Shown: positions 1 through 64,000, counted from the first letter of the stretch. The stretch: DNA of 64,000 bases from Bacteroidetes bacterium 37-13 (GCA_001897535.1 MKTC01000010.1:116440-180439), one strand, 5' to 3'. Numbers and translations: made by a program. The notes: generated by a model from the sequence alone, not told the origin.

Positions 1-1638
1 CACGCCACTTCAAAAATTTCCAAAACCGAAGATTTGTTCAATATCCGAACTATGGGTTTTCGAGGTGAAGCTTTGGCTTCGGTAGCAGCCATTGCGCAAG
101 TGGAATTAAAAACGAAACTTCACGATGAAGACACCGGAACACTCATAGAAATTGAGGGTTCAAAAATTACACGGCAAGAGCCTTGCCAAACTACTTCGGG
201 AACTTCTATCGCAGTAAAAAATTTATTTTACAATGTGCCGGCACGCAGAAATTTTTTAAAAAGCGATAATGTTGAGCTTAAAAATATTATTGAAGAATTT
301 ACACGCACAGCTTTAGCTAATCCTCAAATTGCATTTAAACTTTTTCATAACGACTATGAACTTTATCATTTAAAAAGTGGCAACTTAAAACAACGCATTG
401 TTCAACTTTTTGGTGATGATTATGCCAAGAAGATTGTTCCCGTTGAAGAAAAATCGTATTCCTTAAATGTTTACGGTTTCATTGGCAAACCTAATTTCGC
501 AAAGAAAAGCAGAGGCGAACAATATATTTTTGTAAATAACCGCTTCATAAAATCTTCGTATCTGCATCATGCAATTATGCAAGCGTATGAAGAAATGCTG
601 AGCAAAGACCACTTTCCGCTCTATGTTATTTTCTTGGAAATTGATCCTGCCAGAATTGACATAAATGTGCACCCACAAAAATATGAAGTGAAATTTGAAG
701 ACGAAAAACTGCTTTACACTTTCGTGAATTTAGGCGTAAAACATGCACTTGGAGCTTATAGCGTTTCACCTTCTTTAGATTTTAACCAAGAGCAACATTT
801 AGATTCTATCGGTGCTTTTACAAATAACAACTTCACAGGTAGCAGCATTCTTAGCCAAACACCCGAACAACACAGAGAGGCAAAAAAATTTGCTCCGCCA
901 AGCAATTTTAAATCCTACGATTCCACTCCACAAAATTGGCAACAGCTCCATAAAACTTCGCAAGGAAATATTTCACAACCAAATGCAACTCCACCCAACT
1001 TCTCTCCTACTGAAAATGCTTCTGAAATAACTTTTCGCTCTTCGCAAACTGCCGATAAAAGTGTAGTACAGCCGCATCAATTGCACCGTCATTACATCGT
1101 TTCACAAATTAAAAGCGGCATTATTTTAATTGACCAACAAGCTGCGCACGAAAGAATTTTATACGAACGTTATTTACGTTTACTTAAAAACAATAGAAGC
1201 ACCAGTCAAAAACAATTGTTCCCACAAGCAATACAGTTTTCGCCTGCCGATGCTGCTTTGCTTCGCGAGATTTTGGTTGAGATAAATAACTTAGGTTTTG
1301 AAGTTCAAGAATTTGGCGAAAATTCCTTTGTAGTGCATGCTTTTCCGGCTGATGTGTTTAACGGCAATGAGCAGCAAGTATTAGAAGAACTTTTGGAACA
1401 GTACAAAAACCAAATGCAAGTTACAAAATTCACTAAGCGCGAAAAATTAGCACAAGCATTAGCCATTAGCTCCTCAATAAAAGTTGGAAAATTACTCTCT
1501 ATTGAAGAGATGAAAAATATAATTGATGAACTCTTTGCGTGCGAAAATCCATACCATGCACCCAACGGCAGAAATGCAATCATTACTTTTAGTTTAGATG
1601 AATTAGCTAAGAAATTTGAAGGCAAAAAGAACGGCTAA
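1..1638 (+). CDS. mutL: DNA mismatch repair protein MutL (5' end lies outside the window)
   Basis: Frame is open from base 1 (HATSKI...). Contains GHKL ATPase motif TMGFRGEALAS, NLFYNVPARRNFLK, IDINVHPQKYEVKF and C-terminal DQQAAHERILYE. Confidence 0.97.
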   Translation, partial: HATSKISKTEDLFNIRTMGFRGEALASVAAIAQVELKTKLHDEDTGTLIEIEGSKITRQEPCQTTSGTSIAVKNLFYNVPARRNFLKSDNVELKNIIEEFTRTALANPQIAFKLFHNDYELYHLKSGNLKQRIVQLFGDDYAKKIVPVEEKSYSLNVYGFIGKPNFAKKSRGEQYIFVNNRFIKSSYLHHAIMQAYEEMLSKDHFPLYVIFLEIDPARIDINVHPQKYEVKFEDEKLLYTFVNLGVKHALGAYSVSPSLDFNQEQHLDSIGAFTNNNFTGSSILSQTPEQHREAKKFAPPSNFKSYDSTPQNWQQLHKTSQGNISQPNATPPNFSPTENASEITFRSSQTADKSVVQPHQLHRHYIVSQIKSGIILIDQQAAHERILYERYLRLLKNNRSTSQKQLFPQAIQFSPADAALLREILVEINNLGFEVQEFGENSFVVHAFPADVFNGNEQQVLEELLEQYKNQMQVTKFTKREKLAQALAISSSIKVGKLLSIEEMKNIIDELFACENPYHAPNGRNAIITFSLDELAKKFEGKKNG

Positions 1639-1674
1639 TTTCATAAGATTTTAAATAAAAAAAATCACACGAAA

Positions 1675-2049
1675 ATGAAAAGAGTAACAGGAATTGGCGG
1701 TATATTTTTTAAAAGTAAAGACCCTAAAAAAATCACGGAATGGTATCAAAAACATTTAGGACTAAACACCAATCCTTACGGTGCAACTTTTGAATGGTTT
1801 GAGGATAAAAATGATACTCAAAAGGCACAAACACAATGGTCGCCTTTTCCTGAGAACACTCAATATTTTGCGCCATCACAGCAAGCGTTTATGATAAACT
1901 ACAGGGTAGAAAATCTTGAAAAACTTGTTGAAGAGCTAAAAAAAGAAGGCGTTACAATTCTTGACAATATTGAAACCTACGACTACGGGAAATTTGTTCA
2001 TATTCTTGATGGAGAAGGAAACAAAGTAGAACTTTGGGAAGCTATCTAA
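1675..2049 (+). CDS. VOC/glyoxalase family protein
   Basis: MKRVTGIGGIFFKSKDP start, INYRVENLE, and YGKFVHILDGEGNKVELWE end, typical of a single-domain VOC protein. Confidence 0.88.
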   Translation: MKRVTGIGGIFFKSKDPKKITEWYQKHLGLNTNPYGATFEWFEDKNDTQKAQTQWSPFPENTQYFAPSQQAFMINYRVENLEKLVEELKKEGVTILDNIETYDYGKFVHILDGEGNKVELWEAI

Positions 2050-2132
2050 AAACTACTCCTGAGTACTTTATCAACATCAATACAATACAACATTTGTTTT
2101 AGAATTGTATGTTTGAAACTGAAAACAAATCC

Positions 2133-3089
2133 ATGTTAGAACAATATACACCTACCGGTGCAAAAGACACTCGCTCAGGCTTTGGCGATGCCATGCACTT
2201 TCTTGGAAAAAACAATCCAAATGTTGTGGCACTTTGCGCAGACCTTGCCGGCTCTTTAAAATTAGATACTTTTATTAGAGATTTTCCTGAACGCTATATC
2301 CAATGCGGCATTGCAGAAGCAAACATGATGGGAATTGCTGCAGGTTTAACCATTGGCGGCAAAATTCCATTTGCAACCACTTTTGCCAACTTTGCAACAG
2401 GAAGAGTTTACGACCAAATTCGTCAATCTATTGCCTATAGCGGTAAAAATGTAAAAATAGCTGCTTCGCACGCTGGCTTAACTTTAGGCGAAGATGGCGC
2501 TACACACCAAATTTTAGAAGACATTGGCTTAATGCAAATGCTTCCCGGAATGACGGTGATAAACCCTTGCGACTATAACCAAACTTATGCTGCAACGATT
2601 GCTGCTGCCGAATATCAAGGACCTGTTTATTTGCGTTTCGGACGACCAAAATGGCAAATTTTTATTCCAAACAATCAACCTTTTGAAATTGGAAAAGCAT
2701 TGATGCTAAACGAAGGAACCGATGTTACTATTTTTGCAACAGGACACTTAGTTTGGAAAAGTATCGAAGCTGCAAAAGCATTGCAAGCAAGTGGCGTATC
2801 GGTTGAACTTGTAAATATTCACACCATAAAACCTTTGGATAAAGAAGCTATTTTAAAATCGGTAGCTAAAACAAAATGTGCTGTTGTAGCCGAAGAGCAC
2901 AATATTATTGGAGGTTTAGGGAGCAGTATTGCAACTTTATTGGCTAAAGAATTACCTGTGCCAATGGAGTTTGTGGCAGTAAATGATAGCTTTGGCGAAA
3001 GCGGAACACCTGATGAGTTATTGCAGAAATACGGCTTAGATTCTGCTAACGTTATTGAAGCAGCAAAAAAGGTAATTGCAAAAAAGTAG
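2133..3089 (+). CDS. Transketolase C-terminal (pyrimidine-binding) subunit of a split transketolase
   Basis: Motifs DTRSGFG, CGIAEANMMGIAAG, GEDGATHQ, YLRFGRP, EEHNIIGGLG. ATG 2133 preferred over 2109. Confidence 0.92.
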   Translation: MLEQYTPTGAKDTRSGFGDAMHFLGKNNPNVVALCADLAGSLKLDTFIRDFPERYIQCGIAEANMMGIAAGLTIGGKIPFATTFANFATGRVYDQIRQSIAYSGKNVKIAASHAGLTLGEDGATHQILEDIGLMQMLPGMTVINPCDYNQTYAATIAAAEYQGPVYLRFGRPKWQIFIPNNQPFEIGKALMLNEGTDVTIFATGHLVWKSIEAAKALQASGVSVELVNIHTIKPLDKEAILKSVAKTKCAVVAEEHNIIGGLGSSIATLLAKELPVPMEFVAVNDSFGESGTPDELLQKYGLDSANVIEAAKKVIAKK

Positions 3090-3139
3090 TTCTCATTTTT
3101 ATATAGACTTGATAAATTTTCAACTTGAAATAAAACCTT

Positions 3140-3706
3140 ATGAGCGATAATGAACTATTAGATTTATTTCATTCCGGGCAAAGAGAAAAGGCTTTCACTT
3201 TGCTCATGGAGAAATATCAAGAAAGAGTGTATTGGCACATTCGCAGAATGGTTTTAACCCACGATGATGCAGATGATGTACTCCAAAATACATTTGTAAA
3301 AGTTTGGCGCGCACTCGAAAATTTCCGTGCAGAATCACAGTTTTACACTTGGCTTTATCGTATTGCTACCAACGAAGCACTCAACCATATAAATATTAAA
3401 AAGAAAAAAGCTGTTATTCCTTTTGAAGGTAACAATAATAGCAGTGATGACGATGATAATAATTTCGGACCTTCAAATTATTTAAAAAGCGACCCATATT
3501 TTAACGGTGATGAAATTGAACTAAAACTCCAACAAGCAATTGATACTTTGCCCGATAAACAAAAACAAGTTTTCCTTTTGCGCTACTACGATGAAATGCC
3601 TTATGAAGACATGAGCGAAATGTTAGGAACAAGTGTGGGCGCACTTAAAGCCTCTTATCACCATGCCGCACAAAAAGTAGAAGCATTTTTATTAAAACGA
3701 GATTAA
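3140..3706 (+). CDS. ECF-type RNA polymerase sigma factor
   Basis: Region 2 DADDVLQNTFVKVW...FYTWLYRIATN; region 4 LPDKQKQVFLLRYYDEMPYEDMSEMLGTSVGALKASYHHA. Confidence 0.94.
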   Translation: MSDNELLDLFHSGQREKAFTLLMEKYQERVYWHIRRMVLTHDDADDVLQNTFVKVWRALENFRAESQFYTWLYRIATNEALNHINIKKKKAVIPFEGNNNSSDDDDNNFGPSNYLKSDPYFNGDEIELKLQQAIDTLPDKQKQVFLLRYYDEMPYEDMSEMLGTSVGALKASYHHAAQKVEAFLLKRD

Positions 3707-3730
3707 ACTTTTTTACTTCAAGGCTATCCA
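3703..3730 (+). promoter_or_regulatory. Possible ECF-type promoter between the sigma and anti-sigma genes
   Basis: TTAAAC (overlapping the sigma stop codon), a 16-nt T-rich spacer, then TATCCA. Matches ECF geometry only. Confidence 0.3.
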
Positions 3731-3749
3731 ATAGCTAATTTAATACAAG

Positions 3750-4580
3750 GTGAAAAATAGGAATAACATATTAGATGAGTTAAAAGAGGTTGCGCCAACA
3801 CTTGCAAATTTGGCTCAAAGCGATGCTTACTCAGTTCCTGAAAACTATTTTTCATCACTACAAAGTAAAGTTCTCACAAAAATAAAGGAAGAAGAAGTTT
3901 GGGAGAAAGCAAGCGACCCGGCACTTTCACCGCAACTGCAATTACTTAAAGGAAAAAAGCATTTCAGCTTGCCTGAAAATTATTTTGCTAATACTACAGC
4001 AAACATTCTTTCAACAATAAGAAAAGAAGAAGTTACTCAAGAGTTACAGGCTTTAGCGCCACAACTTTCAACTTTGCAAAAGCACAATGCTTTTAGTGTT
4101 CCTCAAAATTATTTCAGCACTTTGCCTAAGCGCATTTTAGCAGAAGTGAGCAAACAAAATTCAGCAGCGGCAAAAGAAGTCTTACCAAGTTTTTGGGATA
4201 ACTTAAACGCACAGATTGATGTTATTTTAGTTGCAATTTTCAAACCACAACTAAGAGTTGCATTTGCATCGCTTGTTGCAGTTGGCGTTGCTTTTTGGTT
4301 TCTAAATAATACCAAACCTACTGAGCAAAATCCAGTTGCCTCTTTAAATGGAGAATTGAACCGAATGAGTACTACCGAAATTAGCAATTACGTTGCTATG
4401 CATATTGATGATTACGATGAAGCTACCTTAAAAAAACGTGCCGGTGATGTTAATGGCATGTCTTTTTTTAATGACTCTGAACTAAACGATAATGAACTTG
4501 AACAAATTCTTCAGCGAGAAATGGAAGAAGAATTATTTTTGGACTCACCAACTAGAAAGGCTAAAAATCAACTTATATGA
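3750..4580 (+). CDS. Putative anti-sigma factor (single TM, repeated cytoplasmic motif)
   Basis: Directly follows the ECF sigma gene, GTG start, one TM segment (VAFASLVAVGVAFWFL), three F/Y-S-V/L-P-x-N-Y-F repeats. Confidence 0.65.
   Translation: MKNRNNILDELKEVAPTLANLAQSDAYSVPENYFSSLQSKVLTKIKEEEVWEKASDPALSPQLQLLKGKKHFSLPENYFANTTANILSTIRKEEVTQELQALAPQLSTLQKHNAFSVPQNYFSTLPKRILAEVSKQNSAAAKEVLPSFWDNLNAQIDVILVAIFKPQLRVAFASLVAVGVAFWFLNNTKPTEQNPVASLNGELNRMSTTEISNYVAMHIDDYDEATLKKRAGDVNGMSFFNDSELNDNELEQILQREMEEELFLDSPTRKAKNQLI
3768..4154 (+). repeat. Three ~45-aa tandem repeats within the putative anti-sigma factor
   Basis: ELKEVAPTL..YSVPENYFSSL / ALSPQLQLL..FSLPENYFANT / ELQALAPQL..FSVPQNYFSTL. 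Confidence 0.75.
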
Positions 4581-4981
4581 GAAAAATATTTACGATTCTT
4601 TGTTTATCTTTTTACTTAGTAGCACAAACAGCAAATGCTCAACAGCAAGATACAAAGTTTGAATCGTTGCGCGTTGCTTTTATTACAGACTATGTACAAC
4701 TTACACCGGAAGAAAGTCAAAAATTTTGGCCTGTTTACAATCAATATCGTGCAGAATTAAAAAGCCTTCGCAAGCAATATATGGCAAGCGATAGAGATGA
4801 TGAAGACCCTGGCTTTGCAGATAGAAAAATTGAATACGCCCAAAAAAAATTAGATATTCAAAAGAAGTACCGTCCACAATTGGAGCAAGTAATTGGTGCA
4901 AAAAAATATTCCTTACTTTTAAGTGCCGAAGACAAATTTAAGCAAGAGCTTTTACGCAATATCCAAGAAAGGAAAAAATAA
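4577..4981 (+). CDS. Periplasmic Spy/CpxP-like helical protein of the ECF operon
   Basis: Signal peptide ending ANA-Q, motif LTPEESQKFWPVYNQY, overlaps the anti-sigma stop codon (ATGA). Confidence 0.6.
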   Translation: MRKIFTILCLSFYLVAQTANAQQQDTKFESLRVAFITDYVQLTPEESQKFWPVYNQYRAELKSLRKQYMASDRDDEDPGFADRKIEYAQKKLDIQKKYRPQLEQVIGAKKYSLLLSAEDKFKQELLRNIQERKK

Positions 4982-5060
4982 TTGCGAAACATATTTCTTT
5001 CACCAAAAACAAACTTGAAATAAAAAAGTTCAATTCCTTTTGGGAGTTTCAGAAAATTTT

Positions 5061-5068
5061 TAGTTTCG
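5061..5068 (+). promoter_or_regulatory. Bacteroidota housekeeping -7 promoter element for tRNA-Gln
   Basis: TAGTTTCG, a TAnnTT(T/C)G match, ~24 nt upstream of the tRNA. Confidence 0.55.
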
Positions 5069-5091
5069 CGTCCGCTTTTTAAGTCAAGCAT

Positions 5092-5162
5092 TGACCCATC
5101 GTCTAATGGCAGGACTACAGATTTTGGTTCTGTGTATGTTGGTTCGAATCCAGCTGGGTCAA
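5092..5162 (+). tRNA. tRNA-Gln (anticodon TTG)
   Basis: Acceptor stem TGACCCA/TGGGTCA, D-loop CTAATGGCAGGAC, anticodon arm ACAGA-TTTTGGT-TCTGT, T-loop GGTTCGAATCC. CCA is not encoded. Confidence 0.97.
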
Positions 5163-5163
5163 C

Positions 5164-5194
5164 AAAAGTTTCGGTTAATAGCCGAAACTTTTTT
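5164..5194 (+). terminator. Intrinsic, probably bidirectional terminator (tRNA-Gln / rdgB)
   Basis: AAAAGTTTCGG-TTAATAG-CCGAAACTTTT followed by T tract. Confidence 0.85.
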
Positions 5195-5208
5195 GTTTTA
5201 TAAAAGTT

Positions 5209-5787
5209 CTATTTTCTATTTAAAAACTCAACAAACAACTTAAAAGCTTTTGCTCTATGGCTAAAGATATTTTTATCGCTCAAAGACATTTCTGCAAAAG
5301 ATAATTCGCTGCCCAATGGTTTAAAAATTGGGTCGTAACCAAAGCCATCATTTCCTGTTTTTGCCATTAAGATTTCACCTTGGCAAACACCTTTAAATTG
5401 GTGTGTTTCTTTAGCTTCATCAATAAATGTAATTACAGTAACAAATTGAGCATTTCTATTTGATTTTCCTTCCAACTCCAATAAAAGCTTTTGTATATTA
5501 TCTTCTGCCGTTGCATCTTCACCTGCAAAACGCGCAGTGCGCACACCAGGCAAATTGTTTAATGCAGTAACTTCCAAGCCGGTATCTTCCGAAAAAACAG
5601 CTTTGCCAAACTGCTTAAAAATGTATTCTGCCTTTTGAAAAGAATTCCCGGCAATTGTATCTGATGTTTCCGGAACTTCTTTATTAAAGTCAATTTCTTT
5701 CAGCGATTTTAACTGAATATTTTCAGGGCACAGCGATTGAATTTCGCCAACTTTATGTGCATTATGCGTAGCAAAAATTATTTCCAT
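5209..5787 (-). CDS. rdgB: Non-canonical purine NTP pyrophosphatase (RdgB/HAM1)
   Basis: FATHNAHK, VFSEDTGLEV, PGVRTARFAG, GFGYDPIF, SHRAKA motifs. Confidence 0.96.
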   Translation of the reverse strand: MEIIFATHNAHKVGEIQSLCPENIQLKSLKEIDFNKEVPETSDTIAGNSFQKAEYIFKQFGKAVFSEDTGLEVTALNNLPGVRTARFAGEDATAEDNIQKLLLELEGKSNRNAQFVTVITFIDEAKETHQFKGVCQGEILMAKTGNDGFGYDPIFKPLGSELSFAEMSLSDKNIFSHRAKAFKLFVEFLNRK

Positions 5788-5798
5788 TTATTTCTATC

Positions 5799-7034
5799 TT
5801 AAAAACAAAAAGAGTCAATAAACTCTTGGGCTTGTTTAGCTCCGAGCAATTTACTTTTACTTAAATCGCTGCAACCTTCGGCAACACTGTGGTTTAAAAT
5901 TCTTGTAATGCCTCGGTTGAACCAAATAGAAGCATCGCTATCATTTAGGTTAATTGCGCTAGTATAATCAACAATAGCTTCAGAATAGTAACCATACAAA
6001 ACTTTAATATTTGCCAAAGCATTTATTGCTTGAACATTTTGCGGGTTTGCCTCTAAAACTCGTTTGTAATCGTTTGTTGCTTGCGTGAAATCGCCTAAAA
6101 GTTTCCGCGTAAAACCTCTATTTAAAAGAGCGTCCATATCAGTAGAATCTAATCCTAAATAGAAAGTAAAATCTCTTTCTGCCGCAGTTTTATTGCCTAA
6201 TTCATTTTGTATTACTGCTCTATTAAAATAGGCATAAGCACAAGTTGAATTTAGTTCAATCGCTTTATTCAAATCCTTTAGTGCTGCGTCACTTTGTCCG
6301 TTTTTAGTGTAAATAGAACTTCTAATTAAATACGAAAGTACTATATCCGGTTTTTGTTTAATTGTAGCAGAAAGTAAATTTAAGGCAGTATCTATTTTCT
6401 CTGCCTCCACCAAAATAAGCGCTTTTAGATTTGAGCCAATAACCGATGTGGGATGCCGCGATAAAAAAGAATTGATATGGAATTGTGCACTATCAGATTC
6501 TTTCATTTGAAATTCAATGAATGCTTTCTTTAGAACATAATCATCGTTGCCCGGATTCTGAGCAATTAGGTAATTGATATTATTTAAAGCATTGCTAAAA
6601 TCACTTTCTGACAAGTGCAACTCGGTTCTGTGTTCTAAAAAAAGATTATTTGCCGGATCTAATTTTATAGCAGATTCAATATCATCTTTTGCACCTGAAT
6701 AATCGGTAATTAAAGTTTTAATTCTTGCCCGGGCATCGTAAAATATGGCAGAATTTGGGTTTATATTTATTGCCATATTATAGTCTTTAAGCGCTTCTCC
6801 ATTTTGTCCAAGCACAGCATATATTTTAGCTCGTTTCATGTAAGCTTCTGCCGATGACGGATCTGTGGCAATAGCTAAATTATATTGTTCGATAGCACGC
6901 TGCACATTGCTCATTTGCAATTGCACATCTCCTTGTGCCACATAGTAAGCAGCTGTTTCTCTCGGGTTCTGCGAAAACAAACTTAGAGTACAAAAAGTGC
7001 ATACTACAATTATTGGTAAAATATGTTTCATCAA
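5799..7034 (-). CDS. Secreted tetratricopeptide repeat protein
   Basis: Signal peptide followed by many TPR units (AYMKRAKIY, ALKDYNMAININP, AYFNRAVIQ, ALLNRG, WFNRG). Confidence 0.85.
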   Translation of the reverse strand: MMKHILPIIVVCTFCTLSLFSQNPRETAAYYVAQGDVQLQMSNVQRAIEQYNLAIATDPSSAEAYMKRAKIYAVLGQNGEALKDYNMAININPNSAIFYDARARIKTLITDYSGAKDDIESAIKLDPANNLFLEHRTELHLSESDFSNALNNINYLIAQNPGNDDYVLKKAFIEFQMKESDSAQFHINSFLSRHPTSVIGSNLKALILVEAEKIDTALNLLSATIKQKPDIVLSYLIRSSIYTKNGQSDAALKDLNKAIELNSTCAYAYFNRAVIQNELGNKTAAERDFTFYLGLDSTDMDALLNRGFTRKLLGDFTQATNDYKRVLEANPQNVQAINALANIKVLYGYYSEAIVDYTSAINLNDSDASIWFNRGITRILNHSVAEGCSDLSKSKLLGAKQAQEFIDSFCF

Positions 7035-7075
7035 CTTTGTTTATGGTTTTGAAGTTAAGAAAAATAGTTCAAAAA

Positions 7076-7897
7076 TTACATCTTTTGAAAAAGTAAAGCT
7101 ACCCACTCTCCTTTTATCTTTTCTGTTTGTAGCGTTAGGCCTTGCATGCTTGCCAAATTGGTAATTATAGAAATATCACTTTGAATAAAACCGCTTAATG
7201 CAATTTGGGCATTTAGTTTTAGTAGTTTTACCCAATTAGATAGATTTTGCTCAATTACATGCCTATTTATATTTGCTAAAACAATATCAAATTGCATATT
7301 AAACTCCATTGCGGCATCTGCTTTGTAAACTTCAAGTGTAGAATTGTTACGCGCAGCATTTTCAATTGCGTTTTCGTAAGCCCATTCTTCATGATCTACT
7401 GCAACAGGTTTTTCTACACCCAATTTATTGGCTAAAATAGCTAATACTCCAGTACCAGATCCCATATCTAACAATGTTTTAGCTTTCAAATCCATATTCA
7501 AAAGCAGTTCAACCATGAGCGAAGTAGTTGCATGATGTCCTGTACCAAAACTCATTTTAGGCTCTATTACCAATTCAATTTCCGTATTTAGTTTTTCGTG
7601 AAAAGGCGCTCTAATTCCAACTCTATCTGCAATTACAACAGGTGGAAAATTGCTTTCCCAAACTTTGTTCCAATTTTGTGGCTCAATCACTTTTACAACA
7701 AAATTCACGTGCGATAGATTGTTATCATCTAAAGTTAAGCGCACTTCGCCATCTGCGATACTTTCTTGTGGCACAAATGCAGAAACACCTAAATTGGTTT
7801 GCTCAAAACCTTCAAAATCCAATTCCGAAAGCAGTGCCATGAGCCATTCTTGTTCGTTATTGTCAGTTGTGAAAAATTCGTACTGTAAGTAATTCAT
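7076..7897 (-). CDS. prmA: 50S ribosomal protein L11 methyltransferase
   Basis: QNWNKVWE, IEPKMSFGTGHHATT, LDMGSGTGVLAI, VLANINR. ATG 7897 preferred over the ORF-track start at 7978. Confidence 0.95.
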   Translation of the reverse strand: MNYLQYEFFTTDNNEQEWLMALLSELDFEGFEQTNLGVSAFVPQESIADGEVRLTLDDNNLSHVNFVVKVIEPQNWNKVWESNFPPVVIADRVGIRAPFHEKLNTEIELVIEPKMSFGTGHHATTSLMVELLLNMDLKAKTLLDMGSGTGVLAILANKLGVEKPVAVDHEEWAYENAIENAARNNSTLEVYKADAAMEFNMQFDIVLANINRHVIEQNLSNWVKLLKLNAQIALSGFIQSDISIITNLASMQGLTLQTEKIKGEWVALLFQKM

Positions 7898-7941
7898 TGG
7901 TTTATTGTAATTGATAATTTTAAAAATGTTATTAGTAGATT

Positions 7942-9408
7942 TTAGCGTACACGTTTCATTTTTTCTTTTAGCCACCAATCGAAACGCGTAATTTCATAGC
8001 CGGTTGGATCCCAATAAAAAAGTCCATCAGCATCACACAAATCGGAGAACTTTTGCTTTTCTTTTTCAATCACTTTTCTGTAATTAAAACCTGATTGTAA
8101 TAAAGCATAAAGTATTTGAGAAATTGCTTTTATGCGAGCTATATTTTTTTGGGAATTTCGGTTTAGCAGCTGCCATAATGCTTTAATTCTAAACAATACC
8201 ATTTCTGTTTGCCCAAGTTCAATATACGTTAATATTTCCATGAGCTTCACACCAAGCCCCCAGCCTGTTTTATCGCGCAGCATCCAACCTGTTTTAGCAA
8301 TATTTTCTATCACAGTTTTATAGTCTTTTTGATAAAATGCTAAGCCGGCTTTGTAGAAATAATACTGCGTAGTGAGTACTTCATCTTTTATGAAGCGAGG
8401 GCTCTTTTCATATAAGTTTAAATAAACAGCACAATGCTTAAAATTACTGCTGTAAAGCGCTGCTCTAAAAGCGTTATCGGCATATACAATTATTGACTGT
8501 GGTGGAATTTCTTTCAAATAATTAAAAGCCCAATTTTCAGCTTCGGCATAAGCTCCGGTATTTATCATTGCTATTATCAATTGGTTTCTCGAAGCGCGAA
8601 TAATCCCTTTTCTATTTAAGGCTTTTGATGTAGTAACCAATTCATATTTTTCTCTTGCAAACGCTAAAGATTCTTTTGGTTTTCGTTCAAATTCTGCTAA
8701 AAACATTTGCCCTTCTAAATAATTCATCAAAATAAAATCAGAGTTTGTAGCTTTTGAATATTCCTTTAAAGTAGCAACAATCTTTCTAGCGCCATCAATA
8801 AATTCGTTTTCATTATTCTTTAAATACATTGCAGGAGTTAATCCCCAAAGCAGCATATCTCCTTTGTGGTATTTTGCAAAACAGTCTAATGCCTGTTCTA
8901 TTTCTTTATTAACTTTTGAAATATACTTTTCTCCTTTTGAAGCATTTTGGCTTAAGATTTCCATGAGAGAAAGCACCCAGAAATGGAATATCTCATACTC
9001 CTTTGACTTCTTGTAAATTTCTTCACCAATTGAAAAAACAACCTCATTTACCTTCTTTTTAATTAAAATATTTCTAACCAGATATTTTCGAGTTACTTGT
9101 CGCAAAGCAGTATTGTAATCTGCATCTTTACTTTGCTCGTCTTCCACACTATCTACCGCAATTAAAACAACACTCAACTGATTAAATAATCGCTGCTTTA
9201 AATGAGAGAAAGCCGAAGTGGCGCTTTTAGATTCTGCATACAAAGCTTTAATCACCTCTCGTTCAGTTGCCGATTCCTTTTTCAATAAATAATTGAAAAG
9301 CATTTCCGATTTAGAAATCTCTGTTGTACTGCTGCTTCCATAAAGCTTTTGGTACAATTCAATTTCTTTTTTCTCTAATGATTGAATAATGGCAGCTAAG
9401 TCTTTCAT
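7942..9408 (-). CDS. Hypothetical 488-aa all-helical cytoplasmic protein (N-terminal HTH-like region plus TPR-like solenoid); putative regulator
   Basis: Long intact ORF with no signal peptide or TM. N-terminus IIQSLEKKE...LFNYL...FSHLKQRLFNQL, helical repeats with A/Y periodicity, C-terminal FDWWLKEK. Confidence 0.6.
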   Translation of the reverse strand: MKDLAAIIQSLEKKEIELYQKLYGSSSTTEISKSEMLFNYLLKKESATEREVIKALYAESKSATSAFSHLKQRLFNQLSVVLIAVDSVEDEQSKDADYNTALRQVTRKYLVRNILIKKKVNEVVFSIGEEIYKKSKEYEIFHFWVLSLMEILSQNASKGEKYISKVNKEIEQALDCFAKYHKGDMLLWGLTPAMYLKNNENEFIDGARKIVATLKEYSKATNSDFILMNYLEGQMFLAEFERKPKESLAFAREKYELVTTSKALNRKGIIRASRNQLIIAMINTGAYAEAENWAFNYLKEIPPQSIIVYADNAFRAALYSSNFKHCAVYLNLYEKSPRFIKDEVLTTQYYFYKAGLAFYQKDYKTVIENIAKTGWMLRDKTGWGLGVKLMEILTYIELGQTEMVLFRIKALWQLLNRNSQKNIARIKAISQILYALLQSGFNYRKVIEKEKQKFSDLCDADGLFYWDPTGYEITRFDWWLKEKMKRVR

Positions 9409-9415
9409 AGCGAAA

Positions 9416-9423
9416 CGAAAATA
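9416..9423 (-). promoter_or_regulatory. Housekeeping -7 element for the 488-aa gene (near-leaderless transcript)
   Basis: TATTTTCG on the minus strand, 7 nt before ATG 9408. Confidence 0.5.
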
Positions 9424-9438
9424 AAATTCTTCTGCGGG

Positions 9439-9465
9439 TGTAACTTTTTTTTTCGGGTTGCGTAA
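9439..9465 (+). promoter_or_regulatory. ECF-sigma-type promoter driving the small peptide gene
   Basis: TGTAAC (9439-9444), exactly 16 nt, CGTAA (9461-9465); matches the AAC/CGT ECF consensus. Confidence 0.6.
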
Positions 9466-9495
9466 GTATATCTCGAACCAAATTTAACCACACCT

Positions 9496-9708
9496 ATGGA
9501 AGTTTTACTATCCCTAATTATTAGCCTTGCTATTGGCATTGGCAAAGAAAACACTACTCTCGACCTTCAAAAAGGCGACCCAACCCAACTTGAAATTGTT
9601 TCAAAGTTGGCATCAAATGAAAAGTATAAATCGCTTGAAGGCGAGAAACTACAACTTGCTCTGCAAGAAGATGCACAATTTTATATTGACAACTACAAAG
9701 CAGAATAG
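9496..9708 (+). CDS. Small 70-aa protein with a hydrophobic N-terminus (putative exported peptide)
   Basis: MEVLLSLIISLAIGIG followed by a polar tail. Has its own promoter upstream and a terminator downstream. Confidence 0.65.
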   Translation: MEVLLSLIISLAIGIGKENTTLDLQKGDPTQLEIVSKLASNEKYKSLEGEKLQLALQEDAQFYIDNYKAE

Positions 9709-9731
9709 CACGAAAAAATATGAGTGAGTGG

Positions 9732-9758
9732 GAGCTGGTCTTAGTGCCGGCTCTTTTT
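9732..9758 (+). terminator. Intrinsic terminator of the small peptide gene
   Basis: GAGCTGG-TCTTAGTG-CCGGCTC then TTTTT. Confidence 0.75.
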
Positions 9759-9762
9759 GTTT

Positions 9763-10761
9763 TTATTCGTTTGTTGGATAGAAATTTTTATACCAATCTA
9801 CAAACCGCTGCAAACCGCTTTCCAAACTTGTTTCGGGTGTAAAGTTTATCACTTTTTGAATAGCACTAATATCAGCATAAGTTTTAGGCACATCGCCATC
9901 TTGCATCGGTAAATAATTGATCACCGCTTGCTTTCCAATCAATTTTTCCAATACTTGAATAAAATACTTTACACTGCATGGCTCGTGATTTCCAACATTA
10001 TATATTTTGTATGGCGCATTATTTATGGTTTCAGGAAGTACATACAAAATTTGATAAATTGCATTCACCACATCGCCAACGTAAGTAAAATCTCTTTCTA
10101 AATTTCCTTCAGCATAAACATCAATCGGCTGATTATTTAAAATAGCTTTTGTGAATTTGAAATATGCCATATCCGGTCTTCCCCATTCACCATAAACGCT
10201 AAAAAATCGCAATGCAGTAGAAGGGATTTTAAATAAATGACTGTAAGTATATGCCATTAATTCATTAGCTCTTTTTGTTGCAGCATAAAGACTAATCGGG
10301 CAATCAACGGTATCGGACTCTGCAAATGGAACTTTAGCATTTGCACCATATACCGAACTTGACGAAGCAAACACAAAATGCTTTACCGCGTAATGCCTGC
10401 AACATTCCAATATATTTACAAATCCGGAAAGATTACTATCGGCATAAGTTAATGGATTTTGAAGCGAATAGCGCACTCCTGCTTGTGCCGCTAAATGAAC
10501 TACCACTTCGGGTTTAAAAGTTTCAAACAACAATTTCAACTTCTCAAAGTCATTCAACTCAACCTTTGTGAATTTAAAATTATCGAATGACTTTAGTTGC
10601 TCTAATCGTGCTTCTTTCAAATGCACATCATAGTAATCGTTCAGATTATCTATTCCGAAAACATTGATATTCTTTTCAAGAAGAAATTTACTGCAATGAG
10701 AACCAATAAATCCTGCCGCTCCAGTAACTAATACATTCTTAACTTTTGATAATTGGTTCAT
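9763..10761 (-). CDS. NAD-dependent epimerase (UDP-glucuronate 4-epimerase-like)
   Basis: VTGAAGFIG, HLAAQAGVRYS, ASSSSVYG, YAATK, GRPDMAYF, MQDGDV. ATG 10761 preferred. Confidence 0.92.
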   Translation of the reverse strand: MNQLSKVKNVLVTGAAGFIGSHCSKFLLEKNINVFGIDNLNDYYDVHLKEARLEQLKSFDNFKFTKVELNDFEKLKLLFETFKPEVVVHLAAQAGVRYSLQNPLTYADSNLSGFVNILECCRHYAVKHFVFASSSSVYGANAKVPFAESDTVDCPISLYAATKRANELMAYTYSHLFKIPSTALRFFSVYGEWGRPDMAYFKFTKAILNNQPIDVYAEGNLERDFTYVGDVVNAIYQILYVLPETINNAPYKIYNVGNHEPCSVKYFIQVLEKLIGKQAVINYLPMQDGDVPKTYADISAIQKVINFTPETSLESGLQRFVDWYKNFYPTNE

Positions 10762-10829
10762 GGTGTGCAATAATAATTTATTCTGCCTCAGGTTGAAATT
10801 TAATTGCTGTTTCAAAAAAAGACAAACAT

Positions 10830-11519
10830 CTAATTATTCATTAAAAACCGTACCAAATCAGATGTTCCGGCACAAGCTTTATTTGCCATTGCTTCTACAT
10901 TTGGCAATGAAAACTCATTTGCATTTGGGTCAATCAAATATTTTGAAGCATTTTCTGGCGCATAGTGAATTAAACCCGCAGCCGGGTAAACTTGCAGAGA
11001 AGTTCCAATAATAATAAGAATATCTGCAATGCTTATTTCAGTAATTGCATCCTCCATCTTAGGAACGGCTTCTCCAAACCAAACAATATGCGGCCTAAGT
11101 TGTGAGCCAAGTTTACATTTATCGCCAATACATAAATCTGTTTTGCAGTCATATACCAATTCCTCATCTATGCTACTTCTCGATTTTAGTATTTCGCCAT
11201 GTAAATGAATTATATTTGAAGAACCGGCTCGCTCGTGTAAATCATCAATATTTTGTGTAACAATTACCACATTAAACCTTTTCTCCAATTCCACCAAAGC
11301 CAAATGTGCCGCATTGGGTTTGGCTTTTATAATTTCTTTTCTTCTTTTATTGTAAAATTCCAAAACCAAGTATGGGCTTCGATTCCAAGCATGAGGAGAA
11401 GCCACTTCTTCTATTTTATGGTTTTCCCACAAACCATTGCTATCGCGAAAAGTTTTAATACCACTTTCTTCACTCACACCAGCTCCGGTTAGTACAACAA
11501 TTCTAGGTTTTTCTCGCAT
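10830..11519 (-). CDS. cobB: NAD-dependent protein deacylase (class III sirtuin)
   Basis: GAGVSEESGIKTFRD, YNKR (YxxR), TQNIDDLHERAG, HLHG, LRPHIVWFGE, GTSLQVYPAA. Confidence 0.94.
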   Translation of the reverse strand: MREKPRIVVLTGAGVSEESGIKTFRDSNGLWENHKIEEVASPHAWNRSPYLVLEFYNKRRKEIIKAKPNAAHLALVELEKRFNVVIVTQNIDDLHERAGSSNIIHLHGEILKSRSSIDEELVYDCKTDLCIGDKCKLGSQLRPHIVWFGEAVPKMEDAITEISIADILIIIGTSLQVYPAAGLIHYAPENASKYLIDPNANEFSLPNVEAMANKACAGTSDLVRFLMNN

Positions 11520-11853
11520 GAATTAAAAATAAATATTATTTAAACACTTATTCAAAAGTAACTGAAATTCCAATAAAAAATAGTTGTTTAAGCTACGTTC
11601 TTGAAATGCTTGTTAAATATTTTCAAATTTGAAGTTAAGTCCAAATCTCTTAACTTTTTAGTCCACACAAAGATAGTAACTACAAACCTATCCCGATATA
11701 TTCGAGAAAAAAAGTGGTTGAGGTCAAAACTAAAATAGCCTAACTTAAAACAACTTCATTCTAAAAATAAATTTTTCGTCCAATACTCAATTTTTTGTAA
11801 TGTTTTGCGTTAAGTAAGCGCATTAGCAAAATGCTGTTATTTTCGCGCTCCAA

Positions 11854-12681
11854 ATGAAAAAAGCCTTCGCGCTGCTTTTGTTGTTTTTAGGTGTAAGTAC
11901 ACTGCGTGCTCAATTCCACGAATTTGGCGCGTTTGCAGGCTTTGCGCACTATTTTGGCGACTTAAATCCTAAGTTTAGTTTCAAAATGCCGCGTCCGGCT
12001 GCAGGTGTTTTTTATCGCTACAACATAAAAAAACGCGGAGCTTATCGCGCTGCTTTCAATTATGGCATGGTAGAATTTAGCGATAATGCAACTAAAATTC
12101 CCAACAGTATTCAGCGCAATCTTTCGTTTCGCTCCAACATTATTGAAATTACCAACTTGATTGAATTCAATTTTTTGGAGTACGATAAAACTAAAAAGAA
12201 AAAGTGGTTTACACCATACTTAGCCACCGGCTTCACGCTTTTCTTTTTTAACCCCGAAACCAAGTATAAAGGCAAATGGGTTTATCTTCAACCATTGGGA
12301 ACCGAAGGACAAAACGACCCAAATTATTCAGGTGTGAAGCCATATAAACTTTATAGCTTTTCAATTCCTGCAGTTTTCGGCTTCAAGTTTTCATTGCAAA
12401 ATTGGAACTTGGGAATTGAAGGCGGCTGGCGACAAACTTTCACCGATTATTTAGATGATGTGAGTGGCGTTTATCCGGGCTACGCTTCGCTTCCCGGAGG
12501 CTCAAAAGGTTTTGCGGCTCAGCTTTCCGATCGTTCGCGCGAGCGCGGCATTGAGCCAATTGGCAAACCCGGCACGCAGCGTGGAGAAAGTACAAAAACT
12601 GACGCATACTTATTTGTGGGAATTACCGTTAGTTACACCATTATGCACATTCAATGTCCAAAACCTTTCAGCACCAGATAA
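11854..12681 (+). CDS. DUF6089/PorG-like outer-membrane beta-barrel protein
   Basis: Signal peptide, HYFGDLN, RNLSFRS, LQPLGTEGQ, TFTDYLDDVS, QRG..KTDAY. Sits in the conserved position upstream of uppS-bamA. Confidence 0.8.
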   Translation: MKKAFALLLLFLGVSTLRAQFHEFGAFAGFAHYFGDLNPKFSFKMPRPAAGVFYRYNIKKRGAYRAAFNYGMVEFSDNATKIPNSIQRNLSFRSNIIEITNLIEFNFLEYDKTKKKKWFTPYLATGFTLFFFNPETKYKGKWVYLQPLGTEGQNDPNYSGVKPYKLYSFSIPAVFGFKFSLQNWNLGIEGGWRQTFTDYLDDVSGVYPGYASLPGGSKGFAAQLSDRSRERGIEPIGKPGTQRGESTKTDAYLFVGITVSYTIMHIQCPKPFSTR

Positions 12682-12789
12682 ACTTTGTAGATTTTATGAT
12701 GAATAAAGTTAGAGAAATGTTAATAGTTATTTTGGTAATTCCTCCTTTCATTGCATCTAAATTCTAACTTTGCGGGCTTTCATTTACCA

Positions 12790-13545
12790 ATGAGTACATT
12801 AAAAGAACAAATTGATATTGAAAAACTTCCTCAACACATAGCTGTGATAATGGACGGCAATGGGCGTTGGGCAAAGCAAAAAGGTAAACTTCGCGTTTTT
12901 GGGCACACCAATGGCGTGAAAGCAGTGCGTGAAGTTTCTGAAGCCTGTGCAGAATTGGGTGTGAAACATTTAACGCTTTATGCTTTTAGCACCGAAAATT
13001 GGAATCGCCCGAAAGAAGAAGTTGGTGCTTTGATGGAACTTTTATTGAAAACCGTTCGGTTGGAAATAAAAACCTTAATAAAAAACAATATCCGCCTTCG
13101 CGCTATTGGCGATTTAGATTCGCTGCCCAAAGCAACTTTAAACGAGTTGAACGAAGCAATGGAAAAAACTGCCGGAAACACGAGAATGGATTTAATTTTA
13201 GCATTGAGCTACAGCGGCAAAAGCGAACTTACCAAAGCCATTCAAAACATTTCTAAAGAAGTAGCAGAAGGCAAATTAGACATAAACAATATCACCGAAG
13301 ACTTGGTGAGCAAATATCTTTATACTACGCATATTCCAGACCCTGAATTGCTTATTCGCACCAGTGGCGAAAAGCGCATCAGCAATTTTTTACTTTGGCA
13401 GTTGGCTTATTCAGAACTTTATTTCACCGATTTGTTTTGGCCAGATTTCAACAAAGAAGAATTGTATAAAGCAATTTTAGACTATCAGCAACGCCAGCGC
13501 AGATTTGGCAAAACAGGTGAACAAATTCAATCACAAACTGCTTAA
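12790..13545 (+). CDS. uppS: Isoprenyl transferase (undecaprenyl diphosphate synthase)
   Basis: HIAVIMDGNGRWA, YAFSTENWNRP, LIRTSGEKRISNFLLWQ, RRFG. ATG 12790. Confidence 0.97.
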   Translation: MSTLKEQIDIEKLPQHIAVIMDGNGRWAKQKGKLRVFGHTNGVKAVREVSEACAELGVKHLTLYAFSTENWNRPKEEVGALMELLLKTVRLEIKTLIKNNIRLRAIGDLDSLPKATLNELNEAMEKTAGNTRMDLILALSYSGKSELTKAIQNISKEVAEGKLDINNITEDLVSKYLYTTHIPDPELLIRTSGEKRISNFLLWQLAYSELYFTDLFWPDFNKEELYKAILDYQQRQRRFGKTGEQIQSQTA

Positions 13546-13550
13546 AGAAG

Positions 13551-16232
13551 TTGAAATTCAGAAATTCCATAATTAACATATTTAATTGTAACACAGCGGT
13601 TTGTAAACCTTTGGGTTATACCTTTTTTGCAATACTTTTTATGCTTTCGCAGAATGCGGTTGCACAATCGCAAATGGTAGATTTTGCCAAAAGCGAAGAA
13701 GTAGAAATTGAAGAAATAAAAGTTGAAGGCACTAAGTTTTTAGATGAAAGAATTTTAGTTACACTTTCGGCTTTGCGCGTTGGCGATAAAATAAAAGTGC
13801 CGGGCGAAGGCATTTCTAAAGCCATAAAAAACCTTTGGAAACAACGACTGTTTACATTTGTAGCAGTTTACATCACAAAACAAGAAAAAGGGAAAGTTTG
13901 GCTTTTAATTAAAGTAGAAGAACGCCCCCGAATTTCGCGCTACACCATTAAAGGCGTAAAATCTGGCGATTTAGAAGAGTTGAGAAAGAAAATTGACCTA
14001 AGAGCCGGAAGTATTTTAACCGAAAGTGTAAAAGCACAAGCTGCCAATGCGCTAAAAATGTATTATGTTGATAAAGGCTACTTAAATACAAGTGTTAGTG
14101 TAAATGAAAAGAAAGATTCGCTTATTCCCAATAGTGTAAAAGTAGAATTGCGTGTAGATAAAGGAGAGAGAGTAAAAATAAACTACATTACATTTGATGG
14201 AGTACAAAAAGTGAATGCAAACCGCTTGCGCAGAGCTATGAAAGAAACCAAAGAGAAAGTAAAATTCGATTTGGACGAAATTCTAAACTTCAAGAAAAAC
14301 ATTAAAGACAGTATTTGGAGAAAACACCCGTACAAATTACTTGAAATTTCACCAATGCGTATTTATGAGTACGTAGATAGATTTGCAAACCTTAACTTTT
14401 TTAAAAGCTCAAAATTTAAGCGTAAGGAATATGAAGACGATAAACGCAAAATAATTGAGTACTATAACTCACAAGGGTTTCGCGATGCTGCTATTGTACA
14501 CGATTCTGTTTACCAAACCGATTTGCGCAATTTGAATATTGATATTTCGGTTGATGAAGGCAGAAGATATTATTTCAGAAATATTTTCTTAAGTGGCAAC
14601 ACAAAATATTCCGACTCGCTAATTTATCGTATTGTAAACATTAGCAAAGGTGAAATTTACAACCAAAAGCTATTAGATGAAAAACTCTTTATGAGCCAAA
14701 ACGGTGGCGATTTAAGTTCACTTTATATGGACGATGGCTATTTGTTTTTCAGCGTTACACCAATGGAAGTAAAAATTGAAGGCGATTCAATTGATGTGGA
14801 ATTACGAATAAACGAAGGTCCGCAAGCTACCATTAAAGATGTACGAATTTTAGGAAACACTAAAACAAACGAAAGAGTTATTAGACGTGAGCTTTACACT
14901 TTGCCGGGCAACAAATTCAGCCGTAGCGACATGTTGCGCTCACAAAGACAAATCGTAAACTTAGGTTATTTTGACCCGCAGCAATTAGACATGGTTCCAA
15001 TTCCAAACCCTGAAAAAGGAACTGTAGATATTGAATATCGCGTTACCGAAAAACCTTCAGACCAATTAGAACTTTCTGCCGGTTGGGGCGGTAGCAGAAG
15101 CCAAGGCGGTGGTGGTTTAGTTGGAACTCTCGGCTTAACTTTCACCAACTTTTCACTTAGAAATATCATTAACAAAAAAGCTTGGAATCCTTTGCCATCG
15201 GGCGATGGACAGCGCCTGAGTTTGCGTTTCCAAAGTACCGGAGCACAAGCTCAATTCTATACAGTTTCGTTTACAGAACCTTGGCTTGGCGGAAAAAAAC
15301 CACAATCGCTTACGCTTAGTTTCAACAGAACGCGCCTAAACAATTTAGATGCGAACTACAAAATTGCAGGAAAATATATTGCTACTGCTGCTACCGTAGC
15401 TTTTGGTACACGATTAAAAAAGCCGGATGACTTTTTTACTGCTGAGTTTGCAGTTTCCTTCCAGCGCTACGAACTTTCTAATTATCCAAACTCTTTCTTT
15501 ATTTTCCAAGAAGGAAAAGCGAACAACTTAAACTTCTCCTTTAACCTTTCAAGAAACTCTATTGACGCTCCACTTTACCCAACACGAGGTGTGTTATTCG
15601 ACTTTACAGTAAGTGCAACTTTGCCATACTCACTCATGTTTGCCGGCAGAAAAAATCTTGACTATACCGATCCGGAACTTTCAAATTCAAAAAGATACAA
15701 CTGGATTGAATACCACAAATGGAAATTTAAAGTTGATTGGTATGTGCCAATTTGGAAAAACTTGGTGCTGAAAACAAGTGCTAAGTTCGGTTTCTTAGGT
15801 TTGTACAATAGCAATATTGGCTACTCTCCTTTTGAAAGATTTGAGTTGGGCGGTGATGGAATTTCTAATGCTCAAATTCTTGGTAGAGACATTGTGAGTT
15901 TGCGCGGTTATCCGGTACTTTCACCAAGCGGAGGCGCGCCACTTTACAACAAATTCTCTATGGAATTGCGCTATCCGGTATCGCTTAATCCATCTGCAAC
16001 AATTTACGCCTTAGCATTCTTTGATGGAGGTAATTATTGGATGAATTTTAAAGATTATCGTCCTTACGATTTGAAAAAGAGTGCCGGCTTAGGTGTGCGC
16101 GTATTCTTGCCAATGTTTGGTTTGCTTGGTTTCGACTACGGTATTGGTTGGGATAGAGCGCCAAAAGGCGGAAACAATATTTTTAGCAAATACGGTGAGT
16201 TTAGAATTGTACTTGGCTTTGAACCAGAATAG
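13551..16232 (+). CDS. bamA: Outer membrane protein assembly factor BamA
   Basis: POTRA repeats (GNTKTNERVIRRE), barrel loop SLRGYP, AGLGVRVFLPMFGLLGFDYG, terminal aromatic motif. TTG start. Confidence 0.95.
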   Translation: MKFRNSIINIFNCNTAVCKPLGYTFFAILFMLSQNAVAQSQMVDFAKSEEVEIEEIKVEGTKFLDERILVTLSALRVGDKIKVPGEGISKAIKNLWKQRLFTFVAVYITKQEKGKVWLLIKVEERPRISRYTIKGVKSGDLEELRKKIDLRAGSILTESVKAQAANALKMYYVDKGYLNTSVSVNEKKDSLIPNSVKVELRVDKGERVKINYITFDGVQKVNANRLRRAMKETKEKVKFDLDEILNFKKNIKDSIWRKHPYKLLEISPMRIYEYVDRFANLNFFKSSKFKRKEYEDDKRKIIEYYNSQGFRDAAIVHDSVYQTDLRNLNIDISVDEGRRYYFRNIFLSGNTKYSDSLIYRIVNISKGEIYNQKLLDEKLFMSQNGGDLSSLYMDDGYLFFSVTPMEVKIEGDSIDVELRINEGPQATIKDVRILGNTKTNERVIRRELYTLPGNKFSRSDMLRSQRQIVNLGYFDPQQLDMVPIPNPEKGTVDIEYRVTEKPSDQLELSAGWGGSRSQGGGGLVGTLGLTFTNFSLRNIINKKAWNPLPSGDGQRLSLRFQSTGAQAQFYTVSFTEPWLGGKKPQSLTLSFNRTRLNNLDANYKIAGKYIATAATVAFGTRLKKPDDFFTAEFAVSFQRYELSNYPNSFFIFQEGKANNLNFSFNLSRNSIDAPLYPTRGVLFDFTVSATLPYSLMFAGRKNLDYTDPELSNSKRYNWIEYHKWKFKVDWYVPIWKNLVLKTSAKFGFLGLYNSNIGYSPFERFELGGDGISNAQILGRDIVSLRGYPVLSPSGGAPLYNKFSMELRYPVSLNPSATIYALAFFDGGNYWMNFKDYRPYDLKKSAGLGVRVFLPMFGLLGFDYGIGWDRAPKGGNNIFSKYGEFRIVLGFEPE

Positions 16233-16284
16233 TGTTTCATTTGCCAATATCAATAGATTTTAAAACTTCTTTAAACTAAACTTT

Positions 16285-16779
16285 ATGCACTATCCAATCA
16301 ATTGGCTGATAGTTTTTTCTACTGCTTTAGTTCCGCTTTTAGTTGGCTCTGTTTGGTTTCACCCAAAAGTATTTGGCAACGCCTTGCAAACATCGAATGT
16401 GCTTTATTCAAAAAAGAATGCTGTTCTATTGCTATTTGTGTCGCTTATACTGTCTTTGTTTATTAGCATATCGCTGCTATTTTCTGTTGTACATCAACTC
16501 CACATTTTCTCCGTTGTAATGGGCAATCCGGATATGCAAAATCCAAGTTCGGAATTGAGTCTAATGCTTCAATCCTTTATTGAGAAATATGGGACCAATT
16601 TCAGAACGTTTAAACATGGCGCTTTACACGGCACAATAGTCGGATTTTCTTTAGCCTTACCAATTACTGCCATCAATGCAATGCTTGAGAAAAAGAGTTT
16701 TAAGCACATTGCTTTAGTAGCAGCTTTTTGGATTATCTGTTTTTGCTTAATGGGCGGAATAATTTGCCAATTTGCCTAA
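16285..16779 (+). CDS. DUF1761 family membrane protein
   Basis: INWLIV...VGSVWFHPKVFG, FRTFKHGALHG, multiple TM helices. Confidence 0.8.
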   Translation: MHYPINWLIVFSTALVPLLVGSVWFHPKVFGNALQTSNVLYSKKNAVLLLFVSLILSLFISISLLFSVVHQLHIFSVVMGNPDMQNPSSELSLMLQSFIEKYGTNFRTFKHGALHGTIVGFSLALPITAINAMLEKKSFKHIALVAAFWIICFCLMGGIICQFA

Positions 16780-17429
16780 TGAGTTCCCGCAATTTAAAAT
16801 GGAAATTAGCTCAGTTTTTTGAACTAAAATGGTGGCAATTTTACTTTAAAGGAAAAGAAAAAGTAGCTTATTTAAACTGGAAAAAAAACTACTGGAAAAG
16901 TGTTTTTAAACAAACAGAAATTTATGAAAGTATTCAGCCATCTGATACTATTTTAGAATTAGGCTGCGGACCGGCCGGTTGCTTTATTTATTTCAATCAA
17001 AATAAAATTGTGGCGGTAGATCCACTCCTTCAATCTTACCAAAACTCGCTTTCATTTTTTAAACCCAATGAATATCCTAACACGCAGTTTATCACTTCTT
17101 CAATTGAAAAAGCTTCAATTCAAAAGCAATTTGATGTGATTCTTTGCTTCAACGCCATAAACCATGTAAAAGATATTGAACTTAGCTTAAATAAACTATG
17201 CAAATGGCTCAAACCAGAAGGTAAAGTTTTCCTATCAGTTGATGCTCATAATCATTCTTTTTTTAAAACTATTTTTCATGCCATTCCTGGCGATATTTTA
17301 CATCCTCACCAATATACTTTACAAGAATATATTGAACTGTGCAGCAATGCCGGACTTAAACACAGCGAAACTATCTTGCTAAAAAAAGAAAGAATTTTTT
17401 CTCACTACTTGTTACTGCTAAAGCATTAA
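16779..17429 (+). CDS. Class I SAM-dependent methyltransferase
   Basis: LELGCGPAG, VDPLL, FDVILCFNAINHV, LKPEG. Start is coupled to the upstream stop (TAATG). Confidence 0.85.
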   Translation: MSSRNLKWKLAQFFELKWWQFYFKGKEKVAYLNWKKNYWKSVFKQTEIYESIQPSDTILELGCGPAGCFIYFNQNKIVAVDPLLQSYQNSLSFFKPNEYPNTQFITSSIEKASIQKQFDVILCFNAINHVKDIELSLNKLCKWLKPEGKVFLSVDAHNHSFFKTIFHAIPGDILHPHQYTLQEYIELCSNAGLKHSETILLKKERIFSHYLLLLKH

Positions 17430-17486
17430 ACCCAGTTTTGCAGTAGATTCTTTGCTACGACAAAATACTACTTTATATCTGCTTCA
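17430..17486 (+). mobile_element. Isolated left end of an IS982-like element
   Basis: ACCCAG-TTTTGCAGTAGATTC...TATATCTGCTTCA matches 55348-55405 at 50/58 positions (manual alignment; last 25 nt identical). Starts immediately after the TAA stop. Confidence 0.7.
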
Positions 17487-17499
17487 TCTAGGTTAAAAC

Positions 17500-17530
17500 A
17501 AAAAAGGCAGCTCATTGTAGAACTGCCTTT
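17500..17530 (-). terminator. Intrinsic terminator after rplJ
   Basis: AAAGGCAG...CTGCCTTT hairpin with a T tract on the minus strand. Confidence 0.8.
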
Positions 17531-17559
17531 ATTATCTTTAAAAAGAGATAACTCTAAAA

Positions 17560-18087
17560 TTATTCTCCTCTTTCTTCTAATGCTTTTACCAAGCCTGCAA
17601 TTTTTTGTCCGGAAGAACCTTGTAAAGCACTGATAACTCTTTGAGTAGGAGATTGAAGTAATGAAACGATTTCGCCCAACAACTCGTTTTTGCTCTTTAG
17701 TGATGCTAAAGCTTCTAATTGATTGTCGCCAACAAAAATACTGCTATCAATATAAGCGCCTTTTAAAACCGGCTTTTGCTTATCTGCACCGCGAAATTCT
17801 TTTAATAATTTTGCAGGAACAGCTCCTTCTACTGAAAATAAAATTCCTGTTGGTCCATTAAGAATTGGGAACAACTCTTCGTACTGACCTCCAACTTGTT
17901 CCAATGCCTTTTTAATAAGTGTGTTTTTAGCAACTCTAAATTCAACACCTTTGCTAAAGCAAAGTCTGCGGAATTTGTTTATTACTTCAACACTTAAAGA
18001 AGAAGAATCAGTTAAGTAAAAATATTGTGCTGTGCTGAACTTATCTTTTAAGTCCTGTATTTCTTGCGTTTTTTCTGCTTTTGTCAT
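17560..18087 (-). CDS. rplJ: 50S ribosomal protein L10
   Basis: MTKAEK, FRVAKNTLIKKA, GPTG, LPS-like LASLKSKNELLGEIVSLLQSP. Confidence 0.96.
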   Translation of the reverse strand: MTKAEKTQEIQDLKDKFSTAQYFYLTDSSSLSVEVINKFRRLCFSKGVEFRVAKNTLIKKALEQVGGQYEELFPILNGPTGILFSVEGAVPAKLLKEFRGADKQKPVLKGAYIDSSIFVGDNQLEALASLKSKNELLGEIVSLLQSPTQRVISALQGSSGQKIAGLVKALEERGE

Positions 18088-18116
18088 GATTTGCTCAATT
18101 TTAAGATTGAAAAATT

Positions 18117-18812
18117 TTAGATACCTGCCACGGTTTTGTAATCAACACTAATTCCCGGGCTCATGGTGCTTGCCATACTGATGCTTTTAAAATAAATACC
18201 TTTTGCAGTTGCCGGTTTCATTTTAGAAAGTGTAACCAACAATGCAGAAGCGTTTTCATTTATTTGTGAAGGAGAAAAACTCACTCTACCGATTGAGGTA
18301 TGTACAATACCGAATTTATCAACCTTAAAAGCAATCTTTCCTTTTTTTACTTCTTCAACAGCTTTACCAACTTCAGGTGTTACCGTTCCTGATTTTGGGT
18401 TTGGCATTAAGTTTCTTGGTCCTAAAATTTTACCAATCTTGGCAATTTTAGCCATCACGTTTGGTGTAGCAATTACTACATCAAACTCCATCCAACCGCC
18501 TTCAATTTTTTGAACAAACTCTTCTAGACCTACAAAGTCTGCGCCTGCAGCTTTAGCTTCTTGCTCTTTATCCGCTGTTGTTAAAACCAATACTCTTTTA
18601 GTTTTACCGGTTCCGTGTGGAAGTGCGGTAGTACCGCGAATAGCTTGGTCAGCTTTTTTAGGATCTACGCCCAAAGAAATATGCAAATCAACCGATGCGT
18701 CAAATTTAGCTGTGTTCACTTCTTTTACTAAGGAAGAAGCTGCCTCCAACGAGTAAAGTTTATCTTTATCAACTTTGCCCGCTACTGCTTTTCTCTTTTT
18801 TGTTACTTTCAT
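18117..18812 (-). CDS. rplA: 50S ribosomal protein L1
   Basis: [50 protein letters not shown]. Confidence 0.98.
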
Positions 18813-18828
18813 GTTACTGAAATTTTGT

Positions 18829-18861
18829 GTGGTGCTAACGAGGCGAAACCACCTCTACCAC
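18829..18861 (-). promoter_or_regulatory. L1-binding mRNA operator between rplK and rplA
   Basis: GTGG-TAG-AGGTG(GTTT)CGCCT-CGTTAGCA-CCAC: two stems joined by an asymmetric loop, as in the known L1 target. Confidence 0.65.
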
Positions 18862-18893
18862 GTTTTAAAAATTTTGAATAATTTAGAATGAAT

Positions 18894-19337
18894 TTAGTTT
18901 TCCCAAGGTGCTTTTCCTTCAAGAGAGAAACCAGCACTTTTTGCAGAACCTGCAACCATGCTCATTGCGCTTTCAATAGTAAAACAGTTTAGGTCAGGCA
19001 TTTTTTCTTCTGCCACTTTGCGGATAACATCCCAAGAAACTGCACCGATTTTTTTACGGTTTGGCTCAGCAGAACCAGTTTGCTTTTTGGTAAGTTCCAT
19101 TAACAAGTTGTAAGCCGGTGGAGTTTTAATTACAAAATCAAAACTTTTGTCGGTATAAACTGTAATTACAACAGGTAAAACTTTAGCCATTTTGTCTTGC
19201 GTGCGAGCATTAAACTGCTTGCAAAACTCCATAATGTTTACACCTTTAGAACCGAGTGCCGGACCGATTGGTGGAGCAGGATTGGCTTGACCGCCCTTTA
19301 CCTGCAACTTAATGAACGTTTGAATTTCTTTTGCCAT
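18894..19337 (-). CDS. rplK: 50S ribosomal protein L11
   Basis: [32 protein letters not shown]. Confidence 0.98.
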
Positions 19338-19350
19338 ATCATTGCTTTTT

Positions 19351-19392
19351 GAGGTGCTTGCGCCTGTATGTTTTCAACTTACAAACTCCCTC
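19351..19392 (-). promoter_or_regulatory. L1-binding mRNA operator in the rplK leader
   Basis: GAGG-GAG-TTTGTA...TACAGG-CGCAAGCA-CCTC, same architecture as the enterobacterial GGG-GAG...CGC..A-CCC site. Promoter TATTTTCG at 19413-19420. Confidence 0.7.
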
Positions 19393-19464
19393 GTTGTTAA
19401 AAAATTGGGCTGCGAAAATAATATAATTTATCGGTTTCGCCAAATCCAAAGTGAATAAATGTTG

Positions 19465-19495
19465 AATTTCTATCCGACTCCTGCAGAATCTGGGT
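19465..19495 (+). mobile_element. Isolated right end of the same IS982-like element
   Basis: AATTTCTAT-[CCGACTCC]-TGCAGAATCTGGGT is identical to 55480-55502 except for an 8-bp insertion. Followed by TTAA. Confidence 0.65.
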
Positions 19496-19526
19496 TTAAA
19501 TTTATTTTAGCATCAAAAAATATTCA

Positions 19527-20198
19527 ATGGCATTTTTCAATAAGCAGTTTTTGTCCTTTTTTAAAGAATTAGAGCAAAACAATAGCAAAGATTGGTTTGA
19601 CGCAAACAGAAATATTTACGAAACTGAAATAAAAAAGCCTTTCAAAAGTTTGGTTGAATCGCTCATTTTAAAACTGCAAAAAGACCTGCCGGAAATAAAC
19701 CCAAATGCTTCAAAGTCTATTTTTAGAATCAATCGCGACATTCGTTTTTCTAAAAATAAAGCACCTTACAAAACTCATGTAGCTGCTGTTTTTGCACGAA
19801 AAGGAACAAAAGACATGGATTATCCTGGATTCTATATTCACTTGGGAGCCAATGAGTTAATGGCAGGTGGCGGAAGTTACATGTTAAGCAAAGAGCAACT
19901 TGCCAAAGTGCGGCAGGAAATCTATTACAACCCCGAAATTTTCAAAGAAATACTAAACGCCAAATCTTTCAAATCTGTTTACTCCGAAATTTTAGGAGAT
20001 AAAAACAAAGTGCTCCCTTCCGATTATAAAGAATTTGCACAAGAGCAACCGCTCATCGCCAACAAGAGTTTTTATTACATGGCAAAACTTCCAACTAAAC
20101 TTTTATTAGAAGATAACTTTGATGAAACTCTATACAAGCAATATTTTAAGCCTGCATACGGCTTCAATAAATTTCTACTTACCGCTTTAGAAGAGTAA
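19527..20198 (+). CDS. DUF2461 (TIGR02453) family protein
   Basis: LEQNNSKDWFDANR, IFRINRDIRFSKNKAPYKT, GFYIHL, GGGSY. Confidence 0.9.
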   Translation: MAFFNKQFLSFFKELEQNNSKDWFDANRNIYETEIKKPFKSLVESLILKLQKDLPEINPNASKSIFRINRDIRFSKNKAPYKTHVAAVFARKGTKDMDYPGFYIHLGANELMAGGGSYMLSKEQLAKVRQEIYYNPEIFKEILNAKSFKSVYSEILGDKNKVLPSDYKEFAQEQPLIANKSFYYMAKLPTKLLLEDNFDETLYKQYFKPAYGFNKFLLTALEE

Positions 20199-20206
20199 GA
20201 ATACAA

Positions 20207-20803
20207 TTAACTCAACTTACTCTGCAAAAGTTTCAAAAACTCGTTGCGCGTAACATGGTCGCCAAATGCTCCGGTATATGCCGAAGTAGTAGTAACGGAG
20301 TTTTGCTTTTGCACTCCACGCATCATCATACACAAGTGCTTTGCTTCTACAACTACCGCTACACCTTGAGGTTGCAATACTTCATTTATGCAATCGCGAA
20401 TTTGTATTGTTAGCCTTTCCTGCACTTGTAATCTGCGTGCAAAAACATCTACAACTCTTGCAAACTTACTTAGCCCTGCAATTTTACCATTAGGAATATA
20501 CCCAATATGTGCTTTACCATAGAAAGGTAATAAATGGTGTTCACAAAGTGAGTAAAGTTCTATGTCTTTTACAATTACAATTTCGCTATGATCTTCATTA
20601 AATAATGCACTTTTTAATATTGCATTAGCATCCATTTGGTAGCCGTGTGTTAGATAATGAATAGCTTTGGCAGCGCGTTGTGGAGTTTTTTCCAACCCTT
20701 CGCGGGTTATATCTTCTCCAACATTAAGCAATAACTGGGAATACAGTTCTGTAGCTTTTTCTATTGCCTGCTCTTTTAAATCGTTATTTTGAATTTCGCT
20801 CAT
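20207..20803 (-). CDS. folE: GTP cyclohydrolase I
   Basis: [46 protein letters not shown]. Confidence 0.97.
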
Positions 20804-20854
20804 TAAAAAATTATGTTTTTGTTATTTCAACAAATTTGATTTAGGGCTAAAAAT

Positions 20855-20879
20855 AAAAAAGTCCTCGAAATGAGGACTT
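20855..20879 (-). terminator. Intrinsic terminator after rplS
   Basis: AAGTCCTC-GAAAT-GAGGACTT with a T tract on the minus strand. Confidence 0.85.
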
Positions 20880-20902
20880 CTTATATACAATGAATTGATT
20901 TT

Positions 20903-21277
20903 TTATGCGTTTGCAGCAGTAGCAATTACACGTTTTTCTTGAATACGTGATGCTTTACCTTTTCTGTTTCTTTGGTAGTATAATTTCGCTCTGCGTACAC
21001 GACCAACTTTGTTCACTTCAATTTTATCAACAAATGGAGAAAATAAAGGGAAAATACGCTCCACACCAACACCATTAGATAATTTTCTAACCGTAAAAGT
21101 TGTTGTAACGCCTACGCCATTTACTTGAATAACATCACCGCGAAAATCTTGGATACGCTCTTTGTTTCCCTCAGTAATTTTGTATGATACAGTAACATTA
21201 TCACCCGGTTTAAAATCTGGATGCTGTTTTGCTTCTGCAAATAGTGTATCTGTTACTTCTTTAATAATATGATTCAT
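20903..21277 (-). CDS. rplS: 50S ribosomal protein L19
   Basis: [45 protein letters not shown]. Promoter TATATTTG at 21311-21318. Confidence 0.98.
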
Positions 21278-21353
21278 GTTGATTCTATTTCAATTTTTCA
21301 AAAAGGAGCGCAAATATAATTTTTCGCTTTGTTTCTACAAACTATTTTTAAAC

Positions 21354-21887
21354 TTAATTATTGGCAAACAACTCAAAAATGGTTTCGGGCTCTGCCATGC
21401 GTCCCTCACCCACTAATCCGCTTGCCAATTCGCCATTTTCAACCGGAATTAAAATATTACCAAAACTTTGCAGTAAAGATATATTTCGCTGGGTTGCAGG
21501 GTGTTTCCACATATCTAAATCCATTGCCGGAGCAAAATAAACAGGACATTTTGCCGAAAAGTATGCTGCTAACAGCATATTATCACAAATACCATTTGCC
21601 ATTTTAGCGAGTGTATTTGCCGATGCCGGAGCAATAACATAAGCATCTGCCCACAAACCTAATTCTACGTGATTATTCCAATTTGCTCCGTCTGAAACTT
21701 CAGTAATTACAGGGTGTTTACTTAGGGTAGAAAGTGTGAGCGGTGTAATAAAATTTAAAGCCGAAGCAGTGGCTGTTACTTTCACTTCTGCTCCGGCTTT
21801 TACAAAAAGTCGTATCAATGTTGCGGCTTTGTAAGCTGCGATAGAACCACTCACTCCAAGGAGTATTTTTTTCCCTTTTAAATGCAT
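21354..21887 (-). CDS. coaC: Stand-alone phosphopantothenoylcysteine decarboxylase (CoaC flavoprotein domain only)
   Basis: GVSGSIAAYK, APASANTLAK, APAMDLDMW, GELASGLVGEGRMAEP, then stop at 177 aa with no CoaB domain. Confidence 0.88.
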   Translation of the reverse strand: MHLKGKKILLGVSGSIAAYKAATLIRLFVKAGAEVKVTATASALNFITPLTLSTLSKHPVITEVSDGANWNNHVELGLWADAYVIAPASANTLAKMANGICDNMLLAAYFSAKCPVYFAPAMDLDMWKHPATQRNISLLQSFGNILIPVENGELASGLVGEGRMAEPETIFELFANN

Positions 21888-21908
21888 GGCTTTAATATTT
21901 TAGAAGGC

Positions 21909-22250
21909 TTATTTTGCTTCGTTACCTTCGAAATTTTCGCGGTAATAAACGTTGCCATCCATAAATTCGTTGGTAGCAATAAGTGTTGCATGCGGCAAAC
22001 GCTCATAAAAACGTGAAATTTCAATTTGCTCACGGTTTTCGTTTATTTCCTCTAAAGAATCGTTCGATTCAAAATCTTTTAATTTAGAATGAAGTTCTTC
22101 TTTTAATTCTTTTCCAATTTGGTTTGCTCTACGAGAAATAATATACAAAGACTCGTATAAATTGCCTGTTTTACCTGCAATAGCTGCCAAACTTTGTGTT
22201 TCGATGTAAGGATTTAGCTGCGATAGCTTTACTTTTTTACTCTTATCCAT
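21909..22250 (-). CDS. rpoZ: RNA polymerase omega subunit (Bacteroidota type)
   Basis: TGNLYES, ISRRANQI, ENREQIEISRFYERLP; lies in the bamD-rpoZ-coaBC context. Confidence 0.92.
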   Translation of the reverse strand: MDKSKKVKLSQLNPYIETQSLAAIAGKTGNLYESLYIISRRANQIGKELKEELHSKLKDFESNDSLEEINENREQIEISRFYERLPHATLIATNEFMDGNVYYRENFEGNEAK

Positions 22251-23382
22251 CTGTTTTTAATTTTTCCAGTGTTTTGTAAGCATTGCGGTAAATTCTTTCT
22301 GCTTCGCGCGAATGCCTGCTTTTTTTAAATTGGTCGGCAAAGATAAAATAACTTTTCACAGTTTTCTGCAAAGGTTCATTTTTAGCGATTCCTCGCTGCT
22401 CTTCTGCCATCAAATAATTTGTTTTAACTATATTAAAATAGGCTTGTTCTTTAATTTTATCGCACTTCTCTTGTAATTTTTCTTCTTTCAAAAGCGGCTT
22501 TTGCGTTTCAGCCTCTTTTATACATCTTCTAAAAATTGCTTCTCTATCTGAAATTCTACTCACTTGAGCCAATTCCATCAAGCCTTTTACAACCTGATAA
22601 CGCGATTGCTGCTCATATTCGGTAGCTTCTTCCATGTATTTACTCGAAGCAAATTTTCGACTAAATGTAATATAACTATCTAAAACGTGATCGAAGCGTT
22701 CTTCCTTTTTTGAAGGAATACTATTGATAGCAAATTTGTAGTTTGCCTTCACAATCATAAAGTAAATCCGCTCCGAATTATCTATGTCAGGATAAATTTC
22801 GAGTAGGTTTTCAAAAGTAGTTGCGGCAGCTCTGTAATGTTCTGTTTTGTAGTAAAGTTCTGCATTGCTCAGCGCTTTTTTCTCTAATTTTTTACGAAGT
22901 TTAGTGATAGACTTATTGCAACTATCTACCCGCGAGGCATTATCATAAAAATTATTCAAATAAAGCATATAAGCTTCAATTGCTTTATATGTATTCACCT
23001 GCTCCAACTCGTATTGTGGCGATTGATTATCTAAACTTTTCGCGTGAAGATAAAGACACTCTTCTGCATGTTCGCTGGTTGGGTATAAATCGAAAAAGTT
23101 TTTAAAGTGATATGCAGAAATAATGTAATCACCTTGTCTGTAATTGGCTAAACAATAATGGTAGTAAATGTTTTCAGTAGATTTTGTTCCTTTATATAAG
23201 CCCATCAATTCTTCAAAAACAGGAATACATTTATAGTATTGTTTTTTATTGAACCACTGCATGGCTTTTTTATACTTGTAATCTAAATCGGTAGATTTAG
23301 CAAGCTGCTCAGGAGTATCACAACTTTGCCAAAGCAATATAAAAACCAAAAATAATATTGAAAAAGAAAAACGTTTTTGCAC
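22243..23382 (-). CDS. bamD: Outer membrane assembly lipoprotein BamD with a C-terminal extension
   Basis: Lipobox LWQS-C after a probable GTG start at 23382; SAYHFKNF..YPTSEHAEEC, ELEQVNTYKAI, YKTEHYRAA. Confidence 0.88.
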   Translation of the reverse strand: MQKRFSFSILFLVFILLWQSCDTPEQLAKSTDLDYKYKKAMQWFNKKQYYKCIPVFEELMGLYKGTKSTENIYYHYCLANYRQGDYIISAYHFKNFFDLYPTSEHAEECLYLHAKSLDNQSPQYELEQVNTYKAIEAYMLYLNNFYDNASRVDSCNKSITKLRKKLEKKALSNAELYYKTEHYRAAATTFENLLEIYPDIDNSERIYFMIVKANYKFAINSIPSKKEERFDHVLDSYITFSRKFASSKYMEEATEYEQQSRYQVVKGLMELAQVSRISDREAIFRRCIKEAETQKPLLKEEKLQEKCDKIKEQAYFNIVKTNYLMAEEQRGIAKNEPLQKTVKSYFIFADQFKKSRHSREAERIYRNAYKTLEKLKTDG

Positions 23383-23398
23383 GCTTGATAAAAATATT

Positions 23399-23746
23399 TT
23401 AAGAAACAGTAGCAGAGGCGGCTTTCGCTGCATCATTAGCAGAAATTGCCTCATGCGATTCGGCATAAATTACTTTGCCGTTTTGCAACACAATTAACTG
23501 TGGCGATTGATGAATAACATTAAATTTTTCAGCCACAGCATTAGAAACCGAACGAAAAGAAAGTAAGTCGAGCAAGTAAACAGGAAATTCATCTTGCGGC
23601 ATTTTCCACTCTCGCTCAAATGTTTTTTTGGCAAAAACACTTACAGGGCATCTGGTGCTATGTTTAAAAACAACAACCGGATGCGCAAACGAAATCTTTT
23701 CAATTTCGCTCAATTCGCTTTCTGAATTAAGTTCTAACCAATTCAT
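23399..23746 (-). CDS. ytxJ: Bacillithiol-system redox protein YtxJ (DUF2847)
   Basis: VFKHSTRCPVS, YLLDLLSFRSVSNAVA, HQSPQ, SH..I. Confidence 0.9.
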   Translation of the reverse strand: MNWLELNSESELSEIEKISFAHPVVVFKHSTRCPVSVFAKKTFEREWKMPQDEFPVYLLDLLSFRSVSNAVAEKFNVIHQSPQLIVLQNGKVIYAESHEAISANDAAKAASATVS

Positions 23747-23750
23747 AATA

Positions 23751-23882
23751 CTAAACGCGAGCGTCTTGAACCGGTGTTTCTGCTTGGGTATAAGTTGGGC
23801 AAGTTTGTCTGTGGCACGAACTTAAACCTATAATTCCTGCTGCAACAACTACCGCAAAAAATAGTTTCATTATATTTTTCAT
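23751..23882 (-). CDS. Small 43-aa lipoprotein missed by the ORF track
   Basis: Manual translation MKNIMKLFFAVVVAAGIIGLSS-CHRQTCPTYTQAETPVQDARV*. Lipobox LSSC; promoter TACTTTCG at 23906-23913. Confidence 0.75.
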   Translation of the reverse strand: MKNIMKLFFAVVVAAGIIGLSSCHRQTCPTYTQAETPVQDARV

Positions 23883-24003
23883 GATGCAATTTTAAAAAAT
23901 GAACGCGAAAGTAAGCGAAAAATTATTCAAGCAATAAACAACATAGTATTGTGAATTGTTTTTGTCAAGTTTTGGGAAATAGAAATTGTATTATTGAACC
24001 GCA

Positions 24004-26226
24004 ATGAACTTAATAAAATCCTCTCCTGCCGAAATTGCCGAAAATTTTATCCGCTATACCTCAAAAAATATTTTTTTAACGGGAAAAGCCGGAACGGGCA
24101 AAACCACTTTGCTTAAAAAAATAATTTCAAGCACCTACAAAAAAACTATTGTAGCAGCACCAACTGGCATTGCTGCATTAAATGCAGGAGGCGTAACTTT
24201 ACATTCTCAATTTCAACTTCCGCTTGGTGGTTTTTTACCAACTTTCGGAAACCTTATTGCCGATGGAAATGTAAAGTTTGAAACAAAAGCAACTTTAGGC
24301 AGGCATTTACGCATGAATAATCACAAGCGTAAAACACTTTGCGAAGCCGAACTTTTAATTATTGATGAAGTGAGTATGCTGCGCGCAGATATTTTAGATG
24401 CCATAGATTTTGTGCTACAAAAAGTACGAAGAAACAATACTGCTTTTGGTGGCGTGCAAGTACTATTTATTGGCGATTTACTGCAACTTCCACCAGTAGT
24501 AAAAAAGGAAGAATGGCAGTTTTTAAGGGAATTCTATTACAGTCCGTTTTTCTTTGCGGCAAAAGTTTTAGAGCAAAATCCACCTGTTTATATTGAACTA
24601 AATAAAATTTACCGCCAGCAGGATAAAACTTTCACCGATGTTTTAAACAGCATTAGATACAACGAAATTCAAGAAGAAGATGTTGAAATTTTAAACCGCT
24701 ATTACATTCCGAATTTTAAACCCAAAGCACACGAAGGCTTTGTAACACTTACCACACACAATCGCTTTGCCGATAGCATTAACCAAAATGAATTGAACCA
24801 ACTGCGTTCCGTTTCATACAACTACCACGCTTTAATTGAGAACGACTTCCCCGAAAACATTTTTCCTTGCGATAAAACTTTGGTTTTAAAAGAAGGCGCG
24901 CAAGTAATGTTTACCAAAAACGATTACCAAGGCGGAAGATACTTTAATGGAAAAACAGGTGTGGTTAAATCATTAGATAACGATGCCATAATTGTAGAAA
25001 CCGACACCCACAAAAATATAGAAGTAGAGCGATTTACTTGGACAAACATTCGCTATTCGGTTGATGAAAACACTCGCGAAATTAAAGAAGAAGTATTAGG
25101 CACTTTTTCACAATTTCCCCTGCGCTTGGCTTGGGCAATTACCATTCACAAAAGCCAAGGCTTAACTTTCGACAAAGCTATTATTGATGTAAAAAATGTG
25201 TTTGCAGCCGGACAAACTTATGTGGCACTTTCACGTTTGCGAAGCCTTGATGGCTTGGTGCTTTCTACACCATTTTCTACAAGAGGAATTGCCAACGACC
25301 AAACCGTAATAAGCTTTGAAGAAACCAAAAACGAACAAGGCGATTTAAGCGAAAATTTCCAACAATCTTCCTTGCACCATTTGCAAACTTTATCAATGGA
25401 TTGCTACAATCTTTCCGGCATGCTGCGTGAATGGAACAATCACTTACTTAGCTACAATAAACTTGAAAACCTTTCGGAAAAACAAAAGCATTTAGAATGG
25501 GCACAAACTCAATATGAAAGCATAAAAACCATTGCTGAAACTTCTGCTAAATTCCTAAACCAACTCAAGCAAATTTTTGCACAAAGAACATTAGACAAAC
25601 CTTATTTGATTGAAAGATTAAATGCAGCTCAAAATTATTTCAACCAACCGCTGAAAAAGGTTTGTGCAGAAGTTTTTTTACATAAACGAAAAATGCAATT
25701 GGGCAAAACCACTAAAACTTATGCTGAAGAATTAGACGATTTAGATTCTATGCTAATGAATCAACTCAGGCTCATGCACCAATGCGAAAGTTTGGCTTCT
25801 ACCGTGCTGAACAATCAAACTCAAAAAGATGACAATTTAGATAAATTCGATACTTCGTGGCGAACTGCTTTAGCGCAAATTACGGTGGAAGCACCACAAA
25901 AGCCTGAGAAGAAAAAGAAAGAAAAAGGCGAAACCTACCGCACAACTTTAGCACTTTACAAAGAAGGAAAATTGATAGAAGAAATTGCTCAAGAAAGAAA
26001 CTTAGGCATTACCACTATCGAAGGGCATTTTGCACGTTTAATAGAGCAAGGTGAAATAAAAATTTTGAAAGTAATGAGCTACGAGCGCTGGAGCGAAATA
26101 AAACATAGCATTGAAGAAAATCAAGGACTATCAAATAAAGAGCTGCACACACAACTTCAAGAAAAATTTTCCTATGGTGAAATAAAAATGGTGATTGCAA
26201 GCCTTTCAACAGATTTGGAAATGTAG
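24004..26226 (+). CDS. Pif1/RecD-like SF1B helicase with a C-terminal helix-turn-helix domain
   Basis: TGKAGTGKTT, APTGIAA, IDEVSM, FGGVQVLFIGDLLQLPPV, QFPLRLAWAITIHKSQG, YVALSR, C-terminal LGITTIEGH. Confidence 0.9.
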   Translation: MNLIKSSPAEIAENFIRYTSKNIFLTGKAGTGKTTLLKKIISSTYKKTIVAAPTGIAALNAGGVTLHSQFQLPLGGFLPTFGNLIADGNVKFETKATLGRHLRMNNHKRKTLCEAELLIIDEVSMLRADILDAIDFVLQKVRRNNTAFGGVQVLFIGDLLQLPPVVKKEEWQFLREFYYSPFFFAAKVLEQNPPVYIELNKIYRQQDKTFTDVLNSIRYNEIQEEDVEILNRYYIPNFKPKAHEGFVTLTTHNRFADSINQNELNQLRSVSYNYHALIENDFPENIFPCDKTLVLKEGAQVMFTKNDYQGGRYFNGKTGVVKSLDNDAIIVETDTHKNIEVERFTWTNIRYSVDENTREIKEEVLGTFSQFPLRLAWAITIHKSQGLTFDKAIIDVKNVFAAGQTYVALSRLRSLDGLVLSTPFSTRGIANDQTVISFEETKNEQGDLSENFQQSSLHHLQTLSMDCYNLSGMLREWNNHLLSYNKLENLSEKQKHLEWAQTQYESIKTIAETSAKFLNQLKQIFAQRTLDKPYLIERLNAAQNYFNQPLKKVCAEVFLHKRKMQLGKTTKTYAEELDDLDSMLMNQLRLMHQCESLASTVLNNQTQKDDNLDKFDTSWRTALAQITVEAPQKPEKKKKEKGETYRTTLALYKEGKLIEEIAQERNLGITTIEGHFARLIEQGEIKILKVMSYERWSEIKHSIEENQGLSNKELHTQLQEKFSYGEIKMVIASLSTDLEM

Positions 26227-26301
26227 AAGCATTTTGCAATAATTGAAAAGTAGATAATTTCAGTTAGTCATTTTATTCTTCAAACTTTAATTTAATTGCA
26301 A

Positions 26302-27900
26302 ATGAGCACGCTTTCTACAAACATAAACTCAAATTCAAGCAGTTACAAAAGCAATCGCGAAGCCATGCTTCAGCTAATTGAAAAGTTGAATAAATACAAA
26401 GCAGAATCGCTTTACCAAGGCAAAGAACGACACATACAAAAAGCCAAAAGCGAAGGCAAATTTTCTGCCCGCGAAAGAATAGAATTGCTCTTAGACGAAA
26501 ATTCGCCATTTATGGAGTTGCTACCATTTGCGGGTCTTTCTGACAAAGGCAGCGAAGGCGGCACCACAACTGTTGGCGGCATTGGATTGGTGAACGAAAA
26601 ACTCTGCATGATAATTTCAAATGTTGGCACCAATAAAGGCGGAGCCGTAAATTTAGCCACGCTCAACAAGAGTTTCAGACTGGGCGAAATAGCCACAGAA
26701 AATGCTTTACCAACTATTACTCTGGTTGAAAGTGCCGGAGCAGACTTAACCGAGCAAGCCAAAATTTTCAACTATGGCGGAGCTTCATTCAGAAACATTA
26801 CAAGAAACTCAAAAGAAGGAAATGCAAGTATTTCAATAGTGTTTGGCAACTGCACAGCCGGTGGCGCTTATGTACCGGGAATGAGCGATTACACCATTTT
26901 TGTAAAAGGAAATGCAAAGGTTTTTTTAGCCGGTCCGCCTTTGGTAAAAATGGCAACCAACGAAATTGTGGACGATGAAAGTTTAGGCGGAGCAGAAATG
27001 CACAGCCGCATTTCTGGCGTGAGCGATTACCTTGCAGAAAACGAAACAGATGCCATTCGGCTTGCGCGAAGCATTGTGGCAAATCTGCGTCCTGCTCAAA
27101 CTAATTTTTCGCCTCCGGCAGAAGTTGCCGAGCCAAAATTCAATAGCGAAGAGCTATTAGGAATTATTCAAGCAGATGTGAAAAAATCTTTCGATGCGCA
27201 CGAGGTAATTGCAAGAATTGTTGATGGTTCAATCTTTGATGAATTTAAACCAGAGTGGGGAAATACTTTAATTACAGGTTGGGCAAAAATTCATGGTTAC
27301 AGTGTTGGAATTATTGCCAACAATGGCGTTCTGTTTTCAGAAAGTGCTAACAAAGGCGCACATTTTATTCAGTTGTGTAATAAAAATCTTACCCCAATTA
27401 TTTTTCTGCAAAACATTACCGGATTTATGGTTGGCAAGCAATACGAAGAAGGTGCAATTATTAAAAACGGAGCTAAAATGATTAACGCAGTTTCTAATAG
27501 CGAAGTTCCGGCAATTACAATACTGATGGGCGCTTCGTATGGCGCAGGAAATTATGCTATGAGCGGAAGAGCGTATCAGCCGCGCTTTTTATTCAGTTAC
27601 CCAAATTCTAAAATTGCAGTGATGGGGGCCGAACAATTAAGCGGTGTGATGGAAATAATTCAACGCCAAGCAGTTGAAAAAATGGGCGGCAATTATGATG
27701 AAGCGCAAGCCAGCATGTTTCGCAATCATTTAATGGGTGAAGTTGAAAAACAATCAAACGCATTTTATGCAAGTTCGCAGCTTTGGGACGATGGTATTAT
27801 TGACCCACGAGAAACAAGAAATTACCTCGGTTTTTGCTTAGCAGTTGTAAATAATAAACCAATTACAAGTGAAAACAAATACGGTGTTTTTAGAATGTAA
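26302..27900 (+). CDS. Acyl-CoA carboxylase carboxyltransferase (beta) subunit
   Basis: ARERIELLLD, LVESAGADL, GNCTAGGAY, AGPPLVKMAT, QNITGFMVG, SYGAGNYAM, WDDGIIDPRETR. Confidence 0.92.
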   Translation: MSTLSTNINSNSSSYKSNREAMLQLIEKLNKYKAESLYQGKERHIQKAKSEGKFSARERIELLLDENSPFMELLPFAGLSDKGSEGGTTTVGGIGLVNEKLCMIISNVGTNKGGAVNLATLNKSFRLGEIATENALPTITLVESAGADLTEQAKIFNYGGASFRNITRNSKEGNASISIVFGNCTAGGAYVPGMSDYTIFVKGNAKVFLAGPPLVKMATNEIVDDESLGGAEMHSRISGVSDYLAENETDAIRLARSIVANLRPAQTNFSPPAEVAEPKFNSEELLGIIQADVKKSFDAHEVIARIVDGSIFDEFKPEWGNTLITGWAKIHGYSVGIIANNGVLFSESANKGAHFIQLCNKNLTPIIFLQNITGFMVGKQYEEGAIIKNGAKMINAVSNSEVPAITILMGASYGAGNYAMSGRAYQPRFLFSYPNSKIAVMGAEQLSGVMEIIQRQAVEKMGGNYDEAQASMFRNHLMGEVEKQSNAFYASSQLWDDGIIDPRETRNYLGFCLAVVNNKPITSENKYGVFRM

Positions 27901-27928
27901 TTTTTAATCCCAACATTATTTCAAAGCA

Positions 27929-29896
27929 ATGATAAAAAGCATTTTAGTAGCAAACAGAGGTGAAATAGCTTGCAGAATTTTCAGCACTTGCAAGCAATTA
28001 GGCATTAAAACTATTGCCGTTTTCAGCGATGCAGATAGAAATAGCTTACACACCAAATTGGCTGATATAGCTTACTATATCGGCTCAAGCGAAGTGAGTG
28101 CTTCTTACTTAAACATTCAGAAAATTATTGAAGTTGCTAAAGCAAGTGGCGCAGATGCTGTGCATCCCGGCTATGGTTTCTTGAGTGAAAACGAAAATTT
28201 TGCACGCGCTTTGGAGCAAGAAAAAATCATTTTTATTGGACCAAACTCCAACGCCATTGAGTGGATGGGTTCAAAAAGTAAAGCCAAAGAAATTGCCAAG
28301 CAAAACAACATTCCGGTGGTGCCGGGTTACAATGGCACAGAGCAATCGCTGCAAAAATTTTCACTTGAAGCAAAGCAAATTGGCTTTCCTATTTTGCTCA
28401 AAGCAGCCGCTGGCGGAGGTGGCAAAGGAATGCGGATTGTTAATGCAGAAAACGAGTTTGAAGAAGCTTTCCATAGCGCAAAACGTGAGGCACAACTTGC
28501 ATTTGGCAGTGATGAATTGATAATCGAAAAATATTTTTCAGCATCGCGCCATATCGAAATTCAAATTTTGGGCGATAAACACGGCAATACCATTCACTTG
28601 TTTGAAAGAGAATGTAGTCTTCAACGCAGGTATCAAAAAATAATAGAAGAAAGCCCCTCTCCCATTCTTTCGCAAACACAACGAGAAGCTATGTGCAATG
28701 CGGCTCTGCGAATGGCTAAAGCACTAAACTACGACAATGCCGGAACGGTAGAATTTATTTACAGCGAAGGAGAATTTTACTTTTTAGAAGTGAACACGCG
28801 CTTGCAAGTTGAGCATCCGGTTACAGAAGCAATTACAGGTTTAGACTTGGTAAAAATGCAAATTGAAGTTGCCGAAGGAAAGCCGCTTTCTGTAAAACAA
28901 GAAAGCGTGAAAGCTAATGGATACGCGCTGCAATGCCGAATTTATGCTGAAGATACAACAAATAATTTTTTGCCTGCCACCGGAACAATTTCACTTTGGC
29001 AAACTCCTAAAATTGAAGGTTTGCGTTTTGACAGTGGCATAAAATCTAATTCAGACATTTCAATTTTCTACGATCCGATGATTGCCAAAGTAATTGCACA
29101 TGGCACTTCGCGCGAAGAAACCATCCGCAAGATGATTTATGGTTTGCGCAAAACAGTTTGCTTAGGCTCAACTACCAACCAGCAATTTCTATTAAACATT
29201 TTAGCACGAACAGATTTTGAAAAAGGCGATTACAATACACATTTTATTGCGAACAATTTAACCCAACTCACTCCGAGTCTAAGCAAGCAGCAAATTGAAA
29301 AAGTCCTCATTTTCGCAACGCTTTATCACTGGCAAAAAAATGAAAATATACGTACAGCACTTAAACATATTCCAGCACAGTGGCGCAGCAATTTCTTTGC
29401 TCCGGTGCAAATCAATTTTAGCATTTCAGGAACTCAATACACCTTAAATTATCACTACACCGATAACTCATTCTCATTTAAAATTGGAGAAGAAAATTAC
29501 ACGGCAACCAATTTAGAAACACAAGAAAATTCATTCCATGTTCAGCTTAATGGCGCAATAGAAACTTTTTATGTTACACAGTTTGCAAACAAATATTTTG
29601 TTCAACACTTTGAATTTCCTCAAGTAATTATTGAATTACAAACGCGCCTGCCTGAGCCGGAAAAAAATAAAATTAAAGGTGGCTTTATTTCGCCAATGCC
29701 TGCGAGTGTAGTGAAAGTATTAGTAAAAATAGGAGATAAAATACTAAACGGGCAAGCGCTAATTGTACTCACTTCTATGAAAATGGAAAACACCATTACC
29801 GCAATTGAAGATGGAACAGTGGAAGAAATTTTTGTAGCCGAAGGAGAAAATATTGAAGCAGGAAAACTGCTTTTGAAAATAAACGAGAAGAAATAA
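27929..29896 (+). CDS. Acyl-CoA carboxylase alpha subunit (biotin carboxylase plus biotin carrier)
   Basis: ANRGEIA, HPGYGFLSEN, GGGGKGMR, ERECSLQRRYQK, EVNTRLQVEHP, biotinylation site SMKM. Confidence 0.94.
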   Translation: MIKSILVANRGEIACRIFSTCKQLGIKTIAVFSDADRNSLHTKLADIAYYIGSSEVSASYLNIQKIIEVAKASGADAVHPGYGFLSENENFARALEQEKIIFIGPNSNAIEWMGSKSKAKEIAKQNNIPVVPGYNGTEQSLQKFSLEAKQIGFPILLKAAAGGGGKGMRIVNAENEFEEAFHSAKREAQLAFGSDELIIEKYFSASRHIEIQILGDKHGNTIHLFERECSLQRRYQKIIEESPSPILSQTQREAMCNAALRMAKALNYDNAGTVEFIYSEGEFYFLEVNTRLQVEHPVTEAITGLDLVKMQIEVAEGKPLSVKQESVKANGYALQCRIYAEDTTNNFLPATGTISLWQTPKIEGLRFDSGIKSNSDISIFYDPMIAKVIAHGTSREETIRKMIYGLRKTVCLGSTTNQQFLLNILARTDFEKGDYNTHFIANNLTQLTPSLSKQQIEKVLIFATLYHWQKNENIRTALKHIPAQWRSNFFAPVQINFSISGTQYTLNYHYTDNSFSFKIGEENYTATNLETQENSFHVQLNGAIETFYVTQFANKYFVQHFEFPQVIIELQTRLPEPEKNKIKGGFISPMPASVVKVLVKIGDKILNGQALIVLTSMKMENTITAIEDGTVEEIFVAEGENIEAGKLLLKINEKK

Positions 29897-29900
29897 AAAA

Positions 29901-30091
29901 CCCACACAGAGGCCTGACGTTAAGTTGCTTAACAATTCAGGATTTGAGCTGAGCAGCATCGCTGTAATCTGCTGTTAACTTGTTTTGTGGACGAAGTTTC
30001 ACATTGCTGTGAAATGCAGCCCGCCATTGACACTACGATTTTAAGCTCGGTTCGATAAATAATATCCAACTAACGCATCATTCTGTGTGGG
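29901..30091 (-). ncRNA. ssrS: 6S RNA (ssrS-like)
   Basis: 191-nt rod closed by CCCACACAGA/TCTGTGTGGG plus a U tract. Inner pairings TGA..CGTTAGTTG/CAAC.TAACG.TCA and GAGCT/AGCTC flank a central bubble. 5' TGATGCGTTAGTTG...ATCGAACC resembles known 6S RNAs. Promoter TACCTTCG at 30124-30131. Confidence 0.8.
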
Positions 30092-30182
30092 ATAACTTTA
30101 TACTGTAAAAGAACTTTCTGCTCCGAAGGTAAATAAAATTATTAGAAAAACGAACTATTGCAGTAACAGTTTTGCACATATT

Positions 30183-30932
30183 TTAAACTGATGCTTTCAC
30201 TTTTGCCACGCGCACTTTCCAATCATCAGGTCCTTCTTGCAAGTACTCCCAAGTAAATGGCTCTTTGCTCTCGGCTTTCATTTGGTAATACAACGGCTTT
30301 GGGTCGTGGTCGTTCACAAATTCAAAAGCTTCGCCTGGTTTTATATCTGCAAATGCTTGGTAAAACATTTCGTGTCGCACAGTTGGCGAATACGGGCGAA
30401 CATCAAACTCGTTTACCACTGCAAAACCTGCTTCTTCTAACCCGCTGCTCACTTCTTTTTTAATGTGAATTATCAATTCATTAGGTTCAGAGGGTTTTAC
30501 ACTCCAAGTGTGTTTTCCACTAAATTTTTCGTTGAAAATATGATGAATTTCTTGCGGCTCACTTGCAGCAATCAATTCCATTGTATCGCCTTTTGGCATC
30601 ATTCCATAGCGGTGAAGCACTACTTTTTGCCACTCTGTTTTATCTATTTTTCTTAAATCAATTAAGGTTGAAACTCCAATAAATTCTCGTGCTTGCGAGG
30701 TGGCAGTTCGCGTTACTTTCACTTTCCAATCTCTTCCGCCACGGTTTAAATATTCCCAACCAACTACTTCGCCATGTATAGAAAGAAATTCATAGTAAAG
30801 AGGAATTGGATCGTGATCGTTTATGAAGGTAAAACTTTCTCCAACAGGAAGTTCACTAAACATTTGCAACAACAATGTATGCCGGTTAATTGGTATTAAA
30901 ACTCTAACATCAATATCTTTCTCGTACTTCAT
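30183..30932 (-). CDS. DUF2249 domain protein (three tandem domains)
   Basis: FINDHDPIPLYYEF...WEYL; degenerate middle copy; FVNDHDPKPLYYQM...WEYLQEGPDDWKV. Confidence 0.85.
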   Translation of the reverse strand: MKYEKDIDVRVLIPINRHTLLLQMFSELPVGESFTFINDHDPIPLYYEFLSIHGEVVGWEYLNRGGRDWKVKVTRTATSQAREFIGVSTLIDLRKIDKTEWQKVVLHRYGMMPKGDTMELIAASEPQEIHHIFNEKFSGKHTWSVKPSEPNELIIHIKKEVSSGLEEAGFAVVNEFDVRPYSPTVRHEMFYQAFADIKPGEAFEFVNDHDPKPLYYQMKAESKEPFTWEYLQEGPDDWKVRVAKVKASV

Positions 30933-31082
30933 TACTTTATTTTTATTCTATAAAAATCAACACAAAAATCTTTGTGCTGCGTGCTAAAGTAAGTAAGCAA
31001 AAGGCTTGCTACTGTTAGAGTTTGCAAAAATCAGCAATACTATTTTTTAATATATTTTTCATGTGATGCAAAATAACCTAAA

Positions 31083-32978
31083 CTACACCAATGCTTCTTC
31101 TACAACTTCTGAAGTTAAAACAGGTTTATCCGTTTCAACTCGTAAATTATTTACGATAAAATCTTGGCGCTCTTGGGTATTTTTGCCCATGTAATATTCC
31201 AACAAGCCTTTTATCTTTTTATCATCAGAAATAATTACAGGGCTTAGGTGCATGTCTTCCCCAATAAAACGTTCAAATTCTTCGGGCGAAATTTCACCCA
31301 AACCTTTAAAGCGTGTAATTTCCGGCTTACCGCGAAGTTTCTTTATTGCTTCTTGTTTTTCAGCTTCATCGTAGCAATAAAATGTTTGCTGCTTATCGCG
31401 CACTCTAAACAAAGGTGTTTCTAAAATTTTTATATGTCCGTTGCGCACCACATCAGGAAAAAACTGTAAAAAGAAGGTGAGCAATAGCAAGCGAATGTGC
31501 ATTCCGTCCACATCGGCATCGGTAGCAATTATCACATTGTTATAGCGCAAATCGTCAATAGAATTTTCAATATTTAGTGCGTGTTGCAGTAAGTTAAACT
31601 CTTCGTTTTCGTAAACTATTTTCTTTGTTAAACCAAAGCAATTGAGCGGCTTACCGCGCAAACTAAAAACAGCCTGCGTTTCAGGATTTCTGCTTTTAGT
31701 GAGTGAACCGCTGGCGCTATCGCCCTCGGTAATAAACAGTGTTGAGTTGATGCGCTCCTCTCCTTTTGCATCATTAAAATGAACTTTGCAATCGCGCAAT
31801 TTCTTGTTATGGATATTCGCTTTTTTAGCTCTTTCGTTTGCTAATTTTTTGATGCCTGAAATCTCTTTGCGCTCACGTTCGCTTTGTTGTATCCTTTTTA
31901 AAAGCGCATCGGCAGTTTCAGGGTTTTTATGTAAGAAATTATCTAAATCTTGTTTTAGAAAATCAAGCACAAATTGTTTCATGCTTCTACCATCGCCAAT
32001 TAGTTTATCAGTACCTAATTTAGTTTTGGTTTGCGATTCAAACACCGGCTCTTGAATACGAATAGAAATAGCACCACAAATAGCTTCACGAATATCAACC
32101 GTATCAAAATCTTTCTTGTAAAAATCACGAATTGTTTTCACAATAGCTTCGCGAAAAGCGCCTAAATGAGTACCGCCTTGCACGGTGTATTGCCCGTTCA
32201 CAAAACTGTAATATTCTTCTCCGTATTGGTTCGTATGCGTGAGTGCAATTTCGATGTCTTCACCAATTAAATGTATAATCGGATAGCGCAGATTCTCTGG
32301 GTCTTTTTTTCGCGAAAGCAAATCGAATAAACCGCGCTGAGAAATATAGCGTGTGCCATTGTAAATGAATGCAAGTCCGGTATTTAAGTAAGTGTAATTC
32401 TGCACCATTGTTTCCACAAACTCATGGCGGAAATGGTAATTCTTAAATATTTGAGTATCCGGAATAAACTCTACACCTGTACCGTTTGGTTCATCCGTTT
32501 TTTCAATTTTTCCTTCTTCTTTTAGTTCGCCTCGTTCAAAAACAGCAGTTCTCTTTTCGCCATCGCGCACTGCAAAAACTTGAAAATGAGTAGAAAGCGC
32601 ATTCACCGCTTTTGTACCCACGCCATTTAATCCTACGCTTTTCTTAAATGCCTGTGAATCGTACTTAGCACCGGTATTCATTTTGCTCACCACATCTACC
32701 AACTTCCCCAAAGGAATACCACGCCCATAATCGCGCACGGTTACTTTATCTTTGTTCACCTTAATTTCCACCTTCTTTCCATAACCCATTTGGTATTCGT
32801 CAATGCAGTTATCTATCACTTCTTTCACCAAAATATAAATACCATCATCGGGCGAAGAACCATCGCCTGTTTTGCCAATATACATTCCCGGACGCAAGCG
32901 CAAATGCTCAATCCAATCTAATGTTCTAATGTGGTCTTCGGTATAACTAACTCCGTTTTGCTCTTTCTCTTTAGCCAT
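31083..32978 (-). CDS. parE: DNA topoisomerase IV subunit B
   Basis: [62 protein letters not shown]. Short GyrB/ParE type. Confidence 0.9.
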
Positions 32979-33162
32979 GTTCTACAATAAAAGATTATGC
33001 ACGAAAGTAGCTTCATTCCTACTGTTTAAAGCTAAAACTTTCGGGCGTATTGTGGAAAAGGAAACTTTTTAGTACAACGTTTGGTGTTCAGGAAAACAAT
33101 TTTAAAATACATTTTCAAAAACTAAAAAAAAGTTATTTTGTGCGCTTAATCATTTAAAACAG

Positions 33163-34608
33163 ATGGCATTATTTAGTAAAAAATCTATTCCTCAACTTAT
33201 TAGTGAAAGTGAAGAAGGCGCAGATACACTCAAGCGAACTTTAGGCGTTGGTGCATTGGTGGCATTGGGAATTGGTGTAATTATCGGAGCAGGATTGTTT
33301 TCAATTACCGGGCTTGCAGCGGGTTACAATGCAGGTCCTGCCGTAACTATTGCATTTTTAATTGCCGCATTAGGTTGCGCATTTGCAGGTTTGTGCTATG
33401 CAGAATTTGCCAGTATGATTCCGGTGGCCGGGAGTGCTTATACATATTCTTACGCCACAATGGGCGAATTTATTGCATGGATAATCGGTTGGGATTTGGT
33501 TTTAGAATATTCAGTTGGCGCAGCTACTGTAGCCATAAGTTGGAGTAGGTATTTAAAAAAGTTTTTGCATGGAATTGGCATTCAAATTCCTGACGCTTGG
33601 GTAATGTCGCCTTTCGATACCGTTACACTCGCTGATGGCAGTGTGGTGCATGGAATCATGAATTTTCCGGCAGTGATGATTGTGGTTTTAATGTCGCTAC
33701 TTTTAATAAAAGGAACTCAAGAATCTTCGTTTGTAAACAACATTATCGTGGCATTAAAAATAATGGTAGTGCTGTTGTTTATTGGGTTAGGTTGGTCATA
33801 TATAAACCCGCAAAACTATGTTCCTTATATTCCGGAAAACACAGGTGTTTTTGGAGAGTTTGGGTGGAGTGGAATTGCACGAGCGGCAGGAATAATTTTC
33901 TTTGCATATATTGGTTTTGATGCCGTTTCTACTGCTGCGCAAGAAGCTAAAAATCCAAAGCGCGATATGCCAATTGGAATTTTGTTATCACTTGCTATTT
34001 GCACAGTGTTGTATGTGCTGTTTGCGCATGTTATGACAGGGCTTGCCAACTACAAAGAGTTTCAAGGTCAAGATGGAATTGCTCCGGTAGCTGTTGCTGT
34101 GGAACACACACCTTTTAAATGGCTTAACCAAGCAATTATATTGGCAATTCTTGCAGGATATTCATCTGTAATTATGGTTTTATTGATGGGACAAACCCGT
34201 GTATTTTATTCTATGAGTAAAGATGGGCTTTTACCCGATTTCTTTTCGCATGTTCACAAGCGCTTTAAAACTCCACACCGCTCCAATCTATTCTTTATGA
34301 TTTTCGTGAGCTTATTTGCTGCATTTGTGCCTGCAAGAGTGGTTGGCGAAATGACAAGTATTGGGACACTTTTTGCTTTCATATTAGTTTGCATTGGCGT
34401 TTTAGTAATGCGCAAAACCATGCCTGATGCACCAAGAAGTTTTAAAACGCCATTAGTGCCACTTGTGCCTATTTTAGGTATTCTCACTTGTGCTGCAATG
34501 ATGATTTCTTTGCCGCTTGATACTTGGATACGCTTAGTTGTGTGGATGGCAATAGGCATACTTTTGTATTTTGCTTATAGCCGTAAGCACAGTAAAATGA
34601 ACAAGTAA
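33163..34608 (+). CDS. APC-family amino acid permease
   Basis: GIGVIIGAGLF, CYAEFAS, GSAYTY, FFAYIGFDAV, SIGTLFAF; about 12 TM helices. Confidence 0.93.
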   Translation: MALFSKKSIPQLISESEEGADTLKRTLGVGALVALGIGVIIGAGLFSITGLAAGYNAGPAVTIAFLIAALGCAFAGLCYAEFASMIPVAGSAYTYSYATMGEFIAWIIGWDLVLEYSVGAATVAISWSRYLKKFLHGIGIQIPDAWVMSPFDTVTLADGSVVHGIMNFPAVMIVVLMSLLLIKGTQESSFVNNIIVALKIMVVLLFIGLGWSYINPQNYVPYIPENTGVFGEFGWSGIARAAGIIFFAYIGFDAVSTAAQEAKNPKRDMPIGILLSLAICTVLYVLFAHVMTGLANYKEFQGQDGIAPVAVAVEHTPFKWLNQAIILAILAGYSSVIMVLLMGQTRVFYSMSKDGLLPDFFSHVHKRFKTPHRSNLFFMIFVSLFAAFVPARVVGEMTSIGTLFAFILVCIGVLVMRKTMPDAPRSFKTPLVPLVPILGILTCAAMMISLPLDTWIRLVVWMAIGILLYFAYSRKHSKMNK

Positions 34609-34621
34609 AAACACTAAAATG

Positions 34622-36121
<1,500 letters not shown>

Positions 36122-36259
36122 TCAATTTTTAAATTTAAGCGTGCCAATGTACTGTTTTGCTTAGAATAGCGAAATTTTAAGCGCGATTGTTTGGTGCAGA
36201 ATTAAAACTGAAAATGCTTTTGCCATATCCTCTATTTTAAGAAATTTGCCGCTTAGAAT

Positions 36260-37744
36260 ATGTTTGGTTTTGTAGGAAATATTTATGTGCAGGCAAAAAT
36301 TCAATCGCTGAATAAAATTCGCGAATCTGCAGTTGAGCTTCAAGAATTAGAATTAGATAAAATTATTTACCATAATAGGAAAGTAAGTTACTTAAAGCAA
36401 TTTGCTGCAATTTCTACTAACTACGCTTCTTTTGTTTCGCACATTCCGGTTGTTACTTACGAAGATTTAAAACCGTATATTGAAAAAATGATGCGTGGAG
36501 AAGAAAATATTCTTTGCGCAGATAGCATTACCAACTTTGCAAAATCGAGCGGAACAACTGATGTAAGCAAATATATTCCGGTAAGTAAAAGCTCAATGTT
36601 TAAGGGACATTTTCAAGGTAGCAGACATTTGTTGGCTTCCTACTTTGAGCGTTTTCCCAACAATAAAATTTTTAAGGGAAAAAACTTAGTGGTGAGCGGC
36701 TCGTTGCAGACTGTTCCCAATAATCCATCTGCTTTTGTTGGTGATGTATCAGCAATTTTAACTAACCAAATACCACAATGGATTCAGCGACTAAGAACAC
36801 CTGATTTGGCTACTGCACTACTTTCTAATTGGGACGAAAAATTAAATGCCATTGCACGCCAAACCGCTTTTGAAAATGTAACCGGATTAAGTGGCGTTCC
36901 ATCTTGGTCATTAGAGTTACTAAAAGCTGTTCTTCAAATTTCAGGCAAGAAAAATATTGAGCAAGTTTGGCATAATTTTGAACTTTACATTCACGGGGGC
37001 GTAAACTTTTCGCCATACCAAACTCAGTTTGAAAATATAGTTGGCAAACGAGTGAATTACATCAATGCCTACAATGCCAGCGAAGGTTTTTTCGCCTTTA
37101 GCGACACAGAAAATACTGATGAACTTTTGCTACTTCCTCAACACGATATATTTTACGAATTTCGAGAATTGGAGCATCCGCAACAGATTGTTCCGCTCGA
37201 AGGCGTAATTAAAAATATACTTTACGAAATTATCCTTACAACCAACAGCGGCTTGTGGCGCTATGCTTTGGGCGATACCGTTGAATTTACTTCCATCAAT
37301 CCATACCGATTTAAAATTGTTGGCAGAACCAAGCAATACATCAATATTGCTGGTGAAGAATTGATGGTTCACAATGCAGAAGAAGCTATTGCAGCAGCAA
37401 GTAAAACAACCGGAATGCACGTGCAAGAATTTTCTGCCGCTCCATTATTTTTAGAAGATGGAAAAATTTGCCATCAATGGTTTATTGAATTTGAAAATAC
37501 GCCAAAATCAACTGTTCAATTTCAACATATCTTAGATGAAAAATTGCAACAGCTAAACTCCGATTACAAAGCAAAACGAAGCGGCAATTATATTTTGCAA
37601 CCTTTACAAATAGTAGCTGTACCGCAAAATCTTTTTAGAAATTGGCTTGGTGCAAAAGAAAAATTAGGTGGACAACATAAAGTTCCGCGCTTGAGCAACA
37701 ATAGAATTTTTGCCGAAGAATTTTTAGCACTTATTACAACCTAA
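36260..37744 (+). CDS. GH3 auxin-responsive-promoter family acyl-adenylate ligase
   Basis: AKSSGTT, YNASEGFF, GLWRYALGD, GRTKQYIN..GEEL, KLGGQHKVPRL. Confidence 0.9.
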   Translation: MFGFVGNIYVQAKIQSLNKIRESAVELQELELDKIIYHNRKVSYLKQFAAISTNYASFVSHIPVVTYEDLKPYIEKMMRGEENILCADSITNFAKSSGTTDVSKYIPVSKSSMFKGHFQGSRHLLASYFERFPNNKIFKGKNLVVSGSLQTVPNNPSAFVGDVSAILTNQIPQWIQRLRTPDLATALLSNWDEKLNAIARQTAFENVTGLSGVPSWSLELLKAVLQISGKKNIEQVWHNFELYIHGGVNFSPYQTQFENIVGKRVNYINAYNASEGFFAFSDTENTDELLLLPQHDIFYEFRELEHPQQIVPLEGVIKNILYEIILTTNSGLWRYALGDTVEFTSINPYRFKIVGRTKQYINIAGEELMVHNAEEAIAAASKTTGMHVQEFSAAPLFLEDGKICHQWFIEFENTPKSTVQFQHILDEKLQQLNSDYKAKRSGNYILQPLQIVAVPQNLFRNWLGAKEKLGGQHKVPRLSNNRIFAEEFLALITT

Positions 37745-37772
37745 GCCTTTCGTATATACATTCGCCACCCTA

Positions 37773-38720
37773 ATGAAAGTAACTGAACATTTAGCAAATA
37801 CTAAAAACACACTTTTTTCTATCGAAGTTTTGCCTCCGCGCAAAGGAAAAACTATCAACGATTTGTTGTCGGTAATTGAACCTTTAATGGAATTTAAACC
37901 GCCATTTGTTGATGTAACTTATCACCGCGAAGAAATAATTTACAAAAAACGTATTGATGGCTTAATTGAAGAAGTGCCTGTGCGCAAACGCCCTGGAACT
38001 GCGGGAATTTGCGTAGCCATAAAAGAACGCTTTAAAGTGGAAACCGTGCCGCATTTAATTTGTTATGGCTTCACACCGGAAGAAACCGAAGACGCACTTT
38101 TTACCTTGCATTATTTGGGCGTTCACAACGTATTGCTGTTGCAAGGCGATGCAGGACACAATAAATCGCAGAACGAAAAACGGATTCACAAATACGCCAG
38201 TGAATTAGTGGAGCAGGTTGCCAATATGAACAAAGGCAGGTTTTTGCACGAAGAAACCGAGAATGAATTAAAGACCGATTTTTGCATTGGTGTGGCAGGT
38301 TATCCTGAAAAACATATTGAAGCTCCAAACCTAAAATCTGACTTAAAATGGTTGAAACACAAAGTAGATATGGGCGCAGATTACATTGTAACTCAAATGT
38401 TTTTTGACAACCAAAAATTCTTTGAATTTGAGAAAAAATGCAGAGCTGCAGGAATAAATGTTCCTATTATTCCGGGAATAAAACCACTCACTGCCAAAGG
38501 ACAAATTAGAACACTTCCCAAAGTATTTAATATTGATATTCCTGAAGATTTGGTTGATGAAATACAAAAATGCAAGGACGACAAACAAGTAAAACAACTT
38601 GGCATAGAATGGGCAATAGCACAATCTAAGGAACTGAAAGCACATGGCGTTTCCTGCTTACATTATTACACCATGAGCCGCCACGAAGCAACTATTGAAA
38701 TTGCGAGAGCAGTTTTCTAA
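37773..38720 (+). CDS. metF: Methylenetetrahydrofolate reductase
   Basis: SIEVLPP, VPHLIC, VAGYPEKH, TQMFFDN, IIPGIKP, LHYYTM. Promoter TACATTCG at 37757-37764. Confidence 0.94.
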   Translation: MKVTEHLANTKNTLFSIEVLPPRKGKTINDLLSVIEPLMEFKPPFVDVTYHREEIIYKKRIDGLIEEVPVRKRPGTAGICVAIKERFKVETVPHLICYGFTPEETEDALFTLHYLGVHNVLLLQGDAGHNKSQNEKRIHKYASELVEQVANMNKGRFLHEETENELKTDFCIGVAGYPEKHIEAPNLKSDLKWLKHKVDMGADYIVTQMFFDNQKFFEFEKKCRAAGINVPIIPGIKPLTAKGQIRTLPKVFNIDIPEDLVDEIQKCKDDKQVKQLGIEWAIAQSKELKAHGVSCLHYYTMSRHEATIEIARAVF

Positions 38721-38852
38721 TTACCAATACTTTTCTTTTGAAAAATATTAACACTTTATTGTGCTATTTTTATGTCTCATTTTTTACCAAACGCTTGTTT
38801 GGTAAAAAATATACTTTAGCTTCGTAATCGTTTTATACAATTTTAAATTAAA

Positions 38853-39149
38853 ATGAAAACGCACTTTATTTTGTTTGTTCTTATGCTTTTAAGTAATGTA
38901 TTATTAGCGCAGAGTAAATATAAATATGCTTCAACCTGGTCGCAGGGGCAAGATAGTGTAAAATACAATTGGGTAAAAATAGAAGGGAAAGCAGACGAGC
39001 AGAAGATGGCTAAATTAGAGATTCAGCAAGTTGATAAATCACAATTTTCGGCAGGTATTCAAGGGTTAATATTCAAGTTTGAACACAAAGGCTGGGAACT
39101 ATTTTATGCAAAAAAGGAAATGCTTTATTTCAGAAAACTTAAAAAGTAA
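38853..39149 (+). CDS. Hypothetical small secreted protein (C-terminus loosely DUF4177-like)
   Basis: Signal peptide ending LLA-Q; GWELF...YFRK end. Confidence 0.55.
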   Translation: MKTHFILFVLMLLSNVLLAQSKYKYASTWSQGQDSVKYNWVKIEGKADEQKMAKLEIQQVDKSQFSAGIQGLIFKFEHKGWELFYAKKEMLYFRKLKK

Positions 39150-39185
39150 ACAATAATCAATCAATTAAAATTTCAATAAACAAAA

Positions 39186-41624
39186 ATGGAAACATCAACA
39201 GAAAAACTTGCAGTTGCCGTAACTCCGGCAAAAGCTCGTAAGGTAAAAACCGTAGCGGTTTTGGGTTCCGGTGTAATGGGCAGCCGAATAGCGCTCCATT
39301 GTGCAAACATCGGACTTAAAGTAATTTTATTAGACATTGTACCTTTCGATTTAAAAGAAGAAGATGCAAAAAAACCTGCTCTTCGCAACAAATTAGTAAA
39401 CGACCATTTGGCATTTGCAATAAAGAGCAATCCAAGTCCTGTTTACGATAAAGCACTCGCTGCACACATCAAAACCGGAAACTTTGACGACAACATGAGT
39501 TGGATAAAAGAAGCCGATTGGATTATTGAAGTGGTAATGGAGCGCTTAGACATTAAACAACAAGTTTTTGAAAAAGCAGAAAAATTCCGCAGACCCGGAA
39601 CGCTTATCACATCAAACACTTCAGGTATTCCAATTCATTTAATGGCTGAAGGCAGAAGCGATGATTTTAAAGCACATTTCTGCGGCACACACTTTTTTAA
39701 CCCACCGCGCTACTTGCGTTTGTTAGAAATAATTCCAACTCAATATACGCATCCCGAAGTAGTAGATTTCTTAATGAACTTTGGCGATTTGTTTTTAGGC
39801 AAGCAAACCGTTTTATGTAAAGATACACCTGCATTTATTGCCAATCGCGTTGGCGTTTTCAGCATTGGTGCTGTTATTAAACTAATGCAGGAAATGGATT
39901 TAACTATTGATGAAGTGGATGCACTTACAGGAACTTTAATCGGCAAGCCAAAATCTGCCACTTTCCGCACCACAGATGTGGTTGGTTTAGACACCATGAT
40001 TAAAGTAATGAAAGGTGCTTACGACAACCTTCCAAACGATGAATATCGCGATGTTTTCCAAGTTCCAACTTGGATTTCGCAAATGGATACCAACAAATGG
40101 CATGGCGATAAAACAGGTCAAGGATTTTTCAAGAAAACTAAAGATGCCAGCGGCAAAAAATCGTTTGAAACTTTAGACTGGAAAACACTTGAATACAAAC
40201 CTAAAGGCAAACCCAAATCTACTACTATCGAAATTGGTAAAAACATTGAAGATTTACCAAAACGCTTAAAAGCAGTAGCGGCTTCAACCGATAAACATGG
40301 CGACTTTTTGCGCAAACTTTCTTTCTACGTAAACAGCTACGTGAGCTTGCGTATTCCTGAAATTTCTGATGAACTTTATCGCATTGACGATGCTATGCGT
40401 GCAGGTTTCGGTTGGGAACTCGGACCTTTTGAACAATGGGATATTGTTGGCGTAAAAGCTACGGTAGAAAATATGAAAGCTGCCGGAGTGAAACTTGGCG
40501 CTTGGGTTGATGAATTTTTAGCTGCCGGAAACACTACTTTCTACAAAGTAGAAAATGGCAAACGTCTTTTCTACGATATTCCTTCTAAATCATACAAAAC
40601 TATTCCGGGTCGCGAATCGTTCATTATCCTTTCAGATATTCAATCTTCTACCAAACCAATTTGGAAAAACTCAGGAGCAAGAATTGACGATTTGGGAGAT
40701 GGCGTGTTAAACGTTTCATGGAATACTAAAATGAACTCTTTAGGTGGTGAAGTTTTAGAAGCCATAAACAAAGGAATTGACTTGGCTGAAACTCAAGGTT
40801 GGAAAGGCGTTGTGTTAGGTCATAGTGGTACAAACTTTAGTGCAGGAGCAAACCTTGCCATGATATTTATGATGGCAGTAGAGCAGGATTATGATGAATT
40901 GGATTTTGCTATTCAAGCGTTCCAAAAAACAACTATGCGCTTGCGCTATTCTTCTATACCAACAGTTGCAGCTATTAAAGGCTTAACACTTGGCGGTGGT
41001 TGCGAAATTACCATGCACAGCGATAGCGCAGTGGCACAGGCCGAAACTTACATTGGTTTAGTTGAAGTGGGCGTTGGTTTAATTCCTGGCGGTGGCGGCA
41101 CAAAAGAAATGGCTTTGCGTGCCAGCGATTCGTTCTATGCAGGCGATACTCAAATTACACAATTAGCAGAGCGCTTTACAGCAATTGCAACTGCAAAAGT
41201 AGCCACTTCAGCTGTTGAAGGTTTCAATATCGGTGTGATGGATCGCAAGAAAGACCAAATTGTAATGAATGCAGATCGCCACATTAAAGAAGCTAAAGAA
41301 AAAGTATTAGAGCTATACAGCAATGGTTACGTTCAACCGGTTCAGCGCGAAGACATTACTGTTTTAGGCAGAACAGGATTAGCCGCATTATATTCAGGTG
41401 CAGCAGCTTTCCGCGTAGGAAAATACGCCAGCGAGCACGATGAAAAAATTGCGCGTAAAATAGCTTATGTGCTTTGTGGAGGCGATCTTTCAGCCGAATC
41501 AAAAGTGAGCGAGCAATATCTTCTCGATTTAGAAAGAGAAGCATTCTTGCAACTTTGCGGTGAAAAGAAAACATTGGAACGTATTCAATCAATTTTAACC
41601 AGTGGTAAGCCGTTGAGAAACTAA
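39186..41624 (+). CDS. 3-hydroxyacyl-CoA dehydrogenase / enoyl-CoA hydratase (FadN-type)
   Basis: GSGVMG, SNTSG, HFFNPPRY, PAFIANR, FSAGANL, LGGGCE, GLVEVGVGLIPGGGG, ends GKPLRN. Confidence 0.94.
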   Translation: METSTEKLAVAVTPAKARKVKTVAVLGSGVMGSRIALHCANIGLKVILLDIVPFDLKEEDAKKPALRNKLVNDHLAFAIKSNPSPVYDKALAAHIKTGNFDDNMSWIKEADWIIEVVMERLDIKQQVFEKAEKFRRPGTLITSNTSGIPIHLMAEGRSDDFKAHFCGTHFFNPPRYLRLLEIIPTQYTHPEVVDFLMNFGDLFLGKQTVLCKDTPAFIANRVGVFSIGAVIKLMQEMDLTIDEVDALTGTLIGKPKSATFRTTDVVGLDTMIKVMKGAYDNLPNDEYRDVFQVPTWISQMDTNKWHGDKTGQGFFKKTKDASGKKSFETLDWKTLEYKPKGKPKSTTIEIGKNIEDLPKRLKAVAASTDKHGDFLRKLSFYVNSYVSLRIPEISDELYRIDDAMRAGFGWELGPFEQWDIVGVKATVENMKAAGVKLGAWVDEFLAAGNTTFYKVENGKRLFYDIPSKSYKTIPGRESFIILSDIQSSTKPIWKNSGARIDDLGDGVLNVSWNTKMNSLGGEVLEAINKGIDLAETQGWKGVVLGHSGTNFSAGANLAMIFMMAVEQDYDELDFAIQAFQKTTMRLRYSSIPTVAAIKGLTLGGGCEITMHSDSAVAQAETYIGLVEVGVGLIPGGGGTKEMALRASDSFYAGDTQITQLAERFTAIATAKVATSAVEGFNIGVMDRKKDQIVMNADRHIKEAKEKVLELYSNGYVQPVQREDITVLGRTGLAALYSGAAAFRVGKYASEHDEKIARKIAYVLCGGDLSAESKVSEQYLLDLEREAFLQLCGEKKTLERIQSILTSGKPLRN

Positions 41625-41629
41625 AATGC

Positions 41630-41657
41630 TTTGAGCAATTAGCTATGAGTTTTGAGC
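41630..41657 (+). repeat. Heptamer tandem array upstream of the four-helix-bundle gene
   Basis: TTTGAGC AATTAGC TATGAGT TTTGAGC. Confidence 0.75.
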
Positions 41658-41660
41658 TCT

Positions 41661-42020
41661 ATGAGAGACTATAAAAAATTAGAGGTTTGGAATATGGCAG
41701 TAGATTTATCAGTTGAAGTTTATCAAGCAACATCAGTTTTCCCAAAATCTGAATTGTATGGTATTACTTCTCAAATTCAACGTGCCGTAATTTCAATTCC
41801 ATCAAATATCTCAGAAGGAGTAGGCAGAGAAACAGAAAAACAGTTTAGCCAGTATTTGCATTTTGCTTATGGCTTTGCTTGTGAATTAGAAACTCAGCTC
41901 ATTATTGCAAATCGCTTGGAGCACTTAAGTGATGATTCTTTCAATTCTATTACTGAAAAGCTAATTCATCTTCAAAAGAAAATTTTTAATCTGAATAAAT
42001 TATTAAATAAACAGTCATAG
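41661..42020 (+). CDS. Four helix bundle protein (23S rRNA intervening-sequence protein family)
   Basis: MRDYKKLEVW, FPKSELYGITSQIQRAVISIPSNISEG, GFACELETQL. ATG 41661. Confidence 0.93.
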   Translation: MRDYKKLEVWNMAVDLSVEVYQATSVFPKSELYGITSQIQRAVISIPSNISEGVGRETEKQFSQYLHFAYGFACELETQLIIANRLEHLSDDSFNSITEKLIHLQKKIFNLNKLLNKQS

Positions 42021-42054
42021 CTCACGGCTCAAAGCCCATAGCCTATGGCACAAA
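42013..42054 (-). repeat. Inverted heptamer tandem array downstream of the four-helix-bundle gene
   Basis: AGTCATA GCTCACG GCTCAAA GCCCATA GCCTATG GCACAAA are reverse complements of the upstream T(T/A)TGAGC units. Confidence 0.75.
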
Positions 42055-42063
42055 AACTAAAAT

Positions 42064-43239
42064 ATGTTACAAGAAGCTTATATCGTAGCGGGTTCAAGAA
42101 CCGCCATTGGCAAGGCTAAAAAAGGAGGATTTCGTTTTACCACTCCTGTAGATTTAGCATACTATGCCATCACAGATTTATTATCTAAAGTACCACAATT
42201 CGACCCAAAAAGAGTTGATGATGTGATTGTAGGAAACGCAGTTCCTGAAGCCGAACAAGGCTTGCAAATGGGGCGTTGGGTTGCTCTGCGTTCTTTACCA
42301 ATGGAAGTTTCGGGCGTAACCGTAAACCGCTATTGCGGCTCAGGTGTAGAAACTATTGCTATGGCAACTGCAAAAATTCGTTCAGGAATGGCTGACGTTA
42401 TTATTGCAGGTGGAACCGAAAGCATGAGCTTGGTGCCAACAGTTGGTTACAAAACTGTACCTAACTTTACCATTGCAAACGAACACCCCGATTACTACAT
42501 CGGTATGGGTTTAACTGCCGAAAACATTGCAGATAAATATGGAATTACTCGTGAACAAAGCGATGAATTTTCATTCAATTCTCACCAGAAAGCTTTAGCC
42601 GCATTGGCTGCCGGAAAATTTAAACAATTTATTACTCCAGTAGAAGTAGAAGAAGTTTACTACGAAGGTGGAAAAAAGAAAAGCAGAAAGTACATTGTAG
42701 ATACAGATGAAGGTCCGCGCAAAGACACCACAATGGAAGGTTTAGCAAAATTAAAACCAGTATTTAAAGCCGGAGGCCAAGTAACTGCGGGCAACTCATC
42801 ACAAACCTCTGATGCCGCAGCATTTGTGCTTGTAGTGAGCGAAAAAGTGGTAAAAGAATTAAACCTTACGCCTATCGCAAGATTGGTAACTTCGGTAACT
42901 GCCGGAGTAGATCCGCGCTACATGGGAATGGGACCTGCGGTTGCAATTCCAAAAGCATTAGAGCGTGCAGGCTTAAACATGGGCGACCTTGGTTTAATGG
43001 AATTGAACGAAGCATTTGCAGCTCAATCTTTAGGTGTAATTAAAGAAGCACAATTAGACACAAGCATCATCAACGTGAACGGTGGCGCAGTTGCATTAGG
43101 TCATCCACTCGGAGCATCGGGCACTTACTTGTTTATGAAACTTATTGAAGAACAAAAAGCCAGAAACGTAAAATACGGAATGGTTACAGCTTGTATCGGT
43201 GGCGGACAAGGTATTGCCGGCATTTTTGAAAATCTATAA
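42064..43239 (+). CDS. fadA: Acetyl-CoA C-acyltransferase (3-ketoacyl-CoA thiolase)
   Basis: VNRYCGSG, GGTESMS, TAGNSSQTSD, ELNEAFA, GHPLGASG, TACIGGGQG. Confidence 0.95.
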   Translation: MLQEAYIVAGSRTAIGKAKKGGFRFTTPVDLAYYAITDLLSKVPQFDPKRVDDVIVGNAVPEAEQGLQMGRWVALRSLPMEVSGVTVNRYCGSGVETIAMATAKIRSGMADVIIAGGTESMSLVPTVGYKTVPNFTIANEHPDYYIGMGLTAENIADKYGITREQSDEFSFNSHQKALAALAAGKFKQFITPVEVEEVYYEGGKKKSRKYIVDTDEGPRKDTTMEGLAKLKPVFKAGGQVTAGNSSQTSDAAAFVLVVSEKVVKELNLTPIARLVTSVTAGVDPRYMGMGPAVAIPKALERAGLNMGDLGLMELNEAFAAQSLGVIKEAQLDTSIINVNGGAVALGHPLGASGTYLFMKLIEEQKARNVKYGMVTACIGGGQGIAGIFENL

Positions 43240-43260
43240 TACTTACTTAGCTAAAAAGTT

Positions 43261-43295
43261 AAAGCCTGCTGTTGCAATGTAACAGCAGGCTTTTT
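43261..43295 (+). terminator. Intrinsic, probably bidirectional terminator
   Basis: AAAGCCTGCTGTTGC-AAT-GTAACAGCAGGCTTTTT. Confidence 0.9.
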
Positions 43296-43326
43296 AATTT
43301 TAAGAAGCAGATAGCTTAGAAAATCG

Positions 43327-44058
43327 TCAATCTTTTATCGAAAAATATGCTGCTGCTAACAGAACTTCATCGGTTAGCAATTTTGATTTTTTTCGTGAAA
43401 TATAACAGGCTGCAACTCCCTCAGAAAATTGTTGTTTATAGCTATTTGAAGTCGAAACTATTTGCTCTAGTTCACTCACGGAGAATCCACCAACATAGCA
43501 AAAGGCAGTGCCAATTCCCCTCCACAAATAGGGCTTAACTTGCTCAGGAAATTTTTCGATAAATTGAAAAGCCTCATTTGGGTTACCCAAGTTACTATAC
43601 CAAATACTTCTTCCTACTCCGGCATAATAATCTTGAAAAAATTTTTGTGGGAAAATATTGTTTTGAACTAAGGAAACAACTTTCCGTTTTCTAAAAGTGC
43701 CTTCATAAAAGCCAAAACCGTCAGCTACTTTCTGCTTTGCTTCTTCTGAAATAAAATCACATTCACTACAACTATCAAGATTGTTCGTTTCTGCCAAAGC
43801 CCAGCCCAGTCCAACAAAAATTTGGATTTGATGTTTTGGATTATTGTTTACAAACCATAGCCAATCACTTTCCAAATTTTCGATATTGCTTAGTGCAAAT
43901 TGGTAAGATGCGCCTTCAAATTTAGCCGATAAATAAGGTGTATTTTCATTCTCAAAACGAGAGGAAAATTCTTGCATATCAACTTGTGCTGCAATTTTTG
44001 CACCTTCTTGAAAAGCACCTTGAACTTTAGCTATGTTTTGAAGAATTTGTTCACTCAC
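43327..44058 (-). CDS. DUF1702 (UnbL-like) family protein
   Basis: FEGASY, VGLGWALA, ADGFGFYEG, GVGRSIWY, LWRGIGTAFCYVGG follow the family motif order. Confidence 0.8.
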   Translation of the reverse strand: MSEQILQNIAKVQGAFQEGAKIAAQVDMQEFSSRFENENTPYLSAKFEGASYQFALSNIENLESDWLWFVNNNPKHQIQIFVGLGWALAETNNLDSCSECDFISEEAKQKVADGFGFYEGTFRKRKVVSLVQNNIFPQKFFQDYYAGVGRSIWYSNLGNPNEAFQFIEKFPEQVKPYLWRGIGTAFCYVGGFSVSELEQIVSTSNSYKQQFSEGVAACYISRKKSKLLTDEVLLAAAYFSIKD

Positions 44059-45743
44059 AATTTTACAATTTCATTTTCAAACCAAATGGTAGCAACAGCT
44101 TCGCGCATCATTTTGTCTGGTGCAACGTTGTGTTCATCAGATACTTCCGGAATATTCAATTTATTTTCCACATCTAAAACCATTTCATAAGGATTTACTT
44201 TTAGATTCATATCTGTGCCTTTCACTTCGGCACTAATTTTTCTGAAAATTTCAGCAGCAAATTTCTCTAACAGCGAAATGTTTTCTGCCATCTTATCAAT
44301 TAAATTCTCACCTTGATTCATTTCAATTTCGTATTGCAGCTTTCGCAAATATTCTAAATCAAATGGGTCAATATATTTCCCTTCCAAAACCTTGTTTTCG
44401 TAAGGACGCCAATCCAACAATAACTGCTGAACTCTATTGCCCAACTTTCCAAATTTTCGACCTAAACCATCTGGTGCAGAAAACAGTTTTTTCACCAAAT
44501 TCAAATCAGTAAAAGCATTATTGGTAAACAACACTGTTGGCACAGACCAATAAACAGCCCAATCCCAAAATATTTTAAGTACCATAATTTGAGTATTGCC
44601 CATTAGTTTGTACTTATCTTTATATATCGGAATCCAACTATCAATCAATCCTAGATATGTTTGCTCGTAAACATCAGCTCTAAACGCCACATCTTCACCT
44701 TTTAAGCTGCGCAAAATTACATCGCTAATTAGCGTATTGCTCAAGGAAATTAAATCGCTGCCGGGAGAATAAAAAGGATCTAAAAACGCGCCTGCTTCAC
44801 CGGTTGCTGCCCATTTTTGGTAGCCATCAAAAAGCCTTTCAGAATGATGTGCAAAGTGTTTTAGAATTTTAAAATCAAGAATGTTTTCAGGGCTTAAATC
44901 TATCTCTTTACAAAACTGCGGCTCATTTGTTTTCAACCATTCCATTGCAGTTTCAAGCGTATTGTAAGTATCAAATGGATGAATATCTTGGTCTGCAACA
45001 ATTCCAATACTTGTATTTTTTGAACCAAGTGGAATTATCCAAACCCAATAACCATTATCGAGAAAGTGTACCGTGCTTAAATAACGCAGCCTATCTGGCA
45101 GTTGATTTTGCCATTCTTTATTGTTTCCCCACTTAGCCACATCCACTACACCTTTCACCCGAAACCAAGCCGAGTTACAGTTGTGTTCTATCGGCTTTTC
45201 AAAACCTAATTTTCTTTTAAGCAAACTCATGCGGCTGCTGGCATCAACTATCCATGAAGTTGTTACTGTTTTTGCGGTTCCTCCTTCAACATACTTCACC
45301 GCATTATTGCCATTTCCTAACTCCACATCTGTAACGCGGGCATCTAACACAATTTCAGTTCCTAATTCAAGATTTTTCTTAATTAAAAAATTTTCAAAAG
45401 TGCCTCTATCAACTTGATAAGTATGATACTTTAACCAATTTCTTGGACCTAATTCAACTCTTGTTGTTATATCATTTTTATTGTTAGACTTAAAGTAATA
45501 TCGCAAACCATGCTTAGGCAATTCAAATTCATCTAAGTATTTTCCTAAACCCAAAATTTCTCTAAAATAGTAGCCCGCTAATTCAACCGTAGATTCGCCT
45601 ACTTTATGTGCTGCAACGGTTGCTTCACTTTTTCGTTTTTCTAAAACTAAAATTTTAGCATTAGGATTCTTGAGTTTAATTTGAATTGAAAGTGTAAGCG
45701 CAGCTAAGCCGCCACCTAAAATAGTTACATCGTATTGTTGCAT
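44055..45743 (-). CDS. Flavin-dependent halogenase-like FAD oxidoreductase
   Basis: GGGLAA FAD site, KVGEST, LPKHG (candidate catalytic Lys), YWVWIIP (WxWxIP), GEAGAFLDPFYSPG. Confidence 0.82.
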   Translation of the reverse strand: MQQYDVTILGGGLAALTLSIQIKLKNPNAKILVLEKRKSEATVAAHKVGESTVELAGYYFREILGLGKYLDEFELPKHGLRYYFKSNNKNDITTRVELGPRNWLKYHTYQVDRGTFENFLIKKNLELGTEIVLDARVTDVELGNGNNAVKYVEGGTAKTVTTSWIVDASSRMSLLKRKLGFEKPIEHNCNSAWFRVKGVVDVAKWGNNKEWQNQLPDRLRYLSTVHFLDNGYWVWIIPLGSKNTSIGIVADQDIHPFDTYNTLETAMEWLKTNEPQFCKEIDLSPENILDFKILKHFAHHSERLFDGYQKWAATGEAGAFLDPFYSPGSDLISLSNTLISDVILRSLKGEDVAFRADVYEQTYLGLIDSWIPIYKDKYKLMGNTQIMVLKIFWDWAVYWSVPTVLFTNNAFTDLNLVKKLFSAPDGLGRKFGKLGNRVQQLLLDWRPYENKVLEGKYIDPFDLEYLRKLQYEIEMNQGENLIDKMAENISLLEKFAAEIFRKISAEVKGTDMNLKVNPYEMVLDVENKLNIPEVSDEHNVAPDKMMREAVATIWFENEIVKL

Positions 45744-45910
45744 GTATAGTTAGATTTGAATTGCAAATTATAGAAATTTTATTTTCCATTAAAACATTTC
45801 TAAAATTAAATACAAAAAGGAATTTTGTTTACTAAAAGCAAAACTTTTGAGTCAAGAAAAAATCCCTAACTACTTTGATAATAATCCTACTTTAGCATCA
45901 AATATTTAAA

Positions 45911-46669
45911 ATGAAAAAAGTTTTACTCTTTATTTTTACAGCGTTTACAATTGGTGCAAATGCACAAATCACTTGCACTCCAAACAATAATAACACTACC
46001 GTTGGAAGCACTCCAAGAGCAGATTCTATTCCATGTATTGAGCGTGGGGTTTACTATGAGCAAGTCGTGAATGTGCTTCTGCCAACACAATATACTGTAC
46101 AGGGAATCAATGCAACTATTGATTCTTTTAAAATGGAAACAGTAAGTAATTTACCTTCAGGCATCAATTACGTTTGCTATAATGCTACTTGCACTTTTAT
46201 TGGTGGAAAAAATGGCTGCTTTGTTGTTTATGGAAGTACCACAGACACTGCAAAACGCTATGATATTGCGTTTACAGGAACAGCGTATGTAAAAGCAATG
46301 GGCTTTCCTACCACATATCCTATTGATGAAAGTATGGCACAACAAGCCGGATTTAGCTTATATTTAAAAGTAATTGAAAAAGATAGTGCATGTCAGTTAG
46401 GCACTCCAACTTCAATTAAAAATATCGCAGAAAATACACAGAAAATAAATGCTCGCTTTGATATAGAAAAACAACAAATTATTGTTGAATTGGCGACTTT
46501 AAATTCGCAAGCAGAAACTATTGAATTGTTTGATTTGGCAGGAAAGAAAATATACGCTCAAACAATTAATAATACTTCCGGAGTTTATACTTTAGAATAC
46601 AGTAACTTACAAAAAGGACTTTATTTTGTTCGTGTGAATAATACTGCTACAAAAGTTTTAGTTTACTAA
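45911..46669 (+). CDS. T9SS type-A sorting domain protein
   Basis: Signal peptide ANA-Q; C-terminal IELFDLAGK...KGLYFVRV...KVLVY. Confidence 0.8.
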   Translation: MKKVLLFIFTAFTIGANAQITCTPNNNNTTVGSTPRADSIPCIERGVYYEQVVNVLLPTQYTVQGINATIDSFKMETVSNLPSGINYVCYNATCTFIGGKNGCFVVYGSTTDTAKRYDIAFTGTAYVKAMGFPTTYPIDESMAQQAGFSLYLKVIEKDSACQLGTPTSIKNIAENTQKINARFDIEKQQIIVELATLNSQAETIELFDLAGKKIYAQTINNTSGVYTLEYSNLQKGLYFVRVNNTATKVLVY

Positions 46670-46709
46670 GACACAATCTTCATTATTACAACAACAATTT
46701 TGCTTTAGC

Positions 46710-47924
46710 TCAAGAAAGCATCGCTATTGATTTCTCCAATGCTTTGGCAAACACATCAATTTCTTCGGCAGTGTTGTAAAAAGCGAATGAGGCGCGGCAA
46801 GTTCCTTCAATCTGTAAGCGCTTCATAAGTGGTTGGCAACAATGATGCCCAGTGCGAATGGCTATGCCTTGTTTATCCAATAATGTACCAATATCGTAAG
46901 GGTGAATATCTTTAACTAAAAAAGAAATAACAGAGCATTTTTCTTGTGCTGTTCCCACAAACCGCAATCCATCAATTGCAGAGAGCTTTTGGGTTCCATA
47001 ATGTAGCAATTCAGCTTCTTTTTCAGCAATAAAATCCAACCCAATTTCTTGCACAAACTCTATTGCTTTGCCAAGCACAATTCCACCTTCTATGTGTGGT
47101 GTTCCGGCTTCAAATTTGTAGGGAATTTTATTGAAAGTAGTTTTCTCAAACGTAACGTTATCAATCATTTCACCACCGCCCATGTATGGCGGCATAGCTT
47201 CTAAAAGTTCTCTCTTGCCATACAAAATACCTATTCCAGTAGGTCCAAAAACTTTATGTCCGCTGAAAGCTAAAAAATCTACATCTAACGCTTTTACATC
47301 AATCTTTTTATGTTGAACCGCTTGCGCTGCATCTACCAAAACAACAGCACCAACTTCATGTGCTTTTGCTATAATTTCTTGCACAGGATTCACTGTTCCC
47401 AAAGCATTTGAAATGTATGTAACTGCAACTATTTTTGTTTTTGCTGAAAGTAGTTTTTCATACGCTTCCATATCCAAATCGCCCGAATCGAAAATGGGAA
47501 CAACTTTTAAAGTAGCACCTTTCTCTTCGCACAGCATTTGCCAAGGCACAATGTTGCTGTGATGTTCCATAGCAGAAACTATTATCTCATCACCGGCTTT
47601 TACATTGGCTTTACCATAAGTTTGTGCCACTAAATTTATACCTTCGGTAGTGCCGCGCACAAAATTTATTTCTTGTGTTTCAGCATTCAAATATTGCGCA
47701 ATAACTTGGCGCGAATGCTCGTAAGCCTCCGTAGCTAAATTTGCCAAATAGTGCGCACCTCTGTGAATATTGCTATTGTATTGGCTATAGTAATTTTCTA
47801 TCGCTTCAATTACCTGCTTTGGTTTTTGCGATGTTGCTGCATTATCAAAATATATCAGCGGTTTCCCATTTACCTTTTGATTTAAAATGGGAAATAAATT
47901 TCTTACATCACTAATTGTGTTCAC
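46710..47924 (-). CDS. sufS: Cysteine desulfurase SufS
   Basis: YFDNAATSQKP, NIHRG, MEHHSNIVPW, FSGHK, EAGTP, RTGHHCCQP. Confidence 0.96.
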   Translation of the reverse strand: MNTISDVRNLFPILNQKVNGKPLIYFDNAATSQKPKQVIEAIENYYSQYNSNIHRGAHYLANLATEAYEHSRQVIAQYLNAETQEINFVRGTTEGINLVAQTYGKANVKAGDEIIVSAMEHHSNIVPWQMLCEEKGATLKVVPIFDSGDLDMEAYEKLLSAKTKIVAVTYISNALGTVNPVQEIIAKAHEVGAVVLVDAAQAVQHKKIDVKALDVDFLAFSGHKVFGPTGIGILYGKRELLEAMPPYMGGGEMIDNVTFEKTTFNKIPYKFEAGTPHIEGGIVLGKAIEFVQEIGLDFIAEKEAELLHYGTQKLSAIDGLRFVGTAQEKCSVISFLVKDIHPYDIGTLLDKQGIAIRTGHHCCQPLMKRLQIEGTCRASFAFYNTAEEIDVFAKALEKSIAMLS

Positions 47925-47942
47925 TTTTAAATAAATTTCAAA

Positions 47943-49226
47943 TTACCAATTCAACTTCAACTCTTCTTTCAGCTTATCGCAAATGAACTGGCGGAGCGGT
48001 TTTGCTTGTATGCGCTCAGCAACTTCGTGTACAAAAGCGTAAGTAAGCAGCTGCTTTGCAAGTTCAAACGGAATACCGCGTGCCTGCAAATAAAACAGGG
48101 CATTTTCATCTAATTGTCCAATTGCTGCACCATGCGAACATTTTACATCATCGGCAAAAATTTCTAAGTTCGGGCGGTTGTTTATGCTTGCTTCATTTGA
48201 AAGCAACAAACCTTTACTCGATTGAAAAGCGTTAGTTTTTTGCGCAATTTGATCTACAAATATTTTCCCGCTAAATGAACCTACAGATTCATCATTCATT
48301 ACACCTTTATACAACTGATTGCTGGTGCAATTGGGCGCAAGATGTTTCACAAGAATATTATTATCAATACTTGCATTTTCTTTTCCAAAATATAAACCGC
48401 TTAAATCGGCATGAGCATTTTCGCCCAAAAGCTGCGCGGTAATATTATTGCGAATTACATTGCCTTCGAACGTGATAGTTGAAGCATTAAAAGTTGAATC
48501 GCGTTGCAAAAGTGCTTCTAATGAATGTATGCCTTTTACGTTCTTAGTTTCCACTTGTAGTTTCACAAGTGTGAGTTGCGCATTTTTGCCAATAAAAGAT
48601 TCTGTAACGTGATTGTACTGAACAGTAATATTGCTGGCGTTTCTAAAATCTTCAGCTATTTGCAGCGAAGCGCCATCTTCTACCACCACTAAATTTCTTG
48701 TTTGCACAAAAGCATCTGCATCAGTTGCCGTAAAGAAATAGTGTAAATAAATCGGCTCTTCAATAGCCACATTTTTGCTTACGTGAATAAATGCGCCATC
48801 AGTTACAAAAGCAGTATTTAATGCAGCAAAATGTTCTTCGTTATAGTTCACAGCTTTGCCGAAATATTGCTCTATGTTGCTGCTTTTATTTGCAAAAGCT
48901 TCTTTTAAATTTGTAATATATAAGCCTTCAATTTCAGGAATAATACTTAGCTCTTGATGAAAAATTCCATTTAAAAACACTAAGCGAAAAGCATAAGGCG
49001 GCAAACTTGCAATGTAGTTTTTTACAGCAGTATTTACTTCCGATTCTAATGGCGTTAAGATAAAATCTTTACTAAGTTTTGTTTTGATGTTAGTGTATTT
49101 CCACGCTTCAACTCTTGAAGTTGGGATGCCCAATTTTTCAAAAGCATTAAAAGCTTCCACACGCACCTTATCTAACTGTGTTGTTGGAGTATTTTTAAAT
49201 TGTTGTTCTATTGTTTCCATTTTCAC
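47943..49226 (-). CDS. sufD: Fe-S cluster assembly protein SufD
   Basis: EAWKYT, QKTNAFQ, PNLEIFADDVKCSHGA, FYLQARGI. Confidence 0.95.
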   Translation of the reverse strand: MKMETIEQQFKNTPTTQLDKVRVEAFNAFEKLGIPTSRVEAWKYTNIKTKLSKDFILTPLESEVNTAVKNYIASLPPYAFRLVFLNGIFHQELSIIPEIEGLYITNLKEAFANKSSNIEQYFGKAVNYNEEHFAALNTAFVTDGAFIHVSKNVAIEEPIYLHYFFTATDADAFVQTRNLVVVEDGASLQIAEDFRNASNITVQYNHVTESFIGKNAQLTLVKLQVETKNVKGIHSLEALLQRDSTFNASTITFEGNVIRNNITAQLLGENAHADLSGLYFGKENASIDNNILVKHLAPNCTSNQLYKGVMNDESVGSFSGKIFVDQIAQKTNAFQSSKGLLLSNEASINNRPNLEIFADDVKCSHGAAIGQLDENALFYLQARGIPFELAKQLLTYAFVHEVAERIQAKPLRQFICDKLKEELKLNW

Positions 49227-49239
49227 TTCTCCCTTTCTT

Positions 49240-49998
49240 TTATGCTAAAGAAGCTACTTCTTCTTTTATCCAATCGTAACCTCTTTCTTCTAATTGCAGC
49301 GCCAATTCTTTACCTCCGCTTTTCACAATTCTTCCGCCATACATTACGTGAACAAAATCCGGCACTATGTAATTCAATAACCGTTGGTAGTGCGTAATTA
49401 CAAGAAATGCATTGTCTTTATTGCGCAGCTGGTTTACTCCGTTTGCCACAATTCTAAGTGCATCAATATCTAATCCGGAATCGGTTTCGTCTAAAATTGC
49501 CAGTTTAGGTTCCAGCATTGCCATTTGGAAAATTTCGTTGCGCTTTTTTTCGCCTCCGCTAAAACCTTCGTTCAAAGAACGCGAAGTAAACTCACGGCTC
49601 AATTCAACTATGGCGCGTTTTTCGTTTAGCAACTGTAAAAATGTTTTAGCATCCATTGGGTCTAAGCCAAGATGCTTGCGTTTTGCATTTACTGCTGCCT
49701 TCATAAAATTTGTAGTGCTTACACCCGGAATCTCTACCGGATATTGAAAAGCCAAAAATACACCTTCGCGGGCGCGCTCATCTGGCGACATTTCCAATAA
49801 ATCTTTTCCTAAATAAGAAATTTCGCCTCCGGTAACTTCGTATTCATTTTTACCTGCCAAAACTGAAGCTAATGTTGATTTTCCCGTTCCGTTCGGCCCC
49901 ATTATGGCGTGAATTTCACCAGGGTTTATTTGTAAATTGAATCCTTTTAGAATTTCTTTTTGTTCTACACGAACATCTAAATTTTTAATACTTAACAT
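49240..49998 (-). CDS. sufC: Fe-S cluster assembly ATPase SufC
   Basis: [49 protein letters not shown]. Confidence 0.97.
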
Positions 49999-50054
49999 AT
50001 CTATTTTTTTAAGTTCTTCCGTAATGGTAAACTGATTATTTAATGATTGATTTT

Positions 50055-51503
50055 TTATCCAACGCTACCTTCTAAACTCACATCTAAAAGTTTCTGTGCT
50101 TCTACCGCAAACTCCATTGGCAAGTGCTTAAATACTTCTTTGCAATAGCCATTCACAATCATGCTCACTGCTTCTTCATCGCTTAGCCCGCGCTGGTTGC
50201 AGTAAAACATCAAGTCTTCACCAATTTTTGAAGTAGTGGCTTCGTGTTCCACTTTTCCGGTATTGTTTTTTATTTCTAAATAAGGGAAAGTGTGTGCGCC
50301 ACATTTATCGCCAATAAGCAAACTATCGCACTGGCTGAAATTATAGGCATTTTCGGCTGTTCCTGCCACTTTTACCAAGCCGCGATAAGAGTTCTGCGAT
50401 TTACCTGCGCTAATACCTTTACTCACTATTCTGCTTCTGGTATTTTTACCGATGTGAATCATTTTAGTGCCGGTATCTGCTTGTTGGTAATTATTAGTTA
50501 CAGCCACAGAATAAAACTCGCCAATAGAATTATCACCTTTTAAAATACAACTTGGATATTTCCATGTAATGGCACTTCCTGTTTCAACCTGTGCCCAACT
50601 AATTTTTGAGCTATCGCCTTGGCATAAGCCGCGTTTGGTTACAAAATTGTAAACTCCGCCAATTCCGTTTTTATCGCCAGGATACCAGTTTTGAACGGTT
50701 GAATATTTAATTTCGGCACTATCCATTGCCACCAATTCTACCACCGCAGCGTGTAGTTGGTTTTCATCGCGAGTTGGTGCAGTGCAGCCTTCTAAATAAC
50801 TCACATAGCTTCTATCGTCTGCAATAATTAAGGTACGTTCAAACTGCCCTGTGTTTTCTGCATTTATTCTAAAATACGTTGAAAGCTCCATTGGGCAGCG
50901 AACACCTTTAGGAATATATACAAAACTTCCATCGCTGAAAACGGCACTGTTTAATGCGGCAAAGTAGTTATCGCGCGTTGGCACCACCGTTCCTAAATAT
51001 TTTTTTACCAAATCTGCATGTTCGCGAATGGCTTCGGACATAGAGCAGAAAATAACTCCTTTTTCTTTTAACGCTGCGCGGAAAGTTGTTATCACGCTTT
51101 CGCTATCCATTACATAATCTACTGCTACACCTGCAAGTACTTTTTGTTCTTGAATTGGAATACCAAGCTTATCGTAGGTTTCGCGAATTTCAGGGTCAAT
51201 ATCATCTAAACTCTTTATTTCCTTTTTCTTTTTAGGAGCAGCGTAGTAAATAATTTTCTGGTAATCAATTTCAGGGAAATGCACATTTTGCCATTGTGGC
51301 TGCTTCATTTGCTGCCATGCTTTAAAAGCTTGTAAGCGCCAATTCAACATCCATTCCGGTTCATTTTTCTTGGCAGAAATAAAGCGTACAATATCTTCAT
51401 TCAAACCCATTGGAGCAAATTCTTGCTCAATATCTGTGGTGAAACCGTATTTATAGTCAGAATTGATATGCTCTTGTAAAATATCGTCTTGTTCTTTTTC
51501 CAT
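50055..51503 (-). CDS. sufB: Fe-S cluster assembly protein SufB
   Basis: [51 protein letters not shown]. Confidence 0.97.
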
Positions 51504-51563
51504 AATGCCTCAATTCGTATTTTTTTTTAAAACTTGCGCGAATGTAATGCTTAACGTTTATAA

Positions 51564-51580
51564 TTTAGACAAATTCTAAA
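51564..51580. promoter_or_regulatory. Palindromic operator over the suf promoter
   Basis: TTTAGA-CAAAT-TCTAAA inverted repeat, 17 nt upstream of the minus-strand TACATTCG (51539-51546). Confidence 0.5.
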
Positions 51581-51679
51581 CAAAATAATTTTTTCTAACT
51601 AATCTTGTGCTTTAAATAATTAAAAACAAGCAAAGAGTTAATTCAATTTTACTTTATTCGCCTTTCGAAAAAAATTACA

Positions 51680-52942
51680 ATGCCATATTTATTTACATCA
51701 GAATCAGTGTCTGAAGGACACCCGGACAAAGTAGCAGATCAAATATCAGATGCACTTATTGATAACTTTTTAGCATACGATCCAAATTCAAAAGTAGCTT
51801 GCGAAACATTAGTTACTACAGGCCAAGTTGTTTTGGCAGGAGAAGTAAAATCTAATGCCTATTTAGATGTGCAAGAAATTGCCCGCCAAGTAATTCGTGA
51901 AATTGGTTATACCAAAGCCGATTATATGTTTGAAGCCAATTCTTGCGGAGTATTTTCTGCCATTCACGAACAATCTTCGGATATAAACCAAGGTGTGGAG
52001 CGCAAAAAAGCCGAAGACCAAGGTGCGGGTGACCAAGGTATGATGTTTGGCTACGCCAGCCGTGAAACAGATAATTATATGCCTTTGGCATTAGAACTTT
52101 CGCATTTGCTTTTGCGCGAATTGGCTGTTTTAAGAAGAGAAAACAAGCAAATAAAATACCTGCGCCCCGATGCAAAAAGCCAGGTTACCATTAAATACGA
52201 TGACAACAACCAACCTTTGGAAATTGACACCATCGTAATTTCTACCCAACATGATAATTTTGGAACAGATGCTGCCATGCTGAAAAAAATAAAAGATGAT
52301 GTTATCAATATTTTAGTTCCGCGTGTAAAAAAATCTTTACCAAAAAGAATTCAAGCATTATTTACCGATAAAATAAAATACCACGTAAACCCAACCGGAA
52401 AGTTTGTAATTGGCGGTCCGCATGGCGATACAGGGCTTACCGGAAGAAAAATTATTGTAGATACTTACGGTGGAAAAGGCGCACACGGTGGCGGTGCATT
52501 TAGCGGCAAAGACCCATCTAAAGTAGATCGCTCTGCGGCTTATGCTGCAAGGCATATTGCTAAAAACTTAGTAGCAGCAGGCGTTTGTGATGAAGCATTA
52601 GTACAAGTGGCGTATGCTATTGGCGTTGCAAAACCGGTTGGCGTGTTTGTAAATACTTATGGCACTTCAAAAGTTAAATTAACTGATGGACAAATTGCCG
52701 ACAAAATCTCTAAAATGGCTGAATTTGATTTGCGCCCATATTTTATTGAAAAGCGCTTTAACCTTCGCACTCCAATTTACCGCGAAACCGCAGCTTACGG
52801 ACACATGGGCCGCCAAACAAAAGAAGTTCAAAAAGTGTTTAATAAAGGGAAAAGCAACGAGAAAAAAGTTACGGTAAAACTTTTCCCTTGGGAAGAGCTA
52901 AATGCTGTTGCGGCTGTAAAAAAGGCTTTTGGATTAAAATAG
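51680..52942 (+). CDS. metK: S-adenosylmethionine synthetase
   Basis: [54 protein letters not shown]. Confidence 0.98.
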
Positions 52943-52965
52943 CCCAAGCTCTGAAAAATAAGAAG

Positions 52966-52992
52966 AGGCTGTCCGAAATGGGCAGCCTTTTT
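52966..52992 (+). terminator. Intrinsic terminator after metK
   Basis: AGGCTGTCC-GAAAT-GGGCAGCCT then TTTT. Confidence 0.88.
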
Positions 52993-53213
52993 CTATTTCA
53001 ACAAAATATAGATAGTTATACCAAATTGATTTACAAATTAGTCCGACAATATATTGGATAGCAAAACTATTTTGCAACTATTGCAGAGCTTTTGCGCTAC
53101 TGCAAAACACGACATATACCAAAATGTAATTTTTGCTACTCTTTTTGTTATACATTCCAATCTAAACAAAAAAAGATTTAATATTAAACATCCATTCACT
53201 TTAAAACTTTTTT

Positions 53214-53434
53214 ATGCAAAACCATTTCAATTTTACAAAATCTCGGGGGGGGAAAGCAGACCTGCAAAGACCACCATTTTAGCAATTAGTTTAATGGCAC
53301 TTATGTTTGAGGTAAAAGCTCAAAACATTACGGGAAGCAGCACGGTAGGCTATCTGCCCAAGTTTACGGTTACAAGTACGGTAGATAACTCCTCTGTTTA
53401 CCAAAGCGGTACTTTTGTTGGAATAAAAAATTAA
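53214..53434 (+). pseudogene. Frameshifted, truncated remnant of a secreted surface protein gene with a poly-G tract
   Basis: ATG 53214 reads MQNHFNFTKSRGG, then G8 at 53245-53252 puts it out of frame with the signal peptide ...MALMFEVKA-Q and TVGYLPKFTVTSTVDNSSVYQSGTFVGI. Stops at 53434. Confidence 0.6.
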
Positions 53435-53454
53435 ATCACCATAAAATATACGTT

Positions 53455-54417
53455 ATGAAAAAATATATTTCAACAATTTTCATTACCGCACTATTCTTTT
53501 CTGCCTTTTCGCAAAAATGGTGTCCGGCAGGCGCAGAATGGACATATAATTATACCGGATTTAATGAGGCAGGCTATACAAAAGTTGCTTTTGAAAAAGA
53601 TACGCTCATAAATAACATAAATTGTAAAAAATTAAGTGCAACTCAAATTTATTCCCAACAGAATTTTTTGGGGATATACTCCGATACCCTTACTTCCACG
53701 AAGCAGCCATTTTTCACCTATGCGCAAAACGATACCGTCTATTTCTTTTACGGGCAAGCATTTCATGCCGTTTATTTTTTAAATGCACAAAAAGGCGATA
53801 CTTTACAAATTACTAATCCTGTACGTTCTATCAATTGTGGCAACGATTCGGTTATACGCTTAGCTGTCGATTCCTCAGGAATTACCCAAATAAATAATGA
53901 ACCGCTTCGATTTTACATGGCGCACCCTATCAAATCTTATTCAGGTCAAAATATAGAGCCCGCAAGCATCACCGTTATTGAAAAATTAGGTATTTATACT
54001 CAAGATTACTATAATGGTTACATGTTTTTAATGGTTCCATTTTTTAGTTGTAATACTGCATTAGAGCAAACTTATTCACTCAGGTGCTATAAAGATGATA
54101 GTTTTAATCTTTATCAAACAAATCCACAAATAGCTTGCAGTCATCTCCCTACAAGTATTCACAATGTTTCAAGTCAAAATTTATCGGTTCGGGTGTTTCC
54201 GAATCCTGCAACTGCACATATCAATATTACTTCGCCACATTACGATATTCAAAAAGTTACTCTTTTCGATTTATTCGGAAAACAGGAGGAAACCATCACT
54301 TACAACAATTCAAAAGAAATTCTGGTAAATTTAAGTAACCTACTTGGAGGTGTGTATTTTGTTCATATCCATTTAGAAAATGGACATACTTTAATATATA
54401 AAGTTTCGAAAGAATAA
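53455..54417 (+). CDS. T9SS type-A sorting domain protein
   Basis: Signal peptide AFS-Q, WCPAGAEW, LRCYKD, C-terminal VFPNPA...GVYFVHI...KVSKE. Confidence 0.85.
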   Translation: MKKYISTIFITALFFSAFSQKWCPAGAEWTYNYTGFNEAGYTKVAFEKDTLINNINCKKLSATQIYSQQNFLGIYSDTLTSTKQPFFTYAQNDTVYFFYGQAFHAVYFLNAQKGDTLQITNPVRSINCGNDSVIRLAVDSSGITQINNEPLRFYMAHPIKSYSGQNIEPASITVIEKLGIYTQDYYNGYMFLMVPFFSCNTALEQTYSLRCYKDDSFNLYQTNPQIACSHLPTSIHNVSSQNLSVRVFPNPATAHINITSPHYDIQKVTLFDLFGKQEETITYNNSKEILVNLSNLLGGVYFVHIHLENGHTLIYKVSKE

Positions 54418-54551
54418 TCAACTTAAACTTCTTGTTTAACACAAATCTTGTAGTAGGATTGTGGAAGCAAATGATATCCTGGTAGAACATGAACTTTTAC
54501 AACTTATCCCTTTACATTTAAAACTTCTATCGCGTAATCTGAGATAAACAG

Positions 54552-54577
54552 AAAGGTTGCCTATTGGCAGCCTTTTT
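54552..54577 (+). terminator. Intrinsic terminator
   Basis: AAAGGTTGCC-TATT-GGCAGCCTTT then TT. Confidence 0.82.
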
Positions 54578-54582
54578 GTTTT

Positions 54583-55347
54583 ATGGAATAATTAAACTTA
54601 TTTCATCTACAGTTTTATCTATTACTTTTTGGGGCATTAGTTACTCTTTCAAGTTGTATAAATCACAAACAAAGTAACGAGCAACTGATTCAAAAAATAG
54701 ATTCGTTACAAAACGATATTAAAGCCTTAAAACAACAGTTGGCAGAACCGAATACAACCGATATGCCAACAAATTTTATTTCAAATAACAACCAAAATCC
54801 AACTGCTGAAACTACATCAATTCAACCTAAAACTATTCCTTCTAAATTAGAAGTAAACAAGAGCGATACTTCGCATAAAAAAACAATAAAGCCTACGCCC
54901 AAAGAAAACCCATTACCCAAATCAAACAATTCGTTTAATCAAGGCAAAGTTTACTACTACCAAACTTTAGCAAAACAAAAATCTGTTGAGATTACAGCTT
55001 AGCAAGAAGATGGAAAACGCAAAATATATTTTCTAAATCCCACAGGAGATACCACTTATACCATTGAAGATATAAGAAGAAGCTATTCCTATACCACAGA
55101 ACTTGTAAAATTTTATACCGGTGGCGCATGCGCTCTTGCTAAAATTTCAATGAACCCCGGAGCAAGCATGTATTGGTACGAAACCGAAATTACTTTTGAT
55201 GAAAACAATAATCCATTATGGAAACGCGAAATGCAGTTTCCGCAAGAATCTACCGCCCAGAGTTTAAACAATAAATGGTGGTGGAATGCAAAAAACAAAA
55301 CATGGGTAAAACAAGAAATTATTAAAGAACAAGAAGTGCCGCATTAA
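54583..55347 (+). pseudogene. Lipoprotein pseudogene with two in-frame nonsense codons
   Basis: One continuous frame: ATG GAA TAA(54589) ...GALVTLSS-C..., EITA TAG(55000) QEDGKR...NPGASMYWYETEITF...TAA. Joins ORF-track fragments 54739-55002 and 55150-55347. Confidence 0.75.
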
Positions 55348-55502
55348 ACCCAGATTCCGCAATAGATTCTTTACTGCTATAAAATACTACTTTATATCTG
55401 CTTCAACTGTTCAAAAAACATAATTCATTATGCTTTTATCGAATTTTTGCAACTATTTTGTATTATTTCATCTCGCTTAAATTTCTATTGCAGAATCTGG
55501 GT
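55348..55502. mobile_element. 155-bp MITE, IS982-like ends
   Basis: 19-bp terminal inverted repeats ACCCAGATTC(C/T)GCAATAGA (18/19 match), TAA on both flanks, no coding capacity. The ACCC terminus is typical of the IS982 family. Confidence 0.82.
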
Positions 55503-55559
55503 TAAACTTGATTGGATATAATTTTATATTATAGTATATTCGCAGCCGAAAATTTTAAT

Positions 55560-56876
55560 ATGTCAATAACAACAGAAACACGCCCTCAATACAAAGTGAA
55601 GGATTTTACACTTGCCGAATGGGGAAGAAAAGAAATTAAATTAGCAGAAGCTGAAATGCCGGGCTTAATGGCTTTACGTGCAGAATTTGGCGCATCAAAA
55701 CCTTTAAGCGGGGCAAGAATTGCAGGTTGCCTGCACATGACAATACAAACTGCAGTGCTTATAGAAACCTTAGTAGAATTAGGTGCTGAAGTAACTTGGA
55801 GCTCTTGCAATATTTTTTCTACACAAGACCACGCTGCCGCTGCAATAGCTGCTGCCGGAATTCCTGTTTACGCTTGGAAAGGCATGAATGAACAAGAATT
55901 TGACTGGTGTATTGAGCAAACGCTTTTTGCTTTTAAAGACGGAAAACCTTTAAACATGATTTTAGATGACGGTGGCGATTTAACCAACATGGTTTTCGAC
56001 CGTTACCCGGAATTAGCAAAAGATATTAAAGGACTTAGCGAAGAAACAACCACAGGCGTTCACCGCTTGTACGAGCGCGTAAAAAACGGCACTTTATTAG
56101 TTCCTGCCATTAACGTAAACGACTCAGTTACCAAATCTAAATTCGATAACAAATACGGCTGCCGCGAAAGTTTGGTTGATGCCATTCGCAGAGCTACAGA
56201 TTTAATGCTTGCCGGAAAAATTGCCGTAGTAGCAGGTTATGGCGATGTAGGAAAAGGCTCGGCAGAATCTTTGCGTGGTGCGCATTGCAGAGTTTTAGTT
56301 ACTGAAATTGACCCTATTTGCGCTCTACAAGCTGCAATGGACGGTTACGAAGTAGTAACAATGGACGAAGCTGCTTCAAGAGCAAATATTTTTGTTACCA
56401 CAACAGGAAACGTAAACATTATTTGCGACCGCCACTTCAAAAAAATGCGCGACAAAGCTGTAGTTTGCAACATCGGCCACTTCGACAACGAAATTGATAT
56501 GGCTTGGTTAAACAAAAACTATGGCTCAACAAAAGATACAATTAAGCCACAAGTTGATGTTTACACTATAGATGGGAAAGAAGTTATTGTACTTGCCGAA
56601 GGAAGATTAGTAAACTTAGGCTGTGCAATGGGACACCCATCATTCGTAATGAGCAACTCATTCTGCAACCAAACTTTAGCTCAAATTGAACTTTGGAAAA
56701 ATAGCAGCAACTATGAAAACAAAGTGTATATGCTACCTAAGGTTTTAGACGAAAAAGTAGCTATGTTACACTTAGCACATATTGGCGCTAAACTTGAAAA
56801 ATTAAACCAAACACAAGCCGATTATATTGGAGTAAATATAGAAGGTCCATTTAAACCTGAACATTACAGATACTAA
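55560..56876 (+). CDS. ahcY: Adenosylhomocysteinase
   Basis: [60 protein letters not shown] 55560; promoter TATATTCG at 55535-55542. Confidence 0.98.
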
Positions 56877-56901
56877 TATTTCGCAGTTGAAATAACACTT
56901 A

Positions 56902-56942
56902 AAAGCGCAGAGGGGAAAAAATCCTTTCTGCGCTTTATTTTT
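56902..56942 (+). terminator. Intrinsic terminator after ahcY
   Basis: AAAGCGCAGAGGGGA-AAAAA-TCCTTTCTGCGCTTT followed by a T-rich tract. Confidence 0.85.
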
Positions 56943-57013
56943 TTATGAAGAAATAATAACAGATTCGGCTATTTTCGCAGCCTCAAATTTCGTACAACTT
57001 CAATATCAATACA

Positions 57014-58225
57014 ATGGAAACTATTATTGCACAGCAACTTTCAACCAGAATTGAAACACTACAAGAATCTGCCACCATTCGCATGGCAAAGCTAAGCCGG
57101 GAACTAAAAGCACAAGGCAAAGATATAATAGACCTTAGCTTGGGCGAGCCCGATTTCGATACTCCTGAACACATAAAAGTTGCCGCAAAAAACGCCATTG
57201 ATAATAACTATTCACACTACACACCAGTTTCTGGCTATCCTGAATTACGAAAAGCAATTGCAGGAAAATTACTGCGCGACAATAATCTAAGCTACACACC
57301 CGAACAAATCGTAACTTCTACCGGAGCAAAACAATCTATTGCAAACGTAGTATTGTGTTTGGTAAATCCTGGAGATGAAGTATTGCTTCCTGCGCCTTAT
57401 TGGGTAAGCTATGCTGCCATTACACAATTAGCAGAAGGCATAGCCGTGGAAATGCCAACTTCTATTGAAACCAATTTTAAAATTACTCCTGAACAATTAG
57501 AAGCCGCTATTACTCCGCGCACCAAAATGATTATTTACTCTTCGCCATGCAACCCAACCGGAACGGTATATTCTCACGAAGAATTAGCCGCATTAGCAGA
57601 AGTTTTAGAGCGTCATCCGCACGTTTATATTCTTTCTGACGAAATTTATGAATTTATCAATTACACCGGAAAACCACATGCAAGTATTGCTTCTTTTGAA
57701 AAATTAAAAGACCGAGTAATTGTGGTAAACGGCTTTAGCAAAGGCTTTGCCATGACAGGCTGGCGATTAGGCTACATTGCCGCTCCACTTTGGATTGCAA
57801 AGGCTTGCGACAAAATGCAAGGTCAATTTACTTCTGCTACTTGCTCCATTACCCAAAAAGCAGGAGAAGCTGCTGCCAGCGGAACACTGCAACCTACTTA
57901 CGATATGCTAAAAGCATTTACAAATAGACGAGAATTGGTTTATAATTTATTGAAAAATGTCGAGGGCTTAAAATTAAATTTACCCGATGGCGCTTTTTAC
58001 TTTTTCCCGGATGTAAGTGCCTATTTTGGCAAATCATACAATGGAGAAACCATGCACTCGCCCGAAGATATTTCTATGTTTTTATTGAAAGAAGCAAATA
58101 TTGCATTAGTAAGCGGAGAAGCCTTTGGCGATAAAAACTGCATTCGCCTTTCGTATGCCACCAGCGAAGAAAAACTTACAGAATGTTGCAAAAGAATGAT
58201 AGAAGCTTTTGCCAAACTAAAATAG
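57014..58225 (+). CDS. PLP-dependent class I/II aminotransferase (aspartate aminotransferase-like)
   Basis: LSLGEPDFDTP, GAKQ, PCNPTG, SDEIYE, NGFSKGFAMTGWRLG, RLSYA. Promoter TATTTTCG at 56970-56977. Confidence 0.93.
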   Translation: METIIAQQLSTRIETLQESATIRMAKLSRELKAQGKDIIDLSLGEPDFDTPEHIKVAAKNAIDNNYSHYTPVSGYPELRKAIAGKLLRDNNLSYTPEQIVTSTGAKQSIANVVLCLVNPGDEVLLPAPYWVSYAAITQLAEGIAVEMPTSIETNFKITPEQLEAAITPRTKMIIYSSPCNPTGTVYSHEELAALAEVLERHPHVYILSDEIYEFINYTGKPHASIASFEKLKDRVIVVNGFSKGFAMTGWRLGYIAAPLWIAKACDKMQGQFTSATCSITQKAGEAAASGTLQPTYDMLKAFTNRRELVYNLLKNVEGLKLNLPDGAFYFFPDVSAYFGKSYNGETMHSPEDISMFLLKEANIALVSGEAFGDKNCIRLSYATSEEKLTECCKRMIEAFAKLK

Positions 58226-58315
58226 AATTTCTTCAAAAACACACTCCATTTCAAAGCTCTGTAAAAACAAGTATAGCAAAACAAAACGCCTTACACGCAA
58301 GCAATAAAAAAACAC

Positions 58316-60106
58316 ATGAAGAACATAAGAAATTTCTGCATTATAGCACATATTGACCATGGTAAAAGTACACTTGCCGACCGCTTAATTGAAAGCACAA
58401 AAACAGTAAGCGAGCGCAAAATGATGGATACCATTCTCGACAATATGGATTTGGAGCGTGAACGCGGAATTACCATAAAAAGTCATGCCATACAAATGGA
58501 CTTTTACAGAAATGGCGAACACTACATTTTAAATTTAATTGATACTCCGGGACACGTAGATTTTAGCTATGAAGTTTCGCGCTCGTTGGCAGCTTGCGAA
58601 GGCGCTTTGCTTCTAGTTGATGCTTCACAAGGTATTCAAGCTCAAACCATTTCAAACTTGTACTTGGCAGTAGATCAAGGTTTAACCATTATTCCGGTTA
58701 TCAATAAAATTGATATGCCGGGAGCAATGCCGGAAGAAGTGGAAGATCAAGTGATAGATTTAATCGGCTGCAAGCGCGAAGAAATTATCCGTGCCAGTGG
58801 AAGAACAGGGGAAGGCGTTGATAAAATTTTTGATGCCGTAATTGATTTAATTCCTGCGCCAAAAGGAAGCCCTGACAATGCTTTGCGCGCCCTAATTTTC
58901 GATAGCATGTTCAACTCTTTTCGTGGAGTAATTGCATATTACAGAATTATTGACGGCACTTTAAAAAAGAACGATAAAATTAAATTCGTAAATACCGGAG
59001 CATCATATTTGGCTGATGAAGTTGGCGTATTGCGCATGGATTTAGAACCACGCAGCGAAGTGAAAGCCGGAGATGTGGGATATGTAATTACGGGAATAAA
59101 AAACGCCAAAGAAATTAAAGTTGGCGATACCATTACATTAACCAACAATCCAACAAAAGAAGCCATTAAGGGTTTTGAAGATGTAAAACCAATGGTATTT
59201 GCCGGTATTTACCCAATGGATAATGATGATTACGAAGACTTACGCGATTCTTTAGAAAAGTTGCAACTAAACGATGCTTCATTAGTTTATGAACCTGAAA
59301 CTTCCATAGCCTTAGGCTTCGGTTTCCGTTGCGGATTTTTAGGCTTGCTGCATTTGGAAATTGTGCAAGAGCGCTTAGAGCGCGAATTTGATATGACGAT
59401 TATTACCACCGTTCCACAAGTAAGCTACAATGCTTATATGACTAACGGTGATGAATTGGTAATAAACAACCCTGCCGATATGCCCGATGTTTCGCGCATT
59501 GCAAAAATTGAAGAGCCATACATAAGAGCGCAAGTAATTACCAAGCCCGAATACATTGGTTCTATCATGAATTTGTGTATGGACAAACGCGGTATTTTAA
59601 CCAACCAAACCTACCTCTCAACAGAGCGCGTAGAGCTTTCGTTTGAAATGCCTTTGGCAGAAATTGTTTTCGATTTTTACGATAGGCTAAAATCCATTTC
59701 GCGCGGTTATGCTTCTTTCGATTACCACCAAATTGGGTATCGCGAAGGTGATTTGGTAAAAATGGATATTCTTTTAAATGCTGAGCAAGTTGATGCTTTC
59801 AGCTCCATGATTCACCGCTCAAAAGCCGAAGATTTTGGACGCAAAATGTGCGAAAAATTAAAAGACATCATTCCACGACAAATGTTTATGATTCCTATTC
59901 AAGCAGCAATAGGCTCAAAAATTATTGCCCGCGAAAATATTTCCGCAATGCGAAAAGATGTTACAGCTAAATGTTACGGAGGCGATATTTCGCGTAAAAG
60001 AAAATTGCTTGAAAAGCAGAAAAAAGGAAAGAAAAAAATGCGCCAATTCGGGAAAGTAGAAGTGCCGCAAGAAGCATTTATTGCCGTATTAAAACTGAAT
60101 GATTAG
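58316..60106 (+). CDS. lepA: Translation elongation factor 4
   Basis: [55 protein letters not shown]. Confidence 0.98.
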
Positions 60107-60129
60107 ATTGATAATTTAAAGCAATTAAC

Positions 60130-60906
60130 ATGAGCCAAAAACCGCTGATTTTAGTAACTAACGATGATGGCATTACCGCACCTGGCATTCAAGCTTTAGT
60201 AGAAGCCGTTTCTACTTTAGGCGAAGTAGTGGTGGTGGCACCGGATTCGCCACAATCGGGTATGGGGCATGCCATTACTATAAACAAACCATTGCGTTTG
60301 GTAGAAACCAAAAACTTTGGAAGTATAAAATCTTATGCTTGCTCAGGCACTCCGGTAGATTGTGTAAAATTAGCCACCAATAAAATATTAAACCGCAAGC
60401 CGGATTTATGTGTAAGCGGTATCAACCACGGTTCAAATTCTTCAATCAATATTATTTATAGCGGCACCATGAGTGCAGCCGTTGAAGCCAGCTTAGAAAA
60501 CATTCCTTCTGTTGGGTTTTCGCTCTCCGATTTTGCCATTGAAGCAGATTTTTCTGCTGCAAAACACTATGCACACTTTATTGCCAAACAAGTTTTAGAG
60601 CATGGCATTCCAAATTCTTCGCTGCTAAATGTAAACATTCCAAAACTTCCATTAGAGCTTATTAAAGGCATAAAAATTTGCCGCCAAGCCGAAGCAAAAT
60701 GGGTTGAAGAATATTTAGAGCGCAAAGACCCTGCGGGCAGAAATTATTATTGGCTTACCGGTAAATTTGTAAACTACGATAAAGGTGAAGACAACGATGA
60801 ATGGGCTTTAGCAAATAATTATGTGAGTGTTGTTCCCGTTCAGCACGATTTAACTATGCACAAAGCAATACCTTTTATTGCCAAGCATTGGAAGTTAAAC
60901 GACTAA
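60130..60906 (+). CDS. surE: 5'/3'-nucleotidase SurE
   Basis: TNDDGITAPG, QSGMGHAIT, GTPVDCV, SGINHG, YSGT, LNVNIP. Confidence 0.97.
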   Translation: MSQKPLILVTNDDGITAPGIQALVEAVSTLGEVVVVAPDSPQSGMGHAITINKPLRLVETKNFGSIKSYACSGTPVDCVKLATNKILNRKPDLCVSGINHGSNSSINIIYSGTMSAAVEASLENIPSVGFSLSDFAIEADFSAAKHYAHFIAKQVLEHGIPNSSLLNVNIPKLPLELIKGIKICRQAEAKWVEEYLERKDPAGRNYYWLTGKFVNYDKGEDNDEWALANNYVSVVPVQHDLTMHKAIPFIAKHWKLND

Positions 60907-60938
60907 GGTTTTAAAACTTCACTTACCAAATTAGTGCT

Positions 60939-62666
60939 TTATTTTGCATAGCGCTTTTTACGCCAATAGCCAAAAGCTAAGCCACCCAAAATAGTTAATA
61001 CTATTGGCAGCACTACGTTTATCAACTGTATTTCAGTTTTACTTTCGCTCACTTTTGTTGCATCTAACAAACGCAGTTTCACTTCTTTATTTCGAGTTTC
61101 CAATAATCCTGCATTATCGGTTAAATATTCAATGCAGTTTAAAATAAAATCTTTGTTGGCTAAGGTTTGCCGCGTGTATGGCTGATAGCCTAAAGGATAA
61201 GCACTTTCATCGTTGCGTTTTTCGTTGCGAATAATATCGCCATCGGCAATCACAATTTGCTTGGCTGCTTTGCCTTCTGCCACAAATTTCAAATCCTCCA
61301 ACGAATCGTTCACGGCTAAAAACTCCGGTGCTAAACGGTTTTTAAACACCGATTGAAAATTGCCTTCCAACAAAACAGCAATAGGTAAATTCTTTTGGGT
61401 GAAATAGCGCGGATCGGGGCGCTCTCCTACCAATGAAAAATTCACACGCGTTGGTGTGCGCAATGCTTTAGAATTATCGGTAGTATTCAGCAAAATTGTC
61501 TTGTGTACTCCGGGGCTTTTTACCGTATCAATAGAACTTGCAAACTGTGCAGCAACCGGATCTAAATTTCTGTTTATTGCATGGTTATTTTGGCTTATTA
61601 AATAGGGTGAATAAAACCAAGGGAAAAGCTGTGTTTGCGGGCTATTTCCTAAGTTTCCGATTACCAAAGGAATTGCACCGCTCAAGTTTATATCTTGTAC
61701 CAAATCATCGTTTATCCGCACGCCATATTTAAAAAGTTGGTCGTCTAAATTCAGCTCTCTATCTACCACAAATTGCCCTGTAAGGCTTTCTTTTAAAGAG
61801 TCCATATCGGCAGTAGTCTTATCCACCAACCAAAGCACGTTTCCGCCACGCATAATGTATTGGTCAATTTTATACTTCTGTTTTTCATCAAAAGCCATTC
61901 TCGGCTTAGCAATCACAATGGCATCAAAGCGCGAAGGAATACCAAAAGTACTGTCAATATTTATTTCCTGCACTTGGTAGCGCTGTGCAATTAAAGTATT
62001 TAAAATATCAGCCATATCGAAGCGGCTTAGCTCTCCATTGCCTTGCAGAAAAGCTACGCGCGGCTGTCTGTATTGCGATAGTTTTTTTATGGCATTTGCA
62101 AACTTATATTCCAACTGCACAATTGAATTATTCAAAATTTCTTGTGGTGAAAAGCCTGCTTGGTTTTCGAGCAACTGCACCGGAAAAGATTGCCCTGCGT
62201 AATGCACAATAGCTCCGGGAACTATTATACGCTGTGTGCTGGCATCTTTACCTTGTGTGGTTAAGTTTGTTCCGGTAAGTCCTTGCTTGCGCAATTCATC
62301 TAAAATATCTTTCTTCTCTGCTTCAGATTTTCCCTCTAATGGATCTTGAAATTGAAACTGAATATCTGCACGATTGATGGCACGCATTTCGTTCAAAATA
62401 TCTTTTGTTGCGTCTTTTAAGCGTACAAAACCGGCAGGCAATTCGCCATCTAAATATACTTTTATTACCACTTCGTCTTTTAATCCATTCACAAGTGTTT
62501 TGGTTGAAGTAGAAAGCGAATATCTTTTTTCGGCAGTAAGATCAAAACGCAAGTAGAAAAAGGCTGCTACCACATTCAGCAGCAACAAAACCGCCAACGA
62601 AAGCACCAATGAGGTAATTGCTTCTTGCTTACTGAATTTTTTATTTTTTGTTTTTGAATTTTCCAT
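60939..62666 (-). CDS. gldG: Gliding motility ABC-system auxiliary protein GldG
   Basis: RFDLTAEKRYSLS, IDQYIMRGG, LFKYGVRIN, ADGDIIRN, NKDFILNCIEYL, RNKEVKLRLLD. Confidence 0.93.
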   Translation of the reverse strand: MENSKTKNKKFSKQEAITSLVLSLAVLLLLNVVAAFFYLRFDLTAEKRYSLSTSTKTLVNGLKDEVVIKVYLDGELPAGFVRLKDATKDILNEMRAINRADIQFQFQDPLEGKSEAEKKDILDELRKQGLTGTNLTTQGKDASTQRIIVPGAIVHYAGQSFPVQLLENQAGFSPQEILNNSIVQLEYKFANAIKKLSQYRQPRVAFLQGNGELSRFDMADILNTLIAQRYQVQEINIDSTFGIPSRFDAIVIAKPRMAFDEKQKYKIDQYIMRGGNVLWLVDKTTADMDSLKESLTGQFVVDRELNLDDQLFKYGVRINDDLVQDINLSGAIPLVIGNLGNSPQTQLFPWFYSPYLISQNNHAINRNLDPVAAQFASSIDTVKSPGVHKTILLNTTDNSKALRTPTRVNFSLVGERPDPRYFTQKNLPIAVLLEGNFQSVFKNRLAPEFLAVNDSLEDLKFVAEGKAAKQIVIADGDIIRNEKRNDESAYPLGYQPYTRQTLANKDFILNCIEYLTDNAGLLETRNKEVKLRLLDATKVSESKTEIQLINVVLPIVLTILGGLAFGYWRKKRYAK

Positions 62667-62741
62667 TCCTATTTAAATGAAATACTTTTTTTATTGAATC
62701 CGGTTTTGCATAATTTCCCAATAGAAATTACACAACTTCAT

Positions 62742-63473
62742 TTACCATTTACGTGCGCTTAAAGCTGTTTTGGTGAACAACAAAAAACCTGCAATTACGC
62801 TAAAGAAATAAACCAAATCGCGTGTATCAATCACACCTTTGCTCATACTTGCATAATGTGCATCAATACCTAATTGCTCCACTATAAAATCATTTTTTCC
62901 AAAGAAAATTCCTAACTTAGAAAGATAGCCAAATGCTTGATAAAGCACAAAGCACAAAAACACTCCAAACAAGAATGCCACAATTTGATTGGGGGTAACT
63001 GATGAAGCAAAAATGCCGATGGCTGCAAACACGCAACCCAACAAAAAAAGTCCGATGTAAGAACCTGCGATTCCGCCTGTATCAACATTTCCAACGGGAA
63101 GTGCCACACGATAAACTGTAATAAAATAAATGAGCGTTGGCAATAGTGCAATGGCAATTAAAGTGATGGCTGCCAAATATTTTCCGCCTACAATTTGCAA
63201 TTCCGAAACAGGGCGCGTAACCAATAATTCAAAAGTGCCGGTGCTGAGTTCTTCTGAAAAACTACGCATGGTAATAGCAGGAATTAGCAGCATAAAAATG
63301 TATGGCGAAAGTGCAAAAAGCCCGTCAATATTAGCATAGCCAAAATCTAAAATATTGGTATCAGGAAATATCCAAAGAAATAAACCAAGCATGAGTAAAA
63401 ATACCAACAGTGCTAAAAAGCCAACTAAAGAGCTAAAAAACTGCCGAACTTCTTTAATATAAATTGCCCACAT
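62742..63473 (-). CDS. gldF: Gliding motility ABC transporter permease GldF
   Basis: KEVRQFFSS, FMLLIPAITMRSFSEE..GTFELL, GSYIGL, NQIVAF, GVIDTRD. ATG 63473. Confidence 0.94.
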   Translation of the reverse strand: MWAIYIKEVRQFFSSLVGFLALLVFLLMLGLFLWIFPDTNILDFGYANIDGLFALSPYIFMLLIPAITMRSFSEELSTGTFELLVTRPVSELQIVGGKYLAAITLIAIALLPTLIYFITVYRVALPVGNVDTGGIAGSYIGLFLLGCVFAAIGIFASSVTPNQIVAFLFGVFLCFVLYQAFGYLSKLGIFFGKNDFIVEQLGIDAHYASMSKGVIDTRDLVYFFSVIAGFLLFTKTALSARKW

Positions 63474-63546
63474 AGCCCGCAAAAATAGTTTTACTTTGGG
63501 TATTGTTTTCAAATAAATTTAAAGAACAGCTTTTTATTATTGCAGC

Positions 63547-64000
63547 ATGGTTTCAAAAAAAATAGTAGGCATTACCGACTGCGGAAAATTTGACAATTAC
63601 AGCAACTGGATTTCCGAATTTTCTAACGAAATTGAAATTGTGAAACTAAGCTACAGGCTAAACAATTTTAATGAAATTGAAAGGTGTACACACATTCTAC
63701 TCACGGGTGGCGAAGATGTGCACCCAAAGTTTTACAACCAGCCCGAAATGCTCAAATATTGCCTGCCAACCGATATGGACGAAGCCAGAGATTTATTTGA
63801 AATTAAAGTATTGGAATACACACAGGCACACAACTTACCGCTGCTTGGAATTTGCCGTGGTTTGCAACTTGCCAATGTGTTTTTTGGCGGCACACTCATA
63901 CCGGATTTGCCTTCGTTTGGCAAGCTCAACCATTCTAAATTTATGGAAGGGAAAGACCGCTACCACCAAGTGAATGTAGATGCTAATTCATTTTTATATA
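63547..64000 (+). CDS. Gamma-glutamyl-gamma-aminobutyrate hydrolase / peptidase C26 family protein (runs off the window; absent from the ORF track)
   Basis: Manual translation MVSKKIVGITDC...LLTGGEDVHP...RDLFE...PLLGICRGLQLANVFFGGTL. Confidence 0.88.
   Translation, partial: MVSKKIVGITDCGKFDNYSNWISEFSNEIEIVKLSYRLNNFNEIERCTHILLTGGEDVHPKFYNQPEMLKYCLPTDMDEARDLFEIKVLEYTQAHNLPLLGICRGLQLANVFFGGTLIPDLPSFGKLNHSKFMEGKDRYHQVNVDANSFLY

Follow-up and report, generated by a model that had tools for sequence, protein, structure and literature searches.

Why should a small four-helix-bundle gene of the S23p/IVP family sit between two genes of a fad operon, bracketed by short repeats that mirror each other across it? 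To our knowledge, no function has been known for the S23p/IVP family since the rRNA intervening sequences (IVSs) were described in the early 1990s, and we know of no partner for the tandem heptamer repeats of bacterial spacers. Both occur together at the locus studied here, which lies in a window of 64,000 nucleotides (the whole stretch of DNA that was analyzed) from Bacteroidetes bacterium 37-13. In the literature searched, we found no description of IVP genes with inverted heptamer arrays in mRNA operons, and the genome papers in it carry such genes merely as annotation lines. Four-helix-bundle genes in operon spacers have sometimes been taken for phage genes (for example, PMC5524665, Table 5).

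The gene, its flanking arrays and the predicted stem

We confirmed that an IVP gene lies between fadN and the thiolase gene, as a preliminary description of this DNA had proposed. The upstream neighbor (39186–41624, on the plus strand like every gene, array and direct repeat described below) encodes a fadN-like bifunctional 3-hydroxyacyl-CoA dehydrogenase/enoyl-CoA hydratase of 812 aa with the Pfam domains 3HCDH_N, 3HCDH and ECH_1; it is also matched by FadB-type models of NCBIfam and ends in a TAA stop codon at 41622–41624. The downstream neighbor (42064–43239) encodes an acetyl-CoA C-acyltransferase (thiolase) of 391 aa (Thiolase_N, Thiolase_C and TIGR01930), beyond which a strong terminator-like hairpin of 15 pairs (43261–43293, no strand assigned) ends the fadN-IVP-thiolase unit. 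The ORF between them matched the profiles PF05635 (E = 6.7e-32, 110.3 bits against a cut-off of 33.8) and TIGR02436 (E = 1.3e-30, 105.8 bits against a cut-off of 24). Its start codon was set from the family alignment at the ATG at 41661 (MRDYKKLEVW...), because this choice brings back L7 and W10, which hardly vary in the family; the same alignment ruled out the TTG at 41652 and the ATG at 41685. The IVP gene therefore spans 41661–42020 and encodes 119 aa, running from MRDYKKLEVWNMAVDL to KQS ahead of a TAG stop codon.

The best named relatives of the protein are from Bacteroidota, and the nearest solved structure is XCC0516 of Xanthomonas (PDB 2GSC, E = 3.8e-20). An AF2 monomer model, built with 91 relatives in the alignment, reached a pLDDT of 96.2 and displayed four long helices (residues 8–24, 29–54, 59–85 and 91–117). 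Using Foldseek, we found that this model superimposes on 2GSC with a TM score of 0.93 and an rmsd of 1.0 Å, on BT_0352 (2RLD) with a TM score of 0.82, and on Avd of diversity-generating retroelements (DGRs; 4DWL) with a TM score of 0.80 and an rmsd of about 2 Å. According to the passage of PMC4990558 that cites Lin et al. 2006, the Xanthomonas homolog is known as a homopentameric toroid.

The gene had been described as bracketed by four 7-nt units upstream and six downstream, and both the sequence and the lag-7 statistics bear this out. The 5′ array (41630–41666) consists of the units TTTGAGC (41630–41636), AATTAGC (41637–41643), TATGAGT (41644–41650) and TTTGAGC (41651–41657), followed, after a TC dinucleotide, by a phase-shifted fifth unit, TATGAGA, which contains the IVP start codon. 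The 3′ array (42020–42061), a reverse complement of the 5′ units, begins in the IVP stop codon with GCTCACG (42020–42026) and continues with GCTCAAA (42027–42033), GCCCATA (42034–42040), GCCTATG (42041–42047), GCACAAA (42048–42054) and a weak sixth unit, AACTAAA (42055–42061), which ends 2 nt ahead of the thiolase ATG. Both arrays were recognized by sequence, lag-7 identity and inverted repeats. The upstream consensus is xxTGAGx and the downstream array holds its reverse complement, so that on the sense strand the 5′ array is G-rich and C-poor and the 3′ array is C-rich and G-poor. Identity at lag 7 was 0.51 upstream and 0.59 downstream (shuffle p = 0.00045 and <5e-5, respectively), compared with 0.11–0.35 at the other lags except lag 14; the 7-nt period at this locus is non-random. 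Tandem Repeats Finder reported neither array because the units are too diverged, and lag autocorrelation was therefore used.

The two arrays had also been said to form an imperfect stem of about 28 bp that loops out the ORF, and the sequence upholds this. The inverted arms (41630–41657 and 42027–42054) are 28 nt long and 79% complementary, and the predicted RNA duplex between them, of about 24 pairs with small loops between, has an energy of -28.4 kcal/mol (z = -5.2), a value matched by at most 1 in 1000 shuffles. Two alternative registers, one of 26 nt (81%) and one of 24 nt (71%), pair about equally well. When the whole spacer is folded, the minimum-free-energy structure contains the arm pairs, with an overall z-score of only -1.9. 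By these predictions, the duplex of this particular cassette is strong enough to form.

The cassette comprises about 430 bases and occupies the whole fadN-thiolase spacer of 439 nt, with the arms lying 5 nt past the fadN stop codon and 9 nt before the thiolase start codon. It contains no further ORF besides IVP and no terminator-like site. A search for a promoter within it gave no Bacteroidetes-type TAnnTTTG motif and 13 sigma-70-like hits against a shuffled mean of 19.1, and an internal promoter was rejected. The site is a spacer between two protein-coding genes and not helix 25 or 45 of 23S rRNA; in the 1.7 kb from 41000 to 42700 there was no rRNA match, and a search of the same interval against Rfam returned no Gut-1 motif and, chance-level hits aside, no family for the arms or the cassette at E ≤ 10.

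Gain, loss and replacement among relatives

To compare the junction among relatives, we extracted fad loci from 67 genomes of the same family using the thiolase as the query. The preliminary description had proposed a search for an empty site, and both empty and differently filled fadN-thiolase junctions were found. Many of the 67 genomes have a gene-less spacer of 28–60 nt, and some carry a small lipoprotein-like ORF in place of IVP. An IVP gene occupies this junction at 15 loci in 14 genomes of the family; elsewhere in the fad cluster, IVP genes were found between the thiolase and the next gene (12 loci), past the next gene (6 loci) and ahead of fadN (1 locus). All of these lie on the operon strand, and the four junctions hold different cassettes. 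Inverted arrays of 7-nt, occasionally 8-nt, units flank all 33 fad-cluster cassettes analyzed, and the unit type varies among them (AGTAT, GCGAT, CAAGA, TAGAC and CAAGT, with TGAGC at the present locus).

Within the genus, one congener (G066) has its junction filled by an IVP that is only 46% identical to the present one and is flanked by CAAGA units, a second (G062) has a gene-less relic of 107 nt with a CCAAG hairpin, and a third (G061) has 157 nt at the junction without an IVP gene. Gene-less hairpin relics were present at the loci L012, L018 and L004. Vertical descent at the junction was rejected both for the genus, where a clade shared with the G066 cassette fails the AU test (p = 0.0013), and for the family, where a single clade fails it as well (p = 0.016). 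Import with foreign flanks by homologous recombination was likewise rejected: identity to congeners holds at about 80% as far as the stop codon on one side and the start codon on the other, and exchange is therefore confined to the spacer. The closest IVP relatives (47–53% identical) belong to a different family of the order, sit at the same junction and carry xxTGAGx units; among 400 genomes of the order, the best relative is only 53% identical. Judged from these sequence comparisons, the IVP unit is an accessory cassette that close relatives have gained, swapped or lost.

The flanks of the paralog, which the preliminary description had suggested tabulating, follow the same plan. The genome holds two IVP genes, on contigs C10 and C9, with a mutual identity of only 19%. 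The second, placed between the membrane-fusion and pump genes of an RND system, is also flanked by inverted 7-nt arrays, one A-rich and one T-rich, with a sequence that differs from the TGAGC type.

We extended the analysis to 134 cassettes that a search with this IVP had retrieved from the 400 genomes of the order, start codons in the relatives being assigned by a motif rule. In this set, whose members share ancestry and are thus not phylogenetically independent, lag 7 outranked all other lags in 78 of the flanks upstream and 98 of those downstream, compared with 5 of 134 in an ORF control. The median inverted-arm score was 16.5, as against 8.75 for arms paired across cassettes; the arm register is the best-scoring choice in each case, which inflates all pairing statistics given here. 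Four is the commonest number of units per arm. At the median, the arms lie 5 nt past the upstream stop codon and 11 nt before the downstream start codon in a filled spacer of 479 nt.

The same architecture recurs far beyond the order. Among 79 loci picked from a species-wide genome collection by protein similarity alone, a 7/8-nt periodic flank was present in 74, and 55 had inverted arms as well; this set spans at least 14 phyla, including Acidobacteriota, Bacillota, Chloroflexota, Thermodesulfobacteriota and several CPR lineages. When heptamer type was mapped onto the IVP protein tree, only 5 label changes were needed, which is the minimum, compared with a shuffled mean of 16.6. Since protein clades mix cassettes from different junctions, the arms move and diverge along with the gene. 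A coarse "TGAG" label on a tree of 206 proteins clustered moderately (13 changes against 19.4), because this label also catches units of the TTGAGTA type.

Resemblance to known systems

ORF-bearing 23S rRNA IVSs are known from helix 45 of Coxiella burnetii and also from Leptospira, Xanthomonas and Brucella (PMC4990558). In Coxiella, the IVS measures 428 nt; its terminal stem of 28 bp contains mapped RNase III cuts, and three tandem GACAGAT heptamers precede the S23p start codon (PMC4990558). It thus resembles the present cassette in its S23p/PF05635 protein, its length (428 versus about 430 nt), its stem of about 28 bp, the tandem heptamers directly upstream of the ORF start and the position of the ORF in the loop. 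By contrast, it resides in a 23S rRNA helix rather than in an mRNA operon spacer, and its stem has one mismatch and one bulge, whereas the arms here are less perfect at 79% complementarity. Cutting by RNase III has been demonstrated for the Coxiella IVS, while the cassette described here is known from its sequence; the Coxiella ORF is decaying, whereas the IVP ORF here looks intact and conserved.

Avd shares the four-helix-bundle fold, and its pentameric barrel associates with an RNA stem-loop adjoining its own gene (RNPs 8UB7, 8UBB and 8UBE), although its identity to IVP in the structural alignment is 6–7%. The Avd pentamer binds the stem-loop through flipped-out bases taken between protomers (bioRxiv 10.1101/2023.10.23.563531). 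The surroundings of the IVP gene have none of the features of a DGR: the neighbors are fad genes, neither a reverse transcriptase nor a template or variable repeat adjoins it, and the single RVT_1 match in the genome is on contig C8.

Tandem 7-nt units in 2–6 copies, located in spacers and often ending near a start codon, are also known as the TAACTGA repeats of Beggiatoaceae, Cyanobacteria and Bacteroidetes (PMC4679880) and the heptamer repeats of Nostoc (bioRxiv 10.1101/2022.06.06.494920). For both, a binding protein has been postulated and none identified (PMC4679880; bioRxiv 10.1101/2022.06.06.494920); the text of PMC4679880 does not mention four-helix-bundle genes. Those repeats are solo direct arrays, whereas here two inverted arrays with a clade-specific unit enclose a gene.

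Integron cassettes are comparable as promoterless single genes, co-oriented with an outside promoter and carrying an imperfect inverted repeat with unpaired bases. The attC, however, is a single site at the 3′ end that an integrase recombines at attI; the present cassette has a periodic array on each side, no integrase or platform, and its sites are ordinary operon junctions. TRAP, a ring oligomer in which each protomer takes one short repeat with a conserved core and a variable spacer, offers a mechanistic analogy only: its fold is unrelated, it has 11 subunits and triplet cores, it binds ssRNA only, and it involves neither a cassette nor an inverted partner array.

What the arms may serve

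In each heptamer, four positions are conserved within the arm and almost always paired, and two to three are variable. At the variable positions, 36–56% of cells are mismatched, and mismatches recur with a period (p = 5e-10). In 144 of 160 cassettes, the sense strand of the 5′ arm is rich in G and poor in C, and G:C pairs number 1120 compared with 340 C:G pairs. Together with the co-orientation of the neighboring genes (both on the same strand for 106 of 119 cassettes), this polarity points to a constraint from the transcript. Across the family, the arm duplexes have a median of -15.6 kcal/mol, and the weakest quarter lies above -9. In our reading, the conserved object would be a set of clade-specific cores arrayed in mirror orientation and not a particular stem.

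We consider it somewhat probable, on balance, that the locus carries an accessory promoterless cassette of the 23S-rRNA-IVS type whose arrays are putative cis-sites of the protein that it encodes. The cassette would be transcribed along with the fad operon, and the pentamer would read units composed of a conserved core of 4–5 nt and two to three loosely paired bases. The arms may zip into an imperfect hairpin with unpaired bases at periodic spots, and a loose spot at each seven bases would suit an Avd-like protein that takes up flipped-out bases. Such a hairpin would loop out the ORF and leave the fadN stop and the thiolase start about 14 nt apart across its base, an arrangement that would limit polar damage to the operon. 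The heptamers are a plausible binding site of IVP and, on the sequence patterns, fit the data better than a plain RNase III substrate would; we prefer this idea because heptamer type tracks protein clade and because the arms have about four units each. The link between clade and motif is also expected from physical linkage and common descent, and so is no proof of recognition; the commonest unit count of four, not five, speaks against a fit to the pentamer. Solo arrays of the same heptamer types, without a gene, are present in this genome, including those at C10:20948–21022, C19:112396–112445, C19:113570–113607 and C31:142338–142430, so that the arrays may exist independently of the cassette.

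The preliminary description had interpreted the locus as an mRNA-level intervening cassette. A discrete operon-spacer cassette with an IVS-like build is indeed present, but the statistics expected of an RNA helix are absent. In the form that invokes RNase III, the arms would be a dsRNA stem in the polycistronic mRNA, and cutting would free an IVP RNA of about 400 nt and split the fadN and thiolase messages. This has in its favor the close likeness to the RNase III-processed Coxiella IVS in length, stem and heptamers (PMC4990558), the predicted strength and pair number of the arm duplex at this locus, the position of the ORF wholly within the loop, and the presence of the RNase III gene, rnc, in the genome. 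Two tests for selection on a sense-strand RNA helix were nevertheless negative. Mismatches of the G·U type were not in excess over A·C on the sense strand (171 versus 206, equal to the composition expectation), and among orthologous cassettes with 60–98% protein identity, compensatory double changes were scarce even between close orthologs (23, versus 54 other doubles and 384 singles). A unique stem register was not upheld either: several registers are equal, and permuting the order of the units barely lowers the pairing score (19.6 versus a permuted mean of 16.5, with a weak p of 0.08 at this locus), in a comparison that is itself biased toward the observed order. Furthermore, many arms of the family are AT-rich and too weak for closing a 350-nt loop, and a cut would sever the thiolase from its sole evident source of transcription, leaving a 5′ end 9 nt before the ATG. 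We thus judge this model unlikely as an account of the arms, and RNase III cutting at this locus, which would be compatible with recognition by the protein, appears doubtful from the analysis.

A DNA-level mobile element has also to be weighed, in which the inverted arrays would be terminal repeats, either multi-site dsDNA or a single-strand hairpin or cruciform, read by IVP or by a host recombinase or nuclease. Such reading would cause cassettes to be inserted, replaced or gene-converted at operon junctions, with any RNA pairing as a by-product. Several features agree with this explanation: the strand symmetry of the mismatch spectrum, a motif that reads inward at both ends as in transposon ends, the different cassettes found at one junction in one genus, sharply bounded by the stop and start codons, the gene-less hairpin relics, and the similar solo arrays scattered in the genome, one of which has 14 nt exactly equal to the 3′ arm. 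The cassette, however, lacks a transposase, integrase or nuclease, the strand polarity of the arms and the co-orientation of the neighbors suggest constraints from the transcript, and the family displays no target-site duplication, the mean longest flanking repeat being 4.65 nt compared with 4.75 nt in controls. There are also no near-identical copies in the genome, and no relative in the order's 400 genomes exceeds 53% identity, so that any movement is rare. We regard a DNA element of this kind as improbable, slightly less likely than the RNase III model.

A perfect 10-nt direct repeat, AAACTAAAAT, flanks the cassette at this locus, with one copy overlapping the fadN stop codon (41618–41627) and the other abutting the thiolase ATG (42054–42063). 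As a target-site duplication, this pair was rejected: it is the sole flanking repeat of at least 8 nt among 104 cassettes. A portion of the upstream copy, AACTAAAAT, also follows fadN in an IVP-less congener (L005). Because the pair is an outlier in the family and AACTAAAAT occurs in that congener, we attribute it to chance or local microhomology. Replacement through repeats at junctions that already bear arrays or relics is a possibility.

Finally, it is very improbable that IVP is a resident gene with ordinary, slippage-made, repeat-rich leaders (compare STRR and TAACTGA) and a functionless inverted symmetry: solo arrays do occur without IVP (about 25–30 more lag-7 arrays than at comparable non-codon lags) and often directly precede start codons, as TAACTGA repeats do (PMC4679880), and Coxiella strains vary in unit number (PMC4990558), but both arms share a motif unlike those of the further cassettes with which they share an operon and genome, true arm pairs score twice as high as cross-cassette pairs, the symmetry around the IVP family recurs in at least 14 phyla, and slippage is unable to keep opposite arrays 360 nt apart alike.

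Starting from the reading of a cassette recognized by its own protein, a wider model can be offered tentatively, and we consider it more doubtful than that reading itself. PF05635 pentamers would be sequence-specific readers of heptamer arrays, gene and arrays together would form a minimal self-recognizing cassette that colonizes transcribed spacers across many phyla, the ORF-bearing 23S IVSs would be copies that landed in rRNA, and solo repeats (STRR, TAACTGA and, in this genome, GAGC/CCAAGA) would be relics or trans-targets of such proteins.

Collectively, this locus and its relatives link the S23p/IVP family with heptamer repeats in a testable form, and a protein of 119 aa with short, clade-specific arrays makes binding and motif-swap experiments straightforward. 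The association explains hundreds of "four helix bundle protein" annotations wedged among operon genes. It suggests that the IVS design is not specific to rRNA, in which case the rRNA IVSs would be recast as one landing site of a broader element.

Strand polarity of cassette arms and solo arrays

Across the family, cassettes consisting of an IVP gene and its inverted heptamer arrays displayed a strong strand polarity: read on the sense strand, the upstream arm was rich in G and poor in C in 144 of the 160 examined, regardless of heptamer sequence or phylum. The downstream arm was correspondingly C-rich and G-poor on that strand, a composition that resembles that of a Rho-binding (rut) tract unless the arm is paired.

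Outside the window, four composite heptamer arrays lacking a gene were located in the source genome, at positions 20948-21022 of contig C10, 112396-112445 and 113570-113607 of contig C19, and 142338-142430 of contig C31. All four combine CCAAGA-type with TGAGC-type units, and one of them shares an exact 14-nt match, GCTCACGGCTCAAA, with the 3′ arm of the window cassette. Where such solo arrays lie between co-directional genes (3/3), they were C-rich on the sense strand of those genes, which makes them look like retained 3′ arms. An IVP gene with CCAAGA arms is absent from the source genome but present in the congener G066.

Repeats enclosing the window cassette and the second IVP gene

The entire window cassette is enclosed by two copies of a perfect 10-nt direct repeat, AAACTAAAAT (41618-41627 and 42054-42063), 436 nt apart. 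Among the 104 cassettes compared, no other carried a flanking repeat of at least 8 nt. The repeat may reflect either chance or a local recombination scar.

The source genome encodes a second IVP protein of 119 aa, with only 19% identity to that of the window, in a region at positions 5502-6050 of contig C9 (1413-1961 of the extracted locus L002), where the gene lies between an RND membrane-fusion gene on one side and the pump gene on the other. A 14-nt direct repeat, AAATTAAAAATTAA, spans this gene, with copies 460 nt apart. The array upstream of the gene is A-rich (AAAACTA and AAAGTGA units), and downstream an A-rich direct array is followed by a T-rich inverted array, so that the 3′ side could also form a local hairpin by itself.

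Relics, other inserts and multiple occupancy

Immediately 5′ of fadN in the window lies a 98-aa ORF (38853-39149) with no match in Pfam or NCBIfam. At the fadN-thiolase junction of relatives, four spacers are gene-less relics: those of L012 (G039) and L018 (G020) hold AGTAT/ATACT heptamer hairpins of approximately 96 nt without an ORF, that of L004 (congener G062) a CCAAG hairpin within a 107-nt remnant, and that of L009 (G014) solely a 3′-arm-like array ahead of the thiolase start. In other genera (L008, L013, L023-L025, L030 and L032), this spacer contains, in place of an IVP cassette, a different small ORF of approximately 70 aa whose signal resembles that of a lipoprotein (MKNF..LLL..A..SC). 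Small inserts of different kinds are accommodated at this junction.

In G056, the fadN-IVP-thiolase region occurs in two copies on two contigs (L019 and L086) with identical IVP proteins and arms; the doubling stems either from segmental duplication or from the assembly. Locus L045 (G148) carries two different IVP cassettes approximately 700 nt apart, of which one occupies the fadN-thiolase junction, and similarly co-occupied junctions were found in L076, L081, L082, L087 and L088. A single operon can carry cassettes at several of its junctions simultaneously.
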